Positions 1 to 64,000 of a stretch of 64,000 nucleotides of DNA are shown piece by piece. Numbering within the stretch: the first letter of the stretch is position 1; the number at the start of each line of letters is the position of its first letter. The notes under the pieces were generated by a model. The model was given only the letters and a program-made list of their open reading frames with translations. It was not told where the DNA came from and ran no database searches. Source of the stretch: Thermoproteota archaeon (GTDB taxonomy: Archaea > Korarchaeota > Korarchaeia > Korarchaeales > Korarchaeaceae); NCBI GenBank assembly GCA_027491735.1, contig JAOZGP010000004.1:1-64000 (forward strand). The letters are read 5' to 3'. The position numbers were made by a program, and so were the translations under genes.

Positions 1-87
1 GTGTGACGCATCCTTTATCCTTCCGGATCTTAGATTTTGAGTTCTTCGGAGGTGATCTCCGGCATGTGGGGCAAGTCCGAAGGAGAC

Positions 88-183
88 CTAACTGGTCCTC
101 GAAGCCCTCCGAAGGCCTGCTGTGACCCTATTCAATCCAAGCATCTCCGCTACCTTTCCAGCCCCATACAGCTTCATCTTCAT
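88..183 (-). pseudogene. N-terminal HTH remnant resembling IS607-family TnpA or a MerR-like HTH
   Basis: Translates MKMKLYGAGKVAEMLGLNRVT then stops after 31 aa; AT-rich promoter-like DNA upstream at 200-235. Confidence 0.35.
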
Positions 184-265
184 CCTATAAAATGCAACAA
201 AAGTATTTAAATATTACGAATATAATATTATACGTTCCTACCCCATTTATCCTTGGTGGCTGCCG

Positions 266-1207
266 TTGACAATCCTGATCCCTCAGGAGGAAGCTCTCCT
301 CAAGGCATCAGAACTAGTGCTTAAGGGAGAGGTTGTCGCCATACCCACGGACACCCTATACGGTCTAGCCGCTGATCCTACCAGGAGGGAACCCGTGAAG
401 AGACTTCTCCAGATGAAAGGGAGAAGGATTCCCGTCCCGATATTAGCTAGGTCGAAAGAGGAAGCCTTCTCACTTTGCAGAGATGTTCCGGAGGAGGCCG
501 AAGAGCTGGCGAGAATGTTCTGGCCTGGACCCCTGACCCTGATCCTCAGGAAAGGAGCGGATATCTGGAACGAGCTCTCCGGCAGGTGGAGGTTTATAGC
601 AGTAAGGGTTCCAGGTCATGAGTTCCCTGCGAGACTTATGCAAGCTGTGAGCGGGCCCATCACTGGTTCGAGCGCCAACCTGTCGGGTGGCCTGAGCCCA
701 TCAGAACCATCTCACGTAGTCGAGGAGGTTAGAGATCTTGTTCCCCTGATAGTGGATGGAGGACCGTGTCCTTTGGGGATAGAGTCCACTCTTCTGGACC
801 TGTCAGCCGGCAAGCCAACTCTCCTGAGGTATGGGGCCCTCCCTCTTGACGATATCGAGAAGATTATTCCAAGCGTCGAAATAAATGTGAAACCTCACAA
901 GAAGAATCCTGGAGTCGAGCTGATCATTATGGACATGCCTCTGGACGAAATTCCGAGGATTTTGAGGAAGGTGGCTCCATCCGACTCGGTGGTCCTGAGC
1001 TTCGGGAACTCTCACATATACGAGGGGATCGAGGTGGTGGATCTAACGTCCGATCTGAAAGAGGCAGCAAGGAGGCTCTACTCAACCCTTCGATCTCTCA
1101 GAGGAAGGAGAATTTACTGTGAACCCCTGGAAGAGGTGGGTCTCGGTCTTACACTCGTGAACGTGCTCAGATCCCTATCCTCGTTCACGATCAGAAGGCC
1201 TACTTGA
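266..1207 (+). CDS. sua5: Threonylcarbamoyl-AMP synthase (Sua5/TsaC with C-terminal SUA5 domain)
   Basis: Motifs PTDTLYGL, KGR, FWPGPLT, SANLSG, GIESTLLD. Confidence 0.92.
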   Translation: MTILIPQEEALLKASELVLKGEVVAIPTDTLYGLAADPTRREPVKRLLQMKGRRIPVPILARSKEEAFSLCRDVPEEAEELARMFWPGPLTLILRKGADIWNELSGRWRFIAVRVPGHEFPARLMQAVSGPITGSSANLSGGLSPSEPSHVVEEVRDLVPLIVDGGPCPLGIESTLLDLSAGKPTLLRYGALPLDDIEKIIPSVEINVKPHKKNPGVELIIMDMPLDEIPRILRKVAPSDSVVLSFGNSHIYEGIEVVDLTSDLKEAARRLYSTLRSLRGRRIYCEPLEEVGLGLTLVNVLRSLSSFTIRRPT

Positions 1208-1751
1208 TCTTGGGCAAATAGAGAAGGCAATCTCCCTTTCCAAGAACCTCAACGAGTCCTTCGATCTTGAAGAAAGCCACCAGAGCGCAGGCATAGGAGT
1301 CCAGCTCGTCTATGCTCTTGAGCTCTCCCTCGAGTCTGATCCCAGATATTTCCTCGAGTTTAAACCTGATCTCAGTTATTTCTCTCACTCTTTTCGGCCT
1401 CTTCAATCCCAGAGATCTGTAGATTCCTGTAGGATAAGTCTCTATAACCTCGATTCCTGCACTCTCAAGCCGAGATCTCAGTTCAATCCCTTTTTTCGTC
1501 AGCTCTCTCATGAACTTGAAGTTCGTCGGAAAGGCGCGAACCCCTTTCCTGAGGAGCTCCTTCTCACATGACCTCATCCCAGCCCCAGGTGTCAGCGGAG
1601 CATCTATAGCCACAATCCTTACGTCCTTAGATGTGATTATCTCGAACTCATCTCCCTTCCTTGTGAAAGTTTTAGCCCTACCTTCGCTGATGAAACAGTA
1701 GCTCGAAGCCTTCCTCAGTGCCAGATCGATGCCACAGATCAACGGAACCAC
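1200..1751 (-). CDS. DUF429-like predicted nuclease (RNase H fold)
   Basis: GIDLA, VAIDAPL, IETYP and DELDSYACA motifs. Confidence 0.75.
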   Translation of the reverse strand: MVPLICGIDLALRKASSYCFISEGRAKTFTRKGDEFEIITSKDVRIVAIDAPLTPGAGMRSCEKELLRKGVRAFPTNFKFMRELTKKGIELRSRLESAGIEVIETYPTGIYRSLGLKRPKRVREITEIRFKLEEISGIRLEGELKSIDELDSYACALVAFFKIEGLVEVLGKGDCLLYLPKIK

Positions 1752-2263
1752 CTCATTTTCCTGGCTTTGGGTAAAAGGAGGGCAACGCAGAATGAAGTGC
1801 TTATCTCCGTTGTGGGCCCGGGAGCTATGAGGGAACCACCCATCACCGGCACGAACAGCCCTATGACACCAACCATGAGGGCCTCCATGGGTTTCAGACC
1901 AAGCATCGCATAGAGGATCGTTGAGTTAGTGACGTCAAAGACAAATTCTGAGATCAGACAGAGAACAAAGATCTTCGATGAATCATCCGTTTGAACGTGG
2001 CTCCACAGCCCTCCCAGAAATCCGCACAAGATAGAGTTGACTACAGTCCACGGGCCAAAGCCCAGGAAGAGGTCGGAGAGAAGATAACCCAGCACACCTG
2101 TGGTCAGGCCCACCGGCGCTCCCTCGGAGGAGGATATCAGAGCCATCATGAAGGGGAAGTTTATGAACTGCGCTGGACCGACAAGGAAGTTCTTTGCCAG
2201 TCTGAGAGCTACACCAAGGGAGCTGTACATGCCAACCGATGCTGCAAACCTGGATTTGTTCAA
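1739..2263 (-). CDS. ECF transporter S-component-like membrane protein
   Basis: About 5-6 hydrophobic segments with SDLFLGFGPWT motif. Confidence 0.6.
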   Translation of the reverse strand: MNKSRFAASVGMYSSLGVALRLAKNFLVGPAQFINFPFMMALISSSEGAPVGLTTGVLGYLLSDLFLGFGPWTVVNSILCGFLGGLWSHVQTDDSSKIFVLCLISEFVFDVTNSTILYAMLGLKPMEALMVGVIGLFVPVMGGSLIAPGPTTEISTSFCVALLLPKARKMRWFR

Positions 2264-2319
2264 GCGAGCTCCCAGAGACCGCTCCAGCCCCTAATTTAAA
2301 AATTTTTAGTAAATTTAAT

Positions 2320-3698
2320 TTAACCTTTAATTGAGTATTCAATCTTCTTCTTTTCAAATTCCCCTGGAGACATTCTATGAAGTAAATCGGCAATTTTGCC
2401 TTAGCTCTATCACAAAATCCATTATCATTTTTAAATCTTCCTTCTCAAATTGTTTGTTTGGGAATAATATTTTTGTCAAGCCAGAAGCGAGTCTATATAC
2501 ACCGATTTCATCTCTAATTGTAACATTGCTTAATTCAATCATTGAGCGAATTAATGGCGTAAAGTCCATTTTTCTTAACTCATGTAAAATCTCAGAAAAG
2601 TAATCAACAGAGAAACCGTAGTTCTTTGAAAGGTGTATTTCACTCTTCTTGATTTTAGGTATTTCCCAACCCGGAATTACTCCGTGGATTCTGTCAAGAA
2701 ATGCCGTGTCATTTCTCATGAATTCAGGTAGAGCATAATTAATATCTTCTGCTGGAACATAGCCACTAACTTCTATGTTTCCCATAAAAACTAGAGAGCA
2801 TAAGGAAGTTGCTTTTTTAGGTCCTCTTTCAAAATGCCCATCAACCATATAATCTTTAAGTTTACCCATTAATCTTTAAGTTTACCCATCATTTCCTCCG
2901 GATGAGGAAATCTAACTTTTGCTACTTCATCAAAAACAATGCAATCCTTTAATCCTATTTCTCCTATGGTTCTTCTTGCTATATTGTAAAACAATTGTGC
3001 TGGAGTTACAACTCCACCAGAAATTATCCTTGTGTAGAACGAAATATTTCTATAGAAATAAGTTTTTCCCGTGGCTCTAGGTCCAAATTCCATTAAATTT
3101 ACATTGTTCTCAACCAAAGGAATAAACCTACTTATCAGAATAAGCTTTTGCTTTTCTGTATATACCTCAGGATTTAAACCAACAGTATTTATTAAAACAT
3201 TCATCCATTCTTTGAGAGTAAAATATTCCCTTTTTTCTATGAATTCTTTTAAATCCACATTAGCAACATGAAATGGTTCAAATTTTTCAACGATTACTGG
3301 TAAAGTTATAGGCTTGCCTTTACTATCAACTATAGGATCACAATATCTTAAAGTAGCTAATCCCCATATCCCCGTTGAAAGCAATTGCTCATTTTTCTCA
3401 ACAACCTCATCGGAAATCATAACATTCCTTAAATTCAAGCTTGGAATTACAGCCTTCCTTATTTCGTGTTTTTCATCAACCTCAACTTTTATTTCATCGA
3501 TTATTTTGTGAGATAGTTTTTGATTATTATCTTATCCAGAATTCTATCCTTATCTTTTGGTTCCGGATAAAGGGTATTTACAAGCTCCATAACTTTCATC
3601 AATTTTTCGTTGAACACCACAGGATCGCTTTCCTCAGAAATCTTTGTTAACAAATGCTCTGCAACAAATTTCGGAACTCTTTTAATTTCCCGACACAC
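2320..3698 (-). pseudogene. brxL: BREX BrxL-like AAA+/MCM-type ATPase without Lon domain, disrupted
   Basis: PKFVAEHLL, EWMNVLINTVGLNP, Walker A GPRATGKT, FDEVA, LKDYM-G-FERG, AFLDRIHG-IPGWEIPK; frameshifts near 3503 and 2392 plus a 20-bp duplication; true C-terminus IADLLHRMSPGEFEKKKIEYSIKG* ends at 2320; strongly AT-rich. Confidence 0.85.
2850..2889. repeat. Perfect 20-bp tandem duplication TAATCTTTAAGTTTACCCAT x2
   Basis: Read directly; creates MGKLKD* followed by MGKLKDYM in brxL. Confidence 0.97.
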
Positions 3699-3709
3699 AT
3701 TGATGCTGG

Positions 3710-5002
3710 ATGACTGCTAGGGTGATCACCTCCGGGTTAGCCGTCGTCCTCTACTCCTACCTCAGGTCAGGGGTTCATCAGCCCCTGGCAGACCTCATCT
3801 TCATAGCCGCACTCATCCTCTCCAACATCCCCTCAGGGGAGAGGCTCCCCAGCACCGACGCTGGTGTCCTTATCAACATGACTGCAGGCTTCATCCTCGC
3901 GCTGCTGTTAGCCCTCGTGAGCAACATGTATGGAGGCCTCGTGGTGGGGTTCCTTGAGGAGATGGGCGTGAGGGTCAGCATCGACCTGAGCTTCCTCCTC
4001 CCCCTAGCATATACGGTCTCCCTTCCCCTCGCCCTCGCGATGATCTCCCTCCTCAGGAAGCTTCCCCTCTACACCGCCTGCCTGGTGATCCTGCTTAAGG
4101 ACGATGACAAGTGGAGAGTGCTCACGGGAGGCAGTAAGGAGAAGTACCTGCAGTTCTCGAGGTTAAGGACCTTCAGGGCCATACTTGAGGGGAGTGAGAG
4201 GGAGAGGTGGTCAAAATCAACCAATCTAGTGATTCAGATGTACTTCAAAGCCTATCCTCTAGCTGATAGGGTTCCTTGGGCGCTCATGGAGCCAGCAGAT
4301 GGAGGTAGGGGAACCGTGTACGTAGGTTTCGATGTCTCTAGGAGATTCATGCCTGCTGGACCGCTGGAAACCCTGAGGGAGAGGGTGGAAGTTGCGGTCA
4401 GGGCGGCCATATGCGATCCTAGGGGAACGGTCGTCAGGATGAAGACGATAAAGGGAGCTAGAGGCGAGGTCTTGGGATATCACCTAACGAAAGGTCTTCT
4501 GGAAAATGTAGTCGATGAGTCAAAGGCCGTACTCGGGAGCGAACCTAAGAGGCTCGTGCTGATGAAGGACGGGAGGGTCGGAAGGGCGGAAAGGGAACTC
4601 GTGAAGGAGGGTATCGGAGAGTTCTCCTCGAGTACTGGGATCCAAGTGGAGCTCTACTCGGTGGAGAAGAGGATCGTTGAACGAATATACAAGGGAGTCG
4701 GGTCGCCCACCCCAGGAACCTACGTCAAACTCTCGGATGGCAGCCTCCTCTTGGTATCTTCCCTCCCTCCCGGGGGTCATCCCCAGCCCCTGAGGATAAC
4801 TAGGATCCTAGCCGCTCCCGAGGGATCCGGGCCGAGGATAGAGGAGTTCGCCCGAGAGTTCTTCCACCTGTCCCATCTCCACTGGCAGTCAATGTTCTCC
4901 AAGATAAAGACGGCCTTGCCACTCAAGGTAGTTCAGGAGATAGGAGAGTTCGCCACTAAGGGGGTGGATATTCCCAATGTGGTCGGATACCTGCCCCTGT
5001 AG
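3710..5002 (+). CDS. Membrane-helix N-terminus fused to a prokaryotic Argonaute MID-PIWI module
   Basis: About 120 aa hydrophobic N-terminus, then NLVIQMYFKA..PWAL, VYVGFDVSR, GE, LVLMKDGR, SVEKR, PGTYV, PQPLRI, FHLSHLHWQS and C-terminal YLPL, all PIWI-like. Confidence 0.8.
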   Translation: MTARVITSGLAVVLYSYLRSGVHQPLADLIFIAALILSNIPSGERLPSTDAGVLINMTAGFILALLLALVSNMYGGLVVGFLEEMGVRVSIDLSFLLPLAYTVSLPLALAMISLLRKLPLYTACLVILLKDDDKWRVLTGGSKEKYLQFSRLRTFRAILEGSERERWSKSTNLVIQMYFKAYPLADRVPWALMEPADGGRGTVYVGFDVSRRFMPAGPLETLRERVEVAVRAAICDPRGTVVRMKTIKGARGEVLGYHLTKGLLENVVDESKAVLGSEPKRLVLMKDGRVGRAERELVKEGIGEFSSSTGIQVELYSVEKRIVERIYKGVGSPTPGTYVKLSDGSLLLVSSLPPGGHPQPLRITRILAAPEGSGPRIEEFAREFFHLSHLHWQSMFSKIKTALPLKVVQEIGEFATKGVDIPNVVGYLPL

Positions 5003-5071
5003 ATGGAAGGTAATTTATCTCGCCGCTCATCGCATCTAATTTTTATTTCAATACCGGTGAGGTGGTTAGAT

Positions 5072-6298
5072 ATGTCACCATCTGCCCGATTTATTGATGA
5101 TATTTATGGGGCCCTCCGGAGGCTGGCCCCCATCCTAGGGGGCAGGGATGTGGGGGGCGCTGGCGCGCTCGCTAGGGAGGTCAGGAGGAGGAAATCACTA
5201 ATAGAATCTAAGAGGAGGGAGATCAGAAAGCTGGAGGCCGAGGCCCAGAAGCTGTCCAGCCCCCTGTACACCGGAGCTCCTATGGTCTTGGGACTCCTGC
5301 TCATCGCCCTCGGTGCACTGCTCGGAATCACATCCCCGGCGGGTCTGCCTTCCCTTCTGATGGGCCTATCGGTAGCAGTTGCTGGTCCCGTGCTCGTGAG
5401 GTGGCGAACCTCTGATCGGAGGAGGCGGGCGTATCGGCTTCGCGATGAGCTGAAGACCATGGTCCCGGAGGAGGGATCACTGGAGGAAAAGAGGAGGGCA
5501 GTAAAGAAGACTGAGAGGGAGATAAACTCGTTAAGGCGGGAAATAGGGGAACTGAAGGCGGTAATAGAGGATCTCAGGCGCAAAATAAGCGGGATCCTCG
5601 AGGAGGTTGGAGGAGACCCCGAGGAACTTCTCAGTGAAGTGGAGCGGGATCTGAAGGGATTGGACGTGACGATAAAAGAGAAGGGGGAACAGAAGGAGAA
5701 GCTTGAGGGGGAGATAAAGAAGATTGAGGAGGACAAGAGGAGATTAGAAGAGTTGGAGGAGGAGCTAAGGGAGAAGGAGGCTAAGCTGGGGGAGCTGGAC
5801 AGGAAGCTCGAGATCACCAATTTGGCGATAGAGCTCATCGGTAAGGTGACTGAATCGGTCTGGAGGAGCGTTGCTCCCTCTATAGAGGCGAACATGGGCA
5901 AGTTCCTGAACAGGATAACCCTGGGCAGGTACTACAGGGTGAAGGTAGGTGAGGAGGACTGGAGCGTCAAGGTTTACGTGCCCGAGAGGGCTGCTGCCGG
6001 CCAGGATCCGTACGTCAGCATGTTCAGGATGTCCGGGGGTACGCAGGATCAGGTGACCTTAGCACTGAGGCTCGCCGTCATCACGTCCCTGGTGGGGAGG
6101 GGAGCCAACTGGCCTGAATTCCTTATTCTAGACGAGGTCCTAGGCGCTACTGACGATAGGAGGAGGGAGGGCGCAATGGAGCTGTTGAAGAGCTTGAGGC
6201 AGCAGTTCCCCCAGATAATAATGATAACGCATCAGGAGGATGTTGCTGGGATGGCGGACGTCGTGGTGAGGGTGGATAACGGGGAGATCGCGAGATGA
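5072..6298 (+). CDS. Rad50/SbcC/SMC-like ATPase C-terminal half with two hydrophobic helices, lacking Walker A
   Basis: Long coiled coil, signature MSGGTQDQVTLALRLA, Walker B FLILDEVLGATD, ITH switch; RBS GGTGAGGTGG before ATG 5072 (ORF track opens at 5003). Confidence 0.8.
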   Translation: MSPSARFIDDIYGALRRLAPILGGRDVGGAGALAREVRRRKSLIESKRREIRKLEAEAQKLSSPLYTGAPMVLGLLLIALGALLGITSPAGLPSLLMGLSVAVAGPVLVRWRTSDRRRRAYRLRDELKTMVPEEGSLEEKRRAVKKTEREINSLRREIGELKAVIEDLRRKISGILEEVGGDPEELLSEVERDLKGLDVTIKEKGEQKEKLEGEIKKIEEDKRRLEELEEELREKEAKLGELDRKLEITNLAIELIGKVTESVWRSVAPSIEANMGKFLNRITLGRYYRVKVGEEDWSVKVYVPERAAAGQDPYVSMFRMSGGTQDQVTLALRLAVITSLVGRGANWPEFLILDEVLGATDDRRREGAMELLKSLRQQFPQIIMITHQEDVAGMADVVVRVDNGEIAR

Positions 6299-6360
6299 GC
6301 ACTATCCTACGGAGATTGTGGGAGTGGAGGCTCAAGAGACCGTATTACAGGGTGTTACTT

Positions 6361-6405
6361 AATGGAGACCGCGCGAGACGCGTAATACTCACACGCGTCT
6401 CCATT
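6361..6405. other. Nested inverted repeat or hairpin
   Basis: AATGGAGAC/GTCTCCATT outer arms and GAGACGCGT/ACGCGTCTC inner arms. Confidence 0.6.
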
Positions 6406-6427
6406 CCGGCACCGTGTACGCTGGTAA

Positions 6428-6511
6428 TTCTCCCTTCCCATACTGGGATTTAATATAGAAGCGCCCAACACAGCTATGGACCCGATTCTCTCCCTTCCCA
6501 TACTGGGATTC
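6428..6511 (-). CRISPR. Single-spacer CRISPR-like mini-array (24-nt repeats, 36-nt spacer)
   Basis: Repeats 6488-6511 GAATCCCAGTATGGGAAGGGAGAG and 6428-6451 (22/24 identical) with 60-bp period; TCCCA/TGGGA stem; spacer 6452-6487; located downstream of csf3-like gene. Confidence 0.7.
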
Positions 6512-6535
6512 CGACCCTCTATTCTCCCTTTCATC

Positions 6536-6552
6536 ATTAATAAGCTTTCTCT
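6536..6552 (-). promoter_or_regulatory. BRE/TATA-like promoter of the mini-array leader
   Basis: AGAGAAAGCTTATTAA on the minus strand about 25 nt before the first repeat. Confidence 0.55.
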
Positions 6553-6647
6553 TCCGAGATCTTCCTCGAATCACTTCGCTACCATAGGACTTGTATTGAA
6601 GTATATAAGGAGCAGCGAGAGCATTGGTAATCCTCCTGCACGGACAG

Positions 6648-7462
6648 TTACCTCGGCTCGAAGACGGTCCACGCGTCGTAGCAGGGAACCCCCCTCCTGT
6701 CATAGGGAAAGTTGACAGGCCTTATCACAATGCCAGGATCGAACCTGGGTTCGAGCTCCACGGCACCGACGGGTATGTGCCTGATAGACAGAATTTTCTC
6801 ACCAAGCCTGATGAAGAGGGGCTCGAACCCCTCCACCACATCCACTTTCCAAGAAAGTAGTGCTGCGTCCACGTCCACGAACAGGTACTGCATGAGGATC
6901 TCCACCTCATCGCGTATCCCGTAGGCCAGGAACGCTATCTCGTTGGAGAGCGGAGAGAGGTAGACGTTCCTGAACGACTTGTAGGGGCCGCTCCTCTCGC
7001 TCCTCCCGGTGAGGGGGTCGCCTGGACGGGTCAGGGTTACCCTGTTGCCGATCTGATGGCCCCAGATAGGCCCCAAGTCCCCGCGCACCCTCCAGGATGA
7101 GGGGTTCACCTCCACCAGGCGTCCCTCGAGGGGGATCATCAGGCCGTCAGCGTAATTGATGGGGTAGGAGTAGGAGAAGAGCTTGTAGCTCCCCAGGTGG
7201 ACGTGCTTTATGGGCAGCGGGAGGACCTTCAGGTTCCCCCTCTTGGTCTTGTAGGTGTATGGCCTGACTCCTCAACCGTTACACCCAGCTCCTCGGCCAC
7301 CCTCATCCTCTGGGCCCTGGCTAGCCTCGAGTCCAGGGGGATGAACCTGAATCTGGGCGCCCTGGAGAGCCGGAGGGTTATGAGGAGAGGCTTGTAAGTG
7401 CTCCTCAGGTAATCAAGCATCAGCTCCTTCAGCCTCTCCCTCGCCCTTTCCCTCTCACTCAC
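6648..7462 (-). pseudogene. csf3: Type IV CRISPR Csf3 (Cas5-group RAMP), frameshifted
   Basis: Joined reading KPLLITLRL..IPLDSRLARA..LPLPIKHV..FSYSYPI..SGPYKSFR..IAFLAYGIRDEVEILM..IRHIP..IRPVNFPY matches the Csf3 motif order; one-base shift near 7268; GRGRS G-loop lies in an alternate frame at 6876-6862. Confidence 0.65.
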
Positions 7463-7835
7463 GCAACCACACCTCGAACTCCTTGATCCTGGCCTCTACC
7501 TCCTGGATATCCTCTCTGGTAGCCCTGTCCCCCAGGGAGAATCCGTCCTGGGTGAGAAGGAGATATTTAGGTAGCTCTCCAGGCCTGCTCACCCTTAGAA
7601 CCCACCCAAGCAGCTTCGTCTCCCCCTTGCCGGCGGACCTCCCCCTCCCCACTAAGTACCTAGATCCGGCAGACTTCCTCAGGGCTGAGAGGAACAGGCC
7701 CTCCGCAACCCCGCTCACCGGCCTCTCCCTCGAATACGAGGTGGAAGCCGGGCTCGCCCTGGCAGCTTCCTTCCTCACCCACTTCATAGAGCCAGTATTC
7801 CTAACACCAATGGCCGTCCTCGCGCGAGTTCGGGC
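7455..7835 (-). pseudogene. csf2: Type IV CRISPR Csf2 (Cas7-group RAMP), C-terminal fragment
   Basis: EGLFLSAL followed by G-rich loop LVGRGRSAGKG; stop overlaps csf3 start; 5' part lost at the junction with the opposite-strand gene. Confidence 0.55.
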
Positions 7836-7837
7836 TG

Positions 7838-9691
7838 TTGAAGGTGGATCTGAAGAGGGTGGCCGTTGGCGCGGCAACTGTGCTGGTCTGGATGGCCTTG
7901 GATGGCGGTTACGTCCTTTACTACCTTGATTTCAAGATGAGTGAGGCGATCTACAGGTTGGGGAGGCCCTGGATCCTCCTCATCGCGCCGATCCCCTTCC
8001 TCCTCCTGGCCTCTGGGAGGGTGAGGAGGATCCTTGAGGGAAGGCTGATGCCCCTCGCTGGCCTCGTCCTCTTCATCGCTAGCCTCGTTGCTTGGTCAGC
8101 CAATCCAGAGCCCCTACCGGGAATAGAGGTCATGGCGGGCAGGAGCTTCAGGTACATCGCTCCGCAGTTCTTCCTCCTCCTGGCGATCCCTTCACTGGTA
8201 TTCTCGAGGAACCGTCGAAGCTCCCGCCCTGCCGTCAGGGCCTACCTCTGGACGCTGGCCTTCACCTACATGGGGGCCGGGATGGTGTTCTGGGGGGAGA
8301 GGATCATGGACTTCGTCCAGCTCGGTCTGGCCCCACTGCTGATGGAATCGCTCAGCAGAAGGCGCATCCTGAGGGTAATCGCCCTGATACTTATCTCCCA
8401 GAGCCTACTAGGCCTCTACACAGCTAGGATGGCTGAAGGCAAGATACCCCTCTACAACTCCTCCTATGAGGAGATAAGGACGTTCGAGTGGTTGGAGAAG
8501 CAGAACGTGAGCAACCTCCTCCTGACAGACGGTTACACGGCCATGTTCAACTCCCTCCTCTACGACGGGAGGGTCGCTCCCCTATTCGGATCGTCGGTAA
8601 AGCCGGACTACCCAGTAACCCCTAACCCCCAGACCTACAGGTTCCTGAGCCTGGCCTTGGTCTATGGGATAATGGAGTATGGGAGGGAGGACTTCACTTG
8701 GTTCGCCCTAGACAGGCTGAACGTTTCCCACATCTATGTTAACAGGAAGAACTTGGAGATCCATCAGAGGGCCTCAAAACCCCTTCTAGTACCTAAGTGG
8801 AGCCCTGATGCCTTTCTGATGAACCATTTGAGCTCCGTGGCAGAGATGGTGTGGAGAGATGGTGAGAGCGAGGTCTGGGTTCTAAGGGAGAGGAGGGAGG
8901 TGAGCATACCTGGCAACGCTGTGGGCGACTACCTGAGGGTCAGGGGCGTGGTGAGGGGGCTCATGAGGGCGTTGGTCTATGGCCTGCGCGGGGAGCTGGT
9001 GGTGGACGGGCCAGTCGAGATAGCCGGCGATGTTATACTCAGGCCGAACGGGGAGACAGTGGCTGTTATACCGGTGAACGCCACCCTGAGGTATGGGGGT
9101 GATGAGATAGTCGCCATGGGGAGCAACGCTAGCATTATGATGAGGGCTGCTTCCAGCGGGAACCTGACAGTGAGGTATGAGGATCAGGGGTACGTGAGGA
9201 GGTTCTCTGCCCATGACGAGGCTGCTGACTCCCTGATGGTCGTGATATACAAGCTCAACCCATTCAGGACCAGGGTGTGGGTACATAACGGCACCTCCCT
9301 CAACTTCACCGTGGACCTCAGGTCTCTTAACGCCTCCGGCGACATGAAGTACCTCAGGACGTGGAGCCATAGGGACTTCGGGAACTGGAGCAGGGTGTGG
9401 ATCCAGGTGAAGGGGATCAGGAAGGGTAAGATCGTAGACGAGGTGAGCGTGGAGGTCAGGAGGGATGAGGTGGGGCCTAAGAGGGTTCTGGCAGTTAAGA
9501 ACGCCACCCTCAGCTTCGAATACGCCTGTGGGAACGTGATATCCCTCACTCCCCTCGGGATCAGGAGGAGAGGGGAGGAGTACTTATTCGAGAGCATGTA
9601 CTACATCTGCGGCTGCTCGGGGGAGGCGGAGGTGACCTATTCGTGGGGACCCATGGTATTAGAGGTAAGGTGCAGAGGGCCTCGCTCCTGA
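7838..9691 (+). CDS. Multi-pass membrane protein with large extracellular C-terminal domain (GT-C/STT3-like architecture), possibly N-truncated
   Basis: About 6 TM helices, then EEIRTFEWL..LLLTDGY; many N-x-S/T sequons. Confidence 0.55.
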   Translation: MKVDLKRVAVGAATVLVWMALDGGYVLYYLDFKMSEAIYRLGRPWILLIAPIPFLLLASGRVRRILEGRLMPLAGLVLFIASLVAWSANPEPLPGIEVMAGRSFRYIAPQFFLLLAIPSLVFSRNRRSSRPAVRAYLWTLAFTYMGAGMVFWGERIMDFVQLGLAPLLMESLSRRRILRVIALILISQSLLGLYTARMAEGKIPLYNSSYEEIRTFEWLEKQNVSNLLLTDGYTAMFNSLLYDGRVAPLFGSSVKPDYPVTPNPQTYRFLSLALVYGIMEYGREDFTWFALDRLNVSHIYVNRKNLEIHQRASKPLLVPKWSPDAFLMNHLSSVAEMVWRDGESEVWVLRERREVSIPGNAVGDYLRVRGVVRGLMRALVYGLRGELVVDGPVEIAGDVILRPNGETVAVIPVNATLRYGGDEIVAMGSNASIMMRAASSGNLTVRYEDQGYVRRFSAHDEAADSLMVVIYKLNPFRTRVWVHNGTSLNFTVDLRSLNASGDMKYLRTWSHRDFGNWSRVWIQVKGIRKGKIVDEVSVEVRRDEVGPKRVLAVKNATLSFEYACGNVISLTPLGIRRRGEEYLFESMYYICGCSGEAEVTYSWGPMVLEVRCRGPRS

Positions 9692-10344
9692 TCTACCCGT
9701 CCCTGTTCGCTGTCCTATCCCTGGCCAAGGGGGGCTTGTCCTGCGATCATCCCTACTACATCAGATGCGCCCGTGTATTCCCCTACTGCGAGCTGCACCC
9801 TGGATATGTGCTCCCCCTAGCTGTGGTGAGCAAGAGCCAGCCATCTCTCGTCCAGAGCTTCTTCCTGGCCTATCAGATCTTGGGCTTCGCCCTCCTAACA
9901 TATGCCCTCTACAGGAGGGACATCCTGCTGCCGGCATACCTCAACTACCTAGCCTTCAGGGCCCACGCCAACCTCCCGGCCTACACCCTCTCCCTAGCCC
10001 TCTTCCTACTCATACCGTGGCTGGCTCCCTTCTTCCATACAGCATTCGCCCCCGCCTCGTTCGATGCCTCCTGGAGGAGGAAGAGATTGGCTCTCCTCAG
10101 CCTGTTGCTGGCCCTGGTGGGGGCCCTACCCCTGATCCTCCTGCCCGGGAGGGGAGGGGCCCATGAGATCAGACCCCTGGTTCAGGGTGGGTGGGTCAGG
10201 GCCCTGGGGTTCCTGAGCATATCCTCACTGATCCTGATCGCGCTCAGGCTCAGAGGACTTGAGATCCCGGAAAGAGACCTCATATCCTTGGCAGCTTTCT
10301 TCTCGATGTTGATGAGCCCCATAGATGTGGCTCGTGGAGTGTAA
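9643..10344 (+). CDS. Hydrophobic membrane protein (GT-C-like), possibly C-truncated
   Basis: DHPYY loop after the first TM helix; multiple TM segments; overlaps upstream gene. Confidence 0.5.
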   Translation: MGTHGIRGKVQRASLLIYPSLFAVLSLAKGGLSCDHPYYIRCARVFPYCELHPGYVLPLAVVSKSQPSLVQSFFLAYQILGFALLTYALYRRDILLPAYLNYLAFRAHANLPAYTLSLALFLLIPWLAPFFHTAFAPASFDASWRRKRLALLSLLLALVGALPLILLPGRGGAHEIRPLVQGGWVRALGFLSISSLILIALRLRGLEIPERDLISLAAFFSMLMSPIDVARGV

Positions 10345-10456
10345 AGCTGCCTTTTTGATTTGAGCTTTCACATAGAAAAAACGTAGACGAGTTCTTACAA
10401 TCAGACAGAACCGTTAAGGGCAACAATTATATACAACCATTAGCTAAAATAAATAT

Positions 10457-10678
10457 ATGAGACACGTGAACATGACAATTACCATTCCCGAAGACCTGAG
10501 GAGAAAGATAAGAGAGATAAAAAACGTGAACTGGAGCGAAGTAGCCAGGAGGGCGTTCGAGGAGGAGATAAAGAAACTGGAGAGGCTGTCCGCCGTCGAA
10601 GAAATCGACAGGTTGAGGAGCAGGAGCGAGGGGTGGAGCGGAGCGGATGAGGTGAGAAAGTGGAGAGATTTGCGCTAG
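10457..10678 (+). CDS. vapB: RHH/CopG-type antitoxin (VapB)
   Basis: MTITIPEDL..VNWSEVARRA; overlaps downstream PIN gene. Confidence 0.85.
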   Translation: MRHVNMTITIPEDLRRKIREIKNVNWSEVARRAFEEEIKKLERLSAVEEIDRLRSRSEGWSGADEVRKWRDLR

Positions 10679-11088
10679 ACTCTTCTGTAGTCGTCAAGTG
10701 GTTCAGCGAGGAGGAGGACACGGATAAAGCTCTCGAAATAAGGGACGCTTACGTGAGGGGCGATATAGAGCTCGTTGTTACACCGCTGCTCTACTGCGAG
10801 GTGATGAACGCCCTAAGGTTCAAGCCGGACTTCGACGCCGGGAAGCTAAAGAGGGCTGTGGAGGCTTTGTTCAAGCTCCACATGGATGTTGAAGAAATAG
10901 ACGAGCGCATCCTTAAGAGGAGCGCGGAAATAGCTTTCGACGGCGGTGTCACGATTTACGATGCCGTTCCCGTAGCTGTGGCTGAGAAGTATAACACCGT
11001 CTGTGTTACCGCCGACGAGAGCACTCAGTTCGACAGGCTGAAGGGGAAGTATCCTGTGGAGCTCTTGAGGGAATTTTCGATCGGTTGA
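10660..11088 (+). CDS. vapC: PIN-domain toxin (VapC)
   Basis: LDSSVVVKW, EVMNAL, TIYDA and VTAD acidic PIN motifs. Confidence 0.9.
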   Translation: MERFALDSSVVVKWFSEEEDTDKALEIRDAYVRGDIELVVTPLLYCEVMNALRFKPDFDAGKLKRAVEALFKLHMDVEEIDERILKRSAEIAFDGGVTIYDAVPVAVAEKYNTVCVTADESTQFDRLKGKYPVELLREFSIG

Positions 11089-11120
11089 ATTTGCAGCTCT
11101 TCGATTTAAGGTGTCTGGGT

Positions 11121-11477
11121 ATGAGAGAGCGACTCGAATTCACTGCAGTTCTCTTGACTGCTTGCCTGATCGGAGTATCCCTGATGTTCGTTGCCACGCC
11201 TCACAAGCCGCACGTGGCTCTGCTGATCGGAACGAGTCCGGTGCGGAGTACCGTCTATGGATTCCTTGACGGTTTAAACGTAGGTTACGAGGTGAATCCC
11301 GAAGACGTTGAACTGCCGCCGGAAGTTGTTCACATTGCTAGAGTTGCGCAGAAAACACATCCCGGTAGCGTTCTCGCATACTTCCCGAAAACACGCGAGC
11401 TTGCCATTTGTTACAGGCCGTTTTCTTTCAAGACAATAAACTGCGTGGGGTTCGTGGGAAGGGACAGGAATGTGTAG
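11121..11477 (+). CDS. Hypothetical secreted or membrane-anchored protein
   Basis: N-terminal hydrophobic helix; no recognised family. Confidence 0.5.
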   Translation: MRERLEFTAVLLTACLIGVSLMFVATPHKPHVALLIGTSPVRSTVYGFLDGLNVGYEVNPEDVELPPEVVHIARVAQKTHPGSVLAYFPKTRELAICYRPFSFKTINCVGFVGRDRNV

Positions 11478-11753
11478 GTTCGGGTGACCAGGTTGCGAGT
11501 TCTGTGTAAAAGAATTGTTTCTGAGATTTATTTCAGAGTTTCCTGAGTTCGCAGATCTCGCCAGAGGGTTTTTAAGAAAAAGTTAAAAAAGAGATCGAAG
11601 AAGTAAGCTTGGAGATACAGCCATAGGAATTGTAAGTGCATGTATGTTCAACACTCAGACAGTATACAGAGATTCTTCAAAGATGGAGATTTTTTGGTGA
11701 TTTGATGCCCGAAATTGCATTAGGTAAAACTTAAGTATTACCAAGCTTAATTT

Positions 11754-12011
11754 ATGCGAGTCAAAACATCCTCCAAAGGACAGGTGGTCATACCCAAGGA
11801 GATAAGAGATGCCTTGGGAATTAAGCCCGGAAGCATCCTGAATGTCCGCGTGGAAGGTAAGAAAATAATTCTGGAACCTGCTTCTTCTCCACCAGACGTC
11901 TTCGTCGAACTCGGTGAGGAATCCGGGAGAATTCTGCGGGAAGCAAGAAAGATTGACGAGGAAGGAATAAAGAGACTGCTGAGGGATCTGGGTGTCGAAG
12001 GCGGTAGTTGA
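11754..12011 (+). CDS. AbrB/MazE/SpoVT-type antitoxin
   Basis: SSKGQVVIPKEIRDALGIKPG. Confidence 0.9.
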   Translation: MRVKTSSKGQVVIPKEIRDALGIKPGSILNVRVEGKKIILEPASSPPDVFVELGEESGRILREARKIDEEGIKRLLRDLGVEGGS

Positions 12012-12153
12012 CAAGGGAGTCTTCGTGGATTACATGGACAGAAAAGCCCCGTACCACGAAGCTGCTAGAGCAATAATCGATTCACTGGGACAGCTGGAAG
12101 TTGTTTTGCCTTCGATAACCCTTGCAGAGATCTGCTACGTTTCATCCCAGTAA
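11992..12153 (+). pseudogene. Truncated PIN-domain toxin
   Basis: MSKAVVDKGVFVDYMDRKAPYHEAA..LPSITLAEICYVSSQ* (53 aa), coupled to the AbrB gene. Confidence 0.7.
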
Positions 12154-12209
12154 CATCTCGCAAAAGAGTTTTGATAGTAATGGCAAATAAATCTTCAGAG
12201 GTGTCGTAT

Positions 12210-12382
12210 ATGAGTGAGATAACTGTCAGGCTCAAAATACCAGAGGAGATTTTAAAGCAGGTGGATTGAACAAAGTGGTTGAGAGACTTGAGGGAGAAAT
12301 CATGCTCGAATACAATCTGAAAAAGCTTCATGGAAGATTGAAGGGCAAGAATCTTGAGAAGCTGCTGGAAGAGGAGGGATAA
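12210..12382 (+). pseudogene. Frameshifted antitoxin-like gene
   Basis: MSEITVRLKIPEEILKQVD, then shifted NKVVERLEGEIMLEYNLKKLHGRLKG; RBS GAGGTG upstream. Confidence 0.5.
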
Positions 12383-12473
12383 CGGGGTGCTGACACATCC
12401 ACAGTCCTCCGTATTGTGGGACTGCAAACCTCCCCGCTGGGAATCCTCTCCCTTTGGGACGGGTAGAATGTCG
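12376..12473 (+). mobile_element. IS200/IS605- or IS607-like tnpB 3' end (right-end) relic
   Basis: GATAACGGGGTGCTGACACATCC and GGAATCCTCTCCCTTTGGGACGGGTAGAATGTC resemble the common tnpB right-end hairpin motif. Confidence 0.5.
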
Positions 12474-12491
12474 ATGTAGAGTTAACCTAAG

Positions 12492-13766
12492 TCAGAATAT
12501 GAACTTCTCAGGCTCCATACACCTGTTGTGAATTGAGAGAACGTCAGACCTTATCCTCCTGCCTCCGTAAAGCTCTGCTTCCTTCTTGCCCAAGGCGAGA
12601 GCTGCGGCTACCCTTCCAACAGCGTCTCCCTTCAATATACCACTTCCGCTATCTCCAGTAGCCACCACCATATTTTCCACCTTGAAGATCACAGGTGCGC
12701 CGTCCAAACTGTTTATCATGTAGAGGCCAGCCCACATGTTGTCTATGCTCACGTCCCTAAACTGTGGGAAGTACTTGACGACAACGGGATAGATGTTGTC
12801 GTAGTAGTACCTCTCCTCTGGATCCTCGTTCGTGTCGAACCCTCTCCCAAGATCATCAGCAAATCCCAGCCAGAAGGTTTTATCTCTCTTGTCAGCCCGC
12901 ACGTAGTGACCGGTCGGGAGAAAGGTGAAAGGCATGATGCCCTCCTCGTTGAAGCCATCTGTATGGAAGAGCTCCTCTAACTCAGGCTTCTTGAGTTTTA
13001 CTGTGAATATCTGTCTCTTCTTCGGCTTAGATATGCAATCCACGCCTATCCTATCGAGGAGAAGGTGAGACCACCCTCCAGCAGTCACTATGACGTTCTT
13101 TGCAGTTATCCTTCCCTTGTTTGTCTCAACCCCAGCTATCCTCTTCTTCTGCCATGTTCTTGGCTCCCGCGGTATACCTAGCTTGAGCTCTGGCTCGAGA
13201 AATAGGTTCTCAACGTGAGTGTTGAACTCGAAGCTGCACCCCATCTGAATGAGCTCCTCCTTGTAGAACGAAGCCAGCTTGTCTGCATCTATATAACCAC
13301 ATTTCTTGGCGAGAATACCATAGTCGACATTCTTAGCGCCTAACAGCTCAGCTTCCTCATCTCCATCGAAGTTAACGTTCATCTTGAGCTTTTCTCTCAG
13401 CTCGTCACTCCTAAAAACTTTCACCTCTCCCCTTTCCTCGAACCTCTCAACCACAGGCCTGTTTATCTCGAAGAGCCTCTTATCCTGGAGTATGAGATAC
13501 CCAGCCATCACGATGCCGAGATCCCTGTTGAGATCCCTTTGTACATGAAGGTAGAAGTCCACACTGGATTCCGCCAATGTTCTGTTAACGGGGTTTGTGA
13601 ATATGACTCTGAAGCCCCCCGCGCTCTTGGCCGTGGCTCCCTGGCCGGCATCTAGGTTTTTGTCCACTACGGCTATCTCAGCGTTCTTGTTTGTCCTTTT
13701 TATATGATAAGCCGTGGAGAGTCCGAAGATACCAGCTCCAACGATGAGAAAGTCGTAATCCACCAC
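12492..13766 (-). CDS. FAD-dependent oxidoreductase (DAO, sarcosine or proline dehydrogenase beta-like)
   Basis: GAGIFG Rossmann motif, ATAKSAGG, WAGLY, GDSGSGI. Confidence 0.85.
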   Translation of the reverse strand: MVDYDFLIVGAGIFGLSTAYHIKRTNKNAEIAVVDKNLDAGQGATAKSAGGFRVIFTNPVNRTLAESSVDFYLHVQRDLNRDLGIVMAGYLILQDKRLFEINRPVVERFEERGEVKVFRSDELREKLKMNVNFDGDEEAELLGAKNVDYGILAKKCGYIDADKLASFYKEELIQMGCSFEFNTHVENLFLEPELKLGIPREPRTWQKKRIAGVETNKGRITAKNVIVTAGGWSHLLLDRIGVDCISKPKKRQIFTVKLKKPELEELFHTDGFNEEGIMPFTFLPTGHYVRADKRDKTFWLGFADDLGRGFDTNEDPEERYYYDNIYPVVVKYFPQFRDVSIDNMWAGLYMINSLDGAPVIFKVENMVVATGDSGSGILKGDAVGRVAAALALGKKEAELYGGRRIRSDVLSIHNRCMEPEKFIF

Positions 13767-13934
13767 TGCTATCACCTTCTCTAACCAGATCAAAAATATT
13801 AAAAATAATTCATCTAAAGGACTCAAAAACAGATATATGTAGCAGAAGTCGGGATTTCACGAGAGATCAGCTGACGCTCCTTAAGGACAAAAATTTAAGT
13901 GATCTAGAGTTCATCAGGAGCTCGTGATCCGGCG

Positions 13935-15908
13935 ATGATACCGGAGAGGATGAACTTCATCCTTCTGCCCAGCTGGGTTCCATCTGTTATGTACGTTGTT
14001 GCGGGTTTAACAGCAGTTCTATTCGTCTACGGAATTTATAGAAGATTCAAGGCCTTCGAACTCAGCTTCGGCGATTTAAAAGGGATGCTCTGTGCGGATA
14101 AGAGAGGGAGTGTTGGGAGATTTGTTAAGCGCGTCCTAGCCCAGTTGAAGGTGCTGGGGGATCCATCCGGCGGGATACCACATGCCTTGTTTTTCTACGG
14201 GATGCTAGTGCTGGCGCTGGGAACGTTCACAGTGTTCTTGGACTCGGACATCCTGGAGCATCTTGGTGCAAGGATCCTTATGGGAGCGTCTTACCTCATC
14301 TTTGAGCTGCTGATGGACCTGGCGGGAGCCTTGACTCTGACCGGACTTGTTATCGCTGCCGTCAGAAGGTTCATTTTGAGGCCTGAAAGGCTGAAGACCT
14401 CAACAGAGGATGTGATCATTCTCCTTGGGCTTCTCTACGTAGTGTGCTCCGGCTACCTCCTCGAGGCCATCAGGCTGAAGCTAGTTCCAGTGAGCTATGC
14501 AGGCTGGTCCTTCTTAGGGGATGTCCTCTCAAGTTTTGTGGATCCCAGGATAGCTAGACTTGTGTACGTGCCGCTTTGGTGGACTCACATCCTAGCCGCC
14601 TTCATACTGATGGCGTACATAGGGTTCAGCAAGCTTAACCACATCCTAACAATGGCCCTCAGCGAGATGGTGTCCCCAGATCTTCCGATCCCTGGACTTA
14701 GCACTCCCTTCAACCTGCTTGATCTGATGAAGGGGGGAGAGGAGGAGATCAAACAAGGAGTTTACGTCAAGGAGGACCTGAGCCCTCTGAGGAGGTTGAA
14801 CATAGCAGCCTGTGTGAGCTGCGGGAGATGCCACGAGGTCTGTCCAGCCAGAACTGCTGGGAGATCCCTTTCTCCAAGGGACTTTGTCGGAGATCTCCAG
14901 TTCATGTTCATCAGAGGAGAGGAGGATCAGTTGATGGATAGGATGGACGAGGAGGTCGTCTGGAGCTGCACCACATGCGCTGCCTGCACCTGTGTATGTC
15001 CAGCCATGGTGAACATCCCAGACATCTTGGTGGACCTGAGAAGAGCTCTGGTTGCTGAGAACAGGATAGACTCCAAGAAGAGGGACCTCCTCTATAATAT
15101 CTCGACTAAGGGCAACACCATGGGGCTTCCCCAGGTGGAGAGACAAAGATGGCTTTCCGACGTTCTAACTCCTGCTGAGGAGAGAGACTTCGATTACCTC
15201 TACTGGATAGGCTGTCAGGCCTCCTATGATCCCAGAACCAAGAAGATCGTGGACGCCATGATAAGGATAATGAGAAAGGCAGGTATAAAGTTCGTGGTCC
15301 TAAAGGGAGAAGAGAGATGTTGTGGAGAACCTGTCAGGAAGTTAGGAGAGGAGGGAAGGTTCCAGGAGATCGTTCTGGAGAACATAGAGCTTTTCAAGGC
15401 CTATGGTGTCAAAGAGATCGTTGTACACTGCCCACATGGGTACAACACCTTCAAGAACGAATACAGAGAGTTTGGAGCCGAGTTCGAGGTTATATCCCAC
15501 GTTGAGCTGATACTGAGACTTCTGAAGGAGGGCAGAATAAGAGTGAGAAGGGTCAAGGGAAGGAAGGCAGTCTATCACGATCCGTGCAACCTAGCTAGAT
15601 ACAACGGGATATATGAGGCTCCTAGGGAGGTCCTAAGGATCCTGGGTGTGGAGGTTGTGGAGCCTGAGAGGAGCGGTGTGGACACCTTCTGTTGTGGAGC
15701 TGGAGGGGCCAACTACTGGTACGAGGTCAAGGAGGAGAAAGCTATAAGCAAGATAAGGCTCGAGCAGCTGACCTCGAAACACGGGGAGATCTTGACCGCT
15801 TGCCCGTTCTGCATGGCGATGCTTGAAGATGCTGCAAGAAGCACAGGGGTAGATGAAAAAGTCAAGGTGATGGATCTAGCGGAGCTCGTTGCTGAGCTCT
15901 TGGAATGA
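13935..15908 (+). CDS. Membrane-bound Fe-S oxidoreductase (FadF/EMO-like; NarI-like TM region, two 4Fe-4S motifs, two CCG domains)
   Basis: CVSCGRCHEVCP, CTTCAACTCVCP, CCGEP, YHDPC, CCGAGG, CPFC. Confidence 0.88.
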   Translation: MIPERMNFILLPSWVPSVMYVVAGLTAVLFVYGIYRRFKAFELSFGDLKGMLCADKRGSVGRFVKRVLAQLKVLGDPSGGIPHALFFYGMLVLALGTFTVFLDSDILEHLGARILMGASYLIFELLMDLAGALTLTGLVIAAVRRFILRPERLKTSTEDVIILLGLLYVVCSGYLLEAIRLKLVPVSYAGWSFLGDVLSSFVDPRIARLVYVPLWWTHILAAFILMAYIGFSKLNHILTMALSEMVSPDLPIPGLSTPFNLLDLMKGGEEEIKQGVYVKEDLSPLRRLNIAACVSCGRCHEVCPARTAGRSLSPRDFVGDLQFMFIRGEEDQLMDRMDEEVVWSCTTCAACTCVCPAMVNIPDILVDLRRALVAENRIDSKKRDLLYNISTKGNTMGLPQVERQRWLSDVLTPAEERDFDYLYWIGCQASYDPRTKKIVDAMIRIMRKAGIKFVVLKGEERCCGEPVRKLGEEGRFQEIVLENIELFKAYGVKEIVVHCPHGYNTFKNEYREFGAEFEVISHVELILRLLKEGRIRVRRVKGRKAVYHDPCNLARYNGIYEAPREVLRILGVEVVEPERSGVDTFCCGAGGANYWYEVKEEKAISKIRLEQLTSKHGEILTACPFCMAMLEDAARSTGVDEKVKVMDLAELVAELLE

Positions 15909-16129
15909 TTTTTCGCAGAAGTCTCTGAAGAGCATCTCTCCGAGATGAGGGGATGGGTCGGTGAGCTGAGGCAGTTCACAGGTTTTAGTGCCCTGCATCA
16001 AACCAGCGTCATGCGGTCGCAGCTGTGCACCGCTATCAAGGACTTTAGCGGCCGAGCCCCAGGGAAGCAGCTCTGATGCACCCCTCCAACTCCGTGAGAC
16101 CCCATAGCAGAGATTTTTTGTGGAGAGAG

Positions 16130-17029
16130 TCACCCCTCCTTCATCTCCTTGAGCTGTTTTATCATCTCAGGGACTATCTGATATAGATCTCCTACCACGC
16201 CGTAATCGGCTTCCTCGAATATCGGAGCTCCTTTGTCTATGTTCACAGCGACCACGATCTCAGCGTTCCTGAAACCTATCGTGTGTTGTATCTGTCCAGA
16301 TATCCCTATCGCCATGTACAGCTTTGGAGATACCTGGACTCCAGTCATCCCCACGTGATGGCCTTCAGGAAGCCACTTGAGGTCTGCTGCTATCGGCCTG
16401 GAGCATCCCACAGCGGCGTTGAGAAGTCGAGCCAGCTTCTCTATCATCTCGAGATCCTCCTTCCTCTTCAATCCCCTGCCCACGGACACTATCCTCTCAG
16501 CCTTTGTCAGGTCTACTGCGCCGAGTTCCTTCTCCTCAACGTTCTTCAGGAGACATCTCTCCTCAACTTCAGGTATCGGAAGGTCTCTCACTTCAGATCT
16601 TCTGTTCGAGGACTCCTTCGGCTTGTAAGCCTTCGGCTTTAGGGAGATCACGGCTGGTCTAGCCTTGATCAGTATTCTGGCCACCCCCTTACCTCCGTAA
16701 GCCATCCTCTCTATCTCTAGATTTTTGTCTATGCTCGTGCAATCGTTGTAACAGCTTGTCCCGAGTTTGGCCCCAAGCCTAGCTGCTATCTCCTTACCGT
16801 TTCTATCGGAGTACATCAGGAAGACGTCCACATCGTTCATTCCTGCTAAAGCGGCCACCAACTTGTCGTTGGATATATCTCCCGGGATCCTGTATATCTC
16901 GTCCACGTATCCCTGCGCCCAGCTGGGATCGGGAACCACAGCCGCTATCCTCCTCTCCAGAGCCTCGGCTGCGGAGACGAGCTCCAACAAGGCATCTTTT
17001 TTGGGAGGAACGAGCACGACCGTGTTCAT
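16130..17029 (-). CDS. etfA: Electron transfer flavoprotein alpha subunit
   Basis: VSVGRG, GCSRP, VGMTG, GISGQIQH, ADYGVVGDL. Confidence 0.93.
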   Translation of the reverse strand: MNTVVLVPPKKDALLELVSAAEALERRIAAVVPDPSWAQGYVDEIYRIPGDISNDKLVAALAGMNDVDVFLMYSDRNGKEIAARLGAKLGTSCYNDCTSIDKNLEIERMAYGGKGVARILIKARPAVISLKPKAYKPKESSNRRSEVRDLPIPEVEERCLLKNVEEKELGAVDLTKAERIVSVGRGLKRKEDLEMIEKLARLLNAAVGCSRPIAADLKWLPEGHHVGMTGVQVSPKLYMAIGISGQIQHTIGFRNAEIVVAVNIDKGAPIFEEADYGVVGDLYQIVPEMIKQLKEMKEG

Positions 17030-17796
17030 GATATCACCTCCCTCACGTGATCTAGGAGCTTCTTGACGGCCTCCTTTGGATCCTCCTCCTCTATTATCAC
17101 TCCCTTCCTCTCCTTGTAGAATGCCTCTACCCTTTTCACCTCCCTTCTGCCTTGGGCTCCGAGCTCGACTCCCAGATCAGCCGGGGTATACCTCGTCAGT
17201 GGTTTCTTGGAGGCTTTTATCACCTGTATGAGTGTTGGTATTCTCGGCTCGTTTATCTCGTTCACAACAGTTACGATCGCTGGAAGAGGAGCTTCTAGGG
17301 TCACAGTTTTATCCTCCAGATCTCTTTCGGCTATTATCCTCCCGTCAGCCATCTCGATCCTCTTCACGAATGTTATCACGGGAAGGCCCAGGAGTTCAGC
17401 CACCATAGGACCGACAGCACAGTTGTACTCATCGTTGGAACCCTCCCCAAACAAAATCAAGTCGTAATTCCCCTTTTTGTAGACCTCAGCTATTAGCTTG
17501 GCGGTGTCCAGAGGATCGAGCTCTGAGTTGGTGTTCACCACGCAGGCAGCGTCAGCCCCCATGGCCACAGCCTCCTTCATCACCTTCTCGTCAGCAGGCG
17601 TCTTAGAGGATACCGTAACCACCATGACGGTCCCTCCATGCTTCTCTTTTATTCTGACCGCCTCTTCAAGCGCGTTTCTGTCTATAGTGCTCAGTTTTAT
17701 CGGTACATCCTCTATTATCAGGGACCTCGTCTCCTTATCGACTCTGATCTCCATCTCATCGAGAACCTGCTTAACGCAGACCAAGATGCTAGGCAA
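17026..17796 (-). CDS. etfB: Electron transfer flavoprotein beta subunit
   Basis: ILVCVKQVLD, ALEEAVRIKE, AMGAD, INEPRIP; TTG start after GGTGA. Confidence 0.92.
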   Translation of the reverse strand: MPSILVCVKQVLDEMEIRVDKETRSLIIEDVPIKLSTIDRNALEEAVRIKEKHGGTVMVVTVSSKTPADEKVMKEAVAMGADAACVVNTNSELDPLDTAKLIAEVYKKGNYDLILFGEGSNDEYNCAVGPMVAELLGLPVITFVKRIEMADGRIIAERDLEDKTVTLEAPLPAIVTVVNEINEPRIPTLIQVIKASKKPLTRYTPADLGVELGAQGRREVKRVEAFYKERKGVIIEEEDPKEAVKKLLDHVREVIS

Positions 17797-17831
17797 ACTA
17801 TCACCGAAACCCTCCCACCTGAGATTAAAAA

Positions 17832-18485
17832 TTAAACATTTCCCAGCAGGAAGTAAGCTGCTGATGATGCGAGTGGCACTGTGATGTTGTCCTCCACACC
17901 GTAGAGCTCCGACAGCGAGGTGACCATGGTGACGATCAGCGAGTTCAGAGGCGATGTTATGAGACACATTGAGAGAAAGAGGATAGCGGAGGCGATCAAA
18001 GTCCCCTCTAAGGTCCCCTTAGAGTGAGGAATCCTCCTGTATCCAAAAGCATGACCGAAGAGGGGCGAAAGCCCGTCGAACATGACCATGGCCATCACAC
18101 CGGCCACAAAGCTACCTCCGAAGATCAGATAGGAGGTTCCTATTCCCACAGTCCCTGAGAGAAGTCCCAGCCATCCAGCTCTCTTCTCATAGTCCCTTTC
18201 CACGGTTTTGATCAGAGAATCTATGCTCAAAAGGATCCTCTCGACAGGCCTAGCCAGCTCGATCTCCATGATTTTTCTCCTGAGATCTTCAACGATGCGG
18301 GGAATACCCCTCACCCTCACAGAGTAGATCCAGGTCACGACAGCTATTATAAATAAATAAACTATGTTTAGGTCTAACCAGTTCGGGAGGAGGGCCCTGA
18401 GCTCGTAGGGGAGAAAGAGGAGCACCGAGAGGATTATGTGAAGGATCTTTCTCCTGAGCTCTGATTCAGGTATTCTCTTCAGCAT
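17832..18485 (-). CDS. Dolichol/phytol kinase-like membrane protein
   Basis: ELRRKILH, DG..LFG, KGTLEG and DNITVPL motifs. Confidence 0.8.
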   Translation of the reverse strand: MLKRIPESELRRKILHIILSVLLFLPYELRALLPNWLDLNIVYLFIIAVVTWIYSVRVRGIPRIVEDLRRKIMEIELARPVERILLSIDSLIKTVERDYEKRAGWLGLLSGTVGIGTSYLIFGGSFVAGVMAMVMFDGLSPLFGHAFGYRRIPHSKGTLEGTLIASAILFLSMCLITSPLNSLIVTMVTSLSELYGVEDNITVPLASSAAYFLLGNV

Positions 18486-19232
18486 TCATCCCACCATATG
18501 CCAGGATAGCTCGAAGTACCTCTTGGCCATGAGGACCAGATCCCTGTCCCTTATCTCCAGAGCATAAGGATTTCTGGATGTGGGCGTCAGGGGTCCAAAG
18601 ACCATGAACACCACGTCGGTGTTCACTATTATCAAGGATATTGGGAACGGGACCCTCCAGATCTTAGCGCTTATTCTAACGTTCCTCTCCCTCAGAGCTC
18701 TGAGGTTTCTCTCTGTTATGACAGCTCTGATGGACATCCCCTTGGATGCAGTCGCTATGGCTTCTATAAGATCCGGATCATCATGACTGAGCATGAGACA
18801 TACATCCTTCCTGGACGATTTTATGGATGATTTTATCGCCCTGAGAGCGACTTGTTTGGAGTAGCTGTATGAGAGTTTGGAAGTCGTTATTCCCGTGGAC
18901 CTCGCAGCCTCTATGTCCGAGTTAACTGTCTCCTTCAGCTTTTCTAGCTTCTCAACAGCCTCTCTTTGGAGCCTTTCCACGACCTCCTCTATGGGGTTCG
19001 CCCTGAAGATGGCCGGCCTACTTCCCACCGAGTACATCCATCCCCTCTTCATCAACTCCGAGGAGCTCGTGTACACCTTCGGGTAAGGGATTCCTGTAAG
19101 CTCGCTGAGGTTCTTGGCAGACATATCTCCGAATATGAGGAGTGAGAGGTATATCAGAGCTTGGTATTCCGTCAGGCCCATCTCCTTCAGCATGTCGAAG
19201 GACCTGAGCTCCTTCAGGTTCAGCCTGCTCAT
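18486..19232 (-). CDS. TrmB-family transcriptional regulator
   Basis: GLTEYQALIYLSLL, IPYPKVY and RP..FRA. Confidence 0.85.
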   Translation of the reverse strand: MSRLNLKELRSFDMLKEMGLTEYQALIYLSLLIFGDMSAKNLSELTGIPYPKVYTSSSELMKRGWMYSVGSRPAIFRANPIEEVVERLQREAVEKLEKLKETVNSDIEAARSTGITTSKLSYSYSKQVALRAIKSSIKSSRKDVCLMLSHDDPDLIEAIATASKGMSIRAVITERNLRALRERNVRISAKIWRVPFPISLIIVNTDVVFMVFGPLTPTSRNPYALEIRDRDLVLMAKRYFELSWHMVG

Positions 19233-19295
19233 ACACAAATACCTCTTACTAGTTAAGGTAAAAAAGGTATAAATATCTCGTCGTCGACCTAACTG

Positions 19296-20213
19296 GTGAA
19301 GATGTTTGCTGTGGAGGCCAGAGGGCTCACCAAGAGATTCGGTGAGTTCACTGCTGTAGATCACATAGATCTACTGGTTGAAAGTGGCAGGATCTTCGGC
19401 CTGTTGGGACCAAACGGTGCGGGAAAGACCACGACTATAAGGATGATAACCGGCCTTCTGAAGCCCACCGAGGGTTACGTGAGGGTTTACGGAATGGACG
19501 TCCTGAAGAATAGAAGGAGCGTCCTCAGGATGATTGGTTATATGCCTCAGAGGTCCAGTCTGTACGACGATCTGACAGTTGAGGAGAACCTATACCTCTA
19601 CACCATGCTGTACGACTTCTCTAGACAGGAGGCCAAAAGACGAACTGAGGAACTCTTAAAGGAGTTTTTTCTGGACAAATTCAGGGACAGACTCGTCGGA
19701 AACTTGAGCGGCGGTATGAAGAGGAGGCTAGCACTAGCCATCACGCTGGTTCACGATCCAAAGCTACTGATACTTGATGAGCCCACTGTGGGGGTTGATC
19801 CACCTCTGAGAAGACAGTTCTGGGAGAGGTTCAGGCAACTCGTGAGCAAGGGGAAGACCATACTGGTCACCACCCACTACATGGATGAGGCAGAGAACTG
19901 CGATGAGATAGCCCTCATTTCGCACGGGAGGATGATAGCGAGCGGAACTCCGGAGGCAATAAAAAGGAGGGCCTTCGGAGGGGAGCTGATCGAGGTTCTC
20001 TTGGATAGAGAACCTCCATGCGATCCTCCTGAATTTGCAAAAATAATCTCCGTAAACGGGAGGAAGGTCAGATTGTTGGTGGATGATTATGGAGGAAGAT
20101 CGGCGCAGCTCATGGACTTCCTAAGGGAGAGGGGGTTTAAAATCCTTGAGATGAGACCTGTCAGGGTCAGTTTGGAGGACGCCTTCATAAGGCTCATGGG
20201 GGAGAGGAGTTGA
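19296..20213 (+). CDS. ABC-2 transporter ATP-binding protein
   Basis: GPNGAGKTT, LSGGM, LILDEPT. Confidence 0.93.
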   Translation: MKMFAVEARGLTKRFGEFTAVDHIDLLVESGRIFGLLGPNGAGKTTTIRMITGLLKPTEGYVRVYGMDVLKNRRSVLRMIGYMPQRSSLYDDLTVEENLYLYTMLYDFSRQEAKRRTEELLKEFFLDKFRDRLVGNLSGGMKRRLALAITLVHDPKLLILDEPTVGVDPPLRRQFWERFRQLVSKGKTILVTTHYMDEAENCDEIALISHGRMIASGTPEAIKRRAFGGELIEVLLDREPPCDPPEFAKIISVNGRKVRLLVDDYGGRSAQLMDFLRERGFKILEMRPVRVSLEDAFIRLMGERS

Positions 20214-21304
20214 GGCTCATAGCGATAATAGATAAGGAGCTCAAGCAGCTGATAAGGGATCCAAAGACCATAGTAATGGTTCTGCTGATGCCTATCTTCC
20301 TGACAATACTGTTCGGCTATGGATACAGCGGCAGGTCGAAGTTTCCCGTGGCCATCCTGAATGAGGACCGAGGAGGCTGTGGATATGAGCTCGTGAGGAA
20401 GCTCATTAACTCAGAAGACTTTGACGTGGAATATTATGTGAGAACCTTCGATGAGGGAGTTGAGCTCGTCAAGGAAGGAGATGTTTATGCCACATTGGTC
20501 ATACCAAGCGATTTCACCGAATGCCTGCTCGTCGGGAAGTCCACCTACGTGCAGGTCATCTACGATGCAAGCAGTCCGACGGTCGCCCAGAGCATAATGC
20601 AGCTCGTTGGGGTGATAGTGCTCAAGTATCAGGAATGGGCCTCCTCGAGGTTCGGAACGTTCAGCATAAAGCCAACTTTTTACTCTGTGTACGGTCCTAC
20701 AGTCACAAGAATAGAGAACTTCATGCCGCCTCTCATGGGAACTCTCCTCCAGCTCGTCCCAACGAGTTTGATCTCCGTGTCGATATGCAGAGAGAGGGAA
20801 AGGGGTACCTTCGAGCAGTTTATCATGACGCCGGTATCCCACTTCGAGGTGATACTGGGGAAATTTGTTGCCTACTTCGTGGCCACGATCTCCGACGCCG
20901 TGCTCACAATAGCTACTGCTGCGATACTGTTCAACGTGCAGTTCAGGGGAAGTCTGCTCGCTATACTGCTCCTGTCCTCGATATTTCTGGCTAGCTCACT
21001 CGCTCTCGGGTTGCTCCTCTCGGTGCTGTCGAAAAACCAGCTTCAGGCCTACCAAGCGAGCATATTTGTGTTCGTGCCGGCCATGCTGTTCTCGGGGATG
21101 TTCGTCCCGGTGAGGCTCCTCTCCAATGTCGCCGAGGTCATCGCCTATGCCATGCCTATATACTACTATATAGATGCATATAAGGCTGTTGCCATGAAGG
21201 GCCTTCCGCTGTCAGTGGTCACGAGCGACGTAGTGGTGATCGTTGCTTTCACCGCTGCGTTCTTCCTCGCCTCCATGCGCATGCTGAAGTTGCGGGTGGA
21301 GTGA
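20210..21304 (+). CDS. ABC-2 transporter permease
   Basis: KELKQLIRD, RERERGTFEQ; about 6 TM helices. Confidence 0.9.
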   Translation: MRLIAIIDKELKQLIRDPKTIVMVLLMPIFLTILFGYGYSGRSKFPVAILNEDRGGCGYELVRKLINSEDFDVEYYVRTFDEGVELVKEGDVYATLVIPSDFTECLLVGKSTYVQVIYDASSPTVAQSIMQLVGVIVLKYQEWASSRFGTFSIKPTFYSVYGPTVTRIENFMPPLMGTLLQLVPTSLISVSICRERERGTFEQFIMTPVSHFEVILGKFVAYFVATISDAVLTIATAAILFNVQFRGSLLAILLLSSIFLASSLALGLLLSVLSKNQLQAYQASIFVFVPAMLFSGMFVPVRLLSNVAEVIAYAMPIYYYIDAYKAVAMKGLPLSVVTSDVVVIVAFTAAFFLASMRMLKLRVE

Positions 21305-21305
21305 G

Positions 21306-22910
21306 ATGCTGGAGCATCCTCACGACAGGTGCCTTGTCTTTGCCCTCGCCATCCTTATTCTAGCCACTCTATCGATGAGCATCCTGTCCTCTACTGCTGA
21401 ACCCCAGTCTCAGAACATGCCGGTAGTGCAGCAGCCTCCATACTATTTAGTCACGTCCGCTGAATCCGGGAATCAGTCGAGACCTGTCATAAGCCTCAAG
21501 CTCGAGGTGACCAGGATACCGGTGGAGGAGGAGAGGGACCTACCCGTGGTAGTCCAGAACATGGGGAACGCCACCGCTGAGAAAGCGATCTTGGACTTCT
21601 ACCCGGGAGCGATGATGGTGATGGAGAGCGACAGCAGGTTCGTTGTGAAGAACCTCACGCCGGGAGATGCTAAGGTCGTGAAGCTCAAGGTCAGGATATC
21701 CAAGTACGCCACTGGACCGGTGAAGCTATGGGTGAGGATGATGTACTGGGACAAGAACGGAACGTTTTACACCGATTACGTTCAACTTTCGGTTGAGCCG
21801 ATAATCCCGGGCTCTCCAAACATTCTTCTAGTCCCCTCGGACCAGGTAGTTGTTCCAGACAAGATAAACATCCTCAACTTCTCTGTGGTGAATTACGGAG
21901 GAGATGCAGACAACGTGACCGTGAAGCTTGTCGTTCCATCACAGGTGGGGGCCATAATAGGACCGAACACCGAGTTCGCAGGAGAGGTGAAGAGAGGAGA
22001 GAGAGAAAACCTTTCCATACAGGTGTACGTGTTTCCAGGAGTCTATGGCGCGCTTGAGGTGGAGGCCTACATAAGCTACAGGGACTTCAGGGGAGTTCCT
22101 GACACCTCGGTCCAGACCTTTGGATACAGGGTGAGGGGATCGGCCAGGATAGCTGTGAGCACCTATTACACAAATCCAACACCGGTCTTTCCTGGTGATA
22201 GGTACGTGAGGCTTGTTGTCGTGATCAACAACATCGGAGATTACGTGGCGAGGGACGTCTGGGTCAATCTCTCCCTCCCGAAGGGCATGAAACCATCCTT
22301 TGCCGGATCATGCGCCATCAAGGTTCCGGTGTTGCCAACCGATAAACCAGTTGAGCTGACGTACAGGATAGACCTGTCGGACAGGCTCGCTCCTGGAATA
22401 TATAGGATGAAGGTCATGACAGACAAGGCAGGTAACTCGTCATTCTACATCACAGTGGACGAGAAGGCCGGGTTTACTGTTGAGGGAATTTTCTTGAGCA
22501 AGAGACCGACCCCTGGGCTTAGAGGTGAGAAGATCAGGATAGCCGTGAGGAATTTGGGAAACGCCACCGCCAAGAGTGTTAAGGTCGATCTGATGAGTCC
22601 CTTCATATCAGGAACGACCAGTGTGATGCTCGGCGACATTCCCGGTGGAGCGGAGGAGTTTCCGGTTATGGAGGTGGACATATCCAAGTACGCTCCTCAG
22701 GGAAACCTGACCTTGGAGTTTCACATAGAGTGGAACCAAGACGGAAGACAACTCAGCGAGGTTGTAAGAAAACAAATAGTGGTGGAGAGGGAGGAAGGAG
22801 ATTTTATTCCCATGCTTTTGATGGCCTGTCTTGTGGTCGTGCTCCTGATTACGTACAAGCACCCCATTGGAAGGAGGATCCTGAAGTCCATCAGAGGGAG
22901 CTCAGGATGA
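21306..22910 (+). CDS. S-layer-like (COG1361-type) Ig-repeat protein with C-terminal anchor
   Basis: Signal peptide, repeated N-G..A..V beta-sandwich motifs, C-terminal TM helix. Confidence 0.75.
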   Translation: MLEHPHDRCLVFALAILILATLSMSILSSTAEPQSQNMPVVQQPPYYLVTSAESGNQSRPVISLKLEVTRIPVEEERDLPVVVQNMGNATAEKAILDFYPGAMMVMESDSRFVVKNLTPGDAKVVKLKVRISKYATGPVKLWVRMMYWDKNGTFYTDYVQLSVEPIIPGSPNILLVPSDQVVVPDKINILNFSVVNYGGDADNVTVKLVVPSQVGAIIGPNTEFAGEVKRGERENLSIQVYVFPGVYGALEVEAYISYRDFRGVPDTSVQTFGYRVRGSARIAVSTYYTNPTPVFPGDRYVRLVVVINNIGDYVARDVWVNLSLPKGMKPSFAGSCAIKVPVLPTDKPVELTYRIDLSDRLAPGIYRMKVMTDKAGNSSFYITVDEKAGFTVEGIFLSKRPTPGLRGEKIRIAVRNLGNATAKSVKVDLMSPFISGTTSVMLGDIPGGAEEFPVMEVDISKYAPQGNLTLEFHIEWNQDGRQLSEVVRKQIVVEREEGDFIPMLLMACLVVVLLITYKHPIGRRILKSIRGSSG

Positions 22911-23280
22911 TCTCCCCGCCGGAGAGTTTGATCTTTATGATGTTCCCTTTTATGCTGCAAGACCTCACCACGACTCCAGACCTTAAGGAGGAGGTGGAGA
23001 ATCCATAGAAAGGACCTGCAGACACCGTTACCGAGACCATCGAGGAGTTCACGCTTATCGCGATATCCCCTGCGGATGTGAACCTCAGCACGAACCCCCC
23101 ACTGACTGCTCCTGCTCTGCTGTCGAAGGCCAAGGTGTCTATGGCTGAGGACACCTCACCAGCAATCACTGAGGCCTCTGAGTCCAGGAGAGAGATCTCA
23201 TAGGGAGCTCCTTGAATTATGATGTAAGAGAACGTCAGTGAGATAAGCAGAAGGGCTGCGGAGGATATCACCCTGTTCAC
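22891..23280 (-). CDS. Pilin-like membrane-anchored protein
   Basis: N-terminal hydrophobic helix plus beta-rich tail; last gene of the pilus operon. Confidence 0.5.
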   Translation of the reverse strand: MNRVISSAALLLISLTFSYIIIQGAPYEISLLDSEASVIAGEVSSAIDTLAFDSRAGAVSGGFVLRFTSAGDIAISVNSSMVSVTVSAGPFYGFSTSSLRSGVVVRSCSIKGNIIKIKLSGGEIILSSL

Positions 23281-24512
23281 GCTGGGATCCCTCCTGAGAG
23301 TATGGGGAAAGCCACCGCCGCAAAGGCGATCTCCCCCAATCCGCTCACCAGGTTGCCCGTCCTCAAGCTCCCAAGAAAGAGTGAATAGGTCAACACATTT
23401 GCGAACATGAGAGATTCCAGTGAAGTCAAGGAGGAGCAGTAGGAAGCAAGCCTCGGTATTGAGACCAGGGTTGCATGTAGTATCCTCACCACGAGAGCCA
23501 TCATGACCACCAAGATAAGGCCTGCCAGGGATCTGATCCTCCTCTCGTGAAGCTCCTCCTTGGTCGATGACCTGATCCAGCTCGAGAGGTTCAGAATCGA
23601 TCTGTGAGCATCCTCTGGATCTGATCCAAGCTTGGTCAAGTACCTCAAAAGCTCTAGGACTATTGAGACTCTGGTTCCCTCGAGAAGCCTCTCCAGTTTA
23701 AGGGCCCTCTCTGTGGAAAATGATCCCCCGGATGTGAAGAACTCAGAACTCGCAATCTCCAGATCATCCAGTCCGGACATCATCCTGCGAACCTTCCTTC
23801 TCTCGTCAAGAAGGATGGGAAGGTAAGCCAACGCTGAAGACATGAAAAGAGATGCGCTCAGCGAGGAATAGCTGTTCAGAACGCTGGAGATCGCCAGATA
23901 AAGTGGAACTGCTGCTAACATCAGCAGAGCAGATGTCAAGATCGGTTTTCTCCCAATGCGGAAGGGAGGATCTGACGACACAAGCGGGATCGACACCAGA
24001 CAGACCGTCAATCCAGTGAGCGAGAACATGGAGCTTGTTGAGATGTCAATCTCACCGCTCAAGCTTCCAGATATCATGAGAGCGTACACCACTGTCATGG
24101 GGAGTATCATCGCTGTTATGCTTGTCAAGGTCGCTAGGGAAGCTATCCTGGATAAAGAATCTCTCTTCTCCCTGAACAGGTCCTCCAGGAGCTCCCTGAA
24201 CCTAGCAGATAGAACGTCCTCTCCTGCGGACCTTAAACCACCTACCACACGAGCGATCAAGGACATAGATCTTCTGAACTCTCCAGGGACCATCTGTAGG
24301 GAGGATGATCCTAGGTATCTCAGGGACCTACCCAAGTTCTCCAAAAAGGTCATCCCGCTGGACCTGCCTCCTAGCTCCAAGGACATCCCGACGGGAAGAC
24401 CCGCCGATATGGAAGCCCAGATAACTCCCACCGTCAGCCAGTTCAGCTTATTCCTTCTGAAAACCCCCAAGGATCTCATGGTACTCCCTCTCGATTCTGC
24501 TCTCATCGACAT
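23277..24512 (-). CDS. TadC/FlaJ-like membrane platform protein (start uncertain)
   Basis: Duplicated helical-plus-3TM architecture directly after the secretion ATPase. Confidence 0.55.
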   Translation of the reverse strand: MSMRAESRGSTMRSLGVFRRNKLNWLTVGVIWASISAGLPVGMSLELGGRSSGMTFLENLGRSLRYLGSSSLQMVPGEFRRSMSLIARVVGGLRSAGEDVLSARFRELLEDLFREKRDSLSRIASLATLTSITAMILPMTVVYALMISGSLSGEIDISTSSMFSLTGLTVCLVSIPLVSSDPPFRIGRKPILTSALLMLAAVPLYLAISSVLNSYSSLSASLFMSSALAYLPILLDERRKVRRMMSGLDDLEIASSEFFTSGGSFSTERALKLERLLEGTRVSIVLELLRYLTKLGSDPEDAHRSILNLSSWIRSSTKEELHERRIRSLAGLILVVMMALVVRILHATLVSIPRLASYCSSLTSLESLMFANVLTYSLFLGSLRTGNLVSGLGEIAFAAVAFPILSGGIPA

Positions 24513-25724
24513 ATTCTCTCTCAGCTATTCTTGAGAAGATGTCCGACCGATCGAGGGAGAGACCCTCCCTCAGGGAAAACACCCTCACCAAGCCCTCCTC
24601 TCTCGGTTCAGTCACCTCGACAACCTTCCTCCTTCCGTTAACTCTCTTCATCAGAACTATCGCTAGTAGATCAGTTATCGATGTTGGATTGACGTTTAAG
24701 GGAAATGAGGTAAGTCTCTTCACAGCATCATCACATGAGATAGCGTGAAACGTCGTCAGAGCTGTTCCCCGAGCCTTATGTACTGGAAGAGCATCCTCGT
24801 TTCCCTGCCACGAGCTTCTCCGAGGATTATGTAGTTGGGTCTCATCCTCAGGACATCCCTCAGCAGGTCTTCCAACGTGGGTCTTGATCCAGGCTCTCCT
24901 CCTTGCCTCACGAGAACTCTCGTGAAGTTCCTCACACCCACGAGGGAGATCTCCGCTGAGTCCTCTATCAGGACAACCTTTCTGTTTGCAGGTATTTCGT
25001 TGAGGAGGGAGGTGAGGAGAGTCGTCTTTCCTGCCCCAGTCTCCCCGACTATCAACCCGGACATCCCATGCTTAACCATCAACTCCAGATAGGCAGCTTC
25101 CTCAGTTTGAAGTAACCCTTCGGATACCAGATCCTTCAGCGAGGGAGATCTCACGAACTTCCTCATGGATATGGAAGCTCCTCCTGCTCCATCAGGATTC
25201 AACAGTATGTGCACCCTTATAGGTGTCCCCTTCACCTTGATCACCCCCTCGACCCTTGGATTGGACATGTTCAGTTGTTTTCTCATCCTCTCAGCCAGTT
25301 TGAAGGCAAGCTCCTCGGAGAGCTCCCTGTTTAGGGTCAGATTTGTTGGATACCACTCACCACTCAAGTTCACGTAAAGTCTGCACCCTCCTGATATTCC
25401 GTAGGATATGTCCTCGACGTCAGGATCCATGATTAGTGGGTGCAGCTCCCTGAGCCCGAGGAGATCCCTGCTGACGTAGTAGGAGAAGATCTCTGCGGTC
25501 TGCTCATCAGTGAACTTCGAGGAGATTTCTGTTATGACTCTGTTAATGGCTTTCTCCAGCGGCATCCTCTCCAGATATCTCACGGTTTTCCTCAAAACCT
25601 CCCTTAATAGGTCTTCTGGAGGTCTTTCCGGCTCAAAGACCTCGTAAATTCCTCTGGAGATCTTTCTGCTTATCCACATACTGATCCTCCTCGAGTTCCT
25701 GGGAGGCAGATATCGCAGGCTCAT
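24448..25724 (-). pseudogene. VirB11/FlaI/TadA-like pilus assembly ATPase, split by a single-base frameshift
   Basis: DPDVEDI, GETGAGKTT, IEDSAEI, LRMRP..IILGEARG; reading continues GTALTTFHA..AVKRL if one G is added at the run at 24767-24770. Confidence 0.8.
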
Positions 25725-25747
25725 GAGAGGCCTTCTGGAGAGTGGGA

Positions 25748-25936
25748 TCAGAACATCACCTCCAGATCTTCTACGGCCATCCTCCTTCTCTCCTCGACGC
25801 TTGGCCTTAATCTTCTCCTGCCTACCAGCAGAGTCGGTAGAAGGAGAAGGGATATAACAGGTGATTGTGGATACAACAGGTTTACCTTATTCAAGAGCTC
25901 TGGGTACATGAGCGTTGGAATTAGAGGTGCCGCCAC
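25748..25936 (-). CDS. Small membrane protein
   Basis: Hydrophobic ORF within the pilus operon. Confidence 0.4.
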   Translation of the reverse strand: MAAPLIPTLMYPELLNKVNLLYPQSPVISLLLLPTLLVGRRRLRPSVEERRRMAVEDLEVMF

Positions 25937-26205
25937 ATGGCCATGAGCACGACCATGAGCTCGGATTTCCTCCTACCGATCCCCACGATGACGGGCATGG
26001 ACAACATGGCCACGTCATCCACTAGGATGATCGTGCTCTGACAGGTCAAGATCGACTGGAGAGCTGTTGAGGCAAAATAAAAAAGGAGAGCAGATCCCTT
26101 AGTCCTTCGGAACCGCACCAAGGCCGAGGCTATGATCTCCACGATGAAGAGAGGTACTTTAACTGTTAAAAATGAGCTCCACTCCATGGGAATCCCTTCT
26201 AACAA
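25921..26205 (-). CDS. Small membrane protein
   Basis: Hydrophobic ORF within the pilus operon. Confidence 0.45.
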   Translation of the reverse strand: MLEGIPMEWSSFLTVKVPLFIVEIIASALVRFRRTKGSALLFYFASTALQSILTCQSTIILVDDVAMLSMPVIVGIGRRKSELMVVLMAMWRHL

Positions 26206-26614
26206 TTAGATGTGTTCTCTCAGTGATCAGCCCCCTGACACATATTTTCACGTTTGCGAAGAGGACCAGTGCGGTTCTTCCGTTGGCGTTCGTGGAAACC
26301 ACCCCGGCTGTCGAGGAGTTGTACAGGACACCCAAACTCCTGTACCCCAGATCTGTGATGAACACCAGGGATGTGCCGTTTCCGGCAATGTCCTCAACTC
26401 TTGGTAGATCTAGCATCGCCGTTTGCTCGCTTCCGACCCCCTCCTTGTATGTTTCAGTTACCATATCGGCGATCTCGACTACTGATTCCGTCAAGGTGGC
26501 CAGATCTAATTGAGCCCTCTCCTCCTCGAGATGGAAGTACCATGAGGGGATCACCACGGTTATGGACAGCAGACCCACGAGCATCAGCGCTAGCTCTGAG
26601 AGAGCAACGTCCAT
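26159..26614 (-). CDS. Minor pilin-like protein
   Basis: LSELALMLVGLL N-terminal helix with Glu near the start of the hydrophobic segment. Confidence 0.55.
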   Translation of the reverse strand: MDVALSELALMLVGLLSITVVIPSWYFHLEEERAQLDLATLTESVVEIADMVTETYKEGVGSEQTAMLDLPRVEDIAGNGTSLVFITDLGYRSLGVLYNSSTAGVVSTNANGRTALVLFANVKICVRGLITERTHLIVRRDSHGVELIFNS

Positions 26615-26615
26615 G

Positions 26616-26804
26616 CTAGACCCTCTCGTATATCAAGGTCGTGAAGATCATCCAGACCACGGCCAAATATCCTTCCAGGAAGAGGATCTCAGGAGCTAAG
26701 GTCTCCATGTTCACCATTGCCACAACAGTCTTGATCATGAGCAGAGCCAGGAGGATCAATATGTTCAGTGTTGGGAGCACTGAAACGAGATTTCTAGCCC
26801 TCAT
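26616..26804 (-). CDS. Small 2-TM protein
   Basis: Two hydrophobic helices; coupled to neighbouring genes. Confidence 0.5.
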   Translation of the reverse strand: MRARNLVSVLPTLNILILLALLMIKTVVAMVNMETLAPEILFLEGYLAVVWMIFTTLIYERV

Positions 26805-27247
26805 GGGCTCACCGTGTAGGTTGCAGTCACGCCACTTGGCCCACTGACCATTATGTTAGCAGGACCGGTGTTCAGGTTCAGCTCCACCGCCGGGGTTCTT
26901 ATCTCAAGCATCGAGTTCGGAGCGAACTCACCGGTAGAGCCATGAAGTATCACAGATGTCGGCATCACAGATTCTCTGCTGCCATCGCCTCTTTTCACGT
27001 TGACCATCCACATGGACGCATTGCCCACGGGTATCGGAGAGTTGCCCGTGTTCTGCACCATCACATCGGTTAGCTTACCTCCGTTCACGGTGACGCCAAC
27101 TATCTTCACCACGGTCTTCGGAAGAACTCCTGCCGCTGTTCCAGTCATTTCAGCGGCTTTTCCCTGAGCCCAGAAGTAGAGTCCCGCTACCAAGGTCAGG
27201 CCGACCAAGATCAGACCTATCTCCACAAAAACTGCCTTCAATCCCAT
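26801..27247 (-). CDS. Archaeal type IV pilin-like protein
   Basis: G|LKAVFVEIGLILVGLTLVAGLYFW class III-like signal; VQNTG and SGPSGVTA motifs. Confidence 0.7.
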   Translation of the reverse strand: MGLKAVFVEIGLILVGLTLVAGLYFWAQGKAAEMTGTAAGVLPKTVVKIVGVTVNGGKLTDVMVQNTGNSPIPVGNASMWMVNVKRGDGSRESVMPTSVILHGSTGEFAPNSMLEIRTPAVELNLNTGPANIMVSGPSGVTATYTVSP

Positions 27248-27319
27248 CCCCAGCTTAAGAAGAGGAAAGAGGACCTTGTTCTGTAAGGTCAGGAAAATTT
27301 TGAGAGAGATTGTGTGAAA

Positions 27320-28288
27320 CTATCGCTCATCCAGTCTGACAAATTCATTCCCTCGTCTGCCCTTTCTAAGAAGCGATCTTATCCTCTCGAGCAGTCCTCT
27401 GCCCTCGGTCACCAGCACAATCCTCTCGTTGCTCTCGACGTCTGACCCCCTTATCACTTCCAGAGCGGTCTTGAGCCTCTCAACACCTATATCAGAAGCT
27501 GTCGGTCCGAGTCTGTGTAGATAGTTGGCTATCTTCATTATATCGGAGGCCTCATCGCTCTCAGGATGCTCCAGCAGAAGAGGAACTCCTCTTCTGTAAC
27601 ACTCCGCGAACAAATCGCTTCTCCTCACTGTGAAGATCCTTCCACCCCTGGACAGCATGACCTCCGCCCTCTCGACCTCGTCGTAGTGGTCGACGAACTT
27701 GTTTATCACAAGAGCCCTCACATCCGTGTCGGTTAGAGCGGTGAGGTTGACGAGCCTCTCGCAGTTCTCCATGCTGGACTCGTTGGGCTCCACTACGGGA
27801 ACGAAATGATCACTTGAGGACAGTATCATCAGGTAGTCCAGGAGAGAGGAGAGGCCTCCGGACCCTGGGGAGTCTATCACCACCAACCCATACCTCCTCA
27901 GCTTCTTCACCAGATTGGAAAATCTTTCGGTGCACTTTCTGAGCTTCTCAGCTGGAGCCTCTCCCTTCTCATTCCTGACTCCGCCTGGCACAAAGAAGAA
28001 GTCCTCAACACCGAGGAATCTGCTTTCATAGGCTATGGACAGAGGATCGTCCACATCTCCTTCCATGTAGTCCTTTACCGACTTCATCTCGCCCCTGAGG
28101 ATCAGGGGAAGATACTTCTTGTTCCAGAGGTGTACAGCGCTCTGCCTTCCCATATCCATGCTTATGAAGAATACTCTGATCCCTTTCTCCGCCAGGGCTA
28201 GGGCCACGTTGAAGCTCACCGTCGTCTTACCTGTTCCTCCACCCTGAAGGCCGAAGGCTATGGATAGCTCATGGTGAGTAGATCGCAT
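27320..28288 (-). CDS. MinD/ParA-family (TadZ/CpaE-like) ATPase
   Basis: GGGTGKTT, VVIDSPG, VINK. Confidence 0.8.
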   Translation of the reverse strand: MRSTHHELSIAFGLQGGGTGKTTVSFNVALALAEKGIRVFFISMDMGRQSAVHLWNKKYLPLILRGEMKSVKDYMEGDVDDPLSIAYESRFLGVEDFFFVPGGVRNEKGEAPAEKLRKCTERFSNLVKKLRRYGLVVIDSPGSGGLSSLLDYLMILSSSDHFVPVVEPNESSMENCERLVNLTALTDTDVRALVINKFVDHYDEVERAEVMLSRGGRIFTVRRSDLFAECYRRGVPLLLEHPESDEASDIMKIANYLHRLGPTASDIGVERLKTALEVIRGSDVESNERIVLVTEGRGLLERIRSLLRKGRRGNEFVRLDER

Positions 28289-28649
28289 GAGCCTCGCACC
28301 CCCTAGGACCTAGGACGTCTATCGAGAAGTAACTTCCTGAAATTCGTCGAAAGTTCAGCTTCAGAGTGGTTCCCGGGGTGAGTAGCTTTCCATCAGGTAG
28401 GTCAGCTGTGAAGGACACTGAGGTTCCGTTTATCCAGAGGTTCCAGTCCTTCATGTGAAAGACGATGGACCTTGGACCTACCACGGTGATACACACCCTC
28501 CCGTCCGGATTGAAGCAGGTTATTCTTACCCTTGGAGACTCCTCCTGCACCAGAAAGGGAGCCGTCTTCAGGCTCATGGGAAGCAGTACGGTGAACATCA
28601 GGGCTAGGGAGGTCGCTGTTAAGGCGATCACCGTAAGGACTCTGTTCAT
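28269..28649 (-). CDS. Pilin-like protein
   Basis: N-terminal TM helix; LLTPGTTL and GPRG tail similar to 26801-27247. Confidence 0.55.
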   Translation of the reverse strand: MNRVLTVIALTATSLALMFTVLLPMSLKTAPFLVQEESPRVRITCFNPDGRVCITVVGPRSIVFHMKDWNLWINGTSVSFTADLPDGKLLTPGTTLKLNFRRISGSYFSIDVLGPRGCEAHAIYSP

Positions 28650-29536
28650 CCTCCCACCTCCACCAACGTCCTCGGAGGGTTGAGAACCACAACTCCATGG
28701 ACCTCCGTTCTTGATCCGTCTGGAAGGATCACTTCTTGGTCCACGGATATCGGGTTGAGGAAAAAGCCTCCTCTGCAGAGGTTCACATCCGTCATCTGAC
28801 CTGATCCCTCCGCCACCTTCCTCGGACCTGAGCGCAGCGTCCACCTGATGGGCTTACCCCCGCTCACCGAAGCATGGACTTCGCACTTTGAGACCTCCAA
28901 CATCATCTCGGGCGTGTTGGATGTATTGGAGACCAGCACCTCCGAGGAGGCTGTGCACATCTCTCCCCCATGAGAGAGCATCACCTCCACCATGATTGAT
29001 CCCGGGGTGTTTGGAGCTTGAATCTCGATCTCACGCACTCCTTTCAGACTTACAGGAATCTCCTCATTTACCAGACCTGAGATCATCACGATCCCTCTTG
29101 AGTTGAGGGGAAGGCCGTCCTTGCTTGTGCTCACCAGGTGTATCTTGAGGACTTCTCCCATCTTGACGAGGTCCGACTGAGGAACGACCTCACAGTACAT
29201 CCCCCTTCCCTCAGGACTGAAGGTAAGGACCAGGCTTCGTTCAGTTCTCCTTCCAAAGGTGCTTTTCCACACAACGCTGCCGTTCCACACCTGAGTGATC
29301 CTTATGTACGCGTCTCTGTCCCCGCTCACAGCGCTGTAGAACCCGGACAACTTCTCACAGGGACTTTCGTGCTTGAGAGCTGATTCCTCGAGCAGATCCT
29401 CCACTCCCATGGCCATCACCCTGACCGGGATCAAATCGGCGCTCCGGTGGTCGTTCACGCTAACCATCAGGGAGGTCGAGAGGAGCATTATTGCTATAAC
29501 GGAGCTAAGGGCCAGAACATCATCCAAAGATATCAC
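28646..29536 (-). CDS. Pilus-associated membrane-anchored protein
   Basis: MISLDDVLAL N-terminal helix; beta-rich extracellular region. Confidence 0.55.
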   Translation of the reverse strand: MISLDDVLALSSVIAIMLLSTSLMVSVNDHRSADLIPVRVMAMGVEDLLEESALKHESPCEKLSGFYSAVSGDRDAYIRITQVWNGSVVWKSTFGRRTERSLVLTFSPEGRGMYCEVVPQSDLVKMGEVLKIHLVSTSKDGLPLNSRGIVMISGLVNEEIPVSLKGVREIEIQAPNTPGSIMVEVMLSHGGEMCTASSEVLVSNTSNTPEMMLEVSKCEVHASVSGGKPIRWTLRSGPRKVAEGSGQMTDVNLCRGGFFLNPISVDQEVILPDGSRTEVHGVVVLNPPRTLVEVGG

Positions 29537-30230
29537 CCCCGCCCAAAACCCCGAACTCCTTCAGTTCAGACACCTCGATTCTCCACGGCTCGTTCAGATT
29601 GACCCCACTCAACACCTCGGAAACTTTTCCATCACTGAGAAGATACAGCTCACCACCTCTGAGCAGGAGCTGGACAATTCTTCCGTCGACCTCCGAGGTG
29701 TTGGTCTTCCCGCCCCACGACACCTTCAACAGAGCTCCCTCTCTCTCCATCAAGAGGTCGGAGATAGATGCCGTTCCGTTCCCTGATAAGACGAGCAGAA
29801 CCTCCCCCAATGGAGAGAAATCTGTTTTACACAGGAGTCTTCCTCTATAAAACCATCTGAAAACCTTTCTTTTATCCACAGATCCCAAGCGAACCACGAC
29901 CTTCAGTGGGGACCCCACATACGTGTACATTACCTCCTCCTCGGTGAAGGGTACTGGCTCGGTTTTGGCCACAACATCCCACCTTCCGTTCGAGTAGTTG
30001 TACACAATCACGCTCAACTTTCTATGGCTTCCAAACAGGCACTCAGCTCCCATGGAGCTGAGACCATCTATCTCCTGCGGACCTTCTCTCGAGATCGTCT
30101 GGTAAATCCTGTACATCAGCCCGCGATTCTTCTCTTCAAACTTCGAAGACGCCTGGAGCAGAGGAAGAAGTTGTAGGAGCATGAAAACCATTAGAGATAT
30201 GGAGAAAAGGTACACCAGCGCGTCCCTCAA
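29520..30230 (-). CDS. Pilus-associated membrane-anchored protein
   Basis: N-terminal TM helix; coupled within the operon. Confidence 0.5.
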   Translation of the reverse strand: MRDALVYLFSISLMVFMLLQLLPLLQASSKFEEKNRGLMYRIYQTISREGPQEIDGLSSMGAECLFGSHRKLSVIVYNYSNGRWDVVAKTEPVPFTEEEVMYTYVGSPLKVVVRLGSVDKRKVFRWFYRGRLLCKTDFSPLGEVLLVLSGNGTASISDLLMEREGALLKVSWGGKTNTSEVDGRIVQLLLRGGELYLLSDGKVSEVLSGVNLNEPWRIEVSELKEFGVLGGGDIFG

Positions 30231-30239
30231 GCGACCACC

Positions 30240-31694
30240 TCACGTGTATCCCTCCAACCTCCCTTCAGCTTTGTTTCCATAGAGGTCTTCAGCCACAGCA
30301 ATCCAGACATGGTGCCCTCCGCCGAGAACCATGTGAGAGAGCCAGACGTAGTGTTTCTTCCCACTCCAAGAAGCCATAAGTTTGCTGTCCTGATATATCA
30401 CGAGGTGAACGACCCAGTTTTGTCTCCCGAGATCGTCCAAGTAGGAGACTGCCCTAGCCTTTATGTACCACCTGTTCCTCTGAGAGCTGTAGTAGAGGCA
30501 GAGGCTCACTTCTATCGATTTCCTGTTTCTTTTGCCGTTCTTCACAGTGAAAATTGCTGATGCCGATTTGTTGTTGTCGGATGTATCGAAGACCTTCAGG
30601 AGGAGCTTGTACGTACCTGTTTTGTCGGCCCTTATTGAGAGCTCATCATTATACTGCTCTCCTTCGATCTTCTTACTCAATAGAAAGGATGTAGCACTGC
30701 CATTCACCAAAATGAGCTCAACTCTGCTCAGATTAACTGTCGAGCTGGCGCTGATTCGAACCAAGAAGTTTGTTCCCGGCGCACCGGATTCAGGAGTCAC
30801 CTGGACATCGGCTCTCATGAGGCTCGGAAGAACCTGGAGCTCGGCTGTTCTAGTGAAGGTTTTGCCGTAGGAATCAATCACCTCGAGCTTGAGAACGTAG
30901 TTTCCCACGTCCGGAGGGCTGAGAGCTTCAGAGAAAGAGAACTCCCTTGTGTGAAGATCTTCAAAGAGCGTCCGATTCAAAGGACTCATGCTCAGCCTGA
31001 CGGAGAGAAACTTATCGTTTGCGGCCAATCCTCTGACGCTCAACACCGAGATCTCGCCCAGATGTATCACTTCGGGATTGAGAGAGAGCTCGAGGCTCAC
31101 TGAAGTCGCAGCCACGATATCGTCCCTGCATGTAGTTGAGTTCACGCTGGAAAGACAGCTTCTGACCGTATAGTTCCCGACTCGATGGACGTTCATGTAT
31201 TTGGACGTCGAGGCGTTTATGAAACCCTCCCCGAGCCAAAACCCTATGGCTGTTTGTTTGGGACCACCTGTAAGAAAGCTTCTGAGCTTCAGTTTCGATC
31301 CACTACAGAGATCGAGTCCTATCGCCCTGTATCTCACCTCAAACCCCGACAAGCTCCTTAGATAGACGACTCTCGGAGAGACGTTCGTCTTCAGGATCAG
31401 GCATGCGGATCTTCGAACGGAATCCTCCCTGATCACCAAGAAGGAGTCCCCACTTCTGAGCGTTATGGTGTGGCCTCTATAGAGCGCTAAGATTCCCGAT
31501 CTGTTCACATCGCTCAGCACCAGATCCAAGTGTTGCGGGGAGTACTTCAGCGTCTTGACAACCCTAACGAACTCCGACTGGAGATCTTCGTACCCGCTTG
31601 GGTGAAAACGCCGAGCTTCGCTAATCCACAGCGTGGAGAAAATTAGAACGAGGGCGATCACCAACACATACAGAGCTCTCATCAGAAGGATCAA
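30240..31694 (-). CDS. Secreted Ig-like repeat protein (putative adhesin)
   Basis: Signal anchor; three repeats of G-Y-L...D..G(N/K) Ig-like motifs. Confidence 0.55.
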   Translation of the reverse strand: MILLMRALYVLVIALVLIFSTLWISEARRFHPSGYEDLQSEFVRVVKTLKYSPQHLDLVLSDVNRSGILALYRGHTITLRSGDSFLVIREDSVRRSACLILKTNVSPRVVYLRSLSGFEVRYRAIGLDLCSGSKLKLRSFLTGGPKQTAIGFWLGEGFINASTSKYMNVHRVGNYTVRSCLSSVNSTTCRDDIVAATSVSLELSLNPEVIHLGEISVLSVRGLAANDKFLSVRLSMSPLNRTLFEDLHTREFSFSEALSPPDVGNYVLKLEVIDSYGKTFTRTAELQVLPSLMRADVQVTPESGAPGTNFLVRISASSTVNLSRVELILVNGSATSFLLSKKIEGEQYNDELSIRADKTGTYKLLLKVFDTSDNNKSASAIFTVKNGKRNRKSIEVSLCLYYSSQRNRWYIKARAVSYLDDLGRQNWVVHLVIYQDSKLMASWSGKKHYVWLSHMVLGGGHHVWIAVAEDLYGNKAEGRLEGYT

Positions 31695-31800
31695 GCTGGA
31701 AAAGATATTTCAAGGCCTGATATCCAACAAGTTTTCAGAGAACTTTCGGTTCTCGGGAAAACTTTTATTTCTGACCCATCAGGGAAGAGAAGGTGATTGT

Positions 31801-33096
31801 TTGGACGAAGCAAGGCTTCCAAGAGGTTTCAGGGACTTCCCTCCGGAGATCATGATACTCAGAAAGGAGGTCATGAACAGGATAGAGAACCTCTTTCAGA
31901 GGTATGGGTTTGACCCGATGGAAACCACATCAATAGAGCTCTGGGAGACTGTTAAGGGAAAACTGGGCCATGAAGCTGAGAACAAGCTCATGTTCGTCTT
32001 CCCGGACTTCTTCAGCAAGGAGTGGTTGGCCCTCAGGTACGATCTCACGATGTCGCTGGCCAGGTATGTCGCCACCCACCAGGACATCCCCCTTCCGTTC
32101 AAGAGGTATCAGATAGGAAGGGTGTGGAGGCATGAGGAGCCGCAGAGAGGGAGATACAGAGAGTTCTGGCAATGCGATGCTGACACAGTCGGATCAGGTC
32201 ATCCAGAGGCTGATGCCGAGCTTATACTGTTGATAGCCGATGTCATGGACATGTTCGGTTTGCGGAGGTTCACTGTCAAGCTTAACGACAGAGGCCTGCT
32301 GGCAGCGATATTCGAGAGAGAGCTTGATGTGAGGAATCCCCTCCCTGTGTATCGGGCAATAGACAAGCTCGATAAGATAGGTTGGCAGGAAGTTAGAAGA
32401 GAGCTCGAGGCCCTAGGAATGAGCGAGAGCATGGTTGACAGGATAGGTGAGCTCATATCCTCCTCAGGAAGTGAGGATGTTCTGGACATCTTGCGGAGGA
32501 GGTTCGGCTCTGAGCAGATCGAGGAGGCTGCTGCGAGGCTTGAGGAGATATTATCCATCGTGAACGATGATAGGGTCAGAATAGACCTGAGCCTGGTCAG
32601 GGGCCTCGATTACTACACGGGTCCGATCTTCGAGCTTGCCATAGAGAGACCGAGGATCGGAAGCCTGGCGGGTGGGGGGAGGTACGACAAGCTCGTAGGT
32701 AAGTATGGTGGCAGGGACGTGCCTGCTACTGGTGTGAGCATAGGGGTTGAGAGGCTCATAGACGCCTGTCTTGAGCTGGGAATCCTTGAGCTAAGCAAGA
32801 GATCTCTGAGCGACGTCTACGTCGTATCTGTAGGAGAGAGCTCAAGACCTTATGCCTGGAGGGTGGCCTCTGTCCTGAGGAAAGGTGGTCTGAACGTCTC
32901 CGTAGATCTCATGAGGAGAAGTCACTTGATGCAGAGGAAGCATGCCAAAAAGCTTGGTGTGAGGATTCTGGCATTCGTTGGGATCAAGGAAATGTCCTCA
33001 GAGAGCGTGTCGCTCTACGATACTGAGACCTCGGAGAGGATTGTGTGCTCCTTCAGTGAGGTTGTGGATGAGGTGAGGAAGATGGTGAGGAGGTGA
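31801..33096 (+). CDS. hisS: Histidine--tRNA ligase
   Basis: PRGFRD, LRYDLT, WRHEEPQRGRYREFWQCD, RGLDYYTG, GGGRYD. Confidence 0.96.
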   Translation: MDEARLPRGFRDFPPEIMILRKEVMNRIENLFQRYGFDPMETTSIELWETVKGKLGHEAENKLMFVFPDFFSKEWLALRYDLTMSLARYVATHQDIPLPFKRYQIGRVWRHEEPQRGRYREFWQCDADTVGSGHPEADAELILLIADVMDMFGLRRFTVKLNDRGLLAAIFERELDVRNPLPVYRAIDKLDKIGWQEVRRELEALGMSESMVDRIGELISSSGSEDVLDILRRRFGSEQIEEAAARLEEILSIVNDDRVRIDLSLVRGLDYYTGPIFELAIERPRIGSLAGGGRYDKLVGKYGGRDVPATGVSIGVERLIDACLELGILELSKRSLSDVYVVSVGESSRPYAWRVASVLRKGGLNVSVDLMRRSHLMQRKHAKKLGVRILAFVGIKEMSSESVSLYDTETSERIVCSFSEVVDEVRKMVRR

Positions 33097-33776
33097 TCGC
33101 CCTGAGAATAAAGATATCCGAGGATGTGAGACCTCTCGAAGTTTTTCTAGCATATGCCACGGCGTCCGGGGTCGTCGTTGATGGGAGAGGAGAGGATATG
33201 GAGAGCTACATCAAGAAAACTGTCTTGAGCCTACAGGAGAGGTTCTCGCCTCTGAGGAGGGTAGGAGAGGATCCAACTGCGAGGGCCTTGAGAAAGTTCT
33301 ACTGGAGGATCGGGATAGATCCCACCAAGATTAGGCCCAGCAGTGAGGCTCTGGTTAGGAGGATCGTTGGAAAGGGTGCCTTTCCTAGGATAAACAACGT
33401 GGTCGATGCCATAAACCTTGCAAGCGCTGAAACACTGGTTCCCATAGGTCTCTACGACATCGACAAGGTCGAGGGCGATGTACAGATGAGAAGGGCTAGG
33501 GAGGGGGAGGTCTTCATTCCGATAGGAGGAAAGGAGATTTCTCTCGCTGGAGGAGAGCCTGTACTCGCTGATTCCCAGAAGATTATGTTCCTGTATCCGT
33601 ACAGGGACTCAGAGCTGACCAAGGTTGATGAGAGCACCAAAGAGGTGCTCATAGTTGGAGCAGGGGTTCCAGGCATTGAGAGACCTCTTGTTAGGAGGGC
33701 TGTTAACCTGTCCATTGAGCTCTTGGAGAGGTTTTGCTCTGGAAGACGAAACTCCGAGACTATAGAGGTTGGGTGA
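33093..33776 (+). CDS. Stand-alone B3/B4 (PheRS-beta editing-like) domain protein
   Basis: GIDPTKIRPSSEALVRR, INNVVD, PIGLYD. Confidence 0.88.
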   Translation: MIALRIKISEDVRPLEVFLAYATASGVVVDGRGEDMESYIKKTVLSLQERFSPLRRVGEDPTARALRKFYWRIGIDPTKIRPSSEALVRRIVGKGAFPRINNVVDAINLASAETLVPIGLYDIDKVEGDVQMRRAREGEVFIPIGGKEISLAGGEPVLADSQKIMFLYPYRDSELTKVDESTKEVLIVGAGVPGIERPLVRRAVNLSIELLERFCSGRRNSETIEVG

Positions 33777-34023
33777 TCCTCTTCAGGGCCTCAACTATAT
33801 CCTCCAGACTCACTCCCACCAGGACACACCTCCTCAGCGAGCTCTTGACGATCTCCTCCACATCGGTCACCTTCTTCCCGATGAGCTCCCTCTCCAGCTT
33901 GTCTATAGATCCCTCAGGGAATGCAAAGAAGTCTCCAGAGATCTTAACTTTCTTTATCACTCCCCTCTCAGTCGAGCATGAGATAATGAGGGTCTTCTCC
34001 CTGCGGATGATGAGCTCCCTCAA
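33760..34023 (-). CDS. Lipoate-protein ligase C-terminal subunit (LplB-like)
   Basis: VKISGDFFAFPE..I..LE..LIG. Confidence 0.8.
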   Translation of the reverse strand: MRELIIRREKTLIISCSTERGVIKKVKISGDFFAFPEGSIDKLERELIGKKVTDVEEIVKSSLRRCVLVGVSLEDIVEALKRITQPL

Positions 34024-34030
34024 GGCCCCA

Positions 34031-34070
34031 TCTCACCTCACCTCATCTCACCTCACCTCATCTCATCTCA
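34031..34070. repeat. Pentanucleotide tandem repeat (YCTCA)x8
   Basis: tctca cctca cctca tctca cctca cctca tctca tctca. Confidence 0.9.
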
Positions 34071-34801
34071 TTCCACTTCTCCGAGCCGTATTTCCTCTCG
34101 AGCTCTGAGGTAAGGTTTAGCTCGTCTTCTGTGGGATTTGATGGAACCAGCTCTTCACCTAGAGCCCTGGAGAATCCTTTTATAGCAGCGCTCAATACCT
34201 CATCGAAGGACACCTCCCTTCCGAGCTGCTCGCTCACGGTCGTCACTCTCCCCCTCACCGAGCTCACACCTTTTTCCAATAACTTCTCTGTCGGAGGTGT
34301 TAGCAGCTCCTGCATGAGCTCAAGATCTGTGTTGTAGAGGATGGTTCCGTGCTGAAGTATGAACCCACGCCTCCTCGTCTGAGCACTTCCTGAGATCTTT
34401 CTGCCGGAGACAATCACGTCATTTATGGGTACAAAGGAGGCCTCCAGACCAAGCTCCTCGAGAGTCAATACGACCCCAAGGCATATCCTCCTGAAGCTTT
34501 TCTCCACCTCCTCACCTGGGATTTCGGGAACAACGATTGAGTAGGTAAGCTCGCCCTTCTCGTCGTGTAGAACTGCTCCTCCTCCCGTTGGCCTTCTAAC
34601 CACATCTATTCCTAAGGAGAGGGCTTTTCGCAGATTAACAGCTTTTTCAATGCTTTGAAAATATCCTATGGTGATGGCTGTCGGAGAGAACCTATAGAAC
34701 CTGATCGCTGGCTCCGATCTTCCCAATGAAATCAGCTCGAGAAGAGCCTCATCCAAAGCCATGTTGAACTTAGCATCTCCGCTGACAAGAAGCAACCTCA
34801 T
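34058..34801 (-). CDS. lplA: Lipoate-protein ligase A catalytic subunit
   Basis: NMALDEA, RRPTGGGAVLHD, KISGSAQ, HGT. Confidence 0.92.
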   Translation of the reverse strand: MRLLLVSGDAKFNMALDEALLELISLGRSEPAIRFYRFSPTAITIGYFQSIEKAVNLRKALSLGIDVVRRPTGGGAVLHDEKGELTYSIVVPEIPGEEVEKSFRRICLGVVLTLEELGLEASFVPINDVIVSGRKISGSAQTRRRGFILQHGTILYNTDLELMQELLTPPTEKLLEKGVSSVRGRVTTVSEQLGREVSFDEVLSAAIKGFSRALGEELVPSNPTEDELNLTSELERKYGSEKWNEMR

Positions 34802-34831
34802 CAGCGAGACCTCTCCTGAAACCGTTTAAAG

Positions 34832-36004
34832 TTGTTGGGACCTCTTTTGTCGATGGAGTTGAGCAGAGCGTATAAGGCGATAATCCTGCTCGGAACCGTG
34901 AGCCTCTTCGCTGACATGACGTATGAGGGGGGCAGAAGCATAATACCTGGATTTTTGAGGTCTTTGGGCGCTTCCTACACGGATGTAGGACTCATCGTGG
35001 GATCATCCGAGTTCCTTGGATATGCCACCAGGTTGCCCGCTGGATTGCTCGCGGATCTGACCGGAAGCTACTGGACGGCCACCCTGGTGGGATATGTAAT
35101 CAACATGCTTTCAGTACCTTTGCTAGCTGTAGTTCCCTCTCTCAGTTGGGCTGCAATCCTCATAATATCTGAGAGACTGGGAAAAGCCCTGAGATCTCCG
35201 GCTAGAGACGTCATTCTCAGTGCAGCTACGGAGGAGATTGGAACAGGAAGGGCCTTTGGATTGCATGAGTTGATGGATCAGATAGGCGCTCTCTTAGGAC
35301 CTGTCGTGGTGGCTTTAGCACTCCTCATTGGAAGATCGATCAGATGGGCCTTCTCGTTTCTACTCCTTCCAGCAACAGTTGCGATTCTCATGGTCTTGAT
35401 GGCTTACCTTCTGCTGAAGGATCACGTGATGAAGCTGCCTCGAGGAAGAAGCTCCCTGGAGGGAATCAGGTCACTTCCCACAAAGTTTTGGATCTACGTG
35501 GCCGCCGTTGCAGTAAGCACAGCAGGCTTTCTGCACTACGCCCTGATAGCCTACAGGATGCAGGAACTTGTTGATGAGTGGACGGTGGCCCTCAGCTTCG
35601 GGGCAGCCATGGGGATCGATGCCGTTGCGGCAGTCTCCCTCGGACTCATGTACGACAGATGTGGATTGTCGATCTTTCCCCTGGTGTTTGTGTTGAACAC
35701 CGCTCCTGCTCTGCTGGCGATAACCAAAAGCCCCTACACGCTCGTGGCAGCTGTGTTGTGGTTTGGAGTTGGTATGGGAGCTCAGGAATCGATATATAGA
35801 TCGGTGATAGCTGATCTATCGCCTTTAGAGCTGAGAGGAACTGCTTATGGCGTATTCAACCTGGCCTACGGTGTTGCTTGGGTTATCGGAGGTGGTTTAA
35901 TGGGTCTTCTTTATGATATGGGAATGCCCGAGCTTGTCGCGGTCATGTCGGGAGCTCTGCAGACGATCGCCATTCTCCTCCTCAAACGGTCGACAGTAGA
36001 ATGA
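34832..36004 (+). CDS. MFS transporter
   Basis: About 12 TM helices; ERLGKALRSPARD, GRAFGLHE..DQIGA. Confidence 0.9.
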   Translation: MLGPLLSMELSRAYKAIILLGTVSLFADMTYEGGRSIIPGFLRSLGASYTDVGLIVGSSEFLGYATRLPAGLLADLTGSYWTATLVGYVINMLSVPLLAVVPSLSWAAILIISERLGKALRSPARDVILSAATEEIGTGRAFGLHELMDQIGALLGPVVVALALLIGRSIRWAFSFLLLPATVAILMVLMAYLLLKDHVMKLPRGRSSLEGIRSLPTKFWIYVAAVAVSTAGFLHYALIAYRMQELVDEWTVALSFGAAMGIDAVAAVSLGLMYDRCGLSIFPLVFVLNTAPALLAITKSPYTLVAAVLWFGVGMGAQESIYRSVIADLSPLELRGTAYGVFNLAYGVAWVIGGGLMGLLYDMGMPELVAVMSGALQTIAILLLKRSTVE

Positions 36005-37648
36005 TACTGGACAGAGCTCGTTGCAGCTCCCACAGGAGGAGCATCTGGAGGGGTCTATTTTGGGAGGTCTTGATGGTATTATCGCATCACAGTAATCTGA
36101 ACAGAGTCCACATCCAGCGCAGAAGTTTGATCTGGCTATCAAGCCGAAGAGACCGGGAGGAACATTTCCGTCGAAGGAGACTCCATCCTCCTCCACGATC
36201 AGAACTCCTGCATCATGAAGTATCCTGTTGCCCTCCACCCTTCCAATCGAAGGAGCTAGTCTGAGGACCTTGTCCTTGAGGAAAGGATCAGCTCTCACCT
36301 TCCCATCCCCGATCTCGACTCTCTGCCGATACCTCTCATAGGTAGAGGCTCCAAACAGATGTCTATATCTCCTCGGCGTGTTGACCCACCTCCAGAGTCC
36401 GTACTTCACCCATCCATCTCCGTACCCCATCTTATCCGCGTAGCTCCTGAGCCATGACTCCCACTTTCCCCAGAGATCGGGATGTAGCTCCTTTATCCTC
36501 TCGTAATCGGCCAGCCTGGAAGCAGGGCAGAGGTAGCATCCGGTCCTCTCAAATCCATGGATGTAGAGTTCGTTTACTTTGAGCCTTCTCATCATCACGT
36601 AAAGCCAGATGGCGAAAGCAGACCAGTCGTTTATCGGGGAAGCCGATGTGATCCCTGGCATCCACCTGTTCCTCCAGATCCATCCTCTTCTTCCCCTGCT
36701 AAAGGACTCATACCGTCTCTGACCGACGAGGGTCATCAAGGTGATTCCCTTGAGGACCTTGTAGGACGGTCCTAGCTTGATCACCTTGCAACACCACCTG
36801 TAGTCCCTGGCCGGAGGACCGAAGTCCTCCAAGCACCTCCAGAACGAGTTCCCTGCATCGGCTACTACATCAGCGCCAATCTCGTCGACCAATCTCAGAG
36901 TCTCAGGCATCTCTATCCCGGTGTCGTTGAAGAAGACCAGGAAATCACGCTCGCTTCTCCTCGCTAGGTCCAGCAATGTGGTGCTGTCCTTTCCTCCTGA
37001 AAAGGAGACCACGATTTTTCCATATTTCCTGCCGAGCTTGTTTATCAGAAGGGCAGCTCTGGACGCCTTTATGATCATCTCCTCCTCGTTTGCTCTCAGC
37101 ATCTTCGAGGTGCTGTGTCTGACGTCGATCGACCTGAACCCTTCCCTTCTGAACACACGTGTGATCACGTATCTGCCACCTACCTCCGCAGCCATAGCCT
37201 CCAGATCATTCACTAGAACGTATTTTGAGGAGGGCTCGATGTCGAGCTCGACCCCCTTCTCGACGCAATCGCATCTCACCACGTCCATGCGGTGTTGAAG
37301 CCTCAGTGCTCCGACCTCCCTTGGTTTGAAGATCCATCTCAGGGAGAATATGTCGTAGAAGAGATAGCCGAGGATCGCTCCGTCGGCTATCACCTCATGG
37401 CATAGATCCATGTAGGGGGCCTTCCCAAAGAGGACGACCTCATCCCCATTTGGAAGAAGGTCCTCGTAGGATCCAATGCCGTAATCTCTTTCCAAGACCT
37501 CTCTGAGTAGTTTCAGGTCAGCCTCGAATGTTATCCTCGGATCGCTGGTCCTGGCCAGTGGTATCTTCAAGGGCTGACTCCCACAGATCCCGCAGGTCCT
37601 CCCCACAAGTGGGACGTTGCAGTTCGGACACCATCTGAGCAAGTTCAT
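35897..37648 (-). CDS. PAPS-reductase-family protein with N-terminal Zn ribbon and C-terminal 4Fe-4S domain
   Basis: SFSGGKDS, RWCCKVIK, RTGCYLCP and two ferredoxin motifs. Confidence 0.88.
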   Translation of the reverse strand: MNLLRWCPNCNVPLVGRTCGICGSQPLKIPLARTSDPRITFEADLKLLREVLERDYGIGSYEDLLPNGDEVVLFGKAPYMDLCHEVIADGAILGYLFYDIFSLRWIFKPREVGALRLQHRMDVVRCDCVEKGVELDIEPSSKYVLVNDLEAMAAEVGGRYVITRVFRREGFRSIDVRHSTSKMLRANEEEMIIKASRAALLINKLGRKYGKIVVSFSGGKDSTTLLDLARRSERDFLVFFNDTGIEMPETLRLVDEIGADVVADAGNSFWRCLEDFGPPARDYRWCCKVIKLGPSYKVLKGITLMTLVGQRRYESFSRGRRGWIWRNRWMPGITSASPINDWSAFAIWLYVMMRRLKVNELYIHGFERTGCYLCPASRLADYERIKELHPDLWGKWESWLRSYADKMGYGDGWVKYGLWRWVNTPRRYRHLFGASTYERYRQRVEIGDGKVRADPFLKDKVLRLAPSIGRVEGNRILHDAGVLIVEEDGVSFDGNVPPGLFGLIARSNFCAGCGLCSDYCDAIIPSRPPKIDPSRCSSCGSCNELCPVSFYCRPFEEENGDRLQSSRHDRDKLGHSHIIKKTH

Positions 37649-39345
37649 CAGCCCGTTGAGATCACAGGATCGATCACTTTGAGGCCGGTAACGTCTATAA
37701 GTCCTCTGCAGGTTACCCTGAGCTTCGGTATGACAGGTAGTGTTATGAAGGATAACACGGAGAAGGGATCCTCGAAGTTGGACTTTATGAATCTAGCTGC
37801 CCTCCTAAGCTCGGAGCTCCTTTCAGCAACAATTTCAGCTTTTTCAACGGACATTATTCCAAGCAAAGGGAGCTGAAGTTCTGCAAGCACTCTCCCACAG
37901 GAAACGACCGCCTGTCCTCCATGCAACTTCCTCACAACCTCGATGGCCTTCTCCATGTCCTGAAAGTTGTCTCCCACCACCACCAGGTTGTGGCTGTCGT
38001 GCGAGACTGTCGATGCCAGAGCACCGTTCCTTATTCCGAAACCTCTCACAAAGGCCTTTCCAACAGATCCCACGCCGCTGTGTCTCTCGATCACACACAC
38101 CTGAAGCACGTCCTTCTCTGGATCTGGGAGCACGATTCCTTTCCTCACCTTAAGTTCCTCCTCTCCGGATCCTGTGAGAAGAGATCCCTCATCTGCCTCT
38201 ATAACTCTGACCCTGACCCTATCAGCGTCCGTTCTCACCCTCAGATCGAGCTTCTTGGGGATCCTCACGGTGTTCAACAGACTCTGCTCGTATTTCCTCC
38301 TAGGGATCTCTAGCACCCTGCCGCCTCTGACAACTAATCGACCACCTACGATCGTGTGAACCACCTTCACCTTCTCCAAGTTTTTGAGGACGACCACGTC
38401 CGCCTTCTTGCCGGGAGCAAGACTTCCAAGATCATGGAGCCTGAACCTCTCAGCCACGTTTATAGTCGCCATCTGAATGGCCTGTATTGGATCGGCTCCC
38501 ATCTCGATGGCCAGACGTATGTTGTGGTCCACGTGACCTTTCTCGAGAAGATCCTCAGCTGACCTGTCGTCACAGCAAAGAAGGCACCTCCTCGTGTCCA
38601 TTCCTCTGCTAAGGACCACTGGAAGGATTTTTCTCATGTCCTGGGAGGCCGATCCCTCCCGAAGCATCACATACATTCCTAGCCTGAGTTTCTCCAAGAC
38701 CTCATCAGGGCAGGTCGATTCATGATCCGACTGAGGACCCTTCAGCATGTACTTACAGAGGTCCTTTCCTGAGAGAAGAGGGGCGTGACCGTCAACCACC
38801 CCCCAGATTCTCATGGCCATGTGGACCTTGCTCAGAAGCCTCCCATCTCCCCCTATCAGGCCATGATAGTTCATCACCTCAGCAAGTCCAACGACCATCT
38901 CCTCGTCTCGGTAGCTCAGAATGTCCTCCTCATCAATTCTCGCACCAGATACGTCCAGTTCTTCGACAGCCGGAACGCAACTTGGGATCAGAACAAATAT
39001 CCTCAGAGGAGAGGGAGTCCTGAGGAACAAATCCACACCTCTCTTTCCCGCCACGTTTGCTGACTCATGAGGATCTATGAAGACCGAGGTCGTTCCTCTT
39101 AGGAGGACAACCCTCGAGAACTCCTCAGGTGATAGCTTGCTGCTCTCTATGTGGATGTGAGCGTCCATGAAGCCAGGAGATATATACATCTCCGTTACAT
39201 TGATCTCCTCGCCGGAAAGATCTTTGAGATCCCCTATACACACAATCCGCCCATCTTTTATGGCTACATCCGCTGTGAAGATGTCTCTGGCGTGGACATC
39301 TATTACAAACCCATCCCTGAGTATCAGATCAACCCTGTCGGGCAC
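37648..39345 (-). CDS. ade: Adenine deaminase
   Basis: DAHIHIESS, DPHE, EVMNY, DGHAP, DHE, REGS, HDSHN. Confidence 0.94.
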   Translation of the reverse strand: MPDRVDLILRDGFVIDVHARDIFTADVAIKDGRIVCIGDLKDLSGEEINVTEMYISPGFMDAHIHIESSKLSPEEFSRVVLLRGTTSVFIDPHESANVAGKRGVDLFLRTPSPLRIFVLIPSCVPAVEELDVSGARIDEEDILSYRDEEMVVGLAEVMNYHGLIGGDGRLLSKVHMAMRIWGVVDGHAPLLSGKDLCKYMLKGPQSDHESTCPDEVLEKLRLGMYVMLREGSASQDMRKILPVVLSRGMDTRRCLLCCDDRSAEDLLEKGHVDHNIRLAIEMGADPIQAIQMATINVAERFRLHDLGSLAPGKKADVVVLKNLEKVKVVHTIVGGRLVVRGGRVLEIPRRKYEQSLLNTVRIPKKLDLRVRTDADRVRVRVIEADEGSLLTGSGEEELKVRKGIVLPDPEKDVLQVCVIERHSGVGSVGKAFVRGFGIRNGALASTVSHDSHNLVVVGDNFQDMEKAIEVVRKLHGGQAVVSCGRVLAELQLPLLGIMSVEKAEIVAERSSELRRAARFIKSNFEDPFSVLSFITLPVIPKLRVTCRGLIDVTGLKVIDPVISTG

Positions 39346-39375
39346 GTGGAGAATGTCGATATCAAAAATAAAAAC

Positions 39376-40560
39376 TCAGTCCGAGGCCACCGTTTCTCTC
39401 CACATGCGCCTAGCCAGATTGCCGTCGTACTTGAATGTGTTTATCAGCTCCTTGGCCTCGTCCCTCCTGGATTGATGCTCCTCTAAGAACTTCTCCACCT
39501 TCTCTATCAGCATGTCCTTCAGCTCTCCTGTGAGGAGGGAGCCCGATCTGTAGGCCTCTCTTATCTCCTCTATCCTGGCATCATCAGGTTCAAAGAACAT
39601 GTAAAGCCACTGAAAAGACACGTCTATGTCTGGATTACCGCCCAGTTTCCTGTGGAGCTCCACCGTGGGTTGACCGCCGGAGAAGGCATACTTGTAGATC
39701 TTCTCCTTGATGGTCTTGGGGGGATCATTCAGATATATCGCTGTCTCCGGTCTGGAGGAGCTCATCTTCCCTTGAAATCCAGTGAGGGGCGGAATGAACT
39801 TGCTGTGTATGGCTGCAGCCTTGTAGAACCCAAGACCCTCAGCAATGTCCCTCTGAACTCTCCAGTAGGGATCCTGGTCTATAGCTGCAGGTATGAGGCA
39901 TCTCCTTCTCTCGAAGAGGGTTGGAACTATCTGCACAGCAGGGAAGAAGATCATCCCTATGTTGGTCGAGGTGTTGAAGCCGAACACTGCCCTCACGGTG
40001 CTGAAGTTCACCTTCTTCGCTACCTTTATGGCCGCCTCGTACATGTGTCCCATGTACTCCGTGTCCTGAAATATGAAGGTCCTGTCGGGATCGAAACCAA
40101 CAGCTATTATGTCCAGAGCATTCTCGTATGACCACTTCTTTGTCTCCATAAGAGACAGCCTCCTCTTCTTCTCTAAGAACTTCTCATCATCTGTTAGTTG
40201 AATGTAAACGTTTACCTTGAACCTTTCCTGAAGCCACTTGGTGAAGTAAAAGGGAATTATATGTCCTATGTGCATCGGGCCGCTTGGCCCCCTACCGGTG
40301 TAGAGGAAAAATCCTCCACCCTTCTCATAGTCCTCCAAGACCTTATCCAGATCCCTGTGGGAGAAGAATATCCCCCTCCTCAGCATGTAGTGGCTTTCCC
40401 CCGCTAGTCTCTCTAGGCGCTCTATCAGGGAGCGATCAAACTTCTGTGTTCCAAACTCTTCTATCAACCTGTCATAATCTACTCTCCCCTCGACTTCCCA
40501 GGGAGTCACGCTTCCTTCAGCAGCTCTCTCGCCACCAAAGTAGATCCCCCATGAGATCAC
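39376..40560 (-). CDS. trpS: Tryptophan--tRNA ligase (archaeal type)
   Basis: VTPWEV, YTGRGPS, HIGH, DQDPY, KMSSS. Confidence 0.96.
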   Translation of the reverse strand: MISWGIYFGGERAAEGSVTPWEVEGRVDYDRLIEEFGTQKFDRSLIERLERLAGESHYMLRRGIFFSHRDLDKVLEDYEKGGGFFLYTGRGPSGPMHIGHIIPFYFTKWLQERFKVNVYIQLTDDEKFLEKKRRLSLMETKKWSYENALDIIAVGFDPDRTFIFQDTEYMGHMYEAAIKVAKKVNFSTVRAVFGFNTSTNIGMIFFPAVQIVPTLFERRRCLIPAAIDQDPYWRVQRDIAEGLGFYKAAAIHSKFIPPLTGFQGKMSSSRPETAIYLNDPPKTIKEKIYKYAFSGGQPTVELHRKLGGNPDIDVSFQWLYMFFEPDDARIEEIREAYRSGSLLTGELKDMLIEKVEKFLEEHQSRRDEAKELINTFKYDGNLARRMWRETVASD

Positions 40561-40690
40561 CTTCCCTCGACTTCCCAGCTTTCTTAAAAAATTGATGATC
40601 TTTCCCGCTCTCGAGAACCTGGACTCCGAATCGATGTTTCACTCATTCAGACGAAGGTTCTTATATCTATAAACCGATCTCGTCAGCGTC

Positions 40691-41863
40691 ATGAACTCGC
40701 TTCTGATCCTCTCGATTCTGATAGTGGTTATGCTTCTCCTCATGATGAGAAGAGCGAATATAGGAGCATCGATTATTGTTGTTGCCCTGACCCTGGGGGT
40801 CATGACCTTACCTCCTGGAGATCTAGCGAGGTCCGCTGAAAACACACTTACGTCCTGGGATCTGTACAGACTGATCATCCTCGTCTCCTTGGCCATAGCC
40901 TTGAGTCGAGCGATGAAGCTCAACGGAATGCTTGAGATCATAACCGATGCATTCAGCTCACTGAATCCGCAGATATCCATGTACGCCATACCCATGCTCA
41001 TAGGACTGGTTCCGATGCCTGGAGGAGCTATGGTATCAGCATTGATGACCAAAGAAGTCTTCTCTAAGGAGAGGATCAGTTGGGATCTGGCCACTTTCAT
41101 AAACTACTGGTTCAGGCATGTGTGGATACCCATCTGGCCCCTTTATCAGGGCCTTATCTTCTCCATGATCATATTTGAGGTCGGAGCTCCTGAGCTGGTC
41201 TCAGTTGGTTGGAGCATAACCCTGGGAGCCGTGATGGCTGGGCTGCTGGTCTCGGCTTGGAAGGTCGGGCGCCTCAGGTTTGGAGAGATCAGGCTGAGGG
41301 AATTCCTGTTTCTGTGGCCTATAATTCTCTTAGCTGCGATGATACTCATCCTACACCTGAAACTGGAGCTGGCCCTTGCCTTGACTCTGATAGCGGTTGT
41401 GATCGCCAGAAGGCCTGAGAACTGGAGAAAAATTCTAAGGGACTCGCTCGACCCGACAGTTGTGCTCCTTATGGTGGGAGTCATGCTTTTCAAGGGATTC
41501 TCCTGCGCTTCCAACTTTCCCAGGCTATTCTACTCTCAGATGACGTCCATGGGAGTCGATATGAGGTTAGTCTCCTTCATCCTCCCGTTAACGATAGGCC
41601 TTCTCACAGGAGCTGAGATTAACTTCGCCTCCATAGCTTTCCCCATGCTCGTGAGCTATGTGGGGGTAGGGAGCTCCTTCGTTGGTAGCAGGTACTTGAT
41701 CGCCATGGCTGGAGGTATGTTGGGTGTCCTCCTCTCCCCGATGCACCTCTGCCTGATTCTGACGTCCAAGGTCTACGGAGTTCACGTTACGGATGCCTAC
41801 AGGTATTTAATACCGTCCTCCGTGATCATGGCATCTATCGTTCTGCTGTTTTATCTTCTGTAG
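40691..41863 (+). CDS. DUF401-family membrane transporter-like protein
   Basis: GLVPMPGGA.VSA, NYWFRH, SPMHLC. Confidence 0.85.
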   Translation: MNSLLILSILIVVMLLLMMRRANIGASIIVVALTLGVMTLPPGDLARSAENTLTSWDLYRLIILVSLAIALSRAMKLNGMLEIITDAFSSLNPQISMYAIPMLIGLVPMPGGAMVSALMTKEVFSKERISWDLATFINYWFRHVWIPIWPLYQGLIFSMIIFEVGAPELVSVGWSITLGAVMAGLLVSAWKVGRLRFGEIRLREFLFLWPIILLAAMILILHLKLELALALTLIAVVIARRPENWRKILRDSLDPTVVLLMVGVMLFKGFSCASNFPRLFYSQMTSMGVDMRLVSFILPLTIGLLTGAEINFASIAFPMLVSYVGVGSSFVGSRYLIAMAGGMLGVLLSPMHLCLILTSKVYGVHVTDAYRYLIPSSVIMASIVLLFYLL

Positions 41864-42340
41864 GATCGTCTCGATATCTCCCTGGCCAGCTCAAGCACCC
41901 TTCTAGCCATCGACTTGTCGGCACCGATATAGCTCACTTGAACAGTACACACTACCAAACGAGCGAACGACCTCCGAATATTGCTCTCTGTGATTTTTCT
42001 CAGCTCGCCAGTTAGTTCGGTATCAGTTCTATGTACACCGTACTGCGATGATGCTCACCCTACACCTGAAATGTAGATCCCCTTCCCTCACCACAACAGG
42101 CACAGGCTGAGCTCTTCTAGCTCATCGCCCAGTTCAAGCTTGATCTCTATGATACTTCGCCCATCCAAGGGCCTGGATCTCCCTTCACCACAATCAAGAC
42201 GCTAGCTCCAAGTATAGGTACCTTCTAGAATGTCCAGAGCAGCCACATCCCTGATAGGAACTCCCCTCCAGTCCTTTCAATAAATTTGTCCACTACTTTT
42301 TACTCTGGGTTTATGTTAAATGGATGTAAAACGCTGAAGA

Positions 42341-43444
42341 TCAGTCCCCAAACACCATCACGGGCTTCAACATCTCATCATCCAGTCTGAGGTTGCCCAG
42401 TCCGGGTCCTTCTGGAGGTCTCCTGCGTCCGTTCATGCAGGGAGATCCGCCCTCGACAACTACATCTCTCACAAGGGACAGATCGGAGTCCAAATCAGTG
42501 GTCACTATGTTCTTCACACCCGCAGCCAGGTGGACAGCCGCTGCTATTGACACTCCTCCCTCCATCATACATCCCACCATGTTGGGAACTCCAGCGGCTT
42601 CGCAGATTGAGGCTATCTTCATGGCCTTTAGCAGGCCGCCTGACTTGACAAGTTTTATGTTTACGTAGTCAGCTGCCCTCATCTCCACGACCCTGAGGGC
42701 GTTCCTCGGCGAGCGGACGCTTTCATCAGCCATCACAGGTATCGGGGAGGCAGCTCTGACCTCGGCCAATCCCTCCAGATCGAACCACTTAACCGGCTGC
42801 TCCGCCAGTTCTACATCGTACCTGTACATCTCGTTGAGGCACCTCACGGCCTGCTTGACGGACCATCCCTGGTTGGCATCCACCCTTATCCTGATGTCCG
42901 ATCCCACAGCGTCCCTCACCGAGCTGACCCTCTCGATGTCCTCAACTGAATCGACTCCCACCTTGAGCTTCAGGATTTTAAAGCCGTTCTCCACATACCT
43001 GACAGCATCCTTAGCAATTTCATCTGGCTTTTTTATTCCTATGGTTATGTCCGTCTCTACCTCATCCCTGTATCCTCCGAGCATCCTCCACAAAGGCAAT
43101 CCACTTTTCCTGCACATCAGATCGAGAATCGCCATCTCCAGAGCAAGCTTCGCGCCTGAGTTGCCCAAGGTGATGCGATCCATCGTCTCCTCCACGATCC
43201 CAATCCTCGAGACCTCAAGTCCTATGAGCGAAGGGGCCAGCTCTGCTACAGCAGCTTCCATAGTTTTGGTGCTTTCACCGACTATCCTCATCGCCGGAGA
43301 GGTCTCTCCCAGTCCAAAGTTTTCCTCCTCATCGAATACCTTAACGATCAAATCCGTGCTGGAAACAGATGTCCCAAGGGATATCGTGAATGGTTCCTTG
43401 TACTCCAGATATGCTTCATAGACCTCTATCCTCCTTACCACCAT
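42341..43444 (-). CDS. Dipeptide epimerase (enolase superfamily, L-Ala-D/L-Glu epimerase-like)
   Basis: KLKVG, DANQG, EQP, DES, NIKL, GCM.E, DLD. Confidence 0.9.
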   Translation of the reverse strand: MVVRRIEVYEAYLEYKEPFTISLGTSVSSTDLIVKVFDEEENFGLGETSPAMRIVGESTKTMEAAVAELAPSLIGLEVSRIGIVEETMDRITLGNSGAKLALEMAILDLMCRKSGLPLWRMLGGYRDEVETDITIGIKKPDEIAKDAVRYVENGFKILKLKVGVDSVEDIERVSSVRDAVGSDIRIRVDANQGWSVKQAVRCLNEMYRYDVELAEQPVKWFDLEGLAEVRAASPIPVMADESVRSPRNALRVVEMRAADYVNIKLVKSGGLLKAMKIASICEAAGVPNMVGCMMEGGVSIAAAVHLAAGVKNIVTTDLDSDLSLVRDVVVEGGSPCMNGRRRPPEGPGLGNLRLDDEMLKPVMVFGD

Positions 43445-43579
43445 GAGGATCACAAGGAACACCCGTCGGGTTGCTTAGGAGCTTTTCTAATCCATCTATA
43501 CGCTATATGTATCTAGCTATATAGTTGGAAGGAGAAATCACTTTATATGAGGTTCTGGGAATAAATATCTGGGGATCAC

Positions 43580-45019
43580 ATGGACAACGATGGAATTGAG
43601 GTCCCCAAGCTGATTTCATCTATAAGAAAAGTTGTAGGTAATGGTATCGTTAGGTCAACTATAAGAAAGCTTGGTCAGAAGAACCTTGAAAGGTTGCTGG
43701 GGATCTATGCTGGAGTTGATGAACCTGAGAGCATAAAGGAAAGAGTGCTCTCCTTTTTATTGTCTGAGGTTCTTCAGAAGGCAGCCTCCCGCTTCGGTGC
43801 TAGAGAGGAAGATCTCAAGCGCAGCCTTAAGGATCCCTACATGAGAAAGGGCATAGCCAACATACTTACGGGGATAGCTGAGTACGGGATAACAAGGCCT
43901 CAGAGGCTTCATGCTCCCTTCATGATAGTATGGGACTTCACCAAGCAATGCAATCTCAGGTGCAAGCACTGCTATGCCAACGCCACGAGATCGCCAGCTC
44001 CAGATGAACTCATCCTTGAAGAGAAATTCGAGGTCCTCAGGCAGCTTGATGAGGCTGGCGTTGCGGCTCTATCGTTCTCTGGAGGAGAACCACTCATAAA
44101 TAGGGATTTCTGGCCTGTAGCTAAGAAGGCAGCTGATCTCGGGATGTACGTCAGCATTGCCACCAATGGAACTCTGATAACTGAGGACGTCGCTAGGAGG
44201 CTCAGGGAGATAGGAGTCAGATATGTGGAGGTCAGCCTGGACTCTCCGATACCTGAAGAACACGACGAGTTCCGGGGGATAAGGGGGGCCTGGAACATGG
44301 CTGTAAGGGGGATAAAGAACGCCAAGGCTGTTGGGCTGGAGGTCGGAATAGCTACCACAGTCACGAAGATGAACTACGACAGGATGCCGGAGATGGTATC
44401 TCTGGCCAGGAAACTTGGGGTTGACAGGTTCATAGCCTTCAATTTCATCCCGACCGGCAGAGGAAGGGAGATCATCGATCTGGATCTCTCGCCTAAGGAG
44501 AGGACAGAGCTTCTTGAGTATTTTTACCAAGAGCTAGTTAAGGGAGGTTTACAGGTTTTCTCCACCGCTCCGTTCTATGCAGTGGTCTCAATGAAGCACC
44601 TCGATGATGGAGGTAAGCTCGCTCCAACACACTTCGCCGAGCTTCAAGTCCCTGAGAAGTACATGTCTGCAGGCTTTGCTCTAGCTGAGTTTCTCGGAGG
44701 ATGTGGTGCTGGGAGGATATACTGCTCGATAGAGCACAATGGAGACATACAGCCCTGCGTCTTCCTGCCGATAAAAGTGGGCAATGTTCTTGAAGATGGA
44801 TTCCTCAATGTATGGCAAAACAACGAGGTTCTCCTCAAGCTGAGGGATAGAGACAACTACGCCGGGAGCTTCTGCCCCTATCGATATATATGCGGCGGGT
44901 GTAGAGCCAGAGCATACGCATATTTTGGAGATATAACTGCTCTGGATCCGAGTTGTGAGTTCAACGAGGATTTGTGGGAGGAGATCATCCGAGAAGTCCA
45001 AAGAGTTGAGGCTCGATGA
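43580..45019 (+). CDS. Radical SAM/SPASM domain protein
   Basis: CNLRCKHC, GGEP, GCGAG, CGGCRARA. Confidence 0.9.
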   Translation: MDNDGIEVPKLISSIRKVVGNGIVRSTIRKLGQKNLERLLGIYAGVDEPESIKERVLSFLLSEVLQKAASRFGAREEDLKRSLKDPYMRKGIANILTGIAEYGITRPQRLHAPFMIVWDFTKQCNLRCKHCYANATRSPAPDELILEEKFEVLRQLDEAGVAALSFSGGEPLINRDFWPVAKKAADLGMYVSIATNGTLITEDVARRLREIGVRYVEVSLDSPIPEEHDEFRGIRGAWNMAVRGIKNAKAVGLEVGIATTVTKMNYDRMPEMVSLARKLGVDRFIAFNFIPTGRGREIIDLDLSPKERTELLEYFYQELVKGGLQVFSTAPFYAVVSMKHLDDGGKLAPTHFAELQVPEKYMSAGFALAEFLGGCGAGRIYCSIEHNGDIQPCVFLPIKVGNVLEDGFLNVWQNNEVLLKLRDRDNYAGSFCPYRYICGGCRARAYAYFGDITALDPSCEFNEDLWEEIIREVQRVEAR

Positions 45020-46404
45020 GGACTCTCCGGATCCTTCTCATATCCCCCCCAACGGATTCCGCTATAAAGAGGACGTTAGGTGTTTCAGGCCCTCCTTTAG
45101 GATTAGCTTACCTGGCCTCCGTCGTGAGGGAGGAGGGCCACGAGGTCCGCATAGCCGACTCCTTAACTGAGGATTACACGTTTGACGACCTGAGGAAGGT
45201 CATAAAAAGCTACTACCCAGACGTTGTGGGGATCACGGCCACGACCTCAATGATACCAGATGCCTACACTGCGGCCGCCATCACCAAGGAGATCGATCCG
45301 GAGATCACCGTGATCATGGGGGGTCCACATGTGACGTTTGTCCCTGACCTCACATTCCAGGAATGTCCTCACGTAGACGTGATAGTTCGAGGGGAGGGGG
45401 AGGAGGTTCTTAGGCATCTGCTCATGGTGCTTCAGGGCAGAAAGGATCTCAAGGAGGTCAGGGGAATAAGTTACCTGAAGGATGGTGTCGTCAGACATAA
45501 TCCTCCCATGCCCCTGATAGATGACCTGGACAGCATACCGATACCTGCCTACGATCTGCTGCCCATGGATAAGTACAGGGTTGGAAGACTCAGGTTCGGA
45601 GTTATAATGACGTCGAGAGGGTGTCCCTTTCAGTGCATATTTTGCTCATCCTCCCTCCTTTTCGGAAAGACATGGAGAGGACACAGCCCGAGGAGAGTTC
45701 TTCAGGAGATAAGGATCCTATATGACGACTTCAAGGCCAGAGAGATAGAGTTCCTGGACGACACTTTCACCCTCAACAGGAGGAGAGCCAGAGAGATAAC
45801 TGATAAGATCGCTGAGGAAGGGTTGGACATCTCCTGGTCCGCCTCCTCCAGGGTGAACACATTCGACGCGGAGACAGGAAGGTGCATGAGAAGAGCGGGA
45901 TGTCATACGGTGTACTTCGGAATAGAATCCGGATCTCAGAGAACCCTGGATTTCATAGGCAAGGGAATAACTCTGCAGCAGGCAATTGATGCGGTCAGGA
46001 CAGCTAAAAAAGTAAAGCTCAGCCCTCTGGGATCTTTCATAATAGGGTTTCCCCACGAGACCAAGGAGGACGTGAAGAGAACGATTTCCTTCTCTAAAAG
46101 GGTTGGAGTTGATATGGCCCAGTTCACAGTGGCCACTCCCTATCCAGGAACAAAGCTCTGGGACTTGGCTCTGAGGAAGAACCTCCTCCTCACGAGGAAC
46201 TGGAGAAAGTTCACCACACTGAATGTGGTGATGAGGAGCTTCCACCTCACTGCCAGACAGATACAGAGGTTTCTGGGATGGGCTTACATCTCATTTTACC
46301 TGAGGCCAAAGATAGTGTTGACGGACATCGTGAAAAACAAGGGATTCATACTGAAGAAGGCCTTGCCAGCGGCCATATCCTACCTTCTCCGAAGAAGCGA
46401 CTAG
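45016..46404 (+). CDS. B12-binding class B radical SAM protein
   Basis: PPLGLAYLA, GGPH, RGEGE, SRGCPFQCIFC, GIESG, PYPGT. Confidence 0.9.
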   Translation: MRTLRILLISPPTDSAIKRTLGVSGPPLGLAYLASVVREEGHEVRIADSLTEDYTFDDLRKVIKSYYPDVVGITATTSMIPDAYTAAAITKEIDPEITVIMGGPHVTFVPDLTFQECPHVDVIVRGEGEEVLRHLLMVLQGRKDLKEVRGISYLKDGVVRHNPPMPLIDDLDSIPIPAYDLLPMDKYRVGRLRFGVIMTSRGCPFQCIFCSSSLLFGKTWRGHSPRRVLQEIRILYDDFKAREIEFLDDTFTLNRRRAREITDKIAEEGLDISWSASSRVNTFDAETGRCMRRAGCHTVYFGIESGSQRTLDFIGKGITLQQAIDAVRTAKKVKLSPLGSFIIGFPHETKEDVKRTISFSKRVGVDMAQFTVATPYPGTKLWDLALRKNLLLTRNWRKFTTLNVVMRSFHLTARQIQRFLGWAYISFYLRPKIVLTDIVKNKGFILKKALPAAISYLLRRSD

Positions 46405-47357
46405 AGCACATACCTGGCCGAGTACATCAGGTGCATGTTGATCGTTGCTTCGTGGAGAGCTAACCAGTCTGAATAGCTCATCCTCCACTCAACGGCCCCG
46501 ACGAGATCCTCCACCTGCTTCGATGTCTTGGCTCCCGGGATCGGAACCACTGCAGGGCTGCTCATGAGGAGCCAGTTCAGGGCCACCTGAACAGGCTTTT
46601 TGTTGTACTTCTCGCCAACTTCCTTGAGAACTTTGACCACATCCCACACCTTTTTGTAGTTCTCCGGATGAAAAACAGGGTCGTTTGACCTCACGTCCTC
46701 GAAGAGGTGATGTCCTGGAGGATATTTTCCAGTGAGTGCCCCTTTAGCAATCGGGCTCCAAGCCTGCACGGTCATGCAATGTTTCTCAGCGTAAGGTACG
46801 AGCTCAGCCTCTGCCCACCTCTCGACCAGATTGTACCTCACCTGCAGGACCTCGACATCCGCTTTAGAGAGATAGCTCCTGAAGCTCTCGACGAGCTCGA
46901 CAGGATGATCGCTCAACCCCAAGCACCTAACCTTACCCATGTTCACCAGGCTCTCCATGGCCCTCGCGTATTCCTTGAGCGGAAAGTTGTGCCAGCAAGG
47001 AGGCCAGTGAGCGAGAAGTACGTCTACGCAGTCCAATCCAAGGTTTCTTAAGGACTTCTCCACAGATGCAGGAACATCAAGCTTGTTCAGAAACTCGCCA
47101 GGTACCTTGGTGGATATCACCACATCATCTCCGTCGACTCCCGCCTCTCTGAGCGCTTCCCCGAGCAACCTCTCACTGGTCCCCATTCCATAGACCATGG
47201 CTGTGTCAAAGAAGTTTATCCCAAGATCTAGAGCCCGTGATACCACTTTCGAGGCCATCTCCTTGGAGGGCGTTCCCCAAGCATCACTGAACTGCCACGT
47301 TCCCAGCCCTATTCTCGATATCCTGAGATTAGTTCTCCCGAGCCTCAGGTACTCCAA
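46401..47357 (-). CDS. Aldo/keto reductase
   Basis: GLGTWQ, FDTA..YG, AHWP, WSP, PIPGAK. Confidence 0.92.
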   Translation of the reverse strand: MEYLRLGRTNLRISRIGLGTWQFSDAWGTPSKEMASKVVSRALDLGINFFDTAMVYGMGTSERLLGEALREAGVDGDDVVISTKVPGEFLNKLDVPASVEKSLRNLGLDCVDVLLAHWPPCWHNFPLKEYARAMESLVNMGKVRCLGLSDHPVELVESFRSYLSKADVEVLQVRYNLVERWAEAELVPYAEKHCMTVQAWSPIAKGALTGKYPPGHHLFEDVRSNDPVFHPENYKKVWDVVKVLKEVGEKYNKKPVQVALNWLLMSSPAVVPIPGAKTSKQVEDLVGAVEWRMSYSDWLALHEATINMHLMYSARYVL

Positions 47358-47398
47358 TCTCTGTCCCCGCCAAGTGGACAGGCCGCTTCCTTAAATTC

Positions 47399-47683
47399 CT
47401 ATATTACATTGAATCCAAAGGCCTCGAGGATCCTCCTCATCCTGTCGAACTCCCTGAGAAACCTCCTGCCCTTCTCTGTTACTTGATAGACCTTTGAGTC
47501 TCCCTTGGAGATCTCCTCTATGAGATCCCTCTCCTTGAGATCGCTTAGATATCTGTTCAGGCGATCCCACGATAAGTTTGCTCTTTGAAGGACCCTAGTT
47601 GGGCAGGCATTACCCTCCTCCGCTATCGCCCGTAGCATGTCCGCGTATATCGCCAGCCTAGATCTGTAGGGCAGCGAGATCAC
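47399..47683 (-). CDS. Winged-helix transcriptional regulator (COG3432-like)
   Basis: RSRLAIYADML, ANLS, YQVTEKG. Confidence 0.85.
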   Translation of the reverse strand: MISLPYRSRLAIYADMLRAIAEEGNACPTRVLQRANLSWDRLNRYLSDLKERDLIEEISKGDSKVYQVTEKGRRFLREFDRMRRILEAFGFNVI

Positions 47684-48273
47684 CTCACAGACAGAAGTAT
47701 CAGGACTAAGCCAGAGGTTCTGAGAAGCTCACCGAGGAGTTGAAGCTGGAAAGCCGGTATCATGGGAAAAGCATGTCCTAGGGACATCAGAGCAAATCCC
47801 AGAAGTGCTGTCAACGTCCTTCTGCTCTTCCCCTTGGAGTAGGCAATGAACAGGTTCATCACTATGTATATCAACAGGAAGAGACATATCAGGTTGGACG
47901 TGATCATCATGCATGCGATAAGGAGGAGGGGTGAAGCAAGCACTTCCCGGCGCATGTATCCAAGAGCAAGAGATGTGTAAGCAAGCACCTCAGAGACCGC
48001 CAGGACCAAGCTGGCCCCCTCCAGGAGGGAGACTACAAATCCGGATTCAAGAACTTTGGGATATCTCGTCAGCAGGAGAGCCATAGATGAACCCAGAAAG
48101 TACGTCAGGGACCCTGCGCCAAGCAGCAGAAAGGCTATGTTCAGGTGTAAAAATACCTTCTCCTTACTGAGGTTATAGAACCTCACAGCCCTGTAACCTA
48201 TGAAGAAGGCCACGATCGTCTGGATCGGATACAGCGGGAGCTCTGATCTTATGAGATGAAGGAGAAGCACCAC
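47680..48273 (-). CDS. Multi-pass membrane protein
   Basis: About 6 TM helices; coupled to the wHTH gene. Confidence 0.65.
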   Translation of the reverse strand: MVLLLHLIRSELPLYPIQTIVAFFIGYRAVRFYNLSKEKVFLHLNIAFLLLGAGSLTYFLGSSMALLLTRYPKVLESGFVVSLLEGASLVLAVSEVLAYTSLALGYMRREVLASPLLLIACMMITSNLICLFLLIYIVMNLFIAYSKGKSRRTLTALLGFALMSLGHAFPMIPAFQLQLLGELLRTSGLVLILLSVR

Positions 48274-48943
48274 ACCACCCCATCTTATTCATAAACCCTA
48301 GAGATTATTTAGCTTTATGAACGATTCGTATTTGAGTTCAGCCTACATACTTAAAATTGCGTCTCTTGTCCTCCAGCTCTCGTGAGAACGCTATAACAGG
48401 TCGCCATACTCTTCAAATATCTCTGAGGCAAGTTCCTATACAATTATACTGTCCGAGGATCCCTCTACAGATGGACTCAGATAGTCTTCTAACTTGAGGG
48501 TTTGTTCGGACATGGTCGCTGGATCTCAAGGACGACATAACGGTCCTTGATCTATCTCAGTCAGCAAATCCTATATCTCTATTGCATTAGTTTGCCGAGA
48601 GAAGCAAGAGCAGATTGGCATATAGGACGAAAATTTGAGAAGAACGAGAAGGCTCTCTAAATTCCCTTTATTAGCCTCTCTAACTACTATACAAACCCTC
48701 TTGTGATAGTCGCTAGGCCTACCAGCAATCATCTCTATCTCTCTTTGCTCCCCATCATCAGTAACAGATAGTAGCTCAACTAAGGTCTCTAGAAGAGCTC
48801 TCTTCAGCCCCCTCTCATGATTCTTCTAAGCTGCTCGATGCTAAACTGTCAATAAAGACGCCCGTCATCGGTTGCGACTTCTGACGCGCGATTTGCTCAG
48901 GAGGAGAACTTTTTAGGGAGTGTGGCCTTTTCTGAAAGGAGCC

Positions 48944-50101
48944 ATGTTGCCCGAAGAATTTATGCTACCTGACTACACTAGAAGCATAGCTTGTGTAGCC
49001 CCCACGATCTCGTGGCTTCTTGGATCGAAGGCGCTGGAGGATAGACCCATTCTCGAGGAGCTCAACTACGACGTGGACAGGGTTGTCTTGTTTCTCCTTG
49101 ATGCTGCTGGCGATCTGATCGAGCCTTTACCGTTCATGCGCAGGTATGTGGATTTGACCTCGACTTTTCCCTCAACGACTGCCACAGCCCTTACGACCCT
49201 CTCCACCGGACTCCATCCGGGCGAGCATGGATGTCTGGGCTTCTCCATGTACTTCAAGGAGTTCGGAGTCGTTGGTAACATGATAAAGCTTCACCCAGCC
49301 TATGTAAGCGGCTCTGATGGATTGATAAGCATGGGTCTTAGGCCTGAAAGCTTTGGAAAAACAATATTTGAGTTGATAGATGGAAAAGCTATCTACCTTG
49401 CTGACAGAAAGATACAGGGAAGTGGTTTGTCCAAGCTAACACTCAGGGGGTCTGAGGGAAGATCATGCATAAGCCTGATCGATCTGCTGGTGTCCCTCCG
49501 AAGGGAGGTGGAGGAAGGGGATGCTCAGCTCATCTATGTCTACTGGGGATCTCTGGATACCGTGGGTCACATGAGGGGGCCCTACTCCGAGAACTTCAGG
49601 GAGGAGTTTAGACAGGTGGTGAAGCTCTTCCAGGAAGTTTTTCTTGATAGAATGAGGGGCTCTAGAAGGACTCTCATCTTGTTCCTGGGCGATCACGGGA
49701 TGTGTGACGTGAGGAACCGGATCGTGACAAACGAGAGAAAGGACATCCTGGAATCTCTGAGAATGCCCCCCACCGGAGATCTAAGGGCATCCTACCTGTA
49801 CACCGATGAAGTGGATAGGGTGAGGTCCTTGATGAGGGAGCTTGGAATGTATGTTCTCGAGAGAGGAGAAGCGATCAGATCAGGTCTCTTCGGTCGGTTT
49901 ACCGAGCAACACGAGAGCAGGGTCGGAGACCTTGTGGTAGTCCCACCGAACGGACTGGGGATGTGGCACGACTTCAGAAGAGACGGAAGGAGGGGGGAGT
50001 ATCCAGTCGGAGGACATGGAGGTCTTCACAGGAGAGAGATCAGAATAAGGTTGTGTTACGGGACCGTGGATGAGATGAGGGGTGGGGATCATTCCACCTG
50101 A
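48944..50101 (+). CDS. Alkaline phosphatase superfamily (nucleotide pyrophosphatase-like) protein
   Basis: LLDA, FPSTTA, D..GH..GP, DHG, GGHG. Confidence 0.88.
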   Translation: MLPEEFMLPDYTRSIACVAPTISWLLGSKALEDRPILEELNYDVDRVVLFLLDAAGDLIEPLPFMRRYVDLTSTFPSTTATALTTLSTGLHPGEHGCLGFSMYFKEFGVVGNMIKLHPAYVSGSDGLISMGLRPESFGKTIFELIDGKAIYLADRKIQGSGLSKLTLRGSEGRSCISLIDLLVSLRREVEEGDAQLIYVYWGSLDTVGHMRGPYSENFREEFRQVVKLFQEVFLDRMRGSRRTLILFLGDHGMCDVRNRIVTNERKDILESLRMPPTGDLRASYLYTDEVDRVRSLMRELGMYVLERGEAIRSGLFGRFTEQHESRVGDLVVVPPNGLGMWHDFRRDGRRGEYPVGGHGGLHRREIRIRLCYGTVDEMRGGDHST

Positions 50102-50733
50102 ACCACGTCGGCGTTTACCAGAAGCTTCTTCACGATATCAATGCTGAGGATATTGAGAAGCCACCAACGGTGAGGATGGGATGTGATGAGAAGTACATTG
50201 TTATCTATTTCACTGAAAGATCCTCTGAGGCAGTTGAAAGCCTCCACGACAGTCAGTACGAGAGAAGTCATCCCCTCCTGGCTGATCCTGTCGGCTTCAT
50301 TCATTGCAGCGACTGATGTGTAGCAAACATCAGTGATGGCCTTCATCCACAGGCTTGTGGATTTGGGTGCTCTTCTCTTAGACCAGACGCCCTTCCTATA
50401 TCTCTCCATCAGATGGAGCACCTCCACCACAGTGGGAATGTTCATCGCCCCCGTAGGTCTTACTGACGGATCGCCGTACGACCCTCTGAGACCACCTCTC
50501 GAGTAGATTATTAAGGTCCTCCAATCACCAAGCTTCGTGTTTAGAGAAGCTCTTCCAAATATCCTCAGGACATAACACCACTCCTGAGACATCTGCTCAT
50601 AGCTGAGGATTGCAGGGACCTCTCCCATCACCAGGAGTATGTAAAAGCCTCTCTCTCCAGCTGTCCAGCCAGATATCTCACATCCTTCCGGCAGTGCCCT
50701 TTCCAAGAAGTGTGTGACGGATCTGTACTTCAA
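50089..50733 (-). CDS. Hypothetical protein
   Basis: 214-aa ORF with RBS-like GGTGG upstream; no recognised motifs. Confidence 0.55.
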   Translation of the reverse strand: MKYRSVTHFLERALPEGCEISGWTAGERGFYILLVMGEVPAILSYEQMSQEWCYVLRIFGRASLNTKLGDWRTLIIYSRGGLRGSYGDPSVRPTGAMNIPTVVEVLHLMERYRKGVWSKRRAPKSTSLWMKAITDVCYTSVAAMNEADRISQEGMTSLVLTVVEAFNCLRGSFSEIDNNVLLITSHPHRWWLLNILSIDIVKKLLVNADVVQVE

Positions 50734-50816
50734 TCAGCACCACCTCTTCAATGGATCGTTCCTCCAGCTCAAAGAGAGCGCCTTTTTAAAAATCCTTTTT
50801 TGGACCGGAGCTGTTG

Positions 50817-51557
50817 TCAGAACTTAATCCCTCGGATCACGTACACCCTATCCAGAGGGGTCGGGCGAGAGTCGCTCACCTCAGGATCAAGGCCGCACCT
50901 CCTCATGATCGACGCCGTGAAATCCACTCCCGTTAAAGAGGACGTCGTCGTCAAGAGTTCTCCTCCATACCTCAGCAGCTTGGAGGCGTGCTTGAGCATC
51001 TTCCTCAGGATCCTCAAATCTGAGCCCCCACACCAGTTCAGGTCGAGATCATCGAGGGGCTCCACCGGAAGATAAGGAGGATTAACAATTATGTAATCCG
51101 CTTTTATGCGAGGACTTCCGAGCCTAAAGTTGGCATTAGCGTTGTTCATCTTGGCGTTTAACCTCGAGGCAGCCACGGCCACCGGATTTATGTCGTAGCC
51201 GAGGACCATCTCTGGATTGAAGTTCAAAGCAGCGTATATCGAGATCACACCAGATCCGGATCCCGCCTCCACCACCACACCTCTGGGATCAAGGTTTTTT
51301 ATCAGGAGTCCCGTGGAGCAAGTAAAGACCGGGTTAAAAACAGAGTATGGGATGTACAGGCTCATGTCACAGAACTTAAAGCATGTCCTCACTCTTGGAA
51401 CCACCTTATGTGTGATCCTCAGAAGCCATCGTGCGATCTCTGCTCTCTTCACCACCGATCCGATGAACTTGCTGGGATCCCTAAAAACCTTCACATAGTG
51501 ATTGGATCCCCTCAAACACACGGGCAAATCAATTTTTAACTTCGTACACAACAACAC
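50817..51557 (-). CDS. HemK-like class I SAM methyltransferase (true start probably further downstream)
   Basis: EAGSGSG, DINP, NPPY. Confidence 0.85.
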   Translation of the reverse strand: MLLCTKLKIDLPVCLRGSNHYVKVFRDPSKFIGSVVKRAEIARWLLRITHKVVPRVRTCFKFCDMSLYIPYSVFNPVFTCSTGLLIKNLDPRGVVVEAGSGSGVISIYAALNFNPEMVLGYDINPVAVAASRLNAKMNNANANFRLGSPRIKADYIIVNPPYLPVEPLDDLDLNWCGGSDLRILRKMLKHASKLLRYGGELLTTTSSLTGVDFTASIMRRCGLDPEVSDSRPTPLDRVYVIRGIKF

Positions 51558-51895
51558 CCCCCTCTTAAGCCTTCCTCAGCCACTCGCACCCATCCAGCCT
51601 CATAACTTCAACGATAAACGACTCATAAACATTCCACTCGTACCCCATCTTCGTCAACAAATTGGCGAGATTCTCAGCTCCTCTCTCACCTCACTTCATC
51701 CACTTGTTCTTCATTCTCTTCAGCTATATTCACTCTGGCTTGAGATCTTGTACATTCAGGACCTCAGCACCGATAAAAACAAACTAGAGGTTCCGGGAAC
51801 AAGGTAGTGGATGTCACGCTTTTCACTGCCCATGAATCAGTCCACCCCAGTGAGGATTTCAGTAGTGACGTACTCGTGTCAGAACGATGGTTCGG

Positions 51896-53419
51896 TCAGA
51901 TGGGCTCCCTATTGTTTGTGAGAAAAACCACCACTGCCGAGAACACTAACAGCTCCACAAGGAGCAGGTCCCCAGATCTCAGCGGAAGGCTAATGCCAAG
52001 AGACCATCTGATGAAGAGAGGTATCAGGGATACTGCCGTCATGACTCCCGCCACTACCATATCCACGAGCAGCATTATCAAGGTCCATCCCTGTCCCAAG
52101 GTCTGTCTAGACCAGGAGGCCATCTCTCTGGGAAGCCTCATCATGATGAGATAGGAATCCAAGAAAAGGAACCCTATTGACGATAAGAGGAAAGCTAGAG
52201 CGACTTTAGCACCGATCAGAGGGACGTCCATCATCAGGAGAAAGTACATCAGAGATATAGGGATCGCCAATACGGCCAGGGCCAGGGCCTTGGAGCGGAC
52301 GATGCTACCCTTAGTTATTGGAAGCAGGTATAAGAACCTGGAGTCGCTTCCCTCCGTTAAGTAGAGGTTTCCTACAGCAGACCCCACGGCAGTGCCCATC
52401 CAAGGCATGAGGATCAAGATCAAGGAGTACAGCTTGTGCACCGATCCGAAGAAGAAAGGTGACGCGGCAAACAGAGGGATGAAGAACACATATATGGTCG
52501 ATGCCAGCATTCTAGAGTTTCTGATGAGAAGCTTGAGGTCTTTGAAGACTGGAGAGGGTAGAGGTCCGCTCCAAAGCTTCCACTGAAGCTTCACATCTGA
52601 TCCCGGCTTTACTATCAGCATCTCAGCTGAGAGAGCCCTCCAGAATCTATCCGCTCCTGTTTTGAACAGAAGCATTGAGAAAAGGAGAAACGCCAGAGAG
52701 GAGGTTACACTCAGAGGGCTTCCAGCGGAGGCAGATCCAAAGGAGAAAGGGGGAATCGCCTCAAGAAGGTCCTTGGAGGTTTTAAGGCTGGATTGTGGTG
52801 AATGAGAGAAGGAGAAGTTGTTCACTGCCATGAATACAAAGCCGAAGCTCATAACCGCCAACCAAGCCAAGGTGCTCAGGATCCTGGAGAGAGGCCTTCC
52901 TGATAGCTTAGGACTCACGGACCCCGCAATATATCCAATTCCAACCGATAGTAGGAGAAGAGAGACTGCTTCAAGGGATCCCCACAGGATGAGATAGAGA
53001 TTGTGTGTTAAGAGGGCTCCGGCCACGGCAGCAGGTAGCACGATGAAGAGGAGTCCAATGCCTCCCCAATAGAGAACTATGTAGAGCAGGGACTTCCTTA
53101 TCTCTCTCTCATTGAGGGGGAGATAGGTCAGAGGATCCAGAAGCTTGTCGGACACCATGTTCTGAAGGGCAGGGGCCGTGGTTATGATGCCGAAGAAGAG
53201 CTCCATGAGACCGGCGAATCCCAGACCCAGAGCCGGACTTGACGTCACCATAAAGCCGAACGTAGTGGAAAACATTGAGAAGAACGCCACCGTCACTAGG
53301 TTCGACTTCAAGAGGCTCCCAGTTCCGAACGAGAGCCTTCTCATGCTCCCGGTTCTCCTCCCAGCCCTGTACTGAGCTTCTTTAGCTAGAATTTCAGATA
53401 TTCTAAACCAGTTTACCAT
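51896..53419 (-). CDS. ABC-2 type permease (about 12 TM)
   Basis: Duplicated permease halves, L.YLPL and KDLKLLIR; adjacent to ATPase. Confidence 0.75.
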   Translation of the reverse strand: MVNWFRISEILAKEAQYRAGRRTGSMRRLSFGTGSLLKSNLVTVAFFSMFSTTFGFMVTSSPALGLGFAGLMELFFGIITTAPALQNMVSDKLLDPLTYLPLNEREIRKSLLYIVLYWGGIGLLFIVLPAAVAGALLTHNLYLILWGSLEAVSLLLLSVGIGYIAGSVSPKLSGRPLSRILSTLAWLAVMSFGFVFMAVNNFSFSHSPQSSLKTSKDLLEAIPPFSFGSASAGSPLSVTSSLAFLLFSMLLFKTGADRFWRALSAEMLIVKPGSDVKLQWKLWSGPLPSPVFKDLKLLIRNSRMLASTIYVFFIPLFAASPFFFGSVHKLYSLILILMPWMGTAVGSAVGNLYLTEGSDSRFLYLLPITKGSIVRSKALALAVLAIPISLMYFLLMMDVPLIGAKVALAFLLSSIGFLFLDSYLIMMRLPREMASWSRQTLGQGWTLIMLLVDMVVAGVMTAVSLIPLFIRWSLGISLPLRSGDLLLVELLVFSAVVVFLTNNREPI

Positions 53420-54178
53420 TTAGGCACCCCATAGGGTATCCAGAAGTTCCTTCAGATCGCTCTCAAGTCCCGTGACCTTCATGAAGATGGACTCGAGATC
53501 GGCAGCCCTCACCTTGTTTCTGAGCTCATCTGTGGATCCTTTGGCCACCAGCTTGCCCTTGTACACTATGGTCACCTCATCCGCCACCGCTTCGGCTATC
53601 TCAAGAACATGAGTGGAGAAGATCACCGTATTTCCTTCGTTCGCGTACTTTCTCATCATCTCCTTCAACACACGACCCACTTCGGGATCTAGACCTGAGA
53701 AGGGCTCGTCCAGTATCAGAACCTTGGGATTGTGGAATAAAGCTGAGGCCACAAGAATTTTTCTCTTGTTTCCATGGCTCAGCTCACCTATCAGCTTGTT
53801 CATGTTCTCCTCCATCTTGAAGAGCTTTGCTAGAAATCTAATTCTTTGCTCCGCCTCCTCTCTCGGAATACCGTAGACCTCGCGTAGAAAGGAGAAGAGC
53901 TCGGTCAGTGTGAGGCTCTCGTACAATATTATCTCCTCAGGAGCGTAGCCAACAACCCTTCTGACCTTCAAGGCATCACTGATGGGGTTCATTCCGTCGA
54001 CCAAGACCTCACCGGAGTCAGGCCTCACGACGCCCAAGGCCATCTTCATCATCGTGCTTTTTCCGGACCCGTTCGGACCTAGGAGTGCGTTTATCCTACC
54101 TGCGTCGAACTTAACGGAGATTCCGTCAACGGCCACCACGCCGCCATATCTCTTGACGACGTTTCTGTACTCAAGCAT
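53420..54178 (-). CDS. ABC transporter ATP-binding protein
   Basis: GPNGSGKST, LSHG, LILDEP. Confidence 0.92.
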   Translation of the reverse strand: MLEYRNVVKRYGGVVAVDGISVKFDAGRINALLGPNGSGKSTMMKMALGVVRPDSGEVLVDGMNPISDALKVRRVVGYAPEEIILYESLTLTELFSFLREVYGIPREEAEQRIRFLAKLFKMEENMNKLIGELSHGNKRKILVASALFHNPKVLILDEPFSGLDPEVGRVLKEMMRKYANEGNTVIFSTHVLEIAEAVADEVTIVYKGKLVAKGSTDELRNKVRAADLESIFMKVTGLESDLKELLDTLWGA

Positions 54179-54279
54179 TACTACCTGCTGAACGATCCGG
54201 AAGAGTTTTATAAATTTTTTACAAATGATCTGGAAATCCGACTCAGGTCATTGCCTCCCCGGTTGGGATGTGGCCGGCA

Positions 54280-54876
54280 TCAGATCTCTGAGAACTTAGC
54301 GGTCCAGCTATCGAAGTCCACAACAGCACATCTTCCCTGAAAGGCAGGTCCAGGGTTGACTACCACGGTTTCCCAGAGAGTGAAAATTGCTGGGCTCTCA
54401 TGCACGTGTCCACACAGACATAATCTCGGCTTGAGCTCTCTGATGACCCTCCTGACTCTTTTGCTCCCCACATGTCGACCGATGAATGCCAGATCCGCCT
54501 CCGTGTTTAAGGGTGGAATGTGGGACACCAATACCCACTCATCATCCGGGCTCACGAGGCTGAACAATCTTTCCTCGTCCTTCTTCTCAGTATAGGGACC
54601 CATACCAGCGAATTTAACACCATGAAGCTCGATCGTCTTTCCATCAAGCAGGATCCCGAGCTCCTCTGCTACATCCACAACCGAGTAAGGGTCCATGTTC
54701 CCCGATGAGTATAAGGTGTTGAAGCTCGATGTCAGCTCTCTCAGGACTGAGGTGCTCTCCACGTCACCGCTCATAACTATTAGCTCTGCTCCGATCCTTT
54801 TAGCTGCCTCAACAATCCTACTAGCAGCGACTCTGGCGTGCACATCGGAAATGTGCAGGGCCCTCATGTAGATCAC
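54280..54876 (-). CDS. Metallophosphoesterase
   Basis: SDVH, GD, GNMD, SHIPP, GHVHE, NPG. Confidence 0.9.
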   Translation of the reverse strand: MIYMRALHISDVHARVAASRIVEAAKRIGAELIVMSGDVESTSVLRELTSSFNTLYSSGNMDPYSVVDVAEELGILLDGKTIELHGVKFAGMGPYTEKKDEERLFSLVSPDDEWVLVSHIPPLNTEADLAFIGRHVGSKRVRRVIRELKPRLCLCGHVHESPAIFTLWETVVVNPGPAFQGRCAVVDFDSWTAKFSEI

Positions 54877-54877
54877 C

Positions 54878-55630
54878 TCATGTAAGATCTCCGCAGGAGC
54901 ACCAGACCTCCTTGAGAAGATCCATCAGATTATTAAAGCCTGCGGACTTCAGAGCGGATATCCCTACCACCCTCACAGGCCTGAAGAAGGAGGAGATTGC
55001 CTTGATGAGTTCTCTGAGAACCTCTCCTATTACCCCTTCAACAGTGAGATCTCCAGACATAACGGCGGACCAGATCCTTCTAGCATCTATATCTCCCCAG
55101 AGATCACTCTTATTGACTGTGGGGATAACTGGCACCGCTAACTTGAGCTCAACAAGCCTGGACATCATCGCTGCAAAGGCTGCATCCTCGGCTTCTCTCC
55201 CCAGCTCATGGTCACCGAGAAATACCCCGACCAAGGGACATGTCCTAGATATCGTCTCAGCTATTCTCCTGCCGGTGGGCCTCAAGGCGAAGAGGTCCAT
55301 CTGACCAGGCGTGTCCACTATCACGTAGTCACAGTCCATGGATCCTATCCTTTCGACCAGCTCTTCGGAGATCTCGAGGATGAGATCCATGCACCTCAGC
55401 AGCGCACCGTTCGGTCCAAGCCCCTCCTCTCTCATCAACTTCCTCAAGCTGACGTAGTTCCTGATGTCTATATCCGGGGAGTATGGGAGCACCTCAGCTC
55501 CAGGATCCATGTTCATAGTTCTGACAGTCACTTCGTACTCCTTTGAGAGCCACCTGCTCAGAGAACCTGTTAACGTACTCTTTCCCGATCCAGCAACTCC
55601 TAAAATTAGAATCCCTTCCATACTCCTCAC
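54878..55630 (-). CDS. GPN-loop GTPase
   Basis: GVAGSGKST, LGPNG, DTPGQ, NKSD. Confidence 0.9.
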   Translation of the reverse strand: MRSMEGILILGVAGSGKSTLTGSLSRWLSKEYEVTVRTMNMDPGAEVLPYSPDIDIRNYVSLRKLMREEGLGPNGALLRCMDLILEISEELVERIGSMDCDYVIVDTPGQMDLFALRPTGRRIAETISRTCPLVGVFLGDHELGREAEDAAFAAMMSRLVELKLAVPVIPTVNKSDLWGDIDARRIWSAVMSGDLTVEGVIGEVLRELIKAISSFFRPVRVVGISALKSAGFNNLMDLLKEVWCSCGDLT

Positions 55631-55711
55631 TCCGCGACCATCTCGATATGCTCCGAATCCAGGCGAAAAGGTTATCTGTAGTACTATCTGTGAAAGGTTT
55701 GGGTGGAAGGA

Positions 55712-55900
55712 TTGTGTGAGGGCATCGCATACCTGCTCAGAGAGGATAACAAAGAAAGGCTGATGGATGAGGTCGCCTATCTTGAGGTTAAGGAAGACGA
55801 ACTTATTCTTATAAACGAGGATGGTATCAGGAGAGTTTTAGACAGGTTCAAGGAGATCAGGGTCGACATGATCAAGCATGAGATCATCGTAGTTCCCTGA
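55712..55900 (+). CDS. cooT: CooT-like nickel-binding small protein
   Basis: (M)CEGIAYL start and VDMIKHEI end. Confidence 0.7.
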   Translation: MCEGIAYLLREDNKERLMDEVAYLEVKEDELILINEDGIRRVLDRFKEIRVDMIKHEIIVVP

Positions 55901-56270
55901 GGGGGTAACGAACTAGTTTCCATGAGCCGACTGGGTGGTTGTGGGAGCTGTCTGAGGTTATTGTCATGCCAGATAGCGTGAGCTGGCACTTGTAATTGTT
56001 CAGAGGTCGTAAGGCATGATTAAAGCTGCTGGAAGGCTTGGCAATTCTAGTTAACGAAAAAACGGACTGGAAGTAGGTCAACAAAGCCCATCGCGAGTTC
56101 GTTGGGAGAGTTTCCTGTGAACACCCTGAAACTCATCAGATAGATCCATCTAGGACGCACTCTCTCAAGGAAGGCGCCGAACTACATTCAAGTCCCGGTC
56201 TCGATCTGATGTGGAGCTTACTTCTCGTTATGAGAACTTGAAGTTGACGAGCCTCCTTCCGTGATGTCGC

Positions 56271-56296
56271 AAACTAGTATATTTATATACTGGTTT
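56271..56296. promoter_or_regulatory. Inverted-repeat operator overlapping a TATA box
   Basis: AAACTAGTATAT-TT-ATATACTGGTTT (11/12 matched arms) just upstream of the wHTH gene. Confidence 0.65.
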
Positions 56297-56309
56297 ATCT
56301 ATTAACTGG

Positions 56310-56714
56310 TTGATGCCGTTCCGTCCGGTCCACGGGAAGATACTCGATGTCCTGGCAGCCCACCCACAGGGGCTGTGCTTCAACAGCCTCAGCCAGAAAC
56401 TTAAGGGGGTAATCTCAAGAGTTGTCCTGCTCAAGGAGGTCAAGAGACTTGAGGACGCTGGTGTCATCGTTGTGGAGAGGGATCCAGGTCATAAGCAGAG
56501 GAAGATATTCAAGCTTGCATCATCGGTGAGAGATCTACTGTTATTTTTGGGTGAGGAGATCAGGTCTGGCGAGAGAAAAGCCTGTGATATAGCTGTTGAT
56601 CTGATAAACAGGTACGCCAGCATCAAGAGCGGTTTGAGGAACGAGTTCCTCAAGGAATATCTAAAGTACTCTGTCCTGACGAGAATTGAGGTTCTGATGG
56701 AGGAGGTGGCTTAG
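56310..56714 (+). CDS. Winged-helix (MarR/HxlR-like) regulator
   Basis: FNSL..LKG.ISR..L...VKRLEDAG.I. Confidence 0.75.
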   Translation: MMPFRPVHGKILDVLAAHPQGLCFNSLSQKLKGVISRVVLLKEVKRLEDAGVIVVERDPGHKQRKIFKLASSVRDLLLFLGEEIRSGERKACDIAVDLINRYASIKSGLRNEFLKEYLKYSVLTRIEVLMEEVA

Positions 56715-56975
56715 ATGTCGTCGGAGGTCTCCGTCGTGGTGGAGAGGGTAGACGATCAGGTGTTGGAGAAGCTCATTGGGTTAGCCATGTCCAGCCGGAG
56801 AATCAACATATACCTCAATGGAATTCCCTCTGAGATCATCAAGGCCCTCAGATCGGTGATAACCTCCAATACATCAAGATCAATCAGGTTATACTGCTCA
56901 ATCCCAGAGGATCCTCCTGGAGAGGTGATAAGGTTTCCTCCAGTGAGCCGGCAGGGAGAACGTTGCGAAGCATGA
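56715..56975 (+). CDS. Hypothetical protein
   Basis: RBS GGAGGTGG; operonic between the regulator and the radical SAM gene. Confidence 0.6.
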   Translation: MSSEVSVVVERVDDQVLEKLIGLAMSSRRINIYLNGIPSEIIKALRSVITSNTSRSIRLYCSIPEDPPGEVIRFPPVSRQGERCEA

Positions 56976-56987
56976 GGAGGTGATGTC

Positions 56988-58490
56988 ATGCATGACGTGG
57001 TTCTCTCAGCAGACAGGACGATGATGTCGAACCATCATGGGAAGGAGTTCCTCGGCTTCGTCGCAACAGGCCCCCCAGTGGGGATTCCGGAGTTCCTTTG
57101 GATGTGGGTAGCCGCTCCGAAGATGAAGGTCGATGATGAGGGAAGGGTTTGGCAGGCTCCTTACGGGATCAGGAAAATAGAGGCCGCCCTGTCGGACGCC
57201 GGTTTCGACGTCGCCACAATAGATCCGGATCATCTCCACAAGCACATACCAGGGGCGAAGGTTCTGGCGATAGGGCATCATGACTACTTCTCCCTCGGTC
57301 CCCCAAGCAGTGAGTGGTGGGTGTTGACCAGGAAGGAACCGGTGAACAGGAAGAGCTTCATCAAGTTCATGGAGAAGCCCGAGATAAGGAAGGGGAAGGA
57401 AAAAGGAATGAAGATAATAGTTGGAGGACCTGCAGCTTGGCAGTGGATCTGGGCTCCTGAGTACATAGACAGGTGGGGGATCGACTGTATAGTGGATGGG
57501 GAGGCCGATAAGGTTATAGTTGATCTCGTTGAGAAGGCCATGAACGACAAAGATCTCCCCCTTTACGTTCAGGTCGGTGTTGATGAGGTCCCCTCACTTG
57601 AGGAGATTCCTCTGATAAAGCACGCATCCGTAAATGGGCTTGTGGAGATAATGAGGGGATGCCCAAGGGGGTGTAAGTTCTGCTCGGTGACGCTCAGGCC
57701 TCTCAGATGCTACACGCTCGACATGATTGAGGAGGAGTTAAAGGTTAACGCCAGAGAGGGAGTCAAGGGATGCATCCTGCACTCAGAGGACGTCCTGCTC
57801 TATGGAGCAGATGGTGTGAAGCCGAGACCTGGACCCCTCCTTAAGCTCCACAGACTCGCCAAGAAGTACTCAAATCAGGTGGGGTGGAGTCACTTCAGCC
57901 TCGCGGCAGTCAAGTACGCTGAGGACAACTACGGACTGGTGAGCAGGCTTTCTGAGATGCTCAGGGAGGATCAGGATGACTTCATAGGGGTCGAGGTTGG
58001 AGTGGAAACTGGATCTCCAAGGCTCGCCAGGAGGATAATGCCTGCGAAGTCCCTTCCGTATCCAGCGGACCTATGGCCGGAGGTTGTCGTTGACGCCTTC
58101 GCCATAATGCACGATGCTCACGTGATACCGGCGGCAACCCTGATAATAGGCCTCCCGGAGGAGACTCCTGATGATATAATAAAGACCATAGAACTCGTTG
58201 AGGACCTTAAGGAATTTAGAAGTCTTATAGTTCCCATGTACTTCGTTCCTATGGGTGCTCTTAGGGGTAGGGACTGGTACAAGGTCCAACCGACAGATGA
58301 GCAGATGGATCTCATGAAGATCTGTCTCAGCCACGACCTATATTGGGTGGAGGGCATGATCGAGTGGTACTTCAGAAACTCAAATCCGCTCCTTAGGAAG
58401 GCGGTTAGGATGTTCATATCGTTCGTGAAGAAGGTTGCTAGATCGCATGGAATAGCTTTTGAGGAGGATATCAGAGTTGCTGTCAAGTGA
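56988..58490 (+). CDS. Radical SAM protein of the archaeal tetraether-lipid-modifying Grs/Gms-like family
   Basis: L.ADRT.MS, APYGIRKIEA, GGPAAWQ, RGCPRGCKFC, GVETGS, IVPMYFVP. Confidence 0.7.
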   Translation: MHDVVLSADRTMMSNHHGKEFLGFVATGPPVGIPEFLWMWVAAPKMKVDDEGRVWQAPYGIRKIEAALSDAGFDVATIDPDHLHKHIPGAKVLAIGHHDYFSLGPPSSEWWVLTRKEPVNRKSFIKFMEKPEIRKGKEKGMKIIVGGPAAWQWIWAPEYIDRWGIDCIVDGEADKVIVDLVEKAMNDKDLPLYVQVGVDEVPSLEEIPLIKHASVNGLVEIMRGCPRGCKFCSVTLRPLRCYTLDMIEEELKVNAREGVKGCILHSEDVLLYGADGVKPRPGPLLKLHRLAKKYSNQVGWSHFSLAAVKYAEDNYGLVSRLSEMLREDQDDFIGVEVGVETGSPRLARRIMPAKSLPYPADLWPEVVVDAFAIMHDAHVIPAATLIIGLPEETPDDIIKTIELVEDLKEFRSLIVPMYFVPMGALRGRDWYKVQPTDEQMDLMKICLSHDLYWVEGMIEWYFRNSNPLLRKAVRMFISFVKKVARSHGIAFEEDIRVAVK

Positions 58491-58781
58491 GTCTTGGGAT
58501 GAACGCTGGAATAAGGAGAGTTGCTCATGCTGTTAGTTATTTGACACCAGTGAGGAATCTTGCTGGAGAAATTCCTAGCAACCGGTAGCATCTAGAGACT
58601 ATTCTTACCAAAAAGTCACTAAGAAATCTCATGAATTCATGAGGTGAGTTAGGGAAGGTGTGAAAGCTAAGTTCAAGAGCGCATCGATGAGACTGCAGAA
58701 AAAACGCGCGATGCCATGACCTTAGCCCTGCCCTGATCCATCCTCTCACAGGAGGTTTTCTTAGCAATATTCCGTAAAAAT

Positions 58782-59543
58782 TTAGAGAAGGTTTCTGGGT
58801 ACTGGTGTGAAGTGCTCTTCGAGGCCGAGATCTTTAAATGGAGATCCCATGGCCCTAGCGATGAGTTGGGTGAAGTGGAGGATTGGAAGAGATCCTCCTC
58901 CATAGAAGTCGAGCATAAAGTGGCATAGATTACACATCGTGACGATGGCATCAGCTCCTGCCTCCTTAGCTGATTCCACCACGGATCTGGCCATCTCAAC
59001 AGCAACATTGGGTTTCCTGAGGGTTAGAGGTCCCCCGCAGCACTTGAGCCTCATAGAAAAATCTACAGGTTTGGCTCCTATAGCTTCCATCAGATCCTCA
59101 AGCATGTGCGGATCTTCTGGATCATCTATGGCGAGATCTCTCGGCCTGAGGGCTTGACATCCGTAATAGGTGGCTACCTTCAAGTCAAGGCTCCTCACTA
59201 CCCTCTTCCTCAGCTCCTCAACGCCCACTTCATCGTGCAGGAACTTGACGAGGTGATCTATTGAGCCCCCTCCTCTGTTTATGTTGCTGTAACATCCACT
59301 ACACCCAGTTATCAGTCTCTTCTGACCGGCTTCCCTCATTATTATGTCCGTGAGTCCTCTCACTATGTTCACATCTACGAGTTCGGCTTCAAGGGTGCCG
59401 CAGCAGGGGGCCCTGTCCAGGATCACAGGTTCAAAACCCAGCTTCCTAAGGACAGAGATCGCCGTCCTGAGGTAAGCCTTCTCGGTTGTCTTAGCGGAGC
59501 AGCCAGGATAATAGGCCACAACCCCAGTGGTCTCATCTGACAA
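58782..59543 (-). CDS. hdrB: Heterodisulfide reductase subunit B
   Basis: YYPGC..CCG..C.GC and YYGCQ..RP..CCGG..C.LC CCG domains. Confidence 0.9.
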   Translation of the reverse strand: MSDETTGVVAYYPGCSAKTTEKAYLRTAISVLRKLGFEPVILDRAPCCGTLEAELVDVNIVRGLTDIIMREAGQKRLITGCSGCYSNINRGGGSIDHLVKFLHDEVGVEELRKRVVRSLDLKVATYYGCQALRPRDLAIDDPEDPHMLEDLMEAIGAKPVDFSMRLKCCGGPLTLRKPNVAVEMARSVVESAKEAGADAIVTMCNLCHFMLDFYGGGSLPILHFTQLIARAMGSPFKDLGLEEHFTPVPRNLL

Positions 59544-60015
59544 TCCTCCTCACCTCCCTCCTGATCTCTTCGGGAACTCCTCCTCCCTCCTTCAGTATCC
59601 CGGCCAACTTTACTCCCTTGAACCCAGCCATCTTAAGCGATCCGAGAACCCCGATCGAAGAGATTGCGACCTTAGCTGGGTTTATGAACGCTCTCCTTCT
59701 AAGCTCGTCCATGAAGGCCTTCTCGATTCTCCCAACCCCATACTTCCTGACTCTCATGTTCGACAGGGCCGTAGCTATGTCCGGGAAGCTGAGGCCCTGA
59801 GGACACCTCACCGTACAGAGGTAGCAGTGGAGGCAGGGCTCGTAAAGCCTCTTGTCCACCACCTCGTCCATTCCCATCTGTACCATGTGCACCAGCTTGT
59901 TTGGCCTGAAATCGTCTACTCCGACGACTTGGCATGATGAAGCGCACTCGCCGCACTGGAAACACTTGTAGACATCCTGGCCGGATATCTTGAGAACTTC
60001 ATTGGCAAGGATCAT
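59533..60015 (-). CDS. hdrC: Heterodisulfide reductase subunit C
   Basis: CFQCGECASSC and CLHCYLCTVRCP. Confidence 0.88.
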   Translation of the reverse strand: MILANEVLKISGQDVYKCFQCGECASSCQVVGVDDFRPNKLVHMVQMGMDEVVDKRLYEPCLHCYLCTVRCPQGLSFPDIATALSNMRVRKYGVGRIEKAFMDELRRRAFINPAKVAISSIGVLGSLKMAGFKGVKLAGILKEGGGVPEEIRREVRRIVR

Positions 60016-60896
60016 CCTCTCACCCTGCCCATTGAGATCGCCCTAGCGGATAGCTTCTCCTTGCAATCTGGGCATATTTTCTGGGAGTTTGCTCTTTCTA
60101 TTTCCTTTGATGTGGCAAAAGGTCTGCCGCAAAGTTCGCATCTGACCAGCTTCATCTCAGGACCCTTCGACCACTCTTCCAAGAGCTGCTTGACCGTCAT
60201 TCCTCCCAGCTTCAGGGCCTCAACCTTGTTCTCCTTGCAGACATCGACACACTTCCCACAACCAACACATTTCGAGGCGCTCAGATAGATAATTCGGAGG
60301 TCCTTCGAGTCCTCGAACCTAAGAGCCCCTTCAGGACATGCCTCGGCACATGCACCACACCCAATGCACTCCTCCGAGAAGAGCGGTATCTCGAACCCGG
60401 GCACAGGCACTAGCCTGACTTCCTTCACCATCTTAGCTATGGACCTAAGGGATTCCGCGAAGTTCTCCTTCTTCTTCGGCACCCTCAGTACAGGTTTTCT
60501 GTCAAGCGGAGGAAGCCTGTTCAACCTGGAGGACATCTCTTCTGCTGCAGCAACAAACTTATGCGGTTCGGAAGCTGCCATGAAGAACATCTCGACCCTG
60601 TCCGGCTCGACCCCAATCGCGTCCAGAAGCTGCTTGAGGAACTCAACCCTCTCCTCTGCTTTGAGGTTTCCGTCCACATAATGACATTCTCCCTTTCTGC
60701 AACCAGCTACAAAGACAGCATCAGCTCCTTTGGCCAGCGCATAGAGGATCCACGCCGGATCAACGGTCCCCGAACAGGGAATCCTTACTATCAGGACGTT
60801 AGCTGGATGCTTCCTATGAGTGCTGCCGGCCAGGTCGGCGGCAGCATAGGCGCACTCATTACAGCAGAAACCAACCACAAGCCTCTCATCAGCCAC
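60012..60896 (-). CDS. mvhD: MvhD-like 2Fe-2S subunit fused to a ferredoxin domain
   Basis: FCCNECAY.AADLAG, PCSG, GC..GECHY, followed by two CxxCxxCxxxC motifs and C-terminal CxxC pairs. Confidence 0.88.
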   Translation of the reverse strand: MADERLVVGFCCNECAYAAADLAGSTHRKHPANVLIVRIPCSGTVDPAWILYALAKGADAVFVAGCRKGECHYVDGNLKAEERVEFLKQLLDAIGVEPDRVEMFFMAASEPHKFVAAAEEMSSRLNRLPPLDRKPVLRVPKKKENFAESLRSIAKMVKEVRLVPVPGFEIPLFSEECIGCGACAEACPEGALRFEDSKDLRIIYLSASKCVGCGKCVDVCKENKVEALKLGGMTVKQLLEEWSKGPEMKLVRCELCGRPFATSKEIERANSQKICPDCKEKLSARAISMGRVRG

Positions 60897-62859
60897 TCAA
60901 CACACCCCCTAGCAGACCCTCTATCTGATTGAATATCTGATCCTCCGTGTACACCTTCCTGCTTATGGCCCCAACTGGACAGACTGCCTGGCATATACCA
61001 CACCCCGCACAGGCAGCTGGCAATATCTTGGCCTTTCCGTTCTCCTCAACTATAGCATTGAAGGGACACTGATCCTTGCAGGCCATGCATCCAATGCAGA
61101 GTTCCTCATCCACGAAGGCTTTTTCACCACTGATCTTGATCTTCCCCTTCATCAGGATTGTGGCCGCCTCGCTTGCAGCAGCCTTGGCCTGTGCAACGGA
61201 GTCGGGTATGTCCTTAGGTCCTTGAGCAGCTCCACATATGAAGATCCCGGGGACTGACGTCTGGACTGGTTTGAGCTTCGCATGGAGCTCCTGGAGGAAG
61301 CCATAGGGGTCCTTTGGTATGTTGAACACCTCCCTTATGGTCTTAGTCCCTTCAGAGGGGGACACACCAGCAGCTAGGACCACTAGATCGGCCTTTATCT
61401 CCAGCTTCCTGCTAAGAGTCTGATCGAACACTTCGACCGCCAGGTGATCTCCCTCCCTTCTCACCTCTCCAGGCTTTCCTCTGATGAACATCACTCCCTC
61501 CTCCCTCACTCTGGAGTATAGCTCCTCAAACCCCTTCTTTGGGGTTCTCATATCTATGTAACATATGTACACCTTGGTATCGGGGTACTCGGATCTTATT
61601 ATCTCCGCATGTTTTAATGATATCATGCAGCAGACATTCGAGCAGTAGGGGTTGTTGTTCACATCCCTGCTCCCTGCACACTGTATGAAAACGACGCTTC
61701 TTGGAATTTTTCCATCGGAGGGCCTCTTTAGGTGTCCTGAAGTCGGTCCGTTGACGTTTATCAGAGATTCTAGCTGAAGCTGTGTTATAACATCAGCGTA
61801 CTTCCCATATCCATAGTTCTTTAAATTTGATGCATTGTACTCGTCAATCCCCGTGGCTATCACGACCGCACCCACCCTGAGCTCAAACTCCTCCGGATTC
61901 TCGTTCAGGTTTATCGCCTCGACGGGGCATCTCCTGGCACATTCGCCACACTTCCCACTTTTTATGTATAGGCAGGATTCCGGATCTATCACATAGGCCC
62001 TCGGAGCCGCCTGAGGAAAGGGTATATAGGCAGCCTTCCTCCTACCCAATCCCATCTGCCACTCGTTGATAGTTTCCACCGGACACACCCTCTCGCAGGT
62101 GGCGCAGGATATGCACTTCTCCGGATCCACATATCTCGGTTTCTTCCTGACTTTCAATGTGAAGTTTCCTATGGACCCTGACGCCTCAACAACCTCGCTC
62201 ATCGTGTGGACCTCTATCAACGGATGGTCCAGAACCTCAGCCATCAGAGGAGTTAGTATGCAGAGGGAGCAGTCCCCTGTTGGGAAGACCCTATCAAAGA
62301 GAGCCATCTTTCCCCCGAGGGTTGGGTTTTTCTCTAGAAGATGGACCTTTATCCCCTTGTTGGCCAGATCCAGGGCAGCTGTTATCCCAGCTATACCCCC
62401 TCCGATGACCGCAGCCTCGTTCACCACTTCGGCCTCGCTCTCATATATGGGTTCGGCAGCGGCAACCTTATGAACTCCCGCTAGCACGTACCTTATCGCC
62501 TTGTTCGTCGCCTCCTCCGGATTCTCAGTTGACCAGGAGACCTGTTCCCTCAGGTTTACCTGCTCCATATATCCCGGATTGAGCCCTGCCTCAGCTACAA
62601 CCCTCCTAAAGAGGCCTTCATGGAGCTTGGGGCTACATGCAGCCACAACAACTCTGTTTATCTTTCCACTCTTTATGTCCTTCCTTATGAGCTCCTGTCC
62701 CATCTTGCTACACATGAAAAAGTAATCCCTGGATATCGCCACTAAGGGATTCTTCGCCACCTCCTTGGCGACCTTCTTGACGTCAACCTTCCCAGCTATG
62801 TTCTTGCCACAGTGGCAGACGTATACACCAACCCTTATATCATCCGACGTATAGATCAC
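60889..62859 (-). CDS. hdrA: Heterodisulfide reductase subunit A
   Basis: YVCHCG.NI, ACSP..H, GGGIAG, FPT.DC..C, QCAGSRD, CSNVCC, GPKDIPDSV, ferredoxin motifs. Confidence 0.95.
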   Translation of the reverse strand: MIYTSDDIRVGVYVCHCGKNIAGKVDVKKVAKEVAKNPLVAISRDYFFMCSKMGQELIRKDIKSGKINRVVVAACSPKLHEGLFRRVVAEAGLNPGYMEQVNLREQVSWSTENPEEATNKAIRYVLAGVHKVAAAEPIYESEAEVVNEAAVIGGGIAGITAALDLANKGIKVHLLEKNPTLGGKMALFDRVFPTGDCSLCILTPLMAEVLDHPLIEVHTMSEVVEASGSIGNFTLKVRKKPRYVDPEKCISCATCERVCPVETINEWQMGLGRRKAAYIPFPQAAPRAYVIDPESCLYIKSGKCGECARRCPVEAINLNENPEEFELRVGAVVIATGIDEYNASNLKNYGYGKYADVITQLQLESLINVNGPTSGHLKRPSDGKIPRSVVFIQCAGSRDVNNNPYCSNVCCMISLKHAEIIRSEYPDTKVYICYIDMRTPKKGFEELYSRVREEGVMFIRGKPGEVRREGDHLAVEVFDQTLSRKLEIKADLVVLAAGVSPSEGTKTIREVFNIPKDPYGFLQELHAKLKPVQTSVPGIFICGAAQGPKDIPDSVAQAKAAASEAATILMKGKIKISGEKAFVDEELCIGCMACKDQCPFNAIVEENGKAKILPAACAGCGICQAVCPVGAISRKVYTEDQIFNQIEGLLGGVLSG

Positions 62860-63668
62860 CTCCTCAGAAAATAGCTAAAAATCTCAGAAAAAGCTTCGTT
62901 CATGGCGATAACACCAGGGGAGTTTTCGGGGTATATATCGACTCCTCTCCCCTCCATCTCGCTCAAGAAGAAGCTATCGTCGTAGGGGATGAAGAACGCC
63001 CCAACATCCCTCTTGCCGCACTCATCGAGCACCTTCCTTCTGATCATCCCAAGCTTATCGGGAGGAACCTTGTTCACAAGAAGATCTATCCTCTCTATGC
63101 CCAGGTTTTTCCCCATCTCTATCAGCCTAAACGAGATGTCGAGGGACTTCACTGTTGGTTCCGAGACACAGATCATGTGATCGAAGTTCTCAGCTAGACC
63201 CCTTCCAAAGACCTCTGCTCCGGCCTCCGAGTCCACCACAACGGCTTCCCTCTCATCCATCATGACGTGTTTGAGGAAGGCTCTCGCCAAAGCTATTGCT
63301 GGACAGAGACATCCCTCTTTAGCCGCGTCTATGCTGCCAACAACGACCAGTCTTAGGTTGTCCCTCACCCTAAGGCCGAACTTCTCTATTATGTCATCCA
63401 CCTGAGGATTGAGTCTGAAGAAGATTCCCCACGCCTCTCCAGGCTTTGCTCCAGTTCGTTTAGCGATGAACTCATTGTTCTTGGTAAGAGGAATTATCTT
63501 GAGGGCTTTATCTCTCGGCACACCAAGGGCTTGGGCCAGATTAGGGACTGAATCTGTGTCAAGAGCTAAAACCTTGAGACCTCTTAAGCTCAAGAAAAAA
63601 GAGAGGAGAGCAGATGTGGTAGTCTTCCCTGTCCCTCCCTTTCCAGCCACGAGCACCTTTAACGGCAC
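62856..63668 (-). CDS. cooC: CODH nickel-insertion ATPase
   Basis: GKGGTGKTT, GCLCP, VDSEAG.E.FGRG. Confidence 0.9.
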   Translation of the reverse strand: MPLKVLVAGKGGTGKTTTSALLSFFLSLRGLKVLALDTDSVPNLAQALGVPRDKALKIIPLTKNNEFIAKRTGAKPGEAWGIFFRLNPQVDDIIEKFGLRVRDNLRLVVVGSIDAAKEGCLCPAIALARAFLKHVMMDEREAVVVDSEAGAEVFGRGLAENFDHMICVSEPTVKSLDISFRLIEMGKNLGIERIDLLVNKVPPDKLGMIRRKVLDECGKRDVGAFFIPYDDSFFLSEMEGRGVDIYPENSPGVIAMNEAFSEIFSYFLRR

Positions 63669-63674
63669 CTATAC

Positions 63675-64000
63675 TCACTCCGGCCATCCGAGCTTCTTCC
63701 TCTTCTCCTTTATCACTTGGATCATCGTCTGAGCCGCCTTTATCGGATCGGGTTCGACGTAGAACTTTCCTCCTACCAGGTCCTCAGCCTTATCGGTCAG
63801 GATCTCGACTACCCCCTTGCTGCCCAAGACAGGAGGCACCGTTCCTAGGTGTGTAAACACGCCAGAGGAGACGAAGTAGGTTCCTATGGAGACAGCCTTC
63901 TCGCTCATCCACTCCGGAGCAGAGCCCACAGCAGGAAGGTCTGATATATCCACGCCCAGGTGGTCCGCCAGTGCCGCCAGAGCTATCAACATTCTGGAGC
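63675..64000 (-). CDS. cooS: Anaerobic Ni,Fe CO dehydrogenase catalytic subunit (C-terminal part; runs off the window)
   Basis: DISDLP..GSAPEWMSEKAVSIG, PPVLGS, EPDP, KRKKLG. Confidence 0.92.
   Translation of the reverse strand, partial: SRMLIALAALADHLGVDISDLPAVGSAPEWMSEKAVSIGTYFVSSGVFTHLGTVPPVLGSKGVVEILTDKAEDLVGGKFYVEPDPIKAAQTMIQVIKEKRKKLGWPE

Follow-up and report, generated by a model that had tools for sequence, protein, structure and literature searches.

The locus analyzed here, three genes on the + strand of a 64,000-nucleotide stretch of Korarchaeal DNA (hereafter the window), is probably an autoregulated operon for cyclopentane rings in tetraether lipids, combining an orthologue of the ring synthase GrsA with a MarR-like repressor and a small helper protein. 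In the ORF list of the window, three co-directional genes encode a winged-helix (wHTH) protein, a protein of 86 aa, and a radical SAM enzyme of 500 aa, in line with the initial annotation, which had proposed a three-gene operon of this composition. The stop codon of the first gene (TAG, 56712-56714) directly abuts the ATG of the second, and Shine-Dalgarno-like sequences precede the second and third genes (Table 1).

Ring number is a main archaeal means of tuning membrane tightness, and widely used temperature proxies are based on how many rings GDGTs carry. To our knowledge, it is not known how cells control their ring synthases, and a search of the literature on grs or GDGT ring synthases and transcriptional regulators gave, judged by titles and abstracts, no paper on grs gene regulation. 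The nearest published remark, in the available part of a preprint, is that MarR-type genes (bldR2, TK0169-related) adjoin GDGT methylase genes. The locus supplies a concrete candidate pair of regulator and operator.

Table 1. Features of the candidate ring-synthase operon, in positions of the window.
Feature	Position	Strand	Basis or remark
Inverted repeat AAACTAGTATAT-TT-ATATACTGGTTT	56271..56296	.	Arms 56271-56282 and 56285-56296; equals box 1 and box 2 with flanks
Box 1, ACTAGT	56273..56278	.	-40 from the regulator ATG; 5' of the TATA-like box
TATA-like box TTTATATA	56283..56290	+	At the repeat centre; read from the sequence
Box 2, ACTGGT	56289..56294	.	-24; overlaps the 3' end of the TATA-like box
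Box 3, ACTGGT	56305..56310	.	-8; immediately 5' of the start codon
MarR-like winged-helix regulator, 133 aa	56313..56714	+	Start in the ORF list is TTG 56310; relatives begin MFRPVH
Shine-Dalgarno-like GGAGGTGG	56702..56709	+	5' of gene 2; read from the sequence
86-aa protein, shortened member of an unannotated Rossmann-like family	56715..56975	+	Family profile, synteny
Shine-Dalgarno-like GGAGGTGA	56976..56983	+	5' of gene 3; read from the sequence
Predicted GrsA-type GDGT ring synthase, 500 aa, B12-domain-like radical SAM	56988..58490	+	Motif C225-x3-C229-x2-C232

Judged by its sequence, the third gene encodes a GrsA-type orthologue and not a Gms. GrsA, a B12-type radical SAM enzyme of Sulfolobus acidocaldarius, acts on GDGT-0 and forms rings at C-7. 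The enzyme of the window matches PF04055 (E 1.8e-15) and, weakly, the B12-binding family PF02310 (E 0.0067, 16.7 bits for a cut-off of 32.1). A search of NCBIfam reached no curated family, and the ESM Atlas returned only generic "radical SAM" clusters. The accessible parts of earlier reports describe the Grs superfamily as having an N-terminal Rossmann-like domain of the B12-binding type (PMC13459092), one Fe-S cluster only, auxiliary cluster cysteines being absent (PMC11186832, PMC13459092), and elongated hydrophobic C-terminal helices (PMC11186832). The single-cluster trait is found here, since C225, C229, and C232 (CX3CX2C) are the sole invariant cysteines, present in all 38 rows of our alignment, and the next most conserved, C446, occurs in 30 of the 38. 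In residues 431-497, Kyte-Doolittle windows of 19 aa peak at 0.71. The motif APY.(L/I)RK.E, given in the initial annotation as similar to one in GDGT ring synthases and related enzymes, is present in the target (APYGIRKIE) as well as in GrsA-type (L068, APYGLRKVE) and GrsB-type (L075, APYAIRKIE) ORFs. The enzyme has in common with GrsA (saci_1585) the CX3CX2C core, an N-terminal part, possibly B12-domain-like, with APYG(L/I)RK, a length of around 500 aa, and the lack of further invariant cysteines. It shares the superfamily and its motifs with GrsB (saci_0240) and with the GrsA' and GrsB' proteins of a 2025 preprint.

The reference ORFs were tied to the experimentally studied proteins through published peptides. 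UniProt entry Q4J8I0 is depleted in the grsA grsB double mutant of S. acidocaldarius; in dataset sd02 its better-scoring peptides fall 2-8 fold in the mutant and are restored in the complemented strain, while several low-scoring ones show no drop. By eye, all 14 distinct Q4J8I0 peptide strings (16 rows listed) are present in the 505-aa L068 ORF, whose upstream neighbours (an RpoM-like gene, then an ORF of 80 aa) agree with SACI_RS07570 and SACI_RS07565 of the table. The L075 ORF contains all 14 listed peptides of Q4JC22. With E-values computed per genome and not by BLASTP against nr, the target is 54-55% identical to the GrsA-type ORF over residues 2-484 (L071/L068, E 2.7e-193) and 33% identical to the GrsB-type ORF over residues 1-478 (E 4.9e-69). 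With the peptide-bearing ORFs as references, it falls, toward both GrsA and GrsB of S. acidocaldarius, within the thresholds that the accessible text of a hot-spring survey gives for Grs proteins (coverage of at least 70%, identity of at least 20%, E of at most 1e-40; 10.1101/2022.08.15.504015). In a sample of 301 genomes of the class, the GrsA-type group is very uniform (53-62% identity to the target). Identity of the target to every other paralogue group is 30-37%.

In a careful maximum likelihood tree of 38 rows, a single clade (98/97) unites GrsB with all other paralogues. Outside it lie the clade of the target (82/98) and that of the GrsA-type sequences of Thermoprotei (82/95). The branching order of these three clades at the base of the tree is not resolved, and the outgroup branch is very long. 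The target therefore joins the GrsA-type sequences through that base, and we call it a GrsA orthologue because of its identity and its exclusion from the paralogue clade. The paralogues, GrsB included, also differ from it in having no small ORF upstream. The gene 3 product would accordingly be expected to form rings on tetraether lipids; its activity and its regiochemistry are predictions. The setting of the gene also differs from that of grsA in S. acidocaldarius: here two genes, for the MarR-like regulator and the small Rossmann-like protein, come first in the operon, and loci of the Sulfolobaceae-like kind lack such a regulator and have an unrelated ORF of 78-89 aa upstream.

The description of the enzyme as "Grs/Gms-like" holds for its first half only. 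Gms, the GMGT synthase, is also a radical SAM enzyme acting on GDGTs. It is, according to the accessible text of PMC11214058, an AhbD-like protein of the SPASM/twitch type with an N-terminal extension of about 100 aa. Among the 21 NCBIfam families matched by the target at E<=0.1, there was no AhbD, NirJ, or SPASM family, and a separate Gms-like gene lies elsewhere in the window (43580-45019; TIGR04545, 275 bits, residues 115-462), as part of a distinct Gms/Gmm-like pair at 43.6-46.4 kb. This rules out the Gms reading. We also rejected a kinship with Tes/GDGT-MAS, to which there was no PDB sequence match (the best matches were RimO-type cores, E ~2e-6), and a universal housekeeping role, which the high conservation might have suggested: the gene occurs unevenly within its phylum and is absent from several genomes that are 98-99% complete.

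The promoter of the operon carries the only inverted repeat found between 56100 and 56400, with arms of 12 nt that are 92% complementary (11/12) and separated by 2 nt. Centred on it is TTTATATA, which we take to be a TATA-like box from the archaeal consensus; related promoters have TTATA or TTTATA at the equivalent place. The near-perfect 12-bp repeat over the TATA box reported earlier is thus confirmed, and it is part of a larger array of three ACYRGT hexamers that start at 56273, 56289, and 56305, in steps of 16 bp. In the whole assembly (1,356,880 bp) we counted 618 such hexamers. Only two pairs are spaced by 16 bp, both in this promoter, for 0.28 expected, and the triple is unique, for ~1e-4 expected. 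The string TATACYRGT is found 10 times in the genome for ~42 expected. A search of the genome for a regulon revealed no further clustered site and nothing beyond the operon. The array is conserved: among 17 promoters belonging to this regulator family, 14 contain at least two boxes spaced by 16-17 bp, and the other three contain a single box. Box 3 is found in all 11 promoters compared, at -8 (range -6 to -11), and also in L045 and L043; if the mRNA is leaderless, transcription would be expected to start there. Box 2 is at -24/-25 in 10 of the 11 (L031, -22; L032/L033, -27/-25). Box 1 has equivalents at the same position in L023, L032, and L033, and at -42 in L048-L050.

The AlphaFold2 model of the regulator is confident (pLDDT 90.3), and its best folds in the PDB all belong to the MarR family (TM ~0.5, E ~3e-4). 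The protein itself scores below the cut-off of Pfam MarR_2 (16.2 bits for 27), a family matched at E<=0.01 by 7 of 11 members of the regulator family (best 4.5e-8). A word search with the single sequence matched only itself. The family is small, with 33 proteins at E<=1e-5 in 5.8 billion clusters, and its named members are mostly Korarchaeal (Korarchaeum, Methanodesulfokora, Brockarchaeota, "Thermoproteota archaeon"). Among the 18 genomes of the phylum that possess it, 13 have it directly 5' of a Grs-superfamily gene; some Grs paralogues of the phylum (L031-L033) have the same family and boxes upstream. A different genus has it at the head of an operon, before a gene for a UbiA prenyltransferase; hence, the family is not strictly specific for Grs. 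The conserved synteny, together with box arrays that are unique in the genome and extend over the TATA box and the start, argues for the proposal of a dedicated regulator with a visible operator, here a putative one. As in MarR-family repressors, the predicted fold pairs a winged helix with a helical dimerisation part, palindromic sites lie over the protein's own promoter, and the gene stands beside lipid genes. It differs from them in forming a small family of its own, in its weak Pfam scores, and in its three short boxes at 16-bp spacing.

The second gene product had been described as an unknown accessory protein, and it does belong to a conserved, unannotated family tied to grsA-type genes; the accessory role is putative. 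Pfam has no match to it and the ESM Atlas no usable one, but its own family profile recognizes it with an E of 1.6e-23. Of 39 loci surveyed, 25 have a member immediately 5' of their grsA-type gene, and two named genomes list the GrsA-type protein and the small one under neighbouring accessions. Within the phylum, the small gene lies between regulator and grsA in every one of the 10 genomes whose GrsA-type gene reaches 60% identity; the other 33 genomes lack it. No member is present at the remaining 14 of the 39 loci, among them all 12 of the Sulfolobaceae-like kind, in which GrsA function is established. The one peptide obtained for a neighbour candidate in S. acidocaldarius, Q4J8H9, is unlike the family. 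Members range from 43 to 143 aa. Such lengths and absences argue against an indispensable catalytic role. The fold predicted for the long form is confident (pLDDT 88.3), and Foldseek, VIA, and PDB profile searches gave generic Rossmann-like matches only. The best structural match is ST0493, a hypothetical protein of Sulfolobus tokodaii (PDB 2rbg; Foldseek TM 0.61, E 6e-3; VIA Z 9.5, rmsd 3.2, 107 aligned), which is only 10-15% identical (profile E 0.57). The scores of universal stress protein and CARF domains come close to it. As ST0493 has no known function, it explains nothing yet about the small protein.

In the mechanism that we favour, the regulator most likely binds the three boxes as a dimer or an array of dimers. 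It would then cover the DNA just upstream of the TATA box, the 3' edge of that box, and the start of transcription and translation, and would silence its own operon by blocking TBP/TFB or the polymerase. A signal, possibly a membrane-derived or amphiphilic ligand, would lift the repression. The small protein, whose translation is predicted to be coupled to that of grsA in many Thermoprotei and Korarchaeia, most likely acts with GrsA as a subunit or helper, and physical contact between the two may be part of this.

One might instead suppose that the regulator activates, or has a dual role, or that another factor binds the boxes. Archaeal activators bound just upstream of a TATA box can recruit TBP/TFB, and box 1 has this position. 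However, boxes 2 and 3, the most conserved, overlap the 3' edge of the TATA box and the start site, a classical arrangement for occlusion, and the MarR-family relatives of the regulator are mostly repressors released by ligands. The boxes also travel with the regulator family across differing downstream genes. We regard activation, a dual role, or a foreign factor as improbable. A similarly low weight goes to the idea that the enzyme, while a member of the Grs superfamily, carries out a different tetraether modification (another ring position, or other C-C/C-H chemistry) with the small protein specifying the difference. The identity of 54-55% over nearly the full length to the GrsA ORF of the S. 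acidocaldarius type, against 30-37% for other paralogue groups, and the uniformity of the GrsA-type group, speak against it, although the basal relations in the Grs tree are open and the small partner is absent from Sulfolobaceae-like loci. In the accessible text of 10.1101/2025.10.20.683597, moreover, homologous B12-type radical SAM lipid enzymes have diverged into methylases and a desaturase, and GrsA' and GrsB' groups are separated.

A somewhat stronger competitor, which we still find unlikely, denies the small ORF any partnership with GrsA and makes it either a coupling ORF, by which ribosomes leaving the regulator gene are passed on to grsA, or, in Korarchaeia, what is left of a decaying gene. 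In Korarchaeum-like loci the ORF has just 43-48 aa and overlaps both neighbours, which would suit such a role, as would the variable length of the family, its absences, and a generic fold with no clear relative. Yet the amino-acid sequence is kept across genera, and loci L018 and L019 differ at 25 nucleotides, 18 of them in third codon positions, with 15 synonymous versus 7 non-synonymous codon changes. The confident fold of the long form also weighs against mere coupling or decay, and the family is retained beside grsA where the regulator gene is absent (L001, L005-L011). A helper of GrsA thus remains our preferred reading. More speculatively, and with only slightly greater confidence than we give to the coupling ORF, GrsA outside Sulfolobaceae could be a two-protein enzyme that requires the Rossmann-like partner, perhaps to load the cofactor, deliver electrons, or dock at the membrane. 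On this view, the MarR-like family of Korarchaea would sense lipids and act, through ACYRGT arrays, as a switch for ring number and for other membrane-remodelling operons (grsA-type, grsB-like, UbiA/glycosyltransferase). Members of the small family are also present in the cultured Hyperthermus butylicus, where the pair is ABM80093.1 / ABM80094.1, and in cultured Thermogladius, so the role of the family is testable in existing ring-less expression hosts.

We also looked for related lipid and cofactor genes in the genome, which is 88% complete. CobS, CbiB, and a PduO-type adenosyltransferase were not found in it. A tetraether synthase, Tes, is encoded at C21:16937-18658 (NF045702, 739 bits for a cut-off of 450); hence, the substrate of GrsA can be made in this organism.

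The initial annotation had called the radical SAM enzyme encoded by gene 3 Grs/Gms-like. The protein matches the Pfam family Radical_SAM (E 1.8e-15) and, weakly, B12-binding, and reaches the cut-off of no NCBIfam model (the best, TIGR04013, gave 76.7 bits vs 251). Its motifs are contained in the peptides of the Sulfolobus acidocaldarius protein Q4J8I0 (read as GrsA) listed in the peptide table of PMC12107092. In that paper, RNA drops from about 2900 FPKM to about 4 for SACI_RS07560 and from about 57 to about 0.1 for SACI_RS01165. The better-scoring Q4J8I0 peptides are 2-8 fold down in the grsA grsB double mutant and then recover, while some low-scoring ones show no drop. All 14 distinct Q4J8I0 peptide strings in 16 of its 24 rows are found in a 505-aa ORF of genome G083 (L068/L071), whose upstream neighbours, an RpoM-like ORF and an 80-aa ORF, follow the order SACI_RS07570, 07565, 07560 of the table. 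The gene 3 protein is 55% identical to this ORF over residues 2-484 (E 2.7e-193). G083 also has a GrsB-type ORF of 528 aa (L075) that holds each of the 14 peptides listed for Q4JC22, a protein about 2.5-fold up in the complemented strain (PMC12107092); its identity to the gene 3 protein is 33% (E 4.9e-69).

We built a maximum likelihood tree of 38 rows, comprising the gene 3 protein, 36 of 49 loci, and the canonical B12 radical SAM enzyme of the window as outgroup; the other 13 loci were left out because their ORF ran past the end of the sequence stretch. GrsB groups with all the other paralogues in a single clade (UFBoot 98, SH-aLRT 97). The gene 3 protein lies outside it, in a clade with seven relatives from its phylum (82/98), and 18 Thermoprotei GrsA-type rows, including L068, make up another (82/95). 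The basal branching lacks resolution, and a very long branch leads to the outgroup. The only invariant cysteines in the 38 rows are the three cluster cysteines. From these comparisons we conclude that gene 3 encodes a predicted GrsA-type ring synthase, a new member of a known enzyme family, so that the Grs part of the label stands; the regiochemistry would be that expected from orthology.

The family is tight, the best 120 protein-database matches being 57-68% identical, with named relatives in Desulfurococcaceae, Hyperthermus, Staphylothermus, Thermofilaceae, Korarchaeota, and hot-spring Thaumarchaeota. The Korarchaeum enzymes among the matches are 62% identical. Of 301 genomes sampled from the class around G043, 261 gave a match at E<=1e-20; identity is 53-62% for the best matches listed, and two or three copies are present in many of the genomes. 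Within the phylum, a GrsA-type gene at >=60% identity occurs in 10 of 43 genomes and is missing from several that are 98-99% complete. Genome G002 (L029:62-3042) has a further lipid-type radical SAM pair: 3 nt past a 469-aa gene of the canonical B12 radical SAM type begins a Grs paralogue of 522 aa, 35% identical to the gene 3 protein.

The Gms part of the label was misplaced. The stop of another gene in the window and the start of the canonical B12 radical SAM gene overlap, and the two genes have the architecture and pairing of Gms and Gmm in PMC11214058; therefore "Gms-like" fits the first of them and not gene 3. Bridged and methylated tetraethers are probably among the lipids of this organism as well. 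A total of 25 radical SAM matches were found in its own assembly (G000; 1.36 Mb, 41 contigs, 87.85% complete); they include this pair, a tetraether synthase, Elp3, and a MiaB-like enzyme. The tetraether synthase gene adjoins a MiaB-like methylthiotransferase gene (C21:19781-21145). Although there are genes for two B12-type radical SAM enzymes, CobS (PF02654), CbiB/CobD (PF03186), and the PduO-type adenosyltransferase (PF01923) were not found in this 87.85% complete assembly; all three are present in the control S. acidocaldarius genome.

Coordinates of the operon, its promoter elements, and other lipid-related genes (window positions unless prefixed)
Feature	Position	Strand	Remarks
Inverted repeat	56271-56296		AAACTAGTATAT-TT-ATATACTGGTTT; 12-nt arms, 92% complementary, 2-nt spacer
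TATA-like box	56283-56290		TTTATATA; the repeat's centre lies on it
Gene 1, regulator (133 aa)	ATG 56313 (TTG 56310 in ORF list)		first of three co-directional ORFs
Gene 2, small protein (86 aa)	56715-56975		second ORF
Gene 3, radical SAM protein (500 aa)	56988-58490		third ORF
Gms-like gene (479 aa)	43580-45019		AhbD-like radical SAM/SPASM, N-terminal extension of roughly 114 aa
Canonical B12 radical SAM gene (462 aa)	45016-46404		BchE/HpnJ-like scores below cut-offs
Tetraether synthase Tes	G000:C21:16937-18658	(-)	NF045702, 739 bits vs cut-off 450
Regulator and UbiA locus	L048:1850-3151, also L049, L050		genomes G041, G042, G038

The operon context of the enzyme is new to us, combining a putative family-specific regulator, a conserved array of candidate boxes, and a conserved unannotated partner gene. 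Judged by title and abstract, none of the papers retrieved deals with grs gene regulation; supplements of bioRxiv preprints may list Grs neighbourhoods. A 2025 preprint (10.1101/2025.10.20.683597) mentions MarR-type genes, but solely next to genes for methylases.

The inverted repeat that the initial annotation had placed over the TATA box is present, the single one between 56100 and 56400 in an inverted-repeat scan, and the three genes described with it follow downstream. The stop of gene 1 directly adjoins the start of gene 2, and GGAGGTGG and GGAGGTGA lie just 5' of genes 2 and 3, respectively. If transcription starts at the usual distance past the TATA box, there is no space for a leader and the gene 1 mRNA would be leaderless. 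Alignment of the promoters on the ATG revealed ACYRGT hexamers at -40, -24, and -8, and the TATA box immediately precedes the -24 hexamer; the repeat is made of boxes 1 and 2 with their flanks. Three boxes are found in the window, L023, L032, and L033, two in L018-L022, L031, and L045 and, at -42/-26, in L048-L050, and one in L024, L043, and L047. Hence, 14 of 17 promoters have at least two boxes, 16-17 bp apart, although near-duplicates (L020/L022; L048-L050) reduce the set to about nine distinct promoter sequences. In the organism's genome, pairs with 16-bp spacing and the triple occur nowhere but in this promoter. Candidate boxes over the TATA edge and the start would fit autorepression by occlusion.

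Relatives of the regulator lie directly 5' of the small ORF and the grsA-type gene in all seven complete loci of the phylum (L018-L024), and directly 5' of GrsB-like paralogues in L031-L033. A profile search found one strong copy in 18 of the 43 phylum genomes, 13 of them immediately upstream of a Grs-superfamily gene by coordinates. In three loci of another genus (L048-L050), the family precedes a UbiA prenyltransferase gene, with LPG_synthase_TM and GT4 genes alongside and, in L048, a radical SAM/SPASM gene nearby. Since the family, with its boxes, also heads this UbiA operon, it may control several membrane-lipid operons. The neighbours of the G013 copy are unrelated, and the last of the 18 copies is that of G039. 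In G013 (L047:634-2589), the homologue forms the final part of an open frame of 651 aa with high GC, probably a spurious extension; a single box precedes its ATG, and the next gene is a 608-aa methyltransferase-like ORF instead of a Grs gene. The AF2 model of the regulator (pLDDT 90.3) shows three helices C-terminal to a winged helix, and its best PDB folds are all of the MarR family, with modest scores (TM about 0.5, E about 3e-4); MarR_2 is matched by 7 of 11 family members. Among 5.8 billion protein clusters, the profile retrieved 33 proteins at E<=1e-5, the named ones from Korarchaeum, Methanodesulfokora, Brockarchaeota, and "Thermoproteota archaeon". These names and the 62% identical Korarchaeum enzymes are the grounds on which we describe the organism as Korarchaeum-like.

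The small protein, "unknown" in the initial annotation, matches nothing in Pfam or NCBIfam, yet it belongs to a conserved family present in 25 of 39 grsA-type loci (window counted). Its homologues have 43-48 aa and overlap both the regulator and grsA in L018-L024, and 72-74 aa in L003 and L004, where they lie between grsA and a MarR_2 regulator from a different family. In L001, L005, L006, and L008-L011 (79-143 aa), they lie directly 5' of grsA with a stop/start overlap. Eight single-contig genomes (L060-L067) have a form of 116-140 aa ahead of grsA (hmmsearch E 3e-12 to 2.5e-3), which in five cases lies 3' of a MarR_2-type gene. The two regulator families can be aligned over the winged helix only (hhalign 75.8%). 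Within the phylum, the small protein profile matches all 10 genomes that have a GrsA-type gene and none of the 33 others, always between regulator and enzyme; seven of the 10 were used in the profile, and G029 and G034 are independent of it. Between L018 and L019, the small ORF has 25 nucleotide differences, 18 at third positions, with 15 synonymous vs 7 non-synonymous codon changes. Scanning the full set of 1.84 billion representatives with the HMM gave 87 clusters at E<=1e-3, all stand-alone proteins of 48-143 aa, the named ones being "hypothetical protein". In Hyperthermus butylicus and Zestosphaera, the accession is next to that of the GrsA-type protein.

The long form has a predicted five-strand Rossmann-like domain (pLDDT 88.3), with ST0493 (2rbg), universal stress proteins, and CARF domains as top structural matches at similar scores; the profile matches only designed Rossmann proteins in PDB. 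The window's protein retains two beta-alpha units and the Korarchaeum-like versions one. The family was not found in L002, L007, or any of the 12 Sulfolobaceae-like loci among the 39. We read the small protein as a putative GrsA helper or subunit; that it is missing from loci whose GrsA has established activity, and that its length shrinks, argues against an essential catalytic role. The Sulfolobaceae-like loci (L051-L059, L068-L070) have instead an unrelated conserved ORF of 78-89 aa, starting with MKISNVE or MKVTE, about 50 nt upstream of the grsA-type gene. Its S. acidocaldarius counterpart, SACI_RS07565 ("hypothetical protein"), is listed at about 4300 FPKM in file sd01 of PMC12107092.
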